64,000 nt of DNA from NCBI GenBank assembly GCA_951406725.2, contig OX597822.1, positions 81,282,001 to 81,346,000 on the forward strand. Reading direction: 5' to 3'. The position numbers and the translations under genes are program-made. The first letter of the stretch is position 1; each line of letters starts with the position of its first letter. The notes under the pieces were generated by a model that saw only the letters and a list, made by a program, of their open reading frames with translations, made no database searches and was not told the DNA's origin. Positions 1 through 64,000 of this stretch are shown piece by piece. The DNA comes from Octopus vulgaris (taxonomy: Eukaryota).

Positions 1-150
1 TTTTAAGGCGATTGGGTCGACCGAAAAGAACCTACAGCAAGGGTGACCTCGGCAAGATTTCAATGCAAGTTAAAAACCAGAAGTCATAACCGAAGACATT
101 TACTCCAACAATAGTGATACTGGCACATAATTTCTTCTAATTTTAGCACA

Positions 151-570
151 GGGCAGGCTTGGCTATGTGGAAAGAAGTTTACTCCCCAGCCACATGGATC
201 CGAGTTCAGTCCCACAATCTGGAACCTTGGGCAAATATATTTTATTATATCCACGGGCTGGGCAAGGCCTTATAAGTGAATTTGGAAAGCGGAAACTGAA
301 AGACTCCCTTCGTATATTTATATATATATGTGTGTGTGTGTGTGAGAGAGGGGGTGTTTTTGTGTCTGTGCTTGTTCCCCACAACTTCTTAACCGGTTTT
401 GGTTTGTTTACGTCCCCGTTACTAAGCAGTTCGAAATAAAAACCGATAAAATAAGAGCCAGGCTTTTAAAACAGCAGTACTGAGGTTGATTCATTCGAGT
501 AAAACTATTTCTCAAGGCGGTGCCCCAGCATGGCCTCAGATTAATGACTGAAACAAACTATAAAAGAAAA
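151..570 (+). mobile_element. SINE type A (tRNA-like head, CORE-like central segment, internal (TG)n, LINE-like 3' tail)
   Basis: A/B-box-like head (tggctatgtgg...gagttcagtccc), 'accttgggcaa' segment and tail 'ggcggtgccccagcatggcc..gactgaaac'; about 15 related copies in the window. Confidence 0.85.
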
Positions 571-596
571 TATTAAAAAAGGAGCCAGTAACTTTG

Positions 597-690
597 AGAA
601 AAGAATATCGATTACATCGATCCCAGTGCTCAATCGGTGATTATTCTATCAACCTCCGAAAGGATGAAAGGCAAAGTCGACTTCGGTGGC
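597..690 (-). mobile_element. SINE type B fragment
   Basis: reverse complement of 'gtcgactttgcctttcatcctttcgg', shared with 52020-52248. Confidence 0.7.
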
Positions 691-736
691 AGCCATGATA
701 CTGCGAAATAATAATAGCGATTATAACAACAATGGT

Positions 737-781
<45 letters not shown>

Positions 782-923
782 TTGTGCTTGTGTGTGTGTG
801 TGTGTTTCACCATAAGAGTAATAAGAAGAAAAAAGCATTACAAATTCAAAGGTTATTAATATAACTTGAATTGGAAGTTGATTTTTGGATATGATGAGGA
901 CGTAGAAGAAATAACATTATAAG

Positions 924-960
924 CCGCAGCAGCAGCAGCAGCAGCAGCAACAGCAGTAGC

Positions 961-1030
<70 letters not shown>
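924..1030. repeat. compound (CAG)n-(TAG)n microsatellite
   Basis: direct reading. Confidence 0.95.
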
Positions 1031-1163
1031 AAACTATCAATCGACCCAAGAGCAAATAGCTGAGAAATGAAAATAAAAAAATAAAAAACAAATGAGAAAA
1101 ATAATGTAATAATCTATGTTTAACTGATCTTAAAACTTCTATAGAAGAATGTCATGAATAATA

Positions 1164-1359
<196 letters not shown>

Positions 1360-2312
1360 GAGGTGATGGTGGTAAGTCGTAATATGTTAGTGAGTGGAAG
1401 AAAAATCAGAAACGGTTGCAAGATAACTAAGGCCATCTACAATCGCTTATGTTTCACGATTATTTCAGAACAGACGAGAAATAATTGGCCGACATGTTTT
1501 TTTTTTCATTTCATTTTTTTTTTGCTTCTCTACTCTTATATATTGTATTTATATATTTATATATTTATGTTTTACATTTTTATATGTATCTTACTCTTTT
1601 AAATATGTTTCGTTTGCTTTTTATGCATTCATTCAACTAAAAACAAAAAAAAAAAAAAAAAAGAAAGCCAGAACAAAACGGGAAACGATGCAAAAGAGAC
1701 GATAAAATATGAAAGATATCTTCATTGAGTCTCTTTATCAGAAAAAGAAAAATAAATGATTTTGCGCTTTATTATGGCTGGTTGTTTTATCGATGTGTTC
1801 TTTTCTGATATTTTTTTTTTTTGGTGTTTTGTTGTTTTTGAATTAGATTTAGAGTTTGTGTGTGTCTGTGAGAACGTGGTTATCTATGGAAAATGTGTGT
1901 GGGTGTATGTGTCGTAAATATGTGTGAATATATGTTGTGAACACGTATGTGCCTTACAATTATGTATGAGTCCGGTTGCCAGTGTTAGTGTTAGTGTGTG
2001 TGCGCGTATGTTGGGGGATGTATGTGTTTGAGTTTCCTTTTATATAATCTTTGTTATTGTCTGTTTTTGAAACACATGAAATATTCAGCTATAATTGTTC
2101 TTAGCATGTTGTGTTGTTATCGTTTCCAAAAGTTATTGGATTCTTTCGGTTCAACTTAGACGCACATACCTACGTACACACACACACACGTACACAGACA
2201 CATACGTACATTTGTACACATACTCATATACAAACACATATATATTATACTAGTATGTATTTCAATGTGTTTGAGTGATGTTTATCTCAAACGAATATAG
2301 AATCACATGCAT

Positions 2313-2357
<45 letters not shown>

Positions 2358-2533
2358 ATATATATATATATACATATATACATATATTTATATATTATAT
2401 ATTATATATGTATATATATCTAATATATATATATATTATATATATTATATATATGTATATATTATATGTGCGTGTGTGTGTGTGTATGTATATATATATA
2501 TAATTTATATATACTATGTGCGCAAATTACTTA

Positions 2534-2569
<36 letters not shown>

Positions 2570-2799
2570 TGTATGTATGTTTGTTTGTATGTACGTATAT
2601 GCAATTTTATACATATAGATATCGATATATATGATATAACTTTAAGCATAAGTGCGTCGACTAATATGTGTATATGTATCTACATATTGATACATGTATA
2701 TATATAATATTGTACTTATTTAAACGCGTATAGAAGTTGATATATATACATATATATACATACACACACATACATATTCATACATGTATATACATATAA

Positions 2800-2848
<49 letters not shown>

Positions 2849-2914
2849 TATATACATGCATACAAACATATATGTACACATAGATGCACGGGTGTGCTGC
2901 ATATGTTTGTCTGT

Positions 2915-3110
2915 TGCCAGAAAGGAGAATTATTAGAAAGTCAGACAGATTACTTAGCGGCGTTTCTTTTTGCTCTTTACGTCCCTAGTTGAAATTGCAC
3001 CGAGGTCGACTTTGCTTTTCATTCTTTCGGGAACCAGAACACAGGTAGCGGCTGAACACTAGGATTTGATGTAATTGACTAATAACCGCCACCAAAATTC
3101 CACTCCTTAT
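2915..3110 (+). mobile_element. SINE type B, diverged
   Basis: 'cgaggtcgactttgcttttcattctttcggg' core preceded by a tRNA-like head. Confidence 0.7.
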
Positions 3111-3600
3111 GATAGAGATGCCTACAATAAAAATTATTATTGCGCTCGCTACCCTCTATAGAGTCGGGCATTGCAGTAAGTGGAAGTTCTATGGTAGCGA
3201 TATATAAATATCTAGGGGTGGGTAAGAGTGATAACATTCCTAGGGAAACTCTAAGCGTCGATGAGGATTAACAAACTGGCTTGTTATGAGGGGGTCCACG
3301 AGCTTAGTATTGCCATGGCCTGCCCAGAAATCCCTGGCCTATCAGTGCCACCGAGAAGCACTGCCGGTTCGAGATAAGCTCTACAGGCACAGAAGTGCGC
3401 GGAAGACGGGTGACTGTGATGGAAAGGGTTTGGGTGGATGGACCTAGTCTAAGCGTGCGTCTGTAGATTGGAGAGCAACATTTGGAAGAGGACCCGTGAC
3501 TTTTGTGTTCAGAGTAATCCTGCATCTGTCGATGAATCAAGTACCAATGAATCGACTAGTCTCCTCCCAAATTCCAGGCTTTGTGCCTTTTGTAGACAGG

Positions 3601-3862
<262 letters not shown>

Positions 3863-3864
3863 AG

Positions 3865-4035
3865 TTGTCGAGCACACGGGCAAAATACTTAGCGGCATCT
3901 TGTCTGCCTTTACTTTACGAGTTCCATTCCCGCCGATGTCGATTTTGATATTTACCCTCACGGGGAGCTATAAAATGAGCACCAATTAAGCACTGCTGTC
4001 GATGTAAATGATCAACCCACCTCTCTCAAAATCTC
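3865..4035 (+). mobile_element. SINE type B, diverged
   Basis: 'cacacgggcaaaatacttagcggcat...gccgatgtcgattttg' aligns by eye with 52020-52190. Confidence 0.6.
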
Positions 4036-4059
4036 AATGGAAAAGAGTATCATTATTAT

Positions 4060-4315
4060 TACTATTATGAGGGTTTTTTTTTCCTTCTCTGGCATCGTAA
4101 ATGCCTTGCGATGCCACATTTCCTCGATTTCAATGAAGATGTCTTTATATTTTCTGAGCTTGTCAAATTCTTTTGCTGAGATAGTATGATCACAACGAAT
4201 ACACAAGTCGATCAATAAACAGACTTTATTGTTTTAGTCTTTCACAACATTATCTGGTTTATTATCTTTGATGACTCTCTCTGTATGTACTGGGAAGTCC
4301 CAAACAATCGTTACA
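4060..4315 (-). pseudogene. restriction-like endonuclease (RLE) domain fragment of a non-LTR retrotransposon (R4/Dong-like)
   Basis: minus translation 'IVWDFPVHTERVIKDNKPDNVVKD*...LIDLCIRCDHTISAKEFDKLRKYKDIFIEIEEMW' fits the PD..D..K..KY RLE pattern; contains a stop. Confidence 0.8.
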
Positions 4316-4326
4316 TTATTATTATA

Positions 4327-4389
<63 letters not shown>

Positions 4390-4393
4390 TACA

Positions 4394-4822
4394 ACAGTAT
4401 ACAACCACTCTATCGCTCCACCACCGCTCATGTCTCTTTGAGACATTTAGAAATTCAATATTTCTAATTACGGTGACCAGTGAATAGATTTCACTGTAAA
4501 TATATATATTTGCGAAGGCTAGACAGGCATCTCAACTAGCAGGTCTCACTATCCTGGACTGATGACGGGTAAGACCCAGAAACATGCATGTCTTCAGGTG
4601 TGAATCCTAGTTGGTGGAGGTGCTTGCCTCCCCTTCGCAAATATAAGGACACAGGAAATGTGTCAAAGTCGACAGGAAGCGTCGATGCTTCCTAGGCCTA
4701 AACAGCGGTGGTGTAATTCCCTTACGGGACTGTCACGTTATGCTGACAGTATACAACCACTCTATCGCTCCACCACCGCTCATGTCTCTTTGAGACATTT
4801 AGAAATTCAATATTTCTAATTA
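4394..4822 (+). mobile_element. retrozyme-like element: 352-bp unit plus 77-bp terminal direct repeat, inserted in (ATT)n
   Basis: 4394-4470 is identical to 4746-4822; internal hammerhead; many hairpins; (ATT)n on both sides. Confidence 0.75.
4553..4598 (+). ncRNA. type I hammerhead ribozyme motif
   Basis: stem I CCUGGA/UUCAGG; CUGAUGA 4559-4565; stem II C-GGGU-AAG-ACCC-A; GAAA 4579-4582; palindromic stem III CAUGCAUG; GUC site at 4592. Confidence 0.85.
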
Positions 4823-4829
4823 TTATTAT

Positions 4830-5380
4830 TATTTACTTTTAATTCGTATGCTTGCTACAATCACTTGCGGATACACACCCAGGGGCGAGTGAAGGACAAG
4901 AAATCTTACAGTATGACTAAAACTTTGGTGAGGGGAAGTGGCAGGGGCAGTAGCGAAATATTTTTATGTAATACAACACAGAGAATTAAATTAATTGAAT
5001 TTTCTAGGGATGTGGGCAGTACTTGTCAGTGTAATATTTTGGATTTCTCTGAGACATGGTTCTCCTGGGATATTATCTAGATGTTTCTGACATCCCTTTC
5101 TTATTATGCCCAGGGCACCCACAATAACAGGAACAGTTCTCGCTTTAAGATGCCACATCTTTTGTATTTCAATTTCCAGGTCCCTATATTTACTTAATTT
5201 GTCAAATTCCTTTACAGATATATTTTTATCAGTGGAAACACTTACATCTATTAGTCAACAAATATTATTTTCTTCCTAGTTTTTAATAACTATGTCTGGT
5301 CCATTAGCCTGGATCGCTCTATTGGTGTTGAGTGGAAAATCTCAGATGATAGTGACATTTTTACCTTCAACGACTGGCTT
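4830..5380 (-). mobile_element. 3' end of RLE-type LINE (R4/Dong-like), decayed
   Basis: minus translation 'ANGPDIVIKN*...LIDVSVSTDKNISVKEFDKLSKYRDLEIEIQKMWHLKARTVPVIVGALG' followed by a UTR ending in (AAT)n. Confidence 0.8.
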
Positions 5381-5422
5381 TCATCCTACACAAGCCTGAC
5401 CTTCTTACTTCTAATAATAGCG

Positions 5423-5467
<45 letters not shown>

Positions 5468-5938
5468 GAGCGAGAGAGCAGTGCATGCCATCAAAGTGAC
5501 ACTGAGGTAAAATATACGAAGCCCAATATACCCATCATGACTACCCGTCTGATAATGGTGGACTAGGTACATGCATCACAACCATATGTGCGCGACATGG
5601 TGATATCACATCAAGATAAACAGCGCATGACCTTGCAGGTGGGGCCCACTTAGAAATTTCTTCTGGTTGAGTAACCCATCCCGCTCAAAAGGTCCCTGAA
5701 TAAAGGTTGTTTAAGGATGTTGAACGAACCACCTATGTTTCCAAAGGTGAATTATTCAAACCCCAAAGAATCCCTCTCAACACATGGCTATGATGCTCCC
5801 CCACTACTTCTGCTCGTGATCAGAGATGCACATATCGTCAGCCACTAAGGGACTTGCTCAACTGGTTAAGGTCAAACAACTAACAAGCAAATCTGTGGTA
5901 TTGAGCAGAATATTTGCTGTAGCCCATCTTTTATACCA
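5468..5938 (-). mobile_element. non-coding interspersed element in (ATT)n, shorter copy
   Basis: highly similar to 6451-6920; flanked by (ATT)n. Confidence 0.8.
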
Positions 5939-5978
5939 TTATTATTATTGTTATTATTATTATTATTATCATTATTAT

Positions 5979-6028
<50 letters not shown>

Positions 6029-6186
6029 TCATCATCATCATCATTATTATTATCATTATTCTTATCATCATTATTATCATTATCATTATTATTATTATTG
6101 TTATTATTATTATTATTATCATTATTATTATTATCATTATTATTATTGTAATCATTATTATTATCATTATTATCATTATTATCATC

Positions 6187-6218
<32 letters not shown>

Positions 6219-6247
6219 CATTATTATTATCACTATCATCATCATCA

Positions 6248-6315
<68 letters not shown>

Positions 6316-6450
6316 TTCATTATTATTATTAATATTATCATTATTATTATCACTATTATTAGTATTATTATCATTATTATTATTATTAATATTATTAATA
6401 CTACTATTATTCTCATTATCATTATCATTATCATTGTTATTATCATTATT
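5939..6450. repeat. degenerate (ATT/ATC/AGT)n microsatellite block
   Basis: direct reading; explains the N/D/I-rich ORFs. Confidence 0.95.
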
Positions 6451-7007
6451 GAGTGAGAGAGCAGTGCATGCCATCAAAGTGACACTGGGGTAAAATATAC
6501 GAAGCCCAATATACCCATCATAACTACCCGTCTGATAAGGGTACACCAGGCACATGCATCACAACCATATGTGCGCGACATGGTGATCTCATATCAAGAT
6601 AAACAGCACATGACCTTGCAGGTGGGGCCCAGTTAGAATTTTCTTCGGGTTGAGTAGCCCATCCCGCTCAAAAGGTCCCTGAATAAGGGTTGTTTAAGGA
6701 TGTTGAAAGAACCACCCATGTTTCCAAAGGTGAATTATTCAAACCCAAAGAATCCCTCTCAACACATGGCTATGATGCTCCCCCACTACTTCTGCTTGTG
6801 ATCAGAAATGCACATATCGTCAGCCACTAAGGGACATGCTCAACTGGTTACGGTCAAACAACTGACAAGCAAATCTGTGGTATTGAGCAGAATATTTGCT
6901 GTAGCCCATCTTTTATACCAAGACAAAACAATGTACATGATAACACTTCCAATCAGTTAAGATCAGAAGCCATGAGAGCCACTGCCTGGTACTGCATCAG
7001 GGCATTT
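6451..7007 (-). mobile_element. non-coding interspersed element in (ATT)n, longer copy
   Basis: same sequence as 5468-5938 plus about 85 bp extra at the right end. Confidence 0.8.
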
Positions 7008-7208
7008 ATCATTATTATTATTATCATCTAAAGCGAAGGTCTGTCAGTCTGGTGACGTGGGTGATGTGTTGATGGAGATATTTCTGATGTGGTTGCTGAT
7101 TTCTTGTTTCCTTTTCTAATTTGCTTCGTTTGTTCCTGATTTGTTTTTCCCAATTGTTTTCCTTTGTTTTATGTTGTTGTGTTTGTTTGATTTCAGTCTG
7201 TGTGTCTG

Positions 7209-7279
<71 letters not shown>

Positions 7280-7877
7280 TTATTTCCTACGCGTGATGAA
7301 AAACATTAATTTTGTTGTTATTTCTGTTGTGTGTTTGTTTCATTGTTTTTGATTTGTCTTTTTTCTTTTCTCTATCTGTTTTTTTTTAAAGATACTTCGA
7401 AAAATGTTAACCAACTACAAGAGAAATTCATATAAGTTGACTAAGGTGAGAGTGTCCAGTAGCAAGTATTTGAACAGCATGGTCAAATACTATCAAATTC
7501 CATACCACATAAATTCTTGTTTTCCTACTATTGTCCCTGATTATTAATGATGCATCAATAATGCAAGTAGCAATTAAGACGAGTTCTACCTGAGAAGGGG
7601 TGATATTCTCCAGGTGTATGATGATCCCAAATGTAACCTTCTATTAAAGACAAAAGACAGGTTTATTGTCTGGGGATGAGTGGACAGTAGTGAGCACGTG
7701 ATTTTGACTCAATATTTGTTATCATCAGCGCAATATCCCGACCATATCTCCTCTGTCCAAATGACTTTCTGTCCTAGGGACTTAGACTTAAGGAAAAGAA
7801 CAAAAAACACATTCATGGCCACGTCATTTACATTTACCCGTTGACACCAACGCAAGACAACAATGCTCAATGTTGCA

Positions 7878-8071
<194 letters not shown>

Positions 8072-8107
8072 AACTCAGAATGTAGTAGAACTCGTAGTAG
8101 AACTCGC

Positions 8108-8261
8108 TACGTTCTGAGTTTAAATTCCGCCGAGGTCGACTTTGCCTTTCATCCTTAATAAGTACCAGTTACGGACTGGGGGTCGATGTAATCGACTTAA
8201 TCCGTTTGTCTGTCCTTGTTTGTCCCCTCTGTGTTTAGCCCCTTGTGGGTGATGAAGAAAT

Positions 8262-8262
<1 letters not shown>
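8108..8262 (+). mobile_element. SINE type B, 5'-truncated
   Basis: near-identical to 52084-52248 with a small internal deletion. Confidence 0.85.
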
Positions 8263-8309
<47 letters not shown>

Positions 8310-8754
8310 CAGTAGTAGTAGTAATAGCAGCAGCAGTAGCAGCAGCAGCAGTAGTAGTAGTAGTAGTTGTAGAAAGAGGAGGAGGAGGGGAATGTGTGGA
8401 AGGGTTGGGTTTTTTTGTTGTAGCTGTTGTTGCTATCATTATTTGGCTACATGTCGCTCGGTGCATGCAAACCTTAACCTAATGTTAAACATATTACAGA
8501 GATCGCCATGTCATCTTTTGAAAACCTATTTTGTCCTTCGTTATTTACTCCTCCATTATTTCATAATAGACTTAACTCTACATTTTTATTACATCGAACC
8601 TTCCACCGAGATGCTGAAGTATAAAACAACAACCGTGAACGGATTTAATAAAAGGAAAACAAAACATTCCAGAAACATGGATGGAAAAAAGAAAAAAAAG
8701 CTAACAACCGGAAGTTATAACACCCGATGACTTCTCCCAGTGTATTGGATAGAA

Positions 8755-9133
8755 GCACTCCGTCGGTTCCGACGACGAGGGTTCCGGTTGATCCGATCAA
8801 CGGAACAGTCTGCTCGTGAAATTAACGTGTAAGTGGCTGAGCATTCCACAGACACGTGTGCCCTTAACGTAGTTCTCGGGGATATTCAGCGTGACACAGA
8901 GAGTGACAAGGCCGGCCCTTTGAAATACAGGTACAACAGAAACAGGAAATAAGAGTGAGAGAAAGTTGTGGTGAAAGAGTACAGTAGGGATCACCAGCAT
9001 CCCTGCCCGGAGCCTCGTGGAGCCTTAGGTGTTTTCGCTCAATAAACACTCACAACGCCCGGTCTGGGAATCGAAACCGCGATCCTACGACCGCGAGTCC
9101 GCTGCCCTAACCACTGGGCCATTGCGCCTCCAC
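8755..9133 (-). mobile_element. SINE type C (tRNA-like head at right end)
   Basis: minus head 'ggaggcgcaatggcccagtggttaggg...ggtttcgattccc'; tail shared with 55612-55800. Confidence 0.85.
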
Positions 9134-9624
9134 CCCAGTGTATTATCTCCATGTCTTTATCAGATCTATGACTGCGTCTGAGAGTCGAGAACTGGATTCA
9201 TATTCGTTTCGAAAAATGTACTTAGAAATATTCTTCTTTCCACAGACATTCTCCAGAGTCTGCGAGACTGACGAATGCCAATTGCGATCATTGTCATATT
9301 TTCCAAAGTTTCTTTCTTTTAAGACAAGATTGTGTGAGGAATATGAGGAATACTTGGCTACTATTTTAGCAGAATTGGTGACTACTTAGAAGCTTCCAAG
9401 CTGGATTAACTATTCTCTCTCTCATTCTATTTCCTTCGCTCTATCTTTCTCTCTTTCTCTCTTTCTCTCTTTCTCTCTTTCTCTCTTTCTTTCTTTGTAT
9501 ATATATATATATATATAGAAATTCAGGGTGAGTACTTGATAATTGTAAGCACCTGTATATACCGTGTGATGGTGTAGGTGGTGGAGTAAATTAATCAAAA
9601 TAAAAACATGATGCCAAGGATTCA

Positions 9625-9702
9625 GCGGTACATATGTTTCGGGCCTTTATTAGACGGATTTATAACAATGCATAATGTGTGTCTATGGCCTTCTTCAGCC
9701 GC
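9625..9702 (-). ncRNA. type I hammerhead ribozyme motif with long stem II
   Basis: GCGG-CUGAAGA-A-GGCC..(UAGAC/GUCUA)..GGCC-C-GAAA-CAUAUG-UA-CCGC. Confidence 0.75.
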
Positions 9703-9881
9703 GCACAACTACTACCTCAAGGACATGTATTACATCAAAAATTCTACGTTGGAGATGCAAGGACGAGATGGACGCTTCATTTTTATGCTGTTGCCGCATT
9801 ATGTCGTACGCGAATGAGAGGATTTGCATTCCCAACGTAGAAGTTTTGATGTAATACATGTCCTTGAGGTAGTAGTTGTGC

Positions 9882-9959
9882 GCGGCCGAAGAAGGCCATA
9901 GACACACATTATACATTGTTATAAATCCGTCTAATAAAGGCCCGAAACATATGTACCGC
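9882..9959 (+). ncRNA. type I hammerhead motif, inverted copy with U4C core change
   Basis: GCGG-CCGAAGA-A-GGCC...GGCC-C-GAAA-CAUAUG-UA-CCGC. Confidence 0.65.
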
Positions 9960-10000
9960 TGAATCCTTGGCATCATGTTTTTATTTTGATTAATTTATTT

Positions 10001-10032
<32 letters not shown>

Positions 10033-10269
10033 AAGAGAAAGAATGAGAGAGAGAGAGGAGACTCATATACCAATACACAAACACACACATATACACACAC
10101 ACTCAAACAAACATTTCTATGTTTGTATGTGTGCGTGAATGTATGTATGTATGTATGGATGGATGGATGGATGGATGGATGGATGGATGGATGGATGGAT
10201 GGATGGATGAATGGATGGATGAGTGGATGGATGTATATATGTATGTATGGATGGATGGATGTATGTATG

Positions 10270-10730
10270 TCCTTTTTCAGTTTTATTTCAAGGTTCCTTG
10301 CCAAAAGAGAAAGAGCCGGTTTCTAACCTAGATCCAAGGCTCCTTTATTGGAATTTCAACGTCAATAACAGGGTATTTATTTTATGTATGTACGGATGTA
10401 TGTATGTGCAGATTTGTATGTTTTATGTATGCATTCTCATGTATATAGTCGCATATCTAGACATGCTCGTATATATTTAAATGATAAACTTCTGGAAAGT
10501 TTTACAGATTTTTACATTTCCGGTGATAGACAGGATATGTAGTCTTCGAATTAGCTTTCCGTTTTCTGGTTTTGAGAAGACTAATTTCTCAAGATTGGTA
10601 TTCAGGCAATGTTACATATCCCAGTGCCCCAATAATTACAGGTACAAACCTGAACTTGTGATCTGGAGAGAGTAACTGCAGATTTCTCAATAGTTCAGCG
10701 TAGGCGTTCTCTTTTTCCACAATTGGGCAC
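10270..10730 (-). mobile_element. 3' end of RLE-type LINE
   Basis: minus translation 'EKENAYAELLRNLQLLSPDHKFRFVPVIIGALGYVT' resembles the RLE C-terminus seen at 5100-5200; UTR ends in (CATA)n/(TCCA)n. Confidence 0.6.
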
Positions 10731-10804
10731 AGTTTCTCTTCTCTATCCTAAATTATTACAACAGGTCTATTGTGTTTACTCTCTTTCTTTCCCTCTCTTT
10801 ACGT

Positions 10805-10883
<79 letters not shown>

Positions 10884-11091
10884 AACACACAAACACACAC
10901 ACACACAATTATATATGCTACGGAATATTTGCAGTTCTGAGTAGGAACAAGGAACTACCCAATAAGCGAAGAGTACAAGTACCAGTATCTATTTAAGCTT
11001 GAGTACTATGTAATTGGATTGTTGTTGATAGCCAGCATGTATACAACTTTATGAGATAATTCGGTATCCACCAGGATAGTTCATCGCTTTT

Positions 11092-11124
<33 letters not shown>

Positions 11125-11132
11125 TGTATATG

Positions 11133-11195
<63 letters not shown>

Positions 11196-11494
11196 GGCAA
11201 GAAGAAAATGGTGGAGATACAGAAATAGCATGCATCAACTGTTAGACATTATATTATGTCTATTTATTTTAAACAATTATGAGAATATAAATACATATGT
11301 AAAGTACTAGCAATTTCTAGAATAGAGAAAGAACAGTTTCTTAGAGCTGTTTCTCCCGAAAGGTCACAATATTTCCATCTTTTCAGTGTACTGTAGTAAT
11401 CGGTAGATAAATTTGAGAGTTTAAAAGAGGGTCTAAAAAGTTCAGAGAGCTAATGAATGTATATATAAATATACATATACACACTCACATATAT

Positions 11495-11538
<44 letters not shown>

Positions 11539-11569
11539 ACACTTGTACAGACATACACACACATATTGA

Positions 11570-11910
11570 GAGACCCCTTTCGGTCACGACACTGACCATG
11601 GGCTTGCACCTAGAAAGTAACCCTTTGAGGCACAAGTCTGGGCAAGGTTGTTTTATTGAAGACCAGCAGTCGCCCATGCATACCAGCCTCCCCTCTTCAC
11701 CCCACTAGCGTTATCCAAAGGGAAAGGCAAAGGGGGCGATACAACTTGGCACCAGTGATGTAGTAACTCATATCTACAGCTGAGTTAACTGGAGCAATGT
11801 GAAATAAAGTGTCTTGCTCAAGAACACAACATGCAGCCCGGTCCGGGATTCGAGATCACAACCTCACGATCGTAAGCTCGATGCTCTAACCACTGAGCCA
11901 CGCGCCTCCA
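11570..11910 (-). mobile_element. SINE type C variant (same head and central part, different tail)
   Basis: 'cagctgagttaactggagcaatgtgaaataaagtgtcttgctcaagaacac' and the tRNA-like head match 55812-55940. Confidence 0.8.
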
Positions 11911-11911
11911 T

Positions 11912-12028
<117 letters not shown>

Positions 12029-12042
12029 GTATATGTATATCT

Positions 12043-12129
<87 letters not shown>

Positions 12130-12639
12130 GGGAGAGATAGACCGCGAGAGAAATGGGGGAAGTTGGAAACTAATTGAAAATAATTCAAGGCATATAAATA
12201 TTAAAAAAATATTCTTTGTAGTATTTGCATGTATATAAAACATAAAAGTATGAATTCTGCTTTTCTACCTGAAGGGATATAGAAGATGTTGGAACTAAAC
12301 AAGTTTCTGCAGAACAATAAATCAGAATAGTTTAAAAGACCATGTGTAAAGAACAAACTTTAATGACTATGGATTCAAATATATGCTCGATGTTTGGAGA
12401 TCAGCCATAACAAAATGTACCGAAAAATTCTGCAGATTTAGGTGTGTTTCGGGCTAAAAATTACAAAATTGCTATTTTCTGCCCTGCCAAGCTTTGCAAT
12501 TTGTTCCCCACACTTTCTTTTTGTTTTTCTCTTCGCCTCTACTTTTCCCGCTTCTTTTTTCTCTTTCTGCTATTCCCTATTATTTATTTTATTTTTTCAT
12601 CTCATCGCCATTTCGAAATATATAGGTGTGTACGAGCGT

Positions 12640-14291
<1,652 letters not shown>

Positions 14292-14709
14292 GCATATATG
14301 AACAGAGAGGGAGAGAGAGCTAGACAGCCATGTATTCAAAGGGACGGGGAGGTTGGAAGGAAAGCAAAAACAGAGACGAACATGGAATATGATTTTTGTG
14401 TTTACATTCCAATATCTATACATCAATAATTTATTCGTTATTGTAATAACGGTTTCTTTATTTAATGAATTCACTTTTAATTTATTCCAAGTTCTTACGA
14501 CCAAAATCAATGTTCTGAGCTGCCACACTCTTCCCTTGCCTTCGTGGAATGTGAGTGGAACAAGAGGTGTTATATGGTGGCATTTGAGCGAAATTGTGTG
14601 AAGAAGGGTAAACCGAAGTAAAGAGAGAATTTCCGGTTGAGTTTGGCAATATATAATTATTTAGGAACTGATGCGGGTATCTGGTCCGTATGGTTCGCAA
14701 AGGTTTATA

Positions 14710-14925
14710 GGGCGGGTGTGGCTTTGTGGTAGCAAGCTTGTTTCCCAACCACATGGCTCTGGGTTCGGTCCCACTGCATGGCACCTTGGGCAAGTGTCTT
14801 CTACTTTACTATAACCTTGGGTCGACCAAAGCCTTGTGTGTGGATTTGCTAGACGGAAACTGAAAGAAGCTCCTCCTATACACATATGCTCCAGTGTGTG
14901 TGTGTGTGTGTGCGTGTGTGCGTGC

Positions 14926-14986
<61 letters not shown>

Positions 14987-15185
14987 TGTGTGTGTGTGTG
15001 TGTGATCACCGGCTTATTGGTGTGTTTACATCCTGTAATCTAACGGCTCAGCAAAAGCGACCGATAGATTATTTACCAGGCTTTAGAAAAGTACTAAGCA
15101 CTGGTGTCGAATCCATTCGACAAAAACGTCTTCGCGGGTTACCCCAGCAAGGCCGCAGTTTGATCACTGAAGCATGTCAAAGAAA
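14710..15185 (+). mobile_element. SINE type A
   Basis: full head-core-(TG)n-tail layout. Confidence 0.85.
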
Positions 15186-15254
15186 CGATAAAAGTCAGTA
15201 CATTTAGTGCGAATATCAGATTATCCAATGAGTTGATCTAATGAGGGAATTTCA

Positions 15255-15426
15255 TGCGGATATCTAACACGGGCGGATATCTAATGCACGTATCTAGTGT
15301 TAGTGTCACGTGACGGGATGGTGGCAAAGCAGAGGATTTGCGGATATCTAACACGGGTGGATATCTAATGCACGTATCTAGTGTTAGTATCACACGACGG
15401 GATGGTGGCAAAGCAGAGGATTTGCG
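15255..15426. repeat. 84-bp tandem duplication
   Basis: 'tgcggatatctaacacggg...gcagaggatt' occurs twice with few differences. Confidence 0.9.
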
Positions 15427-15619
15427 AATTTCGTGGATGGAAGCCTTGAAAATAAGTATTATAGTGTTTTTACGTTCACTACAAACTGAAGCAGAAATGG
15501 AGATGTGCGGCATTTGATGACGAACAGACACTGAACAAATTGAAATGTATTTTATAAAAGGGGTAATTTTTACCCAGGTGCCCCTGGTTAGATTCCGATA
15601 TAGGAATCCTTTATTTAGG

Positions 15620-15960
15620 CGGAGGCAAGGTCGCGTGGTTAAGGAGCTCGTTTTGTAACGATGTAGTTTCGTGTTCAGCCCTACTACAGGGCACTTTGAG
15701 TAAATGTCTTCTATAATAGCCTCGAATCAACTAATGCCTCTTGAGTGTATTTTGCAGGAGGAAACTGTGTAGAAGCCCTTCGAAACAAATCTGTGTGTGT
15801 GGGTGTGTTTGTGTTTGTTCTCCATCCACCGCTCGACAAACTGTGCGGATCTATTTATATTCCCGTAACTTAATAGGTTCGGTACCGAGACCTATAGAGT
15901 CTAACACCTTCAGGGCGTTGCCCCAGCATGACCGCACACCAATGTCGATCAAATGATGGT
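15620..15960 (+). mobile_element. SINE type A, diverged
   Basis: recognisable head and the tail 'ggcgttgccccagcatgaccgca'. Confidence 0.7.
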
Positions 15961-16949
15961 GCAAAAGCTAACCAAGTCTGAGTCAATAGGGGACAATCTA
16001 CGTAGTTAAATGATATGCCAAAAGTGGTAGCTAAATTTCCCTCAAATCACACCCTATTACCTTAAAGAAGAGAGAGATACATTGTTGAACAATGTTCAGT
16101 CAGTCGTCACTACTGCGTGTGTATACCGTAGTAATATGTGCCATGTTTCGCTAATTGATTTAGTTCCTTATGCAGTCGAGATCAGAGGCAAATATCCTCT
16201 TGGAATCCTCACCCTTGGTCCAGCGAAACATTCAAGATGTGATTACCGAAAGGAGAGAGGATTTCACTAGAACTCGACTGATACCGGTACAGTTTAGTAT
16301 ACTGGAGCAACGCAAAAAGAAAGTGTCTTGCTGGACACAAGGCACCGCCTGCTCCAAGAATTGAATCCAAGATCTCGTGATTTTGAAGAGAACCCTACTA
16401 ACAAGGTCACACCCCTTCAAACTGAAAAATGCAATCAGTAAAAATATATATAAAATCATGATGGTTGAAAAGCCTTGCATCGTAGGTCGGATCACCCTGG
16501 ATTTACCTTTGATTAATCAATAATATGAATGAGAAAAGTTGGATCAGTTATTTCGAAATGTTTGAAGTTACTTTTTATCTAATTTCATTTCTTTATTTTA
16601 GAAGTAAAACGAGAACGGCGAGAGAAGAGAAGCGCATTAGAATCGGACCAAATATCTTGCAGCATGCTGTTATATTCTTTTTATGATCTTATTCCACATT
16701 TCAATGGTATTAACTTACTTTTTTATTTTAACGAAATCGAGGAAATAGGTACAAGCTGTTATTTGTGCTTTTTAGACCTAGATTAGTCCTGATCCAGCAT
16801 ACCTACAATCAAATAATTCTATTCTAGCCATGACAATCCATTCTTACTCTCAGAGAATCTATCCGTGTCTCTATTATCCAAAGTATTCTTCCTTTTTTAA
16901 AAGACGGGTTTGGTCTAGAGTAGAGATAGCAAGTAAGTAGTCTTGAGTT

Positions 16950-17190
16950 CTTGGACTCATAGAGCTAGTCACCTAGTTTCCATGGCATGTAAATGGCTAA
17001 GATAACAGCACCCCCCTGAACGAGTCGCCAGTCTATCTTAAGAGTAACTTCCCAGTTATTGCAGGGATTCACAGCTGAGTTAACTGGAGCAACATGGTGA
17101 AATGAAGTGTTTTACTCAAGAACGCAACGAACCACCCAGTTCTGAAATCGAAATCACGATTGCAAGAACTCCATCCTATGTAGCAGGCCA
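16950..17190 (-). mobile_element. SINE type C-related, diverged
   Basis: 'cagctgagttaactggagcaac...gaaatgaagtgttttactcaagaac' segment. Confidence 0.6.
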
Positions 17191-17714
17191 CGCATGATCA
17201 CATGTAGACGAGACTCGAATTATATATTATACCAGATAAGTTACGTTTTTTTTTCTTTCGTTCTTCTTTGTTTTGGTAAATGTTTCTTTCTGCTAATCAT
17301 AGAAAGAAATCGCAAATGGTTTTAAGCGATATACGATTGAGACGTCTGTTAATGAAACAAAAACACTTGTAACAGCTGTTACGAAACACAAATAAGAGTT
17401 TACATTAAAAGACATAACATTTCATTACTCTACTTCAATATGAAAGAAGGCTAATTCTCTCTCATCATTTGTTGGTTATTTGATGATGAAAGAAGGCAAA
17501 CTACTAGAAAATGGAAAATTAATTTATATTATTCTGTTAGATATTCTTGAAGAGAATTATTCAAGAGAGGAACATTAGCAAATGTCTGTTGGCAGATAAG
17601 AACTTAGAATTTTAAGCCAAGAAACAAACTTTTCTCCTTTTGGACACTTGAAAATATTAATTCCATTTTAATTAAAGATATTTCCTGTGTCTGATTTTTT
17701 TATGAGCTCCTTCA

Positions 17715-17773
<59 letters not shown>

Positions 17774-17858
17774 AAGTGTGTGTGTTGTATGTATGCATGT
17801 ATGTATGTATATACATATTGTGTATATATATGGATATATATATGTGTCTGTGTTTGTG

Positions 17859-17925
<67 letters not shown>

Positions 17926-18097
17926 GAGTGTTACGGAATGGAATGGGTAAGATCCGGGCTACATATGTTTCATGGCGGGCGGAACCTCAGAAGTGGTAAA
18001 AATCCAATCGAGGTATCAAGTGTCTTGTATTATAGCCCCGGGCCGACCAATGGCTTGTGAGTGAATTCAATAGACGGAATCTGCGAGAAATGTGTTA

Positions 18098-18200
<103 letters not shown>

Positions 18201-18663
18201 TGCGTGCGCGCGTGTGCGTGAGTGTGTGTGTGCGTGTGCGCGCGCGTGTGTGTAGGTGTGTATGGGTGTGTGTGTGTGCATGGGGTTGATGTAATCGACT
18301 TACCGACCCTTCGATATTTCTGGCCTTTTTGCCAAAATTTGAAGCCGATTAATTAATTGTTTGTAGATTAATTTGTTATTCGTCGCATATCTGTAGCCTC
18401 TTAAGGATTTGACTGTAGAATGGTAAACGAAGTCATTGAGTAAGACACAGATGTTTAATGAAGGAATTTTCGGAAACGAAATGAAGTCATTAGATTAGTC
18501 AACAGTAACAATAAAGTGGTTAACTATTATAACCTGTATCTGAGTCGTTTATTATGTGTGTGCGAGAGCGACTTAATACGACTCAAAAGAAGCAACAAGT
18601 GGAATCGTGGCTCAGTTAGACACAGCTGAAGAGGTCTATTTGGTTAGGATCAGTTATTTCGAC

Positions 18664-18951
18664 CAGTGGTTCTCAACCATTTTTTGCCTCTGGACCCCTT
18701 TAATTCCTGTTTTACTCAGATGTTTCAAATCTCTTATTATAGTTTTATGATTAAACATTATTTGTAATTGTATAAAGAGATGCTTAAATATTTTATGGAT
18801 TGTTGAAATATAACCAGTTTATTGTACATAAATTTAACAAAATAATCTTATATAGACCCCCAAGTGTCATATGGATTCCCAGGGGCCATATGGTTTTCTA
18901 AGGGTCATGTGGACCCTCAAGAGCCATATGGACGTCACTTGAAAAACATTG
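18664..18951. mobile_element. hAT-like MITE, diverged
   Basis: termini CAGTGGTTCTCAA ... TTGAAAAACATTG form imperfect TIRs; repeated subterminal 'ggaccc' motifs; TSD unclear. Confidence 0.6.
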
Positions 18952-20279
18952 GTTTAGCTGAGATGGTGTGCGAAATCGTAGATGGGAAAAAATACAGAGT
19001 TGTTGGATGCAGTAGTCATTCTAAAGAATTGATTTCTTTCTTTTGTGCAAATACGAAACAAAAATATAGTTTTTTGATAAAGAAATTTAATAAATGTAAG
19101 TTATAATGGCTAAACAAACATAACAAACGTCGATACTGTTGTTCAGTGGATTGTAATTTCGTTACATGTCAACAAATAACAACAACTGGTTGGGAGAACT
19201 TATTGAATAGTTTGTTTAGCAAATATTGAGTGCAGTTGAATGATTAATATTAAAGAGATCATAATTGCCATTGATATCAAATATCAAGTTGAGTGATTTT
19301 CTTTTTATAATCAATCAAACTGTTAAATGTAGATATTCGCACATATAAATATTAATAATGCAAATGTGATACATACATATACGTCTTATGATTAAAGTGT
19401 TAATTAAAACAACAACATTAGCAACTACCACAAAAAACAAATACTCTTTAATTCCACTTCTGTTTGCAAGAACAAGAGGTAGTTTTTAAACTAACAAAAG
19501 AGAAACTATATCGGAGATGTTGACATATATGAGAACACGCTTCTAAAACACTTCCTGTGGTAGACTTCTAATGAAAACCATACAAGAATACTTATAAGTT
19601 GTGAAAGAGCCAGCTGTTGTTGCTGTGGGGAACTTTCGAAGCTATAAAGAGCTCCATACTTTTAGAAAACCTTATAAGGGGCACATGTATTTTTTGTCTG
19701 TAAATAAGTTTTTCCTTATTCACTTGTTTACAAAAATGTTGACAGTCAGTCGTGGGATTGTGCGTAGAATGAGTTTGTTTGAAAGAATACTTGCAAAGCG
19801 AAATCAGAGTCGATTCTAATAGGTGTGGTTGTATGACGTAAATATCTTACTGGACTGACCATTCCACTGGTCATCTTAATAAAAGTTCAGTTGCAGAGTA
19901 GGTTAAGAAACATCTGACGGCAATCCAATGTTCCTGAATACTATTCTTGCTTATGTTCCCTTAATACTCAAATAATTCGTCGTTCGCTTTACTTTTAACT
20001 ATTTTTCTAGATCTCTTGCTGCAACTTTGTCATATTTCATATTTTATATCAAACCACTTCCATCATGTTTCCTAGGTAAATATATACAATTTATATCGAT
20101 TCTAGTTATGGCTCCGAAACACAATGAGGAGTTTTCTAATTTCCCTTTTTTAATATTTCTTCTGTGGCTTTCGGACTCATGAGGCCGGTTGCCCAGTTTC
20201 TATGACGTATAAGAGACTGCGGTCACGATATTCCCTCTGAACGGGTCACCAGTCCGTTCTGGGATACAAGGCCAGAAGT

Positions 20280-20440
20280 TATGAAGTGACCCCAGTACCT
20301 GACTAGTACTTTATTTTGTCGACCCCCTTAAGGTATAAAAGGCAAATTTGACCTCGGCGGGATTTGAACACAGAACATAAAGCCTGGAAGAAATGCCATT
20401 AAGCATGTTGTCCGAAGAACTGACGATCCTGTCTGACCAC
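20280..20440 (-). mobile_element. SINE type B, diverged
   Basis: 'ggcaaatttgacctcggcgggatttgaac' is the reverse complement of the type B core. Confidence 0.7.
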
Positions 20441-20581
20441 TTTAATGGTCAGACAGCTCTGTAAATCAAGCTCTGTAAATCACTTGGACTTCGAAGTGGT
20501 CTGTTCAAGAGGCAGCTCATAGCTATCATCTCGTTTCAAATATTGATTGCACTTCATAAATAAATTAGTCTGGCCTTCCAT

Positions 20582-21035
20582 AGGCGCAGGTGTAGCAATG
20601 GGGTAAGAAGACTGCTTTGCAACCACATGGGTCCCGGTTCAGTCCCACTGCATAGCACTTTGGACAAGTGTCTTCTATTATAGCCTTGTAAGTAGATTTG
20701 GTTGATGGAAACTGAAAGAAGCCTGTCACATTGTGTGTGTGTGTGTCTTTGTGCGTGTGTCTGTGTGTATATGTGTCTTTCTGTGTGTGTGTCTTTTTGT
20801 GTGTGTCTTTGCGTGTGTGCGCGCGCGCGTGCGTGTGCGTGTCTTTGTGTGTGCTTGTCCCTCACCACCGCGTGATAACCGATGTTGGTTGCTTAACGTC
20901 CTCGTAACCTATCGAATAAGTACCAAGCTTACAAATAGAAAAGGACTGGAGTCGATTCATTCGATTAAATATCCTTGAAGGGGGTGCCCCAGCATGGCCG
21001 CAGTCTAATCACCGAAACAAGCAAAGCATAAAAGG
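20582..21035 (+). mobile_element. SINE type A
   Basis: full layout. Confidence 0.85.
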
Positions 21036-21467
21036 TAAAGATATCTAGATTTAATTTAATCATCCCAGTTCTTAATTAATTCGCCTGTTTAATATAAATT
21101 TGGTGCATTTGTCTAACAGCATCAACATATCTAATATGGCGGTTGAATTCACGTAGAGTTTCTCTTAAGTTCTCACAGCTGGGCACTGTCACTTGTAAAT
21201 GGCTTCTAAGCAACCAGACACAGAAAGTGGCTTATGCTTACTATCCGAAACATTTATAACGATCGCTAGTTTCATCCAATTAACTTGTTAATGAAATCAA
21301 AACAGCAAAAACGTTAAAGGAATAAGAAGTTTTGTTGGAAACCAAAAATTCAATTTCTTATCGAAGGACTGTTTTCTATTAACCCGTCATCGTGCAGAAT
21401 CGCAGCCGTTTTTCTTTCCGACATGATAGGTTTGGTAAATAACCATCATATTAGTTTTCATAAGCTC

Positions 21468-22580
21468 TGGCGTGAATGTGTGGTAAGGACCTTGCTTCCG
21501 GGTTCAGTCCTACTGCGTGGCACCTTGGGCAAGTGTCTTCTACTATACCCTTGTACCGACCAAAGCCGGAAACTGAAAGAAGCTTGTCGTATATATATAT
21601 ACATATGTGTGTGTGTGTGTGTGTTTGTCCCCTACCATCGCTTGATAACCGCTGTACTGGGGTCAATTTGCTCGACTAAAGGCAGTGCTCCAGCATGGCA
21701 GCAGTCAATGACTAAAACAAATAATATATATGTGTGTGTTTGTGTGTGTAAGTATCAATTAATAATTATCATAATGTATCAATTAATAAGCATCATAATA
21801 ATTAATGAACGAAGTCCCTAAGAACCCTATCCCAATAACGAGAAAAATTGAAAATTGAAAGCCAGACACACCCGATTTATGTGTAGATATTTGTGTGTCT
21901 GTGTTTGTCCCCTCCACACACACACCATTGTTTGACAAACGATGCTGGTGTGTTTATGTCCTCGTAACTTAGCGGTTCGGCAAAAGAGACCGATAGAATA
22001 AGTACTAGGCTTACAAAGAAAAAGTCCTAGAGTCGATTTCTGCAACTAAAGGCGTTGCTCCAGTTTGGTCGCAGTCAAATGACTGAAACAAGTAAAAGAG
22101 CGAAAACAAAATATGAGTAGTGTTGCTTTATTTCTATGGAATATCTTTAATTTCCATGAATGTTTTAAATCATTTTCGGTGGCAAGAATGCAAAGCTGAC
22201 TGCTTCTCTTTGCACTGACGCGGTTCCGTTTCTGTCCCACTGCGTGGCACCTTGGGTAAGTCTCTACTACTTTAACCCTGGACCGACCAATGCCTTGTGA
22301 GTGATTCTATCGCACAGAAACTCTGTGGAAACCCGTGGTATAAATATTAAATACGAGTGTGTGTATGTGTGTGTGTGTGCGTGTGCGTGCGTGCGCGTGC
22401 GCGTGCGTGTGTGTGCGCACGCGCGCGTTCTCCACAACTGCTTGTCAACAGAGGTTCCACAAAACACTCCCATAGAATAAGTACAAGACTAAATATAAGT
22501 ACCGGAGTCACTATGTTCGACTCAACCCTTCAAGGTAGTGCTCCAGCATTGCCGCAGTTCATTGACTAAAAGAAAAAAAG
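21468..22580 (+). mobile_element. cluster of three SINE type A copies (21468-21720, 21885-22100, 22180-22580)
   Basis: three tails 'gtgctccagcatgg..cagtcaatgact'; partial heads. Confidence 0.8.
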
Positions 22581-22635
22581 ATAAAAATATGATGTATGCC
22601 ATGATTTTGTTTTTAATGTTTCTTTCATATATATG

Positions 22636-22673
<38 letters not shown>

Positions 22674-22695
22674 CAGCGACTCCATGTAAGAATAT

Positions 22696-22727
22696 CTGAA
22701 GAAGGAATTTTATTCCGAAATATTATC
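22696..22727 (+). ncRNA. hammerhead core motif (stem I imperfect)
   Basis: CUGAAGA-A-GGAAU-UUU-AUUCC-GAAA-UAUUA-UC within a ~150-bp segment between (TA)n runs. Confidence 0.55.
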
Positions 22728-22849
22728 AGACTATGGATGGTTAAATTACAACAGGTATATAGCCCATTGCTTGTATTATAGGGCATTGTTATACCATTCA
22801 AAACTTTTTACTCTTTACACATATACATATATATAAATATATATATATA

Positions 22850-23045
22850 TATAGTTAATCCAAACAAGAAAACAAAAAGACAACAACGCAAGGATGTGGG
22901 ACAAATAAAGTATTATTGGACGCTCAGGAAAGAAGGGAAGAAGGAGGGTTTGACGTTTCGAGCGGAGCTCTTGGTCGGAAACATAGGAGAAGGAAAGATC
23001 CCGAGAAGGGAAGACAGAGGAAAAAAATCGCTAGTGATACAGACG
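22850..23045 (-). mobile_element. ~200-bp (TA)n-embedded element with minimal hammerhead (22948-22982)
   Basis: GUUU-CCGACCA-A-GAGC-UCC-GCUC-GAAA-CG-UC-AAAC; core mutated; (TA)n on both sides. Confidence 0.65.
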
Positions 23046-24181
23046 AGATATATATATTGTCCGCCACCCCGCAACGATTGCCTATTTGACTAGTAGTTGT
23101 TCTTTATAAGCATTCATCAGTTTCCGACAGCCTTTCTCTTCATGTGATTCGATGTTAGTCTTTTTATAGAAACCAATATAGCTATACATCACTGTAGTTG
23201 ATAGAGTTCCGTATCGTTGTTCACAGTCAATTTATTAGTGACGGACTTTTTGAGAGTCTCAGATGCTTTGACGAACCAATTCCATTTTTTTGTTCCTAGG
23301 AAGCATCAGGTGTTAAATCTAGTCTTTTTATTGATTCATCATTCGTTAAGGACACACATATTTTTGCACAACGCCGGAATTTCGGGGAAGGAGTAAGCCG
23401 GTTGCATCGGCCCTCAGTACTCAGCTGGTACTTATGCTATCGCCCCCCCCCCCACCAATGGATTTATTTTTCAAGTCTTGCACAAAACAACCCACATGTT
23501 CGACACAGGTTTCGTATTAAAGAATAACTCAATGTAAGATTGTTGATGTAGAGATGGAGTATTCTACTTTTCCTTTCGTTTTTTTTTTATTTCCCCTTTA
23601 ACCTCTCATAGTTTCTTTTCCTTTCCCGCTTATTTCCCCTTTCATCTATCATAGTTTCTTTTCCCTTGGTCGGGCTGGATGGTTTGATTCCCCAGTTTCC
23701 TCCCATATCCTCGGATTTCATTGATCTCTCATTTTGAGTCATACAATTTTTACTTTAATACCGCGTTCCTTTTTGTTGCTGTTGTTGTCGGAGTGTTTTT
23801 AAACTCTAGAGGTCAGCTACCGATTTGAATTTAAGGGGAAATTGGTTATTATTTACTGCAGGTCGAGTGACCACATTCTCTCATCTTTCTCATTTCCCTT
23901 CTCCCTCTTCGTTTCTCACACACACACACGCACGCACACACGCACGCACGCACACACACACTCCTTCCTCTCTCTCTCCATCCTTCTCTCTCCATCCCTC
24001 GCTCTCTCCATCCCTCTCTCTTTCTCCATCCCTCTCTCTCTCTCTCTCTCTCTCCATCTCTACATCTGCCCATTTCTCCATCCCTCACTCTCCATCCCTC
24101 TCTCTGCATACCTCTCCCTCTCCCCATCTACCCCATATCTCCCCATCTCTCTCTCTCTCTTTCTGCCTCTCTCTCTTTCTT

Positions 24182-24212
<31 letters not shown>

Positions 24213-24629
24213 TCTCTCTCTCTCTTTCTCTCTCTCTCTCTTTCTCTCTCTTTCGTTTCCCACTAATTCTTACCCAGATCTCCCTATCTACCCCATATCT
24301 CACCATCTCTCTCCCTCTCGTTTCTCACTAATTCTTACACAGATCCCTATCTTCATCCACCTACGTCACAAAATCTTAACGGCAAAAATCCCAAACTAGA
24401 AATTCTATTTCTCACAGCGTTTCCACAAATGTTCACCGAAGCCTGTTCGTTTCTCTTGATATTTCTTTGTGTTTGAAAAATGGAATGTGCTAAAAACAAT
24501 GACTGGAAATAGAAGTGTGATAGGAAGTTGCTGAATAATTAGGTTATGGTGGAGGGGCGGCGGGGGGTATACTGGAAACTGCGCTCAATTTATTTTTAAA
24601 TTTATTTAAAAAGACATGGCATCTGTGTG

Positions 24630-25167
24630 TTGAACAGAAACCAAACAATTACCATGACCACCATCGTCAACGTCATCATTGCCATCACTGCCATCACCAC
24701 CAGTACTACTACCACCATCATAGTCATCATCATCATCATTACCATCATCGCTTTCATCATCATCATCACCACCACCACCACCACCCATCACAACCACCAT
24801 CACTATCATCATCGTCATCATCACTATTACCATCTTCGTCGTCGTCATCATTATTATTGTTATCATAATTACTGTCATCATCATTATCATCACCACCACC
24901 ACCATCACTATCATCATCACCTCCACTACCAGCACCACCATCATCACCATCATTATCATCATCACTATTATCATCGTCATCGTCGTCATCTTCATCACCA
25001 ACACCATCACCATCATCACCATTATCACCACCACCACCACCATCATCAACACTATCATCCTCATTACCATCATCATCATCATCATCACTATAACCATCGT
25101 CGTCGTCATCATCATCACCATCATCACCACCATCACCAACACCATCACCATCATCATCATCATCATC

Positions 25168-25201
<34 letters not shown>

Positions 25202-26360
25202 TATCATCCTGAAATTCCTCCTCTCATCATCACAACCAAGTTCATTATTGCCAATGCTGTCATTTTCATTGCTCTAATTATCCTTATTATCGTTCTCCTG
25301 CTCATCTGTTCGCCATCAACATAATTACCGCACCTAGAACACAAGCATCAACTCAGCCACCGAGAAAAATCACTTCTGTCACCGCCACCACCACCTCCAC
25401 CACCATCACCACCACCAACAACACCACCATCATCATCATCATCATCACCACCCTCTACACCACAAGCAAAAACTTCAACCATCGCCAGCAACATCTGTCT
25501 GTTTCATTACCGCTTTCGCCATCATCGCTATAATTGCCACTTAACCAACATCAGGAGCATGCAGGCTGCCACCAGCAGCAACCACCAACGTACCACTAAC
25601 CAACTGCAGCCGTTACTACCACCGCCAGCAGAACCATCGCCGAAACTACCGACGCTACCATCAACAGAAACACCACTGACAACACTACTACCACTGGGGT
25701 CTCGTCATCGTCCACACCATTGGCAATCACTATCATCGCCATCGTTATCATCATCATTGCCATCATCATCATCTTCATCATCATCTTCATCATCATCTTC
25801 ATCATCATCACTAGCATCTTCATCATCATCGTCGCCATCGTTGTCATCGTCATCGTCATTGTATACTGCTGCAATTATCCTCATCATCGTCGTCGTCGTC
25901 GTCGTCGTCATCATCGCAATAATCGTCCTTTTTGCTCCCCCCCCCCGTCACCTTCCGTATGTCCTCCTATGCTATTAATTTAATTAAACACTTCGGAACA
26001 GCACTAATTGGAGTGAAATACGAAGAGGAGTCTGGTGATGATGATGAGGATGAGGATGACGACGACGACGACGACGACGATGATGATGATGACGATGATG
26101 ATGATGATGTTGATGATGATGATGATGATGATGATGACGACGATGGTGATAATGCTGATACTGGTGCTGGTGCTGGTGGGGGCAATGACTGCTATAATGA
26201 TGTTGATAATCACGGCGTTGTTGACGATGATGGTGATGATGATGATGATTATGGAGATGATAACGTTGGTGGTGATGGTGAAGCAGATGAAAGTAAGACA
26301 AAGAAGAAAGAAGAGGAAGAATTACTACTACTACTACTACTACTGCTGCTACTACTACAT
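24630..26360. repeat. degenerate trinucleotide (CAT/CAC/CGT, then GAT/GAC) low-complexity region
   Basis: direct reading; explains the His/Asp/Ser-rich ORFs. Confidence 0.9.
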
Positions 26361-26514
26361 CCGGATTGAGAAGACAAAAGAAAAATGTTGCAAGTGTTAG
26401 GTAAATTAGAAACTCCACTGTAATATAATGATTGATTCTATTTTTAGAAAAGACTTGGATAGGTTGGGGGTGGGGGAGAGGGGGAAATACAGGGAAGATT
26501 CGGTGTGTGTGTGT

Positions 26515-27015
26515 ATGTTTATGAGATGTGTGTAAGTGTGTATGCGTGTGCATTTGTGTGATGAGTGTGTATCTATGTTTACGTGAAATGTGTGTGTGTA
26601 TTTATGAGATGTGTGTAAGCGTGTATGCGTGTGCATTTGTGTGATGAGTGTGTATCTATGTTTACGTGAAATGTGTGTGTGTATTTATGAGATGTGTGTA
26701 AGCGTGTATGCGTGTGCATTTGTGTGATGAGTGTGTATCTATGTTTACGTGAAATGTGTGTGTGTATTTATGAGATGTGTGTAAGCGTGTATGCGTGTGC
26801 ATTTGTGTGATGAGTGTGTATCTATGTTTACGTGAAATGTGTGTGTGTGTGTATTTATGAGATGTGTGTAAGCGTGTATGCGTGTGCATTTGTGTGATGA
26901 GTGTGTATCTATGTTTACGTGAAATGTGTGTGTGTGTGTGTATTTATGAGATGTGTGTAAGCGTGTATGCGTGTGCATTTGTGTGATGGGTGTTTATCTA
27001 TGTTTACGTGATGTG
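26515..27015. repeat. minisatellite, ~83-89-bp unit, about 6 copies
   Basis: unit 'atgagatgtgtgtaagcgtgtatgcgtgtgcatttgtgtgatgagtgtgtatctatgtttacgtgaaa(tg)n' varies mainly in (TG) length. Confidence 0.9.
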
Positions 27016-28222
27016 TGTGTATGTTTATATGATTTGTGTCTGTATGTTTATGAGATGTGTGTGTGTGTCTGTTTGTGTGTATGTTAATGTGATATGTGTG
27101 TGTGTATCTATGTTTACGTGATGTGTGTGTATGTTTATGAGATGTGCGTGCGCGTCTGTGTATGTTTACATGATGTGTGTGTCTGTATGCTTATGAGATG
27201 TGTGTGCGTATGTGTGTTTATGTTTACGTGATATGTGTGTGTATGTTTAGGAAATATGTGTGTGTATGTGATGTGTATCCTGCCTGTGTGACTGTATAGA
27301 GTGTATATAAGCAGTATGTATAAAGAGGAGTCGTGATTGAGTTTTGTGTTATATATTGTAGCTGATGCAGAGTGTATTGTATGATGTATATTGTGATGTG
27401 TATGTATACATTGTGCATGTGAATATGTGTGAATGTGTGTATATGTAAGCATGTCAGTGCGTATGCAGTATAGTATGAATGTGTGTGTATGTGCGCGCAC
27501 GTGTGTTTGTGTGCGTGTACTTAATGTGTCTTATGCGAGAAAAGTTGTGTGTCGTGGGTCGTGAAATGTGTGTGTATATACCGTAGTATGTCTTGTCTGT
27601 TATTTGGTGCACGTTAAGCATATGTAAGAAACATGGTCAATATGTGATGTGGAGTGCCTTCCATACACAGTATATTGTGAACAGTATGTGGTGTTGTGTG
27701 CTTTGTACGGTATCGTGTATGATATATGTTGTGTAGCGTTTATTGCGTCACATGTACAGTGTGAACCATCTTCAGTGTACTGATGCGCAGCAGATGGAAC
27801 TACATGAAACGTAGTCGCGAGCTGAAACTTTTAACCACAGACCAGCCACGCCTGTTATGCGTTATTATATACAGTTTCTTTTCTAGACATCACACACTCC
27901 AAACACCTCGCTTCTATATCCCATACTGCAGTCTCTTATACAACTATAAGCAGTCAAACAAAATGCTGTTAATACACAACTAAATTATAATCCGAACTAA
28001 CTGCAAAGAATGCGCGATCTTATGCTAATTTGTCTGTCCGAGCAGGACTTCTGTGCATATTTAAAGAGGATACTAAGCTGGTGATGAAATCTTGACATAG
28101 GATTAACACTAGTTCGGTTTATTTTTATTTTTCTGACCAAGAAGATATTGCATGTAAAGAAGAACTGTTTGCACTTGCCTATACACGCAGTAGTTATAGA
28201 GCTATAGAGGTTATAAATATAC

Positions 28223-28265
<43 letters not shown>

Positions 28266-28276
28266 AACATACATAC

Positions 28277-28605
28277 ATGTCTTTACTGATGAAATTCACC
28301 TCTCTGTCTATATACCTACCCTCTTTATAATGTTGGCAAATGGAATAAGTATAAAAATGAACATTGTCAATTTCATTTAAAATATATATATATATATATA
28401 TATATATAGTTTAAATTTACAGAAAAAACAAAAGGCGAAGACAGGTGTAAGAGCAACAAGTAAGTGTATTAGATTGACGCTCGGAAAAAATGGAAAAGTC
28501 TTCTACGTTTCGAGCCTACGCTCTTCGACACAAAAGAAGAAGAGAAAATGAAGAGAGTGAATGAAATTTAAAAAAAGGAGAGAGAATAACTGTGTAGAGT
28601 CTGGC
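28277..28605 (-). repeat. left arm of ~330-bp inverted repeat (partner 30468-30801); contains the hammerhead element 28408-28605
   Basis: near-perfect reverse complement; HHR-like motif at about 28499-28536. Confidence 0.9.
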
Positions 28606-28619
28606 TTATATATACATAT

Positions 28620-28810
28620 AGGGAGAATTCACAAAAAAAAAAACAAAAGACGAAGGCAGATGGTGTAGACAATAAACAGATGTATTACTTTAACGCTCGG
28701 GAAGTGAAAAAGTCTTTAAAGTTTCGAGCCTGCGCTCCTCCATAGAGAGGAACACAGAAAGAAACAAAGAGAGAAAATAAAGAATGTGTAATGGCTAGCG
28801 ATCTATCATA
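28620..28810 (-). mobile_element. ~190-bp (TA)n-embedded hammerhead element, diverged
   Basis: CUAUGGA-G-GAGC-GCAG-GCUC-GAAA; same layout as 28408-28605 and 47200-47385. Confidence 0.65.
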
Positions 28811-29792
28811 TGTATATCATACGTACCTATATGCTTTTGTGTATGTATGTGTATATTGAGATATATATGTATGTACGTATATGAGTTTATATATATGCGG
28901 GCACGTATATATGTATGTGTGTGTATGTATTTATGTGTATGTGTATGTATATATGTATTTAGTTATGGGCGGGTTTGGGTATCTGTGCGTAGCGGTATGT
29001 ATGTATATGTGTATCCGTGTCGGCACTTTTATACGGGTGTATATATATGTGTGCGTGTGTATATATATGCATGCATATGTGTGTGTATGTGTGTGCGTGG
29101 GCGTGTACATGTATGTATATATATATACGTTGACTGATAATAATACGGTCCCAGACGATTTTTATGAGAAAGCAGATAAACATTTAGACACTCACCAACT
29201 TGAGCAGACAACTTAAACTGACCATCCGCCTGCCCTCATACAGCTCCCCTGATAATTAAGTTTTAATTTATGACACCCACCAATACATCCTAAAGCTTCA
29301 CTAACAGGCATATATTTTTTCTGTACCTTTATCTTTATGTCCACCTTTTTTATTTTTTTATCCCTTTATATTTTTATTTTTCGTCTTTATTTTTTCGCCT
29401 CTTTATCTTTATTTATTTATATTTCCATGTTATTTTTCACATCTACACTGTCACAATGCAGCTCTAGAACTTCAGACGAGACATACAACATCCTTTGTAT
29501 CTTTATATACTTATACACTGATTTTTTGACATTTTTACTTTTTTTATATTTTTACTCTGTGACCCCAAACTCATTAAAGATTCACCCCCTTCCACTCCTT
29601 CCCTCTTTATCTCAACATCCAACCTCTTCATTCTATACCGAGTGAAAAAACGGCATGGACGTTTTGTTTTGGTGTCTCGCTTTGCTATATACGACTATGA
29701 GGATTTGCATCCCCAACGTAACTCGTCTTTTTCCCAAACTTCTCCTCAAACCTACTATAATGTAATACATGTCTTTGGTGTGGTAATTGTGC

Positions 29793-29879
29793 GCGGCTGA
29801 GGAAGGCTATTGACATACATATTACATTAATTATGCATTGATATAAACTGTCCAATAAAACCAGAAACATATGTACCGC
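29793..29879 (+). ncRNA. type I hammerhead motif with long stem II (same family as 9625/9882)
   Basis: GCGG-CUGAGGA-A-GG..UAUUG-ACA...UGU-C-CAAUA..CC-A-GAAA-CAUAUG-UA-CCGC. Confidence 0.7.
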
Positions 29880-30467
29880 TAAATCCTTTGCATCCTGTTT
29901 TTCTTTTGATATATATATATATATGATATGATATATATCTGACACCAACCTCATCTCTTTTCATTTGATTCCACATGAATTCCCACTCACCTCCCATATT
30001 GAACTGCCCACTCCGCACACACTACCACCGACCACTTCTCAGCAGCCACACCACACAACATCATACACACTCCCACACCAACACAAGCACATAATTCCTG
30101 AACACAGGCTATATATACACATACATGCAACAGGCATAAACACACGCAACACACATAAACAAAGATAACTTTCACCAACAAGCATTCAGATTATTCGGTC
30201 ACAGAGACACACATACACATGTGCGCACACCACGTGAAAAAGCACACATCAACTGCTACACACACACGCACGTTACACAAACACACATGTCAGACTCACT
30301 CGCCCCCAATCACATATACACCTTACATTCTCACATACACACACATACAAACTTGCGCACCTTAGTTTGTTGGGATCACCATTATTGTCTGCCTTTCAGT
30401 CAACATTTTTTTATTATTATCTCTCTTTCATTCAGCCTCTTTTTTCCAGTCATTCGCGATTTTGACC

Positions 30468-30662
30468 GCCAGACTCTACACAGTTATTCTCTCTCCGTTT
30501 TTTTGATTTCATTCACTCTCTTCATTTTCTCTTCTTCTTTTGTGTCGAAGAGCGTAGGCTCGAAACGTAGAAGACTTTTCCATTTTTTTCCGAGCGTCAA
30601 TCTAATACACTTACTTGTTGCTCTTACACCTGTCTTCGTCTTTTGTTTTTTCTGTAAATTTA

Positions 30663-30697
<35 letters not shown>

Positions 30698-30801
30698 TAA
30701 AATCAAATTGACAATGTTCATTTTTATACTTATTCCATTTGCCAACATTATAAAGAGGGTAGGTATATAGACAGAGAGGTGAATTTCATCAGTAAAGACA
30801 T
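30468..30801 (+). repeat. right arm of inverted repeat; hammerhead element 30468-30666 plus (TA)n plus flank
   Basis: GUGUCGA-A-GAGC-GUAG-GCUC-GAAA-CG-UA at about 30542-30569. Confidence 0.9.
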
Positions 30802-31379
30802 CGCAGTAAAAGATCTTTACTCATGGGTAGATTTCCTATCACTGAATTTACTTTGTTATTTATATTTACCATTGGGGAGGGAGTTTCTATTAAGTTCAGT
30901 GGAGACAATCAAGAATTTATCTATCTATGGATAGAGGAAGGGGCAGTTTAAGTAGCAGAGCCATAAATCCAACTCTTTTATGAAGAACTGGTACATCTGA
31001 ATGTAAGCTAAAGTTAGTAGGCTAGCCTACTAACTTTTGCTAAAATACAGCAGAAATGCTTTGAGAATTCTATCATGAATAAAATAAAGAAAATATTTAC
31101 ATATTTATCAAAACATGTAGCCAGTTTCCATTGTTTCTAAATGAGTTTAGTCATACTATATGAGAAGAAAAAACGAATTGAAATAAATTATATTAGCGCT
31201 TCCAGTATGACTAAATTTTCTTTAAAACTATTTAAAGTCTTGGTGTATCTTGCTCATGAAAACATTCTCAAACCATTTTCTTATTCCTTTAGAGAGAGAG
31301 GAAGAGAGAGGGGGAGAGAGAGACATGTGCATATGCAGACGAGATGTTTGCATTTGTTTTGAATATATATATATACGAT

Positions 31380-31845
31380 GTTTCTGTTTAGTTTCTGTCT
31401 ACCAAACGCACTCACAAGGCTTTGGTCAGCCCAGGCTATAGTAGAAGACATGGTGCCATGTAGTGAGACTGAACCCAGAAACATGTGGATGGAAACAAGC
31501 TTCTTGTGGAGGCACATGGCCTAGAGGTTAGAGCAGCCGAATCGCGGTCTGAGGATCGCGGGTTCGAATCTCAGACCAGACGATGTGTGTGTTTATGAGC
31601 GAAACACCTAAGCTCCACGCGGCTCCGGCAGAAGGTAATGGCGAAACTTCTACTGACTCTTTCGCCACAACTTTCTCTCATTCTTTCCTCCTGCATCTTG
31701 CAGCTCACCTGCGATGGACCGGCATCCCGTCCTGGTGGGGAACCTATACGCCAAGAAAGCGGGAAACCGGCCCTTATGAGCCAGCATGGCTCGAGAAGGA
31801 AAAACAACAACAACAAGCAAGCTTCTTATCACACAGCCATGCTTG
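31380..31845 (-). mobile_element. SINE type A 5' part, split by a nested SINE
   Basis: type A head sequence resumes at 31818 after the insertion. Confidence 0.75.
31506..31817 (+). mobile_element. full-length tRNA-headed SINE with (CAA)n tail and target-site duplication
   Basis: A box tggcctagaggttag, B box ggttcgaatct; TSD caagcttctt at 31496-31505 and 31818-31827. Confidence 0.9.
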
Positions 31846-32859
31846 CATCAGTGATTTATTCCTTTTCTTTCACAGTAAACTTTGACTACCCAGGCAAATA
31901 TTAAAACTATTTTTACCTGGAACGTATGTTGAATTTTTTCGATGAGGATCCAAAAGATGTGACGTACTTGACATCGCAGAAAATAATGTTTTTTATCTGA
32001 AAATATTACCTGCTAATTCCTCGGAATTCCTGCAGAGCTGTATATAAAGCTCCATGGTGTTTATCTACATTAACCTTGAAACTTCAAAAAAGCTAATGAG
32101 TTTTCTGGACAGTAATGTCTGTGATCAAAAATTCTCATTTATCTGATGTGACTTGCCTGACAAAAATGGATGCAACGTTTACAGGACAGATATTTTCTCC
32201 GTTTCCCAAACAGTTTAGACGTGGAAGAAATTGTCCCGACGTCGATATCTAGTCAAAAGTGAACAGTTTCAACATATCTTTATAGATATATAGTGATTAT
32301 TCTGGCTATTCTAAGAATTTTTGAAAATCTTAACCCTCTCAGACCGAGTCCCTGTGTCTAACTCCATCTTCTTCCTGGGTTCCTGAGCAAAAAATAAAGA
32401 GTTGTATATAGAGCACAAGAGTAACGATTGCAGACAAACAAATGGCGAGTAGTTTATTCCCGCCATAGCGGGAAGGAGATGTGACGGGGCTAACTTTCAT
32501 GAAAATGGCCGAATGAGGAAAATATATACTGACAACAACGGCAGACTATGCGACAAATATAACATCATTTTCAGCAGCCCAGGTCTTTACAAAGTCAGAG
32601 TGTGTCTTTGTTGGTACGATTGATTAAGTAGCTGTATCTACGGAGTAATATGGCCAACACTTTAACCTGGAAACAGAGATACTATAAGCATTTACCATAT
32701 TGGTTCTTGGCAACGATCTGACCACAATAATTTGGTAAATGGCTATCCAGACTGAAAATGTAATCTAAGCAAATCATCCATATGGGGGAACTATCACAGA
32801 TTTTGAAGTAGGAACTGATGTGAAAATGTTCAGGACTTGATGATAATATAGCAAAGAAG

Positions 32860-33340
32860 GAGGGGGAAGAAGGAGGAAGGAGGATGGAGGAGGAGGAGGA
32901 GGAGGAGGAGGAGGAGGAGAAGAAGAAGAAGAAGAAGAAGAAGAAGAAGAAGAAGAAGAAGAAAAATGGGAGAAGGAAGGGGGGTGGAGGAGGAGGAGGA
33001 GGAGGAGAAGAAGAAGAAGAAGAAGAAGAAGAAGAAGAAGAAGAAGAGAAGGAGGAGGGAGAAGAAAAAGGAGGGATAATAAGGAGGGGGAAGGGGGTGG
33101 AGGAGGAGGAGGAGGATTAGGAGGAGAGAAGAAGAAGAAGGAGGGGAGATGGAGGAGGAGGAGGAGGAGGAGGAGGAGATAGAAGAAGGGTGGAGATGAA
33201 GGAAGAGAGGGAGGGGAAGGATGGGGGAAGGAAGAGGGGAGAAGGAGGGGAGAAGAAGAAGAAGAAAAAGAAGAAGAAGAAGAAGAAGAAGAAGAAGAAG
33301 AAGAAGAAGAAGAAGAAGAAGAAGAAGAAGAAGAAGAAGA
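32860..33340. repeat. polypurine (GGA)n/(GAA)n tract
   Basis: direct reading. Confidence 0.95.
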
Positions 33341-33485
33341 TATTTGGTTGACTGTAGCATTAAACTAACGCCACGCAATTATTATCCCGACGGACGTGAT
33401 GATAATCATGATGATGATGGTGATGACAATGACAATAATGTTTATTATGATGGTGATGATAATAATGTATTAATTAATTGTGTTG

Positions 33486-33529
<44 letters not shown>

Positions 33530-33596
33530 ACTGTAAAGTCCTGTGGGATGAAATGATCAAGTATGATAGCATTATTATTAATATTAATTATTGCTA

Positions 33597-33644
<48 letters not shown>

Positions 33645-34212
33645 CATCATAATCATCATCATCATCATCATTGTTATTGTTGTTTCATTGTTATTCTTGT
33701 TGTGACGTTGTTGTTGTTTGTGTTATTATTCTGGTTGTGATGTTACAACGTGTAATCTCCGTCCTAAGTTGGATTAAGTTGTGATTTCTTATCAACGCAG
33801 AATTAACACAAATTTCAGCCCGAAGCCCGGCCAAACGAAAGTATAATCTCTCTAATGGTTCGGATTAATGTACAGGATTGTCAATTCTATTGGGTGCAGA
33901 TTAAATATGATTACGTCTACAACTGGATTTATATCAAAATATTACTGAGATGTAATCTAGTCAAGAATGATAATGAGGGGAATGGATAAAGCAGACGATA
34001 ACTAGGGGATTGTTTCAGATTGCATTCACCTTCTCGCCATCGACAACTCTACCCTTCCCTCTCTAGTTATCTCTTTCCTTCTCTTTGAGTCTTCCTTGCT
34101 TCATGTCGCTTCTTTCCTTTTTGTCTCTTACTTACACTCATTCTCTCTCTTATAACAGAAGCTCTATATTTCTATCTCTGTCAGTTAACAAGTCTTTCTT
34201 TTCTCTTTCTCC

Positions 34213-34270
<58 letters not shown>

Positions 34271-34362
34271 ACACACACACACACACTCACACATACTTTT
34301 TACACGGTAGAACTAGAGAAACAGATAGATAGATAGATAGAGACAGATAAAAATAGACAGGG

Positions 34363-34393
<31 letters not shown>

Positions 34394-34418
34394 TAGACAG
34401 ATAGACAGACAGACAGAC

Positions 34419-34503
<85 letters not shown>

Positions 34504-34724
34504 TGTATATGAATAAGTATATAAATACATTAACTTTGTATTTGGTTTGCTATATTCTTGATGTGAATTCGTGCATTGAAACACACTTTGCTGTGTCTTA
34601 GGAGAATCATTACGCCAATGATAACACACGCACTGATTCAATACCACTCCTGAAAGAAGCCCGCCGTATATAGTGTATGTGCGTGTGTGTGTGTGTGCAT
34701 ACATACGTGTAGATATATGTATAT

Positions 34725-34935
34725 GTGTGTTTGTGTGATTGTATTTGTCTCCCCACTATCGCTTGATAACCAATGTTGGTGTTTTTACGTCCCCGTAACT
34801 TTGCGGTTCGGCAAAAGAGACCGATAGAATAAGTACTAAGCTTACAAATAATAAGCCCTGGGGGGCGGATTTGTTCGACTAAAAGGTAGTGCTCCAGCAT
34901 GGATGCAGTCAAATGATTGAAACGAGTAAAAGAAA
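34725..34935 (+). mobile_element. SINE type A 3' half
   Basis: near-identical to 21885-22100. Confidence 0.85.
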
Positions 34936-35568
34936 AAATATAATATCTAAACGGGACGTAAAAGTGTAAAAGTAAATAAAGAACGAATGAAGGATATTAA
35001 GATAAAGAAGAAGGAAAGAAGAACAAAAGAATGAAAGAGTAAACGAATGAAAGAAGGAAAGAACGAGAATTAAAAGAAATAAAATATAACGATATAAGTT
35101 TAAAGTAAAAAAAAAGGAAGAAAAAGCTGAGCACATTGCAAATTAAGTGTTCAATGAAAGGCTTTTCCTTCTGGCGATGCACGGAATATATTTGCGCAGA
35201 ATCCTGGCCAAATTTAGGATGAGTGGAGCCAATGTATGTATGTGTGTATTTACAGAGAGAGAAATATTAAAATTCAAAATAATATTGGACATGGTTGCAA
35301 AGTTAACTTTGGATTAATCCCACTTGTGATAGAGAAGGAAGAAAGGGGAGATAATGGGAAAATTAATTTTACTAATATTAGGAGAAGCTTATGAAAATAT
35401 GCAATCATTTTCATTACATATACATAATATAAATACAATATACGTGTATATGCGTATGTGGGTATGCATCTTATTTTTGTATCTATCAAATTAGTTATAT
35501 ATTTGTATATATGCATACGTGTTCACATAGCTATTAATGAGTTGTTATATATATATGTGTGTGTGTGT

Positions 35569-35655
<87 letters not shown>

Positions 35656-35946
35656 CGCGCTTGCGTGATTGGATATTTATGTAAAGGTACAGTAACATAC
35701 ATTAGTTATATAAACATGCATAAACTTTCAGGCATTCATATATGGAAAACTTCTGAATCAACAACGTTGAAAAAGAAAGAGGCTGAGGAAAATCAATGAA
35801 TTGCGGTGCAGAAGTGACACGGAGCAATGCTTTCTTTCGATTGGCTGAGCACACTCCTGACGTAAAACCGTAAAATCTGAAATGGCTACATTCACATTCA
35901 CAAAGTGAAAAAAAAAGTGAATGTATGTATGTATTATGTATGTATG

Positions 35947-35980
<34 letters not shown>

Positions 35981-36180
35981 TGTATGTATGTATGTATGTA
36001 TGTATGTATGTATGTATGCATGTATGTATGTATGTATGTATACTTACAAGTTTGTATAAGTATATATATGTGTGTGTGTGTGTGTAAATGTGTGTGTGTA
36101 AATGTGTGTGCGTGTGTGTACTTGAAGGCACACCTGCAATTATATATATTAAAAATACATATACAAATATATGCATACGC

Positions 36181-36211
<31 letters not shown>

Positions 36212-36291
36212 ATATATACGCACCTGCACACACATACATAACACTATTTAGGTATTCATGTTTGTATATACCGATAAGCGTATACTAATAT

Positions 36292-36332
<41 letters not shown>

Positions 36333-36459
36333 CACAGGCCCACACACTTACGTACAGCCATGTATATACATGCATACGTACATGCACGTAAACGTGCAAG
36401 TATATGTATGCATATACATACAAGTATGTGTGTGTTCATGTATATCCATGTGCATACGC

Positions 36460-36533
<74 letters not shown>

Positions 36534-37086
36534 GTGCGAGTAAGCGTGCTAGCAAGCTTTCTAGTTCGCTTGTGTCTTGGCAGGCAAATCGATAGAAAAC
36601 TCATTTGATCTAAAATTTCGTCGAAGGAGAAAATTGCGTTAAGATCCATCCTTAATTCTCGACCGTCTAGCAGATTTGCAGCGTTCTGTTCCGCTTCTTT
36701 GATCAAATATGGGTTGATTTCTTACATATGCCTTTTGCAGTGGAAGCGATCTGTTCCAATTCCATATAATTTTATTACCATTTTTTCTTTATTTTCTATT
36801 GATTTTTTTTTTTACTTATTTTTTAATTTATTGATTTCCTATATATTTTAAATAGTTTTATTTATTTATTGATTGATTGTCGTTTGTTTTTATTTTAGTT
36901 TTTTGCTGTTATTCTGTTTGTTCAAGTTGCTGTTGCTGCCGTTTTTGTTCTCTTCGTATATATTCTGAATTAAGAAAAAGAGAGTTTCGTTAATATATAA
37001 AAAAAAAACACTTCAGAAATCATATATTGTTTATAACTTTTGTTATACATTATATTATATAATATTCATGTATATATATGTATATG

Positions 37087-37128
<42 letters not shown>

Positions 37129-37140
37129 TATACAAATATA

Positions 37141-37196
<56 letters not shown>

Positions 37197-37410
37197 TACA
37201 TACATACATATATACATGTCTATCAGTCTAGCTCTCAACCTAGCTATCTCTCTCGCTTTCTCTCTCACTCTCCTCTACTCCCCTGTATGTGTGCGTGTGT
37301 GTGTGTCGTAAAATTGAGGCAATTTTCGGTTACAATATATATTAAAAAAATAGATTTAGCGATTAAGACATTAATATAAATACATAGACAGAAAAGTAGA
37401 CACATATATT

Positions 37411-37534
<124 letters not shown>

Positions 37535-37537
37535 TAT

Positions 37538-37651
<114 letters not shown>

Positions 37652-37726
37652 TAGATAGATAGATAGATATGTATGTATGTATACATATACATATAAATAT
37701 ACATATACATATACATACATACACAT

Positions 37727-37814
<88 letters not shown>

Positions 37815-39399
37815 TTATATGTGTGTATTTATATATATTTATACATATATATTCACACGCCGTAGGTGAGCACGAAACTTATATTTTTTTAGTTATTTTT
37901 AAGCGAATTTCAAGTTGATTTTATTATCGCAGAACGTTGGGAATCACATGAAATTTGTATCTATTATTTTCTATATTTCATAAACATTTTTGTACATTTT
38001 AAAAAATCAGTGAGTTCTTTGCTTAGAATACTCCAAGCGTTGCACAGAATCATGCATTATTAAGTTGAGGTAAATGCCAGCATATATATATATATATAGG
38101 TAAATGGATAGCTATAGAGAGTGTGTGTTGAGATGTGGGAGAAGCATGCAAAAAACATTATCGTGTTTCATTTATACCAATATAAAATTGCAGGATATAA
38201 AACGAAAAATGTACGACAGAATTCCGGAAAAAATTGATTGAATGGAAAATCCGTTGATCAACTGAAGAGATTGGTAGAAATTGGTAAGAATGTGATAAAA
38301 TTTTGTTAAAGAATATAGAAACAGCTCTCCATATATCACAAAGTACTTTCTCTGTATGCATTAAATATAGCTTAAAGGAGCTAAACAAGAGAGGCAAAAT
38401 TAAAATCTTTCAATGCCCGCAAGAGGATAAATTCATCTACGTATCAAAACAAACTCTTAGCACCAACCCTATTGCAATCCTTAACTTGGTTCCAACTTTT
38501 AACTGCGACATAATTATGACCAAAATATGAAAAATGATTGAAACCAATTTAATATCCTGTGAAAAACAGAAACTTCATAGATATTAATAATAAACTGGAA
38601 GACCTATTTTATGGTGAATGTAACAAAAGTAGGGTTCTATAAAATAATAATCGAATAGTAGGTAAAAAAAAAATCTCTGAAGAGACATTGCAAGACATAA
38701 AATGATAACGACAACATAAGCTTGAAAGAGTGACATAATTGATGCTTTGCAATCAGGAACAGAAACGAGTATGATACAAAATTTACTTAGAAAAACTAAT
38801 TACAAGAATAAATACACAGACAGAATCACCTACTTTTTACACACTGGAGGAGATTTCTCCCCGAAACGTAAAACAATCACTCTTTTTCTTCTCTGAGCGT
38901 CTTATTAATACTTTTCACGTACTATGCCCAAGAGATAGATAGATAGATAGTTACATACATGCATACATATATGCATATAAATATATACGGACGTATGTAT
39001 GTATGTATGTATGTATGTATGTATGTATGTATGTATGTATGTATGTATGTATGTATACAACTATCTATTTTTCATAGACGGGAACTGATATGTGTGTGTA
39101 TATATATATATATGTATCTATCTCTTTCTCTCTCTCTCTCTCTCTGTCTATTTCTGTATGTATATATGTGTGTATGTACGTGTGTGTGTGAGTGTGTGTG
39201 TGTGTGTGTGAGTGTGTGTGTGTTGTTAGTCACAGTAAAAATACGTAAGCAAAACAGCTCCTGGGACCCATAATATCTTAAATAAATAGACTCATACATG
39301 CAATCGCCGAACAAATAGACGATAATGATATCAAATAATATTGGTCTAGTAATATAGTATAAGAGAGCGTTGTGTGAGGAACGTGAACAGATTTATGAA

Positions 39400-40880
39400 G
39401 AAACAGACACAATAGTTACCATCTCTACGTTAGAAGCAGAAAGTTTGTTTACAGATGTCTTAGTGCCAGAAGCGATAGAGAAGCTATATAAATATCCAAA
39501 AAGAAAGTCACCTGCGATAGCAACAAGCTTATTTTAAAAAGTAATTATGACGCGTAGAACTGAAGAGCCTTTTGGCTACCCACAAGGAAATTTATAGAAA
39601 TATATAACAGATGAAGTTGCCATGGGCTCCGCCTTAGGGCCTAAGTTTGCAACATTCTATTTATCCACAACTGAGAACAGGATAGTGCCAAAATATAAAC
39701 ACATTAAGTACACCAGATAATTATGTAATATACTAGTTGCAATGGTTTCATTAGAGGAAGTTGCGAAACTAAAGACTTAGAACTGGTAATATCGCAGGCG
39801 CAGGCGTGGCTGTGTGGTAAGAAGTGTGGTCCCAAACCACAGAGTCCCAGGTTCAGTCCCACTGCATGACATCTTGGAAAAGTGCTTTCGGCCAAAACTT
39901 TGTGAGTAGATTTGATAGACGAAAACTGAAAGAAGCCTGTAGTATTAATGTGTGTGTGTGTGTGTGTGTGCGTGCGTGCGTGTATTTGTGTCTGCGTGTA
40001 TGTGTCTTTGTGTCTGTGTTATCCATCACGCTTGACAACTGGTGGTGGTGTGTTTACGTCCTCATAACTTAGCCGTTCGGGGGGAAAAGGTTAATAGAAT
40101 AAGTACCAGACTTTAAAAAATTAAGTACCGGGTCGATTCGTTCGACTAAAATTCCTCAAGGTGGCGCTCCAGCATGGTCGCAGTCTAAAGACTGAAACGG
40201 GTAAAAGCTAAAATATGAAACCCTGTTTTCAGTCACAAACATGCAGATTGAGCGGGGGAAAGCATATCTTATGTCAGCTTATACCAAATGCTCAAACAAA
40301 TCTCTGTACTTACATGATGAAGAACGTGAACGGCCAAACAACTAAACGATGGCGGGCGGCGTAAATTTATTTCTTAAAAGAGCATTTACTTATATTATCG
40401 TTCACAAATAAAGTATCAGAGAAAGAAATGCACAAAACAAATATTAACAGCGGATATTCTAACAGATTTTGTAGATCGAATTATAGAAGAATACAGACAC
40501 AAATGCAGTTTGTGCTAGCCGCCGTTGAGATCTCAGGTGTTCTTGAACCCCGCACTGCTGATTTCCTTCGCAAAGTCGAGATAACTGTGGCCTGTCTCAG
40601 ACACGAACACCGTGAGGTGGGACGGCTGCTGGAGCGAGTGTCACCGGTCATCTCCATCTTTTAGGATACTAGTAACAAATGTAATCTAATTACAAAATTG
40701 AAAACGGTCAGGACTAGTTATGTTGGACATAATACCACAACACTCTATCACAGATTCACCATGCATTTACAAGAAGCTTTTGCAAACTATTATACCACAC
40801 TCCACAAAGTAATATTGAAAAGGTTAAGATTTCGGAATATAAGTTCAAATCTTTTGAGCGCTAAGTGTTTTCTATATAAA
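39400..40880 (+). pseudogene. highly decayed Penelope-like element (RT and GIY-YIG remnants), interrupted by a SINE
   Basis: 'STLEAESLFTDVLVPEAIE' (about 39424-39480), 'DEVAMGSALGPKFATFYLS' (about 39610-39666), 'SYVGHNTTTLYHRFTMHL' (about 40716-40770). Confidence 0.7.
39795..40210 (+). mobile_element. SINE type A
   Basis: full layout. Confidence 0.85.
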
Positions 40881-40904
40881 GATTGTCTCGACCTCATCTA
40901 TTAA

Positions 40905-40986
<82 letters not shown>

Positions 40987-41412
40987 CTCTCTCTCGCCAT
41001 ATATATATATACGCAAAAATATACATATGCCTATTTGTATACATGTATGCATATAGAAATGTTCTTATCTGTGTATGAGCGTACGTGCATGTACATGATG
41101 AGAGAAAATAGATATTTTGCTTGATAGACAGATCAGCCATCTCTTAATTTTCATGAACAGAGACAGTCTCTACCATCCATCCTACCACTGCACCTCTTTA
41201 ATTTTCACCACTCCTTACAGATACTTTCTTATCACATCTTTTATTCAGGGTCAATATCTATCTAACGCAGACGACCTTCTCCATCTTGGAAGACTTCCAC
41301 ATACAGTTTCTCTCTATACAAAAATAGGAATTACTACCTCTTCCCATCTTTCTAATTTATGAACAAAGCTGGCCGTAATACCTGACTCGTTACATGTCTC
41401 TCTCTCTCTCCC

Positions 41413-41445
<33 letters not shown>

Positions 41446-41599
41446 TTCTCTATCTATCTATCACTCCCTCACTCTTTCTCTTGTTTTCTTTCTCTCTCGT
41501 TCTCTCCTTTCTCGGTAGTTGTATACACACAGATACCAAATACAAACACGCACACACACACACACGCACACACACACATATGTTATATACGTATATAGC

Positions 41600-41806
41600 T
41601 TTTATTTTTTGCCTGTTTTGGTCAATAGACTGCGGCCATGCTGGGGCATCACCTCGAAGAATTTTAGTTGAAAGAATCGACACCAGTAATTAATTTTTTA
41701 AAGCCTGGTACTCATTCTATCGGGCTCTGTTGTCGGACCGCTAAGTTACGGAGACGTAAACACAGCAACACCGCTTGTCAAGGGGTGGTGGGGGACAAGC
41801 ACAGAC

Positions 41807-41808
<2 letters not shown>
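41600..41808 (-). mobile_element. SINE type A 3' half
   Basis: 'gactgcggccatgctggggcatc' is the reverse complement of the tail. Confidence 0.8.
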
Positions 41809-41847
<39 letters not shown>

Positions 41848-41852
<5 letters not shown>

Positions 41853-41965
41853 TGTATAGAGGGCATTATTACACATAAATGCCTCACACTAAGAGGGACA
41901 AAGTCATTACTTTGTCCCTCTTAGTGTGAGGCATTTATGTGTAATAATGCCCTCTATACAATATA
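41848..41965. repeat. perfect 57-bp-arm palindrome with 4-nt loop
   Basis: 41848-41904 and 41909-41965 are reverse complements; loop catt. Confidence 0.95.
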
Positions 41966-42226
41966 GATATAATTAATTTGTTCAAAAGAAAAAAAATATT
42001 TTCGAATTCTTTTCTTTTATGAGGTTTTCACGCTAACTACCTGATAATTTCTTGTTACGATTCCTTATTAAGAAGTTATCCTTAATTGTTAAATTTATTC
42101 CGAAATACTTTTCTTATCCGACATGCAGTTCGAAAAAGCCCGCCATTTACCGGATATATGATTTATAAACATTCCATGTGCTTGGCCGGAGTGAATAGAT
42201 GTCTGTTCGTCTTCGCTAGGTAAGGT

Positions 42227-42960
42227 TGGTGGTTTATTTATGATGTGTTCAGAATCAGTTCTGCTGAGGATCATAGACGTAAGTTATATGTGAAATCACA
42301 TATAAGATTCCTTATTAAGAAGTTATCCTTAATTGTTAAATATATATATATATATTATAAAATGAGATAGGGGTTGAAAATTCAACCCACCATGGGATAA
42401 TATATATCCAATATACTGCTAGATAGGTACCCAACAAGACTAATACATAGATGTTAAAAATTGCCAAACAATCAGTTCATCTATTGTATTATATGGGTAA
42501 AGGTAATAATATTACCGTAAATTAATACTACAAAATTAGAGAATAGAGAAACATACTTAAATCAATAAAACATCAACTATCAGATGATACCCATGGTGGT
42601 TTATTTATGATGTGTTCAGAATCAGTTCTGCTGAGGATCATAGACGTAAGTTATATGTGAAATCACATATAAGATTCCTTATTAAGAAGTTATCCTTAAT
42701 TGTTAAATATATATATATATATTATAAAATGAGATAGGGGTTGAAAATTCAACCCACCATGGGATAATATATATCCAATATACTGCTAGATAGGTACCCA
42801 ACAAGACTAATACATAGATGTTAAAAATTGCCAAACAATCAGTTCATCTATTGTATTATATGGGTAAAGGTAATAATATTACCGTAAATTAATACTACAA
42901 AATTAGAGAATAGAGAAACATACTTAAATCAATAAAACATCAACTATCAGATGATACCCA
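42227..42960. repeat. apparently identical 367-bp tandem duplication
   Basis: 42227-42593 matches 42594-42960. Confidence 0.9.
42264..42305 (+). ncRNA. hammerhead-like motif (duplicated at about 42631-42672)
   Basis: CUGAGGA-U-CAUAGAC-GUAA-GUUAUAUG-U-GAAA; stems I and III degenerate. Confidence 0.45.
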
Positions 42961-44234
42961 ATCAATACTTTAATACACCATTACATATCAGTAAAGGCAT
43001 TATACAAAATATACAGTAAGAGTAAATAGACAAAGAGATATAAGTATAAAATTTCAAATATAATATGTAATTAAATCAAATCTGACAGCTGTTTCGGCAG
43101 TGAGGGCAGTCATACCTCATTTAACCTATAAGCCATAAAGGCAGGTATAAATGAGGCATTAACAATCACATATTACAAGGCAAATACCAAAATGAATATG
43201 TTATTTCATGTCATATTGCATTTCCCTTAAAAAACAAACAAAAACCCACATATAAAAAAACAAGAAACAAATAATACTAGACACATCTATTATTATTATA
43301 CAAATGTAGCTATAAAACTTATAAAATTATAAATTTATAAGTTGCATACTTTAGAATTATAGAAGACCACAGGTATAGTTAGTTAAAGAAGGGAGTTAAA
43401 AAATTAATAATAGTGGAAGTGCTAAGTTCTATTTGAATCTAGAAAAGGTGAACGGTAGCCTATGAATGCAAAAGAAGTTTTTTTCATTTATGTTGTTAAT
43501 AATTTGCCGACCCGCTTTAATAATGAAAAAAATTTCATTAATACATAGAGAGCATTTTTATATTTTTCCATTATACACAGGTGCTGAAGTTAGTATTTTC
43601 CAGTTTAATCTAAAATCTAAGTTCTTACTTTTAAGTTCCCAAATGTATGCACTTAGCCCTGTAGAGTACATTCTATTTTTATTTCTAAAAGTATATCTGT
43701 GATAATTCAATCTTTGTTTTATGCTATTCATAGTTGCCCCGATATACACCCTACTACTCAATTGTGTATCTACAGTGCATTGGTAAACTACCTCCTTCCT
43801 GAGGCATTGATTACCAAACACACATTTATTTCTGTTTCTGAAATTACAAAGATTAACAGAATGAGGTAATCTAAGATTGGTCCCCACCCCTATACTACCA
43901 TTCACATTATAAGTGTTACAATTGTTATCATCATCCAAACCCAAAATCAACGAATGAGTTAATTTCACATTATTGGCTATATTCCTATCACTAGTACTAG
44001 TATTGGTAGTAGTAGTATGATCTATTACATTTATATTATCTCTAACAGGTACGGTGCACTCATTATTAGTATGAAATTTATACTTATATCTCTTTGTCTA
44101 TTTACTCTTACTGTATATTTTGTATAATGCCTTTACTGATATGTAATGGTGTATTAAAGTATTGATTGGGTATCATCTGATAGTTGATGTTTTATTGATT
44201 TAAGTATGTTTCTCCATTCTCTAATGTTGTAGTA
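42720..44234 (-). mobile_element. 5'-truncated Penelope-like element 1 with an inverted terminal segment
   Basis: GIY-YIG coding remnant; 44072-44234 is the reverse complement of about 42892-43056; ends in (TA)n. Confidence 0.8.
43420..43968 (-). pseudogene. PLE GIY-YIG endonuclease domain, frameshifted
   Basis: 'CNFRNRNKCVFGNQCLRKEVVYQC...VYIGAT...KQRLNYH...LSAYIWELK', then in another frame 'KCSLCINE...NE..FFCIH'. Confidence 0.85.
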
Positions 44235-44265
<31 letters not shown>

Positions 44266-44268
44266 TTA

Positions 44269-44306
<38 letters not shown>

Positions 44307-44430
44307 TAAAAGGAATTCCAACATTGTCTGATTTTCACTTTTTATTTACAATCTTATAATGATATAATATAAGTTGATATAATATAATAGAATAAAATAA
44401 AATAGTAGAATGTTAAATGTTCATTCTGAT

Positions 44431-44474
44431 TGAACTAGCACTTTCATGCATTAAATTATGCAATCTTCAGGTTC
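44431..44474 (-). ncRNA. minimal type I hammerhead in PLE terminal repeat
   Basis: GAAC-CUGAAGA-U-UGCAU-AAUUUA-AUGCA-U-GAAA-GUGC-UA-GUUC. Confidence 0.75.
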
Positions 44475-44959
44475 GTGTAGTAGTGGTGACAGTCATGCTT
44501 CACAATTTTTGACTGTAGCGAGATGGTTAAATCTGTGCCTTAAATACACCTGTGTAGGCTCCAGATTGCTAGGTTTTTCAAACTGTATTCTGACCAATCA
44601 GTGTGTAGCATCACTCAATTACTTAAGCTGATTGGTTGGTTTAGGCGTCACGCTTTGTTGAACATGTCAAGAGTCCTGTATCTTAACCCTGGCCGAGGCA
44701 GCAATTGTTGGGCTGTTTTTTAAAATGTTGTAAATAGCCTTTGTCAGGGATTTTTATATTTCAATTGTTATCATCATCATTATCAGCACCTTAATTATTG
44801 TTGCTAGTGGTGATGGTGGTGGCAATAGAACTCTTAACTCTAAATAAGATAATTTTCCTGCTATCTTCATCTTGAGCACCTTTAGTATTGTTGTTGTTAG
44901 TGGTCATGGTCGTAGCAGTAGAAGTAGTACATCTAAGTATTATTATTATTGCTTATTTA

Positions 44960-45977
44960 GCTTGGGTTCGAATTTATCAATAAAATTCTTTTCTCTGATT
45001 TTCCTCTCGATTTCACTTGGGCTGTGTAATTTGTAGAATGGAAATATTATATATATTTTCCGACCACATGTTGCAAGGTGGTTACTCAAAGGTATCTGAC
45101 GGACCTCTGGGTTTCTAATCTGTTGTCGGTGTACACGTGAGCGTTCTGATAGTGCATTTCCTGTCTAACCTACATATATTTCTTCACAATTTGGGCATTT
45201 GATGCAGTAAATTAAATTTCTGCTTTTGCAGTTCATATTCGCGTTTGTGAATATTTTCCCGGTTTTTGTGTTTATATATTGGCCGGTATGTATGAATTGG
45301 CATGTGCCACATCGGCTATCATTGCATTTGGATACAGTGAATGTTTGGTCTTTGTTGCTAAGGTCAAATTTTGCCTTTGTTAGTAGGCTGTCTTTTACTA
45401 AGAACCATAGCTCGATCCGTGATTATATCTTTTAATTCATTACTTTGAGCAATGATTGGTAGGTTTGCTTTGGCAATGTTGAAGATATTCTGGTGACATG
45501 GGTTGTGCGTTACTATGAATGGTATGACTTGTTCTTGTTTTCCTCTTCCTTGGGTTGTCCTAAGTTGTTGTATGGGTATTTTTATAGCCCGCTGTATACC
45601 ATTTTCTATAAGTAGAGATGGGTTTTTTTTGTTTGAGCAAAAATTCTCTTAGTTCTGTTAGGCGTTTGTTCCTGATATTTGCATCTTCTACAATGGTACA
45701 AATTCTTCTGGCTAGGCAGTATGGGATGTTGCATTTTGTATGTGGTGGATGGCACGACTTAAAATTCAGGTATTGATGTGTGTCTGTGTGTTTATAGTAT
45801 ATATCTGTAGTGATGGTGGTGTCCTTTTTAATTACCATTATATCTAGGAATGGTAATTTGGTACTACTCATCTCCTTTGTAAATTGGAGAGATGGGTGTA
45901 GGTTGTTCAGGAGGATATTGAACTCTTCCAGAGTATTTAGAGATTCTGTCCAGATTATGAAGCAGTCGTCAATATAT
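44960..45977 (-). pseudogene. PLE reverse transcriptase C-terminal half, Cys-rich linker and GIY-YIG endonuclease (Neptune-like)
   Basis: 'YIDDCFIIW...LPFLDI...IYYKHTDTHQYLNFKSCHP'; 'CNDSRCGTC'; 'CKSRNLIYCIKCPNCEEIYVG*TG..LSER..VH'; stops and frameshifts. Confidence 0.9.
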
Positions 45978-46165
45978 AATACTTCCATTCTACAAATTAC
46001 ACAGCTCAAGTGAAATCGAGAGGAAAATCAGAGAAAAGAATTTTATTGATAAATTCGAACCCAAGCTAAATAAGCAATAATAATAATACTTAGAGGTACT
46101 ACTTCTACTGCTACGACCATGACGACTAACAACAACAACAATACTAAAGGTGATCAAGATGAAGA

Positions 46166-46559
46166 CATTAACCACTCAATCATACTTTGCACTGTATATA
46201 CCCAAAAGCTTCCGCTGCGTCCCTGCCTTCATGTTTTGAATAAGAAAGACATGATTATGTCACTTGTAAGGTCTTCATCATGTTATTAGAAAGTAAAATA
46301 AAATGGAAACAAGAAGAAATAAAACCAGGGTAAATGACACGGAAACTCATTTTCTCAGAACGATGAGAAGATTTTCATGGATTGTTTTTGTCATTTCAAT
46401 TAATTAATACAGCTTTTCGCAGTTACCAATACCCATTTTCATTCATCAAACTGACAATATCTTTTAACAGAGGCTGTCTAATTAGATTTTAATTTTTCAA
46501 TATAGACTATGCAATTAGTATGAGATTTTTAGATGAGTTTGGAAAATAGTAATTGGTAT
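46166..46559. mobile_element. ~390-bp secondary insertion of unknown family in the right PLE arm
   Basis: absent from the otherwise collinear left arm (empty site at about 44860-44865). Confidence 0.7.
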
Positions 46560-46947
46560 AAGCAGGAAAATTATCTTATGTAGGGTTAAAAGTTCTATTG
46601 CCACCACCATCACCACTAACAACAATAAATAAGGTGCTGACAATGATGATGATGACAATTGAAATATAAACATCACTGACAAAGGCTATTTACAACATTT
46701 CTAAAAACAGCCCAACAATTGCGGCCTCGGCCAGGGTTAAGATACAGGACTCTTGACATGTTCAACAAAGCGTGACACCTAAACCAACCAATCAGCTTAA
46801 GTAATTGAGTGATGCTACACACTGATTGGTCAGAATACAGTTTGAAAAACCTAGCAATCTGGAGCCCACACAGGTGTATTTAAGGCACAGATTTAACCAT
46901 CTCGCTACAGTCAAAAATTGTGAAGCATGACTGTCACCACTACTACA

Positions 46948-46992
46948 TGAACCTGAAGATTGCATAATTTAATGCATTAAAGTGCTAGTTCA
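46948..46992 (+). ncRNA. hammerhead in inverted PLE arm, core-mutated (GAAA to UAAA)
   Basis: UGAAC-CUGAAGA-U-UGCAU..AUGCA-U-UAAA-GUGC-UA-GUUCA. Confidence 0.65.
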
Positions 46993-47152
46993 ATCAGAAT
47001 GAACATTTAACATTCTACTATTTTATTTTATTCTATTATATTATATTATCTTATATTATATCATTATAAGATTGTAAATAAAACGTGAAAATCAGACAAG
47101 GTTGGAATTCGTTTTATTAATATATTCTTCTATACACAATCACACACACCCG

Positions 47153-47192
<40 letters not shown>

Positions 47193-47199
47193 CATATAT

Positions 47200-47385
47200 A
47201 TAGTTGAAATTTACAGAATAACAAAAGACAAAGACAGGTGTATAAACAACAAGCAGGTTTAATAGTTTGACGCTCGTGAATGTGAGGATCTCTTTTACGT
47301 TTCGAGCCTACGCTCTTTAACAGAAAGGAACACGAAGAAATAAACACAAAGAGAACAAAAATGCTTGTGGAGTTAGCGGTCAATA
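47200..47385 (-). mobile_element. ~190-bp (TA)n-embedded hammerhead element (motif 47292-47327)
   Basis: CUUU-CUGUUAA-A-GAGC-GUAG-GCUC-GAAA-CG-UA-AAAG. Confidence 0.7.
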
Positions 47386-47404
47386 TATATATATATATGT
47401 GTGT

Positions 47405-47489
<85 letters not shown>

Positions 47490-48039
47490 TGTATGTATGT
47501 ATGTATGTATGCATGTATGTATGTAAGTAAGTATACACACCTCTTTATCTATTTGCCCCAGTGTCTATCAATATAAGCTTATCAGGTTGTCTAGAAGAAT
47601 ATATATTTCTGTGTAGTTACTATTAAACTATATCTATTTAACTGTATATTAATTTCATGTGCGAGTGTGTGTGTGAGTGAATGTGCGTGTGAATGTGTGT
47701 GTGTCTATGTTTGTATCAATCTTATATGTGCATATATATATATATAGGAGACCAAAGTGTACGTACGCCGCCATATGTATATAAAAACGAATACAAAAAA
47801 TAAGAGACGAACGCAAAACGTCCAGACAGTTAGATGATACAAAAAAGGAACAAGAAAAAAACAAGGATGGGTCATTCAGAATTTTCTTTCCTCCGTCGAG
47901 TTCCAGATTATCTTTGCAATTTCGGCTGGTTATACTCGAGATTGCTCCAATTTGGCCAAAAACTAAGCTAAGAACACTAGATTCGTTGGAAGAAAGCAGC
48001 GAATGTATACGAAAACAAGGACGAAAAAAAAAACGGAGA

Positions 48040-48363
48040 AATGTATGTATGTATGCATGTATGTATGTATGTATGTATGTATGTATATATGTATGTATGT
48101 ATTTATGTATGTATGTATGTATGTATTTATTTATGTATGTATGTATGTATTTATGTATGTATGTATGTATGTATGTATGTATGTATGTATGTATTTATGT
48201 ATGTATGTATGTATGTATGTATGTATGTATTTATGTATGTATGTATGTATTTATGTATGTATGTATGTATATATGTATTTATGTATGTATGTATGTATGT
48301 ATGTATGTATGTATGTATGTATGTATGTATGTATATATGTATTTATGTATGTATGTATGTATG

Positions 48364-48397
<34 letters not shown>

Positions 48398-48408
48398 TGT
48401 ATGTATAC
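48040..48408. repeat. (TATG)n microsatellite
   Basis: direct reading. Confidence 0.95.
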
Positions 48409-48744
48409 AACTCTCTATTTTTCTTTTCTATTTACTCAACATACGCAACATTTTACAATGCTTTTGTGGATAAGTTTGTATGATCATGTCAGCTGTGTAA
48501 CTCTGTATCTAAATATTTAGCTATATTGCACAGTCACATATGCAGACACAAATACATAAACACACGTGCACACGCATACAAACTCACACACATACACATG
48601 TACGAATGCATGGGCATAAATAACTGCGTGCATCATACGACAATTGCCATTTTCTCCCAGTTTTCACAACCTCGTTCTTTATCTGTCTTTCTCTCTCAGT
48701 CTAAATCTCTTTCCCTCTCACTCCCTCTCTCACTCATTCAATCA

Positions 48745-48794
<50 letters not shown>

Positions 48795-49275
48795 CTTATG
48801 TTTATTTTTCTACTCTCATCTTAATGTAAGCATTTTACTTTTCCGTCCTAAATTAAATTACATCTAATGCAGAGTCACCTACATACATACAGGCTTACAC
48901 ACACACAGACACACATACTTATTTCCTTACTTTCATGCATGCAGAAATATATGTGTGTATGTTTGTGTGTGTTAATACAGGTGTATATATATATAAACAC
49001 ACATATATGCATATATATGTGCATACTTATATATATATGCATATAAATATATACATATATATATGTATGCACATATATATATGCATACATGTGTATGTAT
49101 ATATGCGCGTATGTTTAAATAAATATCGAAATATATCTATCAACTATCAATGATATATATATATATATAAATATGTATATAAACATATACATATGTATAT
49201 ACATATATATATACATTCATACATACATACATACATACATACATACATACATACATACATACATACATACATACA

Positions 49276-49321
<46 letters not shown>

Positions 49322-49431
49322 AAACATAAATGCTTTTTGTGCTGTAATAGGAGCAATTTTACATATTTGAACAATTTTACAATACTTTTCGTAGAGTACA
49401 AATTTATTATTCTTTAAGAAGAATACTGTTG

Positions 49432-49476
49432 ACAGTAACTTTGACGTTTCAGCCATCTAAGCCATCATCAGACTGT
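49432..49476 (-). ncRNA. type I hammerhead ribozyme motif, intact core
   Basis: ACAGU-CUGAUGA-U-GGCU-UAGAU-GGCU-GAAA-C-GUCAAA-G-UU-ACUGU. Confidence 0.7.
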
Positions 49477-49832
49477 AAATAATTTAAGTTCGTCCGTGTA
49501 CATGTGTGTATACATATATAAATGTATCCCTAAATCATATGCGTGTTTGTGTGCACGTGCCTGTGTCCGTGTGTATGTACATGTGAGCGTGTGTGTGTAT
49601 GCATATAAATAAGCTTATAGATATCTGATAATTGCCAACCACGACACGCTCCGTCCTTCAGTCACGGCTGTAAATTTCTGCCGATAAGTAAAATGATTAT
49701 ATCTATATATAATAATATAAATAATATATAAATATATGCATATATACATACATTATTTATATATGTATATATACATATATTTGTATACTATTTATATTAT
49801 TATATGATCGAACGCCACGCATCCTTTTCCAA

Positions 49833-49894
<62 letters not shown>

Positions 49895-49979
49895 ATGTAT
49901 ATGTGTGTGTGTATACTTATGCATCCAATATATTCAGTTTCCCTTCTTGCGGTTGCTCTTCCACGTCAATAGTTAAACA

Positions 49980-50272
<293 letters not shown>

Positions 50273-51258
50273 AGACTTGAAACGATGAGGATGATTCGAT
50301 TTAAGGAAGTGAAATATGGGTTTAGAAATTTGAAAGCAAAGGTGTAAGGGGAAATATACAAATTGAAGTGTGGGAACAGGAACATGGTGTAATAAATAAC
50401 AAACAAACAAGTAAATAGATAAATGAATATAGGGGGAAATAGATATCGTCATCAGTATCGCCATCGTCATCATCATCGTTGTCGCCATCGTCGTCTTCGT
50501 GGTGGTCGTCGTCGTCATCACCGCCATCATGATTATCAGTATCATCGTCATCACCATCATTACCGTTATCATCATCGTCACCAACAACAACAACATCACC
50601 ACTACCATCATCACCACCGCCGTCACCACTGCCATCACCACCGTCATTATCACCCGCCTCAGTAGATTGTGTCAGATATTAATCACCTGCAATTTGTCAA
50701 TATGTTCAGCAGAGCAAAAGAGAGAAAAACGTTAGAATTTCCTTTAAGGAATTCTTGCTGCCGTCTATATTTTTGGTTGGCTTCACTGGAAATGTAGACA
50801 CCGGAACTGTTTCACTTGCAGCATTTTTCCCGCTGATTCTGTTTTATATGCTCACTCCTTTGTTGCAATCAATGATTCAACGAGCTAATTAGTTACTTTG
50901 AATAATGGGTTTATATAGATTTGTGCGTCTATGTGTGTGTATACATACATATATAATATAATATAATATATATGTATATATATATATTCTTATATGTTTA
51001 TATGTATGTGTATAATATATATACATATATAGCTTTATATATGTACATATATACATACATACGTACATACATACGTACATACATACATACAGTAATAACA
51101 ATAATATTAATATATATATTCTCCGATTTAGAGAATATTAACTGAAAAATATTGAGCTAACCCTAGCCAGAATCGAAGCCACATATCAACGCTTACATGG
51201 CTACATGCGCATCCGATTGGCCCAAAAGGTTATTCATCACTTTCAGCGAACATTTACG

Positions 51259-51289
<31 letters not shown>

Positions 51290-51449
51290 TTAAACTGTCT
51301 AATACTATATGTAATATTTATAAACAAACTAGAAGGGTTTGTAAGTTACGGGAAGAAAGCGACTATGGAAGTATATTAGGACAATAATAACTATAATAAT
51401 ATATAATAATAATGATATATATTCTCCGATTAAAAGCGACATATATATT

Positions 51450-51481
<32 letters not shown>

Positions 51482-51483
51482 TA

Positions 51484-51987
51484 CTAGCAGTATCGCCCGG
51501 CGTTGCTGCTCGGGTTTGTAAGGGAAATAACTATATAAGCATTTTTAGAGAGTTACTTCCCTTATAGATGCCAATTCGGGCTTTCTTAGCCATTTCTGTT
51601 TTGGTGTCTTCAAGCCATGAAGTCGTTGTTCTAAAAGAACGCTGGTCTCCTTGACAACGCATTACGACGTTGATTTCCTTAAACTCCCTTCCCCACAGCT
51701 TCACGACGGAGGGAAGAAGGGGGAGAAGCAAACACAGGTGCAGGTGTTTGAGCGTGGACGCCAACTCCGCCGCCATCGACACACGAAAAATTATGCATTA
51801 AAATGGAATAAAAAATGATGTTAAATTATTTTTAAAATCGTAGACTCATCGTAGACGCGCGCTAATAGCCAGACGGGCTTGATATTAATCACGACTATAA
51901 GATACCCGAATTTGGTTAAACTGCACCGCAAAATGTGGGAGGAGTTAGGAATCTAAATCGTAGGAGACAGACACTCACACAACTACA

Positions 51988-52019
<32 letters not shown>
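51484..52019 (-). mobile_element. non-autonomous Helitron
   Basis: on minus, the GC-rich hairpin cccgagcagcaacgccggg is followed about 8 nt later by CTAG|T; the other end starts (TA)n-aaa then gtctgtct; no TIR or TSD. Confidence 0.7.
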
Positions 52020-52245
52020 GGCGGCGAGCTGGTAGAAACGTTAGCACGCCGGGCGAAATTCGTAGCCGTATTTCGTCTGTCGTTACGTTCCGAGTTCAAA
52101 TTCCGCCGAGGTCGACTTTGCCTTTCATCCTTTCGGGGTCGATAAATTAAGTACCAGTTACGCACTGGGGTCGATGTAGTCGACTTAATCCCTTTGTCTG
52201 TCCTTGTTTGTCCCCTCTGTGTTTAGCCCCTTGTGGGTAGTAAAG

Positions 52246-52248
<3 letters not shown>
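52020..52248 (+). mobile_element. SINE type B, full length, inserted in (TA)n
   Basis: head ggcggcgagctggtagaaacgttagc...gagttcaaattcc; core gcctttcatcctttcggggtcgataaa. Confidence 0.9.
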
Positions 52249-52302
<54 letters not shown>

Positions 52303-52594
52303 TATATATGTGTGTGTGTGTTTGTATATATATACATAAAATATATATATATTGTGTGTGTGTGTGTGTGTATTAGCACGTGTTTATGCATGTATTTATG
52401 GATGTGTAAATAATCTCGGGGGAACGCCAGTTTAAAAGTAGGCCTTGGCTTGCTAAAGCATCCACACTGCCACCTATTGGCAGAACCCGAGAGATAGAGA
52501 AGTTTCCAAGAATATCCATAGCAACAGAAGCTGCTGCTGAGTGCAAAATCTCGGAGATTCAGCAAGTATTTCCACTGTGATAATTTAACGTTGA

Positions 52595-52805
52595 TCTTTT
52601 ACTAGTTTTAGCCATTTGACTGCGGTCATGCTGGGGCACCGCCTTGTAGAAATTTTCAGTGACGGAATCGGCCCCGGTACTTTTTTTTTCTTTTTAACCT
52701 TGTTACCAAACAATTCTATCGGTTTGTGTTTCCGAATCGCTGAGCAACGGAGACGTAAACCAACCATCACTAGTTGTCAAGCTGTCGAAGGGGATAAACG
52801 CAAAT
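52595..52805 (-). mobile_element. SINE type A 3' half
   Basis: reverse complement of the tail. Confidence 0.8.
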
Positions 52806-53869
52806 ACATACACGCACATACATACATACATTCATATATACATACAAACATACATACGAGTGAGTGGTCAAATGAAAGAAGGGCACTCAACAAATTTGTT
52901 GAGAGTTACACTTTATTTTGAATTTTAATTAAAAAAATGAAACCTTTAAATGTGACATCTGCCTCTCTTTTCAGGTCTGTGATTGTCAGTCTTTTCAGCT
53001 TTCGGTAAATAGAAATCTTTTGAATTTCACTTACACTACAGTGGCCGAGGGCTTTCTTTAGGGACAAAATCAAATATTAAAAAAATTAATTATGACAGAG
53101 CTATAATAACGACAGTTTGTTTTTGCAATTTAATTACATAGTTAAATGTTTGGGTATTATCTAGTTAGTTTAATTATCTATATAACTAATTAATCATGGA
53201 CTTACCAGTTTAAGTAACAAGCATTTAGTTATCTCGTGAATTATTCAATTAGTAAAATATACTGGTCAATATTTTGTTTGTGAAATAGATTCTTAATTAT
53301 CTGTTAAACACTGACAACAAATGATTAATTAATTAAACATTTAAATACCTAGATAATTCATCAATACACTGAGTAGCTAATTAAATAGTCGTTGTCGTTG
53401 TCTCTTAGTTAATTACAAAATAATCCAAACTGAATAATCTGTTAGTCACATAATTTGCATATTATAATCAGCTAGTTAATCATTTCACGGACTTTATTTA
53501 TTTACTTTAATAATTGTTTATTTATTGATTTAGTTGCGACTTTTCAATTACATTGTAAATTAGTTGGTTAGCTACTTGATTAATAAGCATGGTATTTAAT
53601 GTGATAATTAGTTTAGTTTGTTAACTATGTCGCCAGGTATGTAGATCGAGAAATTTTATTAGATAGCTAACTGCTAATAAGCTAGCCAATTAATTAATTA
53701 TATGACCACTTTGTAGTAGCTACCTAGCTAGCTAAGAAATCTAATGAATAATTAGTCGCCTAATTAATTATATAGCTAGTTAGAAAATCAATTATGTTGC
53801 AAATTTAGCAACTAGTCAGTCTATGTTATATTAGAGATTACGTAGCTTTATATGATATTTTTGTTTTTA

Positions 53870-54103
53870 TCTTTTATCATTTAATTGTTTCAGTCATTGG
53901 ACTGCGGCCATGCTGTGGCAGTGCCTTGAAAAATTTTTCGTCGAATGAATCAACACCAATACTTACGGTTTTTTTTAAGCTTGGTACTTATTCTATCGGC
54001 ATATTCTGCCGATCCGCTAAATTACGCAGATGTTATCACAACAACGCAGATTGTCAGGTGGTTGTCGGGGACAAAACAGACACAAAGACACACACACACA
54101 CGA

Positions 54104-54144
<41 letters not shown>

Positions 54145-54292
54145 TAGGACTTCTCTTACTTTCCATCTACCAAATCCACTCAAGGCTTTGGTCGGCTCCA
54201 GGTATAGCAAAATACATATGCCCAAAGTGCCACGCAGTGGAACTGAACTTGGAACCATGTGATCGGGAAGCAAAATTCTTACCATACAGCCA
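53870..54292 (-). mobile_element. SINE type A
   Basis: full layout on the minus strand. Confidence 0.85.
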
Positions 54293-54384
54293 TGAATTAC
54301 CTTTGTAATTTGTACCTTTGTAACATCAATTGTTGTTGATGTTACGGTTGTTGCTCTTCTTGGTGTTGTCGTTGATGCTTTTAT

Positions 54385-54652
54385 TTACATTATTTACATT
54401 CGACAGATATTTGTCCTCATCTTCTTCAGGTGTCTTGGGGGAAATTTCGAACCTGGGTTCTAATTCCTAAGGTATTTTTCGATGTTGTTGTTATTATTAT
54501 TGTTGTTGTTGTTGTTGTTGCTGCTGCTGCCGTTGTTGTTGTTGTTATTGTTCAGATCACTCTTGGAATCGAACTCGGAATCTTGGGGTTAGTAGCTCGC
54601 GCTCTTAACCACTACACCATATGCCCGTGGGCATAGTGGTTAAGAGCGTGGT
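54385..54652 (-). mobile_element. tRNA-headed SINE-like element with internal (TTG/TTA)n and a terminal fold-back
   Basis: minus head 'tggtgtagtggttaagagcgcgagctactaacccc...gagttcgattcc'; 54630-54650 is an inverted copy of the head. Confidence 0.65.
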
Positions 54653-54791
54653 GGTGGTGGTCGTCGTCGTCGTGGAGGTGGTGGTGGTGTGTTTATAGCG
54701 AATAGTATTTCTTTTTATCTATAACATTCTTCCACATGTGCGTAAAAGAATAATATTATTGTTTCTCAGAGAGGGGTGGATCTGAATGTTA

Positions 54792-55010
54792 TGTCTGGAG
54801 AGAGTCATTCTCTTTTGGTACGTTATAATTTAACACATTCATCGCTCAAATTTCCACTGCTTTTTTTATTTTTCTAAATTTTCGTTGCATCTTGGAAAGG
54901 TTGCAAGATGCAACGAAAATTTTAGAAAAATGAAAAAGAAATAAGTAGAAATTTTACTGGTGAGTGTGTTAAATTATAAGGCACCAAAAGAGAGTGATTC
55001 TCCCCAGACA
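54792..55010. repeat. imperfect inverted duplication (arms 54792-54894 and 54904-55010)
   Basis: reverse-complement arms; the right arm's extension to about 55073 matches 34530-34615 on the opposite strand. Confidence 0.8.
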
Positions 55011-55071
55011 CAACAGAATATGTTTCAATACACGAACTCACATAAAGAATCTTTAAAACCAAATCCAAAAA

Positions 55072-55141
<70 letters not shown>

Positions 55142-55142
55142 C

Positions 55143-55178
<36 letters not shown>

Positions 55179-55198
55179 ATTACTTATATTACTATAGA

Positions 55199-55257
<59 letters not shown>

Positions 55258-55611
55258 ATATGTATGTATGTGTGTGTGAACTATAAGACGTAAGAGACAC
55301 AACTGAAACGCATTTTTTACGAGAGGTCGACGCAGTTAGAGCTAACCTTGGGCTATACAACAAATAATAAACCACTCAAAATGCTACGCAAGCAATTATT
55401 TAGTTAATCAGCTAGTTAATTATGCAGCTAATTAAAAACTCCCATTAGCAACATCAGTGAATCACTTAATTAGTTAGTGAGACAAATTTCTAGCTACCTA
55501 GCTCACTGGATAAATCGATAGCTAATTGTTTTAATTATATGTAAATGAGACAGTTTCTAGCAAGTTTGTAATATAGTTACATAATAAATCATATTCAAGT
55601 ATAACACGTAT

Positions 55612-55940
55612 GAAAGGAGCACTCCGTTGGTTACAACGACGAGGGTCCCAGCTGATACGATCAAGGGAACAGCTTGCTTGTGAAATTAACGTGCAAGTGG
55701 CTGAGCACCCCACAGACACGTGTGCCCTTAATGGAGTTCTCAGGGAGATTCAGCGTGACACAGAGTGTGATAAGGCCGACCCTTTGAAATACAGGTACTA
55801 CTCATTTTTGCCAGCTGAGTGGACTGGAGCAACATGAAATAAAGTGTCTTGCTCAAGGACACAATGCGCTGCCGGGAATTGAACTCACGACCTTACGATC
55901 GTGAGCCGAATGCCCTAACCACTAAGCCACGCGCCTTCGC
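55612..55940 (-). mobile_element. SINE type C
   Basis: tRNA-like head at right end; tail shared with 8755-8935. Confidence 0.85.
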
Positions 55941-56078
55941 ATAACACATATACACACGTATACATACATACTGGCGCATGCACATGCACAAATACACTTA
56001 TGTACATATACCACACACGTACACATATGTGTATGTATGTACATATGTATGAGTGTGCCTGTATATATATATAGAGAG

Positions 56079-56151
<73 letters not shown>

Positions 56152-56637
56152 CTTACTTTATCGACCCCGAAAGGATGAAAGGCAAAGTCAATCTCGGCGG
56201 AATTTGAACTCAGAACGTTAAGACAGACGAAATACCTGTTTCTTTACTACCCACAAGGGACTAAACACAGTGATGACAAACAGGGACAGGCAAACTGATT
56301 AAGTCGATTATATCGACCCCAGTGCGTAACTGGTATTTATTTAATCGACCCCGTAAGGATGAAAGGCAAAGACGACCTCAGCGGAATTTGAATTCAGAAT
56401 GTAAAGACAGACGAAATACCTATTTCTTTACTACCCACAAGGGGCTAAACACAGAGGGACAAACGGATTAAGTCGATTATATCGACCCCAGTGCGTAACT
56501 GGTACTTAATTTATCGACCCCGAAATGATGAAAGGCAAAGTCGACCTCGGCGGAATTTGAACTCAGAACGTAATGACAGACGAAATACCGCTAAGCATTT
56601 CGCCCGGCGTGCTAACGTATCTGCCAGCTCGCCGCCT
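56152..56637 (-). mobile_element. SINE type B with one head and a tandemly triplicated body
   Basis: 'tcgaccccg.aa.gatgaaaggcaaag' at about 56161, 56345 and 56514; single head at 56590-56637. Confidence 0.85.
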
Positions 56638-57269
56638 TAAACATCTTTAAATATAATAAAGTAAAGTTACCTTCTCGAGTTATATCACAAAGATTCCTCA
56701 TTTTCGCCAGCTGAGTGGAGGAATGTGAAATGAAGTGTTTTGCTCAAGAAAACAACGCGTCGCCCGGTTCGGAAATCGAAACCACAATCTTGTGGCCATG
56801 AGTCTAACCACTAAGCCACGTGTCTCCACATCTTTAAATACGACTAAAAGAGAACCGTTTCGTTAGAAACGTTTTGCTTGTGATTTCCATTGATTTAAGA
56901 AAAGTGACACCTTTGGCTTTCCTCCATAATTTAGGTGTTTATGTGTGAGGAAACACTTGCTGATGAATTTAAGCAGCCATATTCTGGATTCAGCTCTAAA
57001 ATGCTTTAACACCTGTCTTCACACCGTCTCAAGACCGTTTAGTTTTTCTTATTGATTCATAGTTTTACATCTTCTGTTAAGAACTTGTCAACACCTATCG
57101 TTTCCTCGTTTTCTAGAATATTGGTATCTCTTTGAAATTTGTCGCAACACAACTCTAATTGCAAGAACGCAATTAGACTTATGAACTGGATGATTCTTCT
57201 CCTTTAGATGAGATTTCGTTTTTTATTTGGTGGCGGGGGCGGTTTTTTTTTTTCCTCTTTGGCAGGTTT

Positions 57270-57710
57270 AAGCACGGGTGTGTGGTATAGAAGCTCGCTT
57301 AGCAAAACTATATGGTTACGGGTTCAGACCCACTGCGTGGCACTTTGGACAAACGTCTTCTACAATAGCTACAGGCTGACTAATCAATGCCTTGTGAGGG
57401 AATTTGCCTAACGGAAATTGTATGGAAACCCATTGTGTGTGTTTGTATGTATGTATGGGTGTATGTGTGTGTTTGTATCTGTGTGTCTCTGTAGCTGTGT
57501 GTGTGCATCTGTGTGTGCGTTTGTTCCTTCTATCGACTGGCAACCAGTGTTAGTTTGTTTACATCCCTGTGACCTAACGGTTCGGTAAAAGAGACCAATA
57601 AAATAAGTACCAGACTTACCAATAAACAGTGGCGCCGATTTGTTCGATTGAAACCGTTCAAGGCGGTGCCCCAGTATGGCCGCAGTCCTATGGCTGAAAC
57701 AATTAAAAGA
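57270..57710 (+). mobile_element. SINE type A
   Basis: full layout. Confidence 0.85.
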
Positions 57711-57954
57711 GACCAGAGAGAATAGCAGTTGTAATGTGAGGTGCGAGAAGAGAGAGATGCGCGCTCCACAAGAGTTTTATATGGATGAGAGGGGCGAACT
57801 TGGCCTAACTACATGGGCCCATACTAACTACGTGGCTCTACCCTGACCACAAAAACCGAGAGAAGTTATTTTCATTTGATATATTGAGGTAATCTATTCA
57901 TGTGTGGGTACCCTAACTTAAGTTTCCCCTGTCATTTGAGAGCTCTCATTTTTG

Positions 57955-58085
57955 CCGAAGTCTTCTTTGGCTTTCGTCTTTACGGGGTCGATGAAATAAA
58001 TAGCAGTTGAGTACTGGGGTCGATGTAATCGAATTAACCCCTCCTGCAAAATTTCAAACGTTGTGCCTATATAGTAGAGAGGGTT
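57955..58085 (+). mobile_element. SINE type B fragment
   Basis: 'ggggtcgatgaaataaa...gtactggggtcgatgtaatcg'. Confidence 0.7.
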
Positions 58086-58306
58086 ATTTAATGTTGTTGT
58101 TGCTGTTTCAATCTAGGAGAGACAATCACCGAAACAACACTTATTCAATTAATCTTCCTATAGCAACTTATTAAATTACAATCCGTCCCGAACTAATCTA
58201 CTGAATAAATTGAATGTCTGCAGTAAGACAATAAACAACTATTAGAAGAGAAAAAAACACGCTTGTTTATACCTTCATACATATGTATATATAGGTGTGT
58301 GTGTGC

Positions 58307-58377
<71 letters not shown>

Positions 58378-58924
58378 TGTGTGTTTTCATGTTTTTAATA
58401 TATACTGCCTTGTTTTTATACAATGACTTGGTCCATTTGTGATCTTTGTTGCTTGATTGTTAGCCGGTTATTTGATTTCAGCGACTTTTATTAAGATTCA
58501 CGTACCTCTTTAATTGTGCCTCTTCGTTTCACTTGTGAATAAATGAATAAATAAGTTGATGCGTTAAACGGTCGGCTTTAAACACCAGGCTTCTTCTTCG
58601 ATGTGCGATTGCATAGGTTTGACAGTGTCTGTTTGCGTGGCATATGTGTATGTGTGGCATACATGTGCATGTTTTCATCTGTGTTTGTGTGTACGTGCGT
58701 GTCCTTGTATGTATTCATGAATTTTTGCATGCGTGTTCATATACAACAGTTTATATTGCCAAACTCTAATAACGAATGCGAGAAGTGCCAAACATTTATA
58801 GCGTACTCTCGAATATATTATGCTGAGCAGATAGACAGATATGAAGACAAACAGACAGACAGACATACATACAGACAGACAGACAGACAGACAGACAGAT
58901 AGACAGATAGACAGACAGACAGAC

Positions 58925-58991
<67 letters not shown>

Positions 58992-59163
58992 CAAAGTGAA
59001 AGATAGATCTGTTTCTTTATTAGCCACACAGGGCCGCACACAGACGGGACAAATTACAAGGTAGAGCTTTTCTTTTTGGGGATAAAAAAAGGGGGTTTGG
59101 TTTTCGATCAAAAGGGATCGTAAAAGGAAAGAAAGAGGGAAGCAAAAGAAAGTGGGGGAGACT

Positions 59164-59237
<74 letters not shown>

Positions 59238-59254
59238 CTGATGGATAGACAGAC

Positions 59255-59349
<95 letters not shown>

Positions 59350-59579
59350 ATTTTTCATACGAAAGATGTATTATAAATTATCTCAAATAGCATATCGATG
59401 ATTTATTGTTTTTTTAACTTCATAAAAAATTGTAATACAAATATGCTATTTTGTCAAATGTAATGGAATTCCGAAAATATTTTGAGAATATTTTTTATCG
59501 CAATATGTCCGTCAAAAAAAAGGGTGTGGAAACCAAGGAAAAAGTGGTGGAGGAGTCTTTAGAAAATGTACCATATTTT

Positions 59580-59740
59580 TTCCTTTGTCTTTTACTTATT
59601 TCAGTTATCAGACTGCGGCCAAGCTGGGGTACCACCTTCAAAGGTTTTTAGTCAAATAAATCGACCCCAGTAGTTATTTTTTAAATAATTATTATAACGG
59701 TAACTTTTGCCAGACCGCTAAGTTACAAAGACATGAACTA
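59580..59740 (-). mobile_element. SINE type A 3' fragment
   Basis: 'tttcagttatcagactgcggccaagctgggg' is the reverse complement of the tail. Confidence 0.75.
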
Positions 59741-60140
59741 ATCATAATCGGACTATTGTTATTGTTATGGGCAAGGGAGATAACTGTTCAGCTTTCGGTA
59801 TATTAAAAATTATATTATAACTATGTAAAGTGTGTGTATTTTCCCTTTTTAATTTCTTATATATATTACAACTCACCACGTGGGCATAATCGAAATTCCT
59901 CTTGTCTGTTACTATTTTTTTTTCAGCTCAGAGCTGCGGCTATGCTGATGCACCGCCGTTTTGTGCTACACTGTTATTACGAAGAACCTCCTCTAATATG
60001 TGGCACTTGGTGAAGAATGGAGTTTGATATAGCTACTCTCATTTGCACCTCTTGCCGTGAGGTAGGTTCATCTGGGACTCTCGACAGGAAGATGTCCAGC
60101 TTTGATTTAAAAACTGCTACATCTACTTTGTGCAAGTTCT

Positions 60141-61913
60141 TCAGACTCTTTGGGAGAATATTAAAAAGCCCTTGAAACCCAGGCTGTTGCAGAAGCTGGT
60201 CCTGAAGCGTGATGGCATTGCTGGGATCTTTGGCACTATGCAGTGTCGTCCCGTTCTAGCATTGGTGTAGCTTACAATGCCAAAATTTGACACAATTCCT
60301 TCCAGGATCTTCCAGACATATATTACTGCATACCTCTCCCGTCTTCTCTCCAGGGAGTAGAGTCTTAGCTGTTTCAACCTTTCCCAGTAGCTGAGCTGTT
60401 GCAAAGAGACGATCTTCTTTGTGAATCTTCTCTGGATTACTTCAAGGTCCGCTGTAAATTTCACACTGGTGGGTGACCATAGCTGTGAACAGTAATCCAG
60501 GCGGCTGAGGACGAATGTCCGCCAGAGGACCATCATGGTTTCCTTATCTCTGGTTCTGAATGTTCTTAGGATCCATCCAGCCAGTCGTCTGCACTTTGTC
60601 GCCATCCTGGTAATGTTCACTTGGAAAGAGGTATCCTCACTCATGTCGATACCCAGGTCCCTCATAGACTTAGGCTCTGGGATTGAAATTCCCGGTGGAC
60701 CGGTGTATCCTGTAAGTTTAATATTCAGTTTTGGATGCTGGTAGCGCAGGGCCTGGAATTTTTCCGCATTAAACTGCATATTATTATCCTCAGTCCATCT
60801 GTAGATTGAGTCCAACTCCTGCTGCAGGTGTGCAACATCGCTGAGGTTCTGTATTTTCTGCGAGACTTTCGTATCGTCTGCATAGCTTGCCAGAGTGGCT
60901 ATCCGGGTATTTGAGGGCATATCTGAGAGGGCCACTATAAAAAGCAGTGGTCCCAAGACAGTGCCCTGTGGAACACCACTCACTATTTGTGTGTTCATAG
61001 AGCTGGCTCCATTAACAATTACTGCCTGACTCCTATCTTTCAGGAAGTCATGTAACCACATTCCAAGTTTTCCAGCTATGCCGAGGTCACGCAGTTTGTG
61101 GCATATCATACCATGATCCACCTTGTCAAAAGCTTTTGCAAAATCAAGGTAGATTACGTCCACATTTGATTTGTTGAGTAACCACCTCAACACCCATTCA
61201 TAATGTTGTAAGAGCTGGGTCAGGCAGCTCCTACCTGGTCGAAAACCATGCTGGGTATTACTCAGCATGTTATTTTCCTCAAGGAATGCGATTAGTTTCT
61301 TTCTGACTATCCGTTCCATGACTTTGCTGATGTGTGAAGTCAGAGCGATAGGCCTATCGTTTTTGGCATCTGCTCTACCTCCTTTATGTATTGGGCATAT
61401 TATTCCCTCCTTCAGCTTGCTTGACAGTTTGTCATTTGTAAGAAAGCTCTGGAAGAGAATCTTGAGGAGTTTTGCCAGGGCATGCTTACACACTTTGAGG
61501 AGGATTGCTGGGAAACCATCTGGACCAGCAGCTGAGTTTGTGTCCAATTCATCTATGGCTAGTAGGACATCTTCTTCGCTAATGTCAATGCATTCTATTG
61601 TAACCGCCTCGCTGGTTATAGGTGAGACGGCAAAGAAGTCCACTGGTTCGTTCACTTGTGTGTGTTCCAACGGGGTGGTAAAGACACTTTTGAACTGGAC
61701 ATTCAGCATCTCACTGATCTTAGTTGGACTGTCTGTGAGGGAGCCATCCTTTTGGAGGAGGGGTCCTATCATGTAGTGTACTGACACTGTTTCTTTCGCG
61801 TAATGAAAGAAGGCCTTTGGGTTTGATTTAATGTTTTTATAACCCAGGCTTCTTTGTCTTCCTGTCTCTTGGAATCTTGCTCCTATTTGTTTTGGCCTTG
61901 TGTTCTGGGACAT
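60141..61913 (-). pseudogene. LINE ORF2 reverse transcriptase portion (590-codon open segment of a frameshifted ORF2)
   Basis: motifs GPDG, RPIALTS, QHGFRPGRSC, YLDFAKAFDKV, GVPQGTVLGPLLF, YADDTK, RDLGI, LDYCSQLW. Confidence 0.95.
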
Positions 61914-61929
61914 ATTTCTGGCATACGGC

Positions 61930-62800
61930 TTACACAGAAGACATGAAACATTCTAGTTTCATGTCAATGTCTGGTGTGGAGAGACATTCCGGCCAGTCCT
62001 CTCTGAGGATCTCTTTTTGGATCGAATTCCAATCTGCTTTGTGGAAGTTCAGATTGGAGAGATTTCGGGTGCTTCCTTTAGGCTGTATGTCTCTGGTTAC
62101 TTTTGGTCCCAAACATAGACAGCTCTATTATGATATGATCCGAAACTAATGTCGGTGTCACTTTCACATCATGAATGATGTCCATATTGTTCGTGAAGCA
62201 GAGATCCAGAATGTTATTCGCCCTAGATGGTTTGAGTACAACTTGCTCCATGAATAAGGCGTTGGTGAGGTTGAGCAGGAACTCCACCTGTACTTGCTTG
62301 CAATGATTCATTCCTGAGAGTATGAGACCTTCGGGCGATTTGACGTTGGGGAAGCTGAAATCACCCATAAGAAATATGGTCACGTGGTGTTCTAGATTCA
62401 TGAGGATTTCTTTAATTCTTGTGAGGCAAACTTCAAACTTTCCTATGTGATTTGGAGCATCCGGTGGGCAATATGTATTGCATATGACTATATTATGTTG
62501 TCTTATGTATACAATTAAAGTGTCACATACCGAATTTGAGTATGTCATTAAGACCTGGGGTGTGAGGTCATCTCGGATGTATACAGCAACTCCACCATGG
62601 CTCTTTTCCCTTCTGTCTGTTCGCAGTATGGCATACTTTGGTATGTGTACTTATGCGTCCTCTATATCAGGTATGAGGTAAGTTTCCACGAGTGCTATGC
62701 ATAGGGCTTGATTGCATGCAGTAAGATCTGTCAGGAAAGAAATTTTGTTTCTATTTTGATGCAACAGGCCCCCAATATTTAGTAAAAGTATTGGGGTGAC
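61930..62800 (-). pseudogene. LINE ORF2 apurinic-like endonuclease domain, broken into several frames
   Basis: 'LLNIGGL', 'IALVETYL', 'YCPP', 'MGDFSFP', 'NILDLCFTN', 'SDH'. Confidence 0.9.
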
Positions 62801-63720
62801 GGCTGTGCAGGCGTTAGGGGAGGCCATCCCGTATCTGTTGACTGTGGTGATCTTGCATAGTGGTGGGCAGGGTTCCTTCTCTGTGCTTGGTGTAGCCAGG
62901 TTAGTTGCCGGACAATTCTTTGCGCCATGCATAAAAAAGACTCTTGCTCAGCTGCTGTGTTGCGCAGAACATCTGAGGAGCACACTTTTCTGAAAGTTTT
63001 CCTGGGAGACATTTCTTGTCTTCCCTCAGTAACGCTCTTCTCTTTGAGTCCCCTGAAGTTCTGGCGGGGTGTCGGGTGGACGAACCGGTAGTTTTTGCCG
63101 TCCTCCTCATGCCAACATTTGCCCCGCAGGTAGAACTTACAGGTTCCAGATTTCTTCTTTCCTAAAGTGTACTGGGTGGCATTGGATCCTCCATGAGGTT
63201 CTCTGCTGTTTGTGTGGTGGGTTGGGGTTTCAGCTTTGGTTGTTTTGCTTTTTCTTCCCTTTCCCTCCTTATTTTTGTTTTCGGTCCTTCCTTTTTTCTT
63301 CTGTTTTTCTAATTTCTCATTTCTTTGTAGGACCATTGGTACAGGGGGGCTTCCGGTTTCTGCTCCCTTGGCTCCCCTATCCTTCACTACTTGGTCGTTC
63401 ACCGGGGTAGGTGATCTATTTTCCTAAGAAACCCCTGGATCACAGAGACTTCCGGGTTCCTTCTCTTTTACGTCCTCTTCATCCTCATCAGCCTTGCCAC
63501 AATAATTTTCAATTATGTTATCCAATGTTTTGATGTGTGGTCTTATAAGAATGTAAGACCGGATAAATTCACCTTTTTTTCGTTCTATTTGGTCAATGGT
63601 TCTATGCAATCCATTGCTCTTCAGCGCAGCAGTGATGATGTTGTTCGGCGGATCGCCACTAGCAATCGTACATGCTCTTAGCAGAAGATTTAACTCTTTC
63701 TTTTCCCACTTTGGTGCCAT
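62800..63720 (-). pseudogene. LINE ORF1, disrupted; Myb/SANT-like N-terminus and CCCH-like zinc-finger remnant
   Basis: ATG at 63720 'MAPKWEKKELNLLL...IITAALKSNGLHRTIDQIERK'; 'CKFYLRGKCWHEEDGKNYRFVHP'. Confidence 0.6.
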
Positions 63721-64000
63721 CTTCGTTTTGAAGTCCAGAGGGGGAGTAGAGGCTAGAGAGGTAAGGACGGATAGAGAGAGGTAGAGACGGAGAAACACAG
63801 AAGGAGGAAATAGGGAAAGAGAGAGAGAAATATGAAGGAAAGAGAGAGGTGCTATGAAAGAAATCTAGAGGGTGATAGGAGGAAAGCAAGGGGCTGTGGT
63901 GTGTTAAAGAGATAGAGGAGGGGAGGGGATGAGAGGGGGAGAGGAGGGGAATAGAAGGAGAGACAGAGTGAAGGAGAAGAGGGGAAGAGAAAGAGAAGCA

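Follow-up and report, generated by a model that had tools for sequence, protein, structure and literature searches.

The window analysed here is a 64,000-nt stretch of Octopus vulgaris DNA (64% A+T), and at the end of an (ATT)n tract located at 4315-4389 it carries a 429-base element that amounts to 1.22 copies of a 352-nt unit, with a GC content of 45% and a single hammerhead (Table 1). The original prediction had described about 1.2 units in an (ATT)n context, delimited by a 77-nt exact direct repeat and devoid of coding signal, and all of this holds: the two repeat copies are identical at a spacing of 352 nt, and the longest frame on the 352-nt circle has 71 codons. Missed at the time was a duplication of the target site, at least 18 nt long, which overlaps the last 4 bases of the element. 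The flanks (3960-4310 and 4823-5400) are themselves repeats, the element lying within an older repeat common to locus L009 and others, and elsewhere the window holds an exact 367-bp tandem duplication (42227-42960, 2.0 copies, 100%). By itself, the window copy is an ordinary monomer.

Table 1. Features of the hammerhead-bearing element, in window coordinates
Feature	Position	Strand	Remark
5' copy of target-site duplication	4375..4392	+	within (ATT)n tract; identical to 4819-4836 over at least 18 nt
Upstream partial unit, 5'-truncated, pLTR-like; putative cDNA stop in window copy	4394..4470	+	100% identity with 4746-4822
Last full 352-nt unit, non-coding	4471..4822	+	
Long rod extending hammerhead stem I; would bring both cleavage ends together	4505..4645	+	39-pair helix, 93% of cells paired
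Passenger insertion site, empty in window copy	4529..4561	+	junctions at element position 136-168 in other copies
Type I hammerhead motif	4553..4598	+	C.A mismatch at stem II base; palindromic stem III; predicted cut 4592/4593
Inner fixed 3' end; putative first reverse-transcription start	4760..4770	+	22/30 copies end there
Tail of ~55 nt to outer fixed 3' end; putative second start, used by window copy	4766..4822	+	6/30 copies end at 4819-4823
3' copy of target-site duplication	4819..4836	+	first 4 nt common to element end

Inspection of the sequence confirms the type I hammerhead that had been proposed, without support from Rfam, where the unit had no match at the gathering threshold or at E<=10 save one chance CRISPR match. 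Stem I (4553-4558/4593-4598) has 6 bp including one G-U, the core occupies 4559-4565 and 4579-4582, stem II (4567-4570/4574-4577, 4 bp) has a C.A mismatch at the position of the canonical G10.1-C11.1 pair, and stem III (4582-4591) is a 10-nt palindrome. Only the plus strand of the unit carries such a motif, none being found on its minus strand. On the minus strand of the window, two more hammerhead-like pattern matches with a stem I of 5 bp (around 49471 and 44470) are candidates only. Around the hammerhead, the long-range stems 4505-4518/4632-4645 and 4533-4539/4607-4613 are perfect complements as originally described, and the six hairpins named at the time all fold (-4.4 to -9.8 kcal/mol). 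A further pairing, 4704-4713 with 4771-4780, is likewise perfect, but it was said to span the repeat junction and in fact falls wholly within the last full unit, and therefore does not point to a circle.

The linear unit folds at -138.1 against -90.9 for shuffled sequences (z -8.9, 0/100 shuffles as good), its circular form at -134.8 (z -8.9) and its minus strand with a z of -7.2, which bears out the expectation of a fold better than shuffles. However, among 40 background windows equal in length, 2 also reach z <= -8 (12 shuffles each; 11201-11552 with z of about -10 and 54601-54952 with z of about -8), and strong folding alone is therefore not unique in this DNA. The minimum-energy fold conceals the hammerhead core, the active fold costing 3.4 kcal/mol, and the C.A mismatch together with the short stem III may make for weak cleavage. 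Two copies folded together in the double-hammerhead shape reach -32.7 kcal/mol against 2 x -11.4 kcal/mol for single copies. At locus L093, which holds a natural cut-to-cut monomer, the ends are joined by 46 base pairs, a modelled pairing that suits ligation.

A search of the octopus's own genome (2.8 Gb, 227 contigs) gave 2,736 first-look candidates, which are not copy numbers, and the 40 of these that were scored had 82-100% identity to the unit, which is thus a dispersed and abundant non-coding repeat family. Its words are also present in public runs under four organism labels. Four contig sets, RNA by our guess, include the unit, their coverage being deeper at 4610-4810 than at the hammerhead; these contigs, which cannot show ends, strand or circles, cover the flanking repeats too and carry no weight here.

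Circularly permuted copies, which the original prediction had proposed to look for, were not seen; instead the 3' ends fall at either of two fixed sites, separated by about 55 nt. With a mid-unit query neutral to the ends, 22 of 30 loci ended at element position 367-377 and 6 at 426-430, with 2 elsewhere (L207, L208 and L217 being duplicates of one insertion), and, with a query confined to the hammerhead and eight duplicates dropped, 19 of the 22 loci left ended at the same two sites. The pooled count is 48 of 52, 30 of the 52 having been picked by a full-length query. The 5' ends, by contrast, are ragged and scattered across the whole unit, and they do not pile up at the cut site (1/30 exact in one set, 0/30 in the mid-unit set; both queries favour long copies and under-sample short stumps), so cut linear monomers were not the main template. 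An inverted partner on the 5' side is present in 14 of the 52 loci, 11 of the 14 ending at the two sites, and in all nine inverted-pair loci with both ends at those sites the 55-nt tail occurs on a single end. Units follow one another head to tail at the 352-nt period in spans from less than one to about four units, with no ORF between them. Tandems with at least two hammerheads occur at L005, L028, L093 and L099, no long arrays of the family were found, and most copies are dispersed, 5'-truncated and single. Target duplications of 9-14 nt are present at several non-microsatellite loci and are absent or short at many; 3' flanks are at least 70% A+T in 39 of 52 loci, against a window background that is already 64% A+T.

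These marks are those of Penelope-type elements (PLEs), whose insertions are described as partial tandems that are truncated on the 5' side, where an inverted copy is joined, and that bear a tail of 30-40 bp on one of their ends (PMC8557442); partial tandem, 5' truncation, inverted 5' copy and one-ended tail are all present here. From this likeness in insertion structure, mobilisation of the unit by PLE-type machinery is highly probable. Since the copies bear the PLE insertion signature, the 77-bp repeat of the window copy is best read as a partial tandem (pLTR), and since the family fits PLE insertion structures, it would mark a chance cDNA stop and not a fixed terminal repeat. The terminal redundancy, once taken as evidence of a circle, is thus by itself no proof of one. 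Nor does the term viroid-like find support, with the hammerhead on the plus strand only and the fixed ends away from the cut site.

The possibility that the unit is a viroid-like replicon turned endogenous, or a SINE-like element dependent on a LINE for its movement, could draw on its high self-pairing on both strands and its long target duplication with 3' microhomology, but the lack of a minus-strand hammerhead, the unpermuted ends and the want of any poly(A) or simple-repeat tail common to the copies speak against it, as does the two-site tail with its tail-less inverted partner, which is a PLE mark; we regard it as very improbable. Equally improbable, and already largely refuted, is the idea that the copies are mere 3' stumps (pLTRs) of an autonomous PLE still to be found, with no life cycle of their own. 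Most copies are indeed single and 5'-truncated, and the PLE loci sampled are a small part of the total; however, the units run head to tail at their own period with no ORF, no PLE ORF was found upstream of copies in the five locus sets scanned, and subfamilies with paired changes of their own imply repeated propagation. Fixed ends together with attachment to a coding PLE or LINE had been named beforehand as signs against the original prediction, and while the ends are fixed, attachment to a coding PLE was seen in no copy examined. The reverse transcriptase (RT) and GIY-YIG ORF of an autonomous PLE is likewise absent from the unit. At the same time the unit has several features of a non-LTR retrozyme: a type I hammerhead in a non-coding repeat of 150-450 bp with GC <50%, a target duplication longer than 4 bp (at least 18 nt in the window copy), tandems of at least two hammerheads (in the family, not in the window copy) and strong self-pairing (z -8.9, weaker in the sister family B described below). 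The two labels offered at the outset, retrozyme and pLTR-type PLE derivative, both apply, as names for one and the same thing.

Further evidence comes from the conservation of structure. The pair that begins stem I (4558/4593) reads A-U in 13 of 27 aligned units and G-C in 11 of them; two pairs of the rod switch, each in 7 copies, and 6 pairs of the rod have changed on both sides. Changes on both sides of a pair amount to 36 cells against 17.2 in shuffles (0/500 as many), a count that related copies inflate, as the shuffle ignores relatedness; the number of pairs with such a change (9) is not above shuffles (254/500). In a set not chosen by hammerhead likeness, differences occupy 6 of the 330 cells of the hammerhead core, as compared with 6.4% overall. 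The unit (family A) also has a sister, family B, with a 353-nt period, 67% identity to family A over 156 nt and 4,204 candidates (L128:1081-1490; L149-L173), which keeps the hairpin order, the C.A variant and the two-site ends with a different stem III palindrome, and folds weakly (z -1.7 as a circle, -3.2 and -3.5 for two natural monomers). A third variant, family C (L106 and L107), likewise retains the architecture. One family B unit, at L156 (G000:C23:42842945-42843745), is preceded by about 17 tandem 50-bp repeats, each with the hammerhead core and stem II and without the closing stem I. Within one insertion, repeats differ at 33 of 258 diagnostic sites and inverted partners at 11 of 121, as against 44% between loci, and because the repeats of an insertion mostly share subfamily letters, each insertion appears to have been copied from one template lineage.

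Which form of RNA served as template is the point at which the main rival must be weighed. On this view, tandem loci yield linear read-through transcripts and the PLE-dependent element was copied from these in uncut form, with the hammerhead slow or late and the circle unneeded. A PLE protein of the anole is reported to start reverse transcription internally on unprocessed RNA in vitro, and hammerhead mutants insert normally (PMC11167929); loci of two to four units are possible sources, and both the missing pile-up at the cut site and the variants common within a locus fit this reading equally well. Against it, covariation in stem I and a core that three families conserve make the ribozyme fold, judged from sequence, look selected. 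Moreover, multimeric source loci are few among the best 40 matches to a near-dimer query, and mussel and axolotl units of this size are reported to accumulate as circles (PMC7229834, Cervera and de la Pena 2020), circles also having been proposed as the source of PLE tandems (PMC4209133). We consider copying from linear read-through rather unlikely, and, granted PLE mobilisation, a circular template moderately probable.

We favour overall, with some reserve, the reading that the element is a non-LTR retrozyme whose fixed ends are of Penelope type and that a PLE enzyme likely reverse-transcribed it in trans, probably from a circular RNA monomer. The hammerhead would cut multimeric transcripts, likely acting as a dimer by way of the palindromic stem III, and the monomers released would be ligated into circles. 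A PLE protein would then nick AT-rich DNA and cDNA would begin at one of the two fixed internal sites, much as the anole enzyme cuts at ATT in vitro and starts at two internal RNA sites whose spacing equals the tail (PMC11167929). Synthesis would run a variable distance (352 + 77 nt in the window copy) before stopping, leaving the terminal repeat, and a second, inverted cDNA from the other start site would often be joined at the 5' side.

Intact elements with RT and GIY-YIG are present in the genome, which has 6,136 GIY-YIG candidates. One young family (L081-L084; L081:1745-4090) combines an intact 781-aa RT + GIY-YIG frame with a second frame of 330-480 aa upstream of it and shows a hammerhead-like motif close to the 3' end of the element, but as a partner it was rejected, having no sequence in common with units A, B or C, and the other sampled PLEs were set aside likewise. 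Among 45 GIY-YIG-linked loci and 20 of a second family, no sequence common to unit and autonomous PLE was found, apart from family B insertions at L130 and L288 that look to be separate events. The second family was reached through L107, where a fragment of PLE reverse transcriptase (oriented 1000-1170) abuts the 5' end of a composite of family C, with microhomology at the join, possibly through a template switch; its ends (20 loci) are unrelated to the units, and it too was rejected.

Four hammerhead matches had one foreign upstream sequence in common, and through it a passenger element was found. It is 1.68 kb long (400 candidates), with a GT-rich start, a single ORF and an AATAAA end. The ORF is intact in L126 (467 aa; L126:1679-3082, minus strand), with a weak zf-CCHC match and one weak homologue; its look-alikes in a protein atlas are CCHC/ZCCHC3-like (0.91-0.92, recognition just below threshold), in clusters whose taxa agree with a mollusc source. 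In 22 of 25 sampled loci (in the range L104-L128 and L234-L247, and including two pairs of neighbours) the passenger adjoins a hammerhead unit, in 17 on both sides, and of the remainder one stands in tandem inside a unit and two are unflanked. In families A, B and C alike it sits immediately upstream of the hammerhead core, at junctions that vary and with a duplicated target that bears the letters of the local subfamily, which argues for separate insertions and suggests that the passenger likely targets the hammerhead-bearing unit. That one old composite was reshuffled by template switching is less likely, and against it counts L236, where three different ORF1 types stand in a row within one family B unit, with the target after each. 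Composites of unit and passenger carry PLE marks, being 5'-truncated inside the passenger or having inverted partners. Just 5' of the passenger in L113 are about 30 nt that presumably resemble the 5' end of U1 snRNA, a piece that Rfam did not confirm. No ORF2 linked to the passenger was found at its loci, and the ORF2 at L235 was rejected as part of a separate LINE, abundant and ending at (TATC)n (L248-L272; 3,267 candidates, zf-RVT), after whose 3' end a TATC-type repeat starts in 25 of 25 loci.

Combined with the marks of the unit, these observations lead us to put forward tentatively, at a little under an even chance, a parasite system of three tiers: PLE enzymes would copy circular hammerhead RNA from two fixed starts, ORF1-only Tx1-like elements would have specialised on the site just upstream of the hammerhead and gained a 3' end set by the ribozyme as well as transport by the PLE, and unit-ORF1-unit composites would spread as gag-only pseudo-LTR elements. 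Such targeting would let a non-coding retrozyme become a protein-carrying composite in a simple way. Titles and abstract openings of the literature on Tx1 and hammerheads mention no mobile element that targets a hammerhead-bearing retroelement near its catalytic core. Elements of the Tx1 clade target snRNA genes, microsatellites and other transposons (PMC4494074), and like Tx1L, Keno and Tx1-Mar as described there, the passenger inserts at one site in another repeat, has a 10-25-nt duplication, accumulates in tandem and encodes a CCHC-knuckle ORF1. Unlike them it is without ORF2 and its target is a ribozyme-bearing retroelement, so the Tx1 label expresses likeness, without a linked reverse transcriptase.

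What is new here is this family, with its unusually clear PLE insertion marks and the passenger that likely targets it; retrozymes, their link to PLEs and mollusc members are already in print. Going by titles and abstract openings, none of the papers listed on octopus hammerhead ribozymes and on cephalopod Penelope elements or retrozymes describes the family, which Repbase or Dfam may already include. Similar to the non-LTR retrozymes of animals (350-390 bp in Mytilus, 330/350 bp in axolotl; PMC7229834), it has a non-coding unit of 352 bp and 45% GC with a type I hammerhead, a long target duplication, strong self-pairing, and monomers to short multimers. The axolotl HHR_Amex2 also has a mismatch at the stem II base, yet cleaves, while in a recent preprint one of nine Xenopus dimers cleaved and eight did not (Li, Clavereau and Pollet 2026, 10.64898/2026.07.22.740005). 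Unlike those retrozymes, the present family consists mostly of dispersed truncated copies, and it had no homology to a PLE pLTR in the PLE loci sampled; its inverted partners and the fixing of its ends at two sites, as documented here, do not figure in the parts of the retrozyme accounts compared. The mover of animal retrozymes was left open between LINEs and PLEs (PMC7229834), and a PLE has since been argued from co-occurrence and homology (10.64898/2026.07.22.740005). In our case the insertion marks themselves speak for a PLE and two likely start sites can be named, which makes the question testable.

The likeness to endonuclease-bearing PLEs such as Poseidon of Anolis (PMC11167929; PMC8557442; PMC4209133) extends from the partial tandem, 5' truncation, inverted 5' copy and one-ended tail to two putative starts downstream of the hammerhead, a palindromic helix III and, perhaps, AT-rich targets. 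The present unit differs from these elements in having no ORF and a tail of about 55 nt as against 30-40, and from the minimal hammerhead of the PLE type in that its stems I (6 bp) and II (4 bp) are of canonical size.
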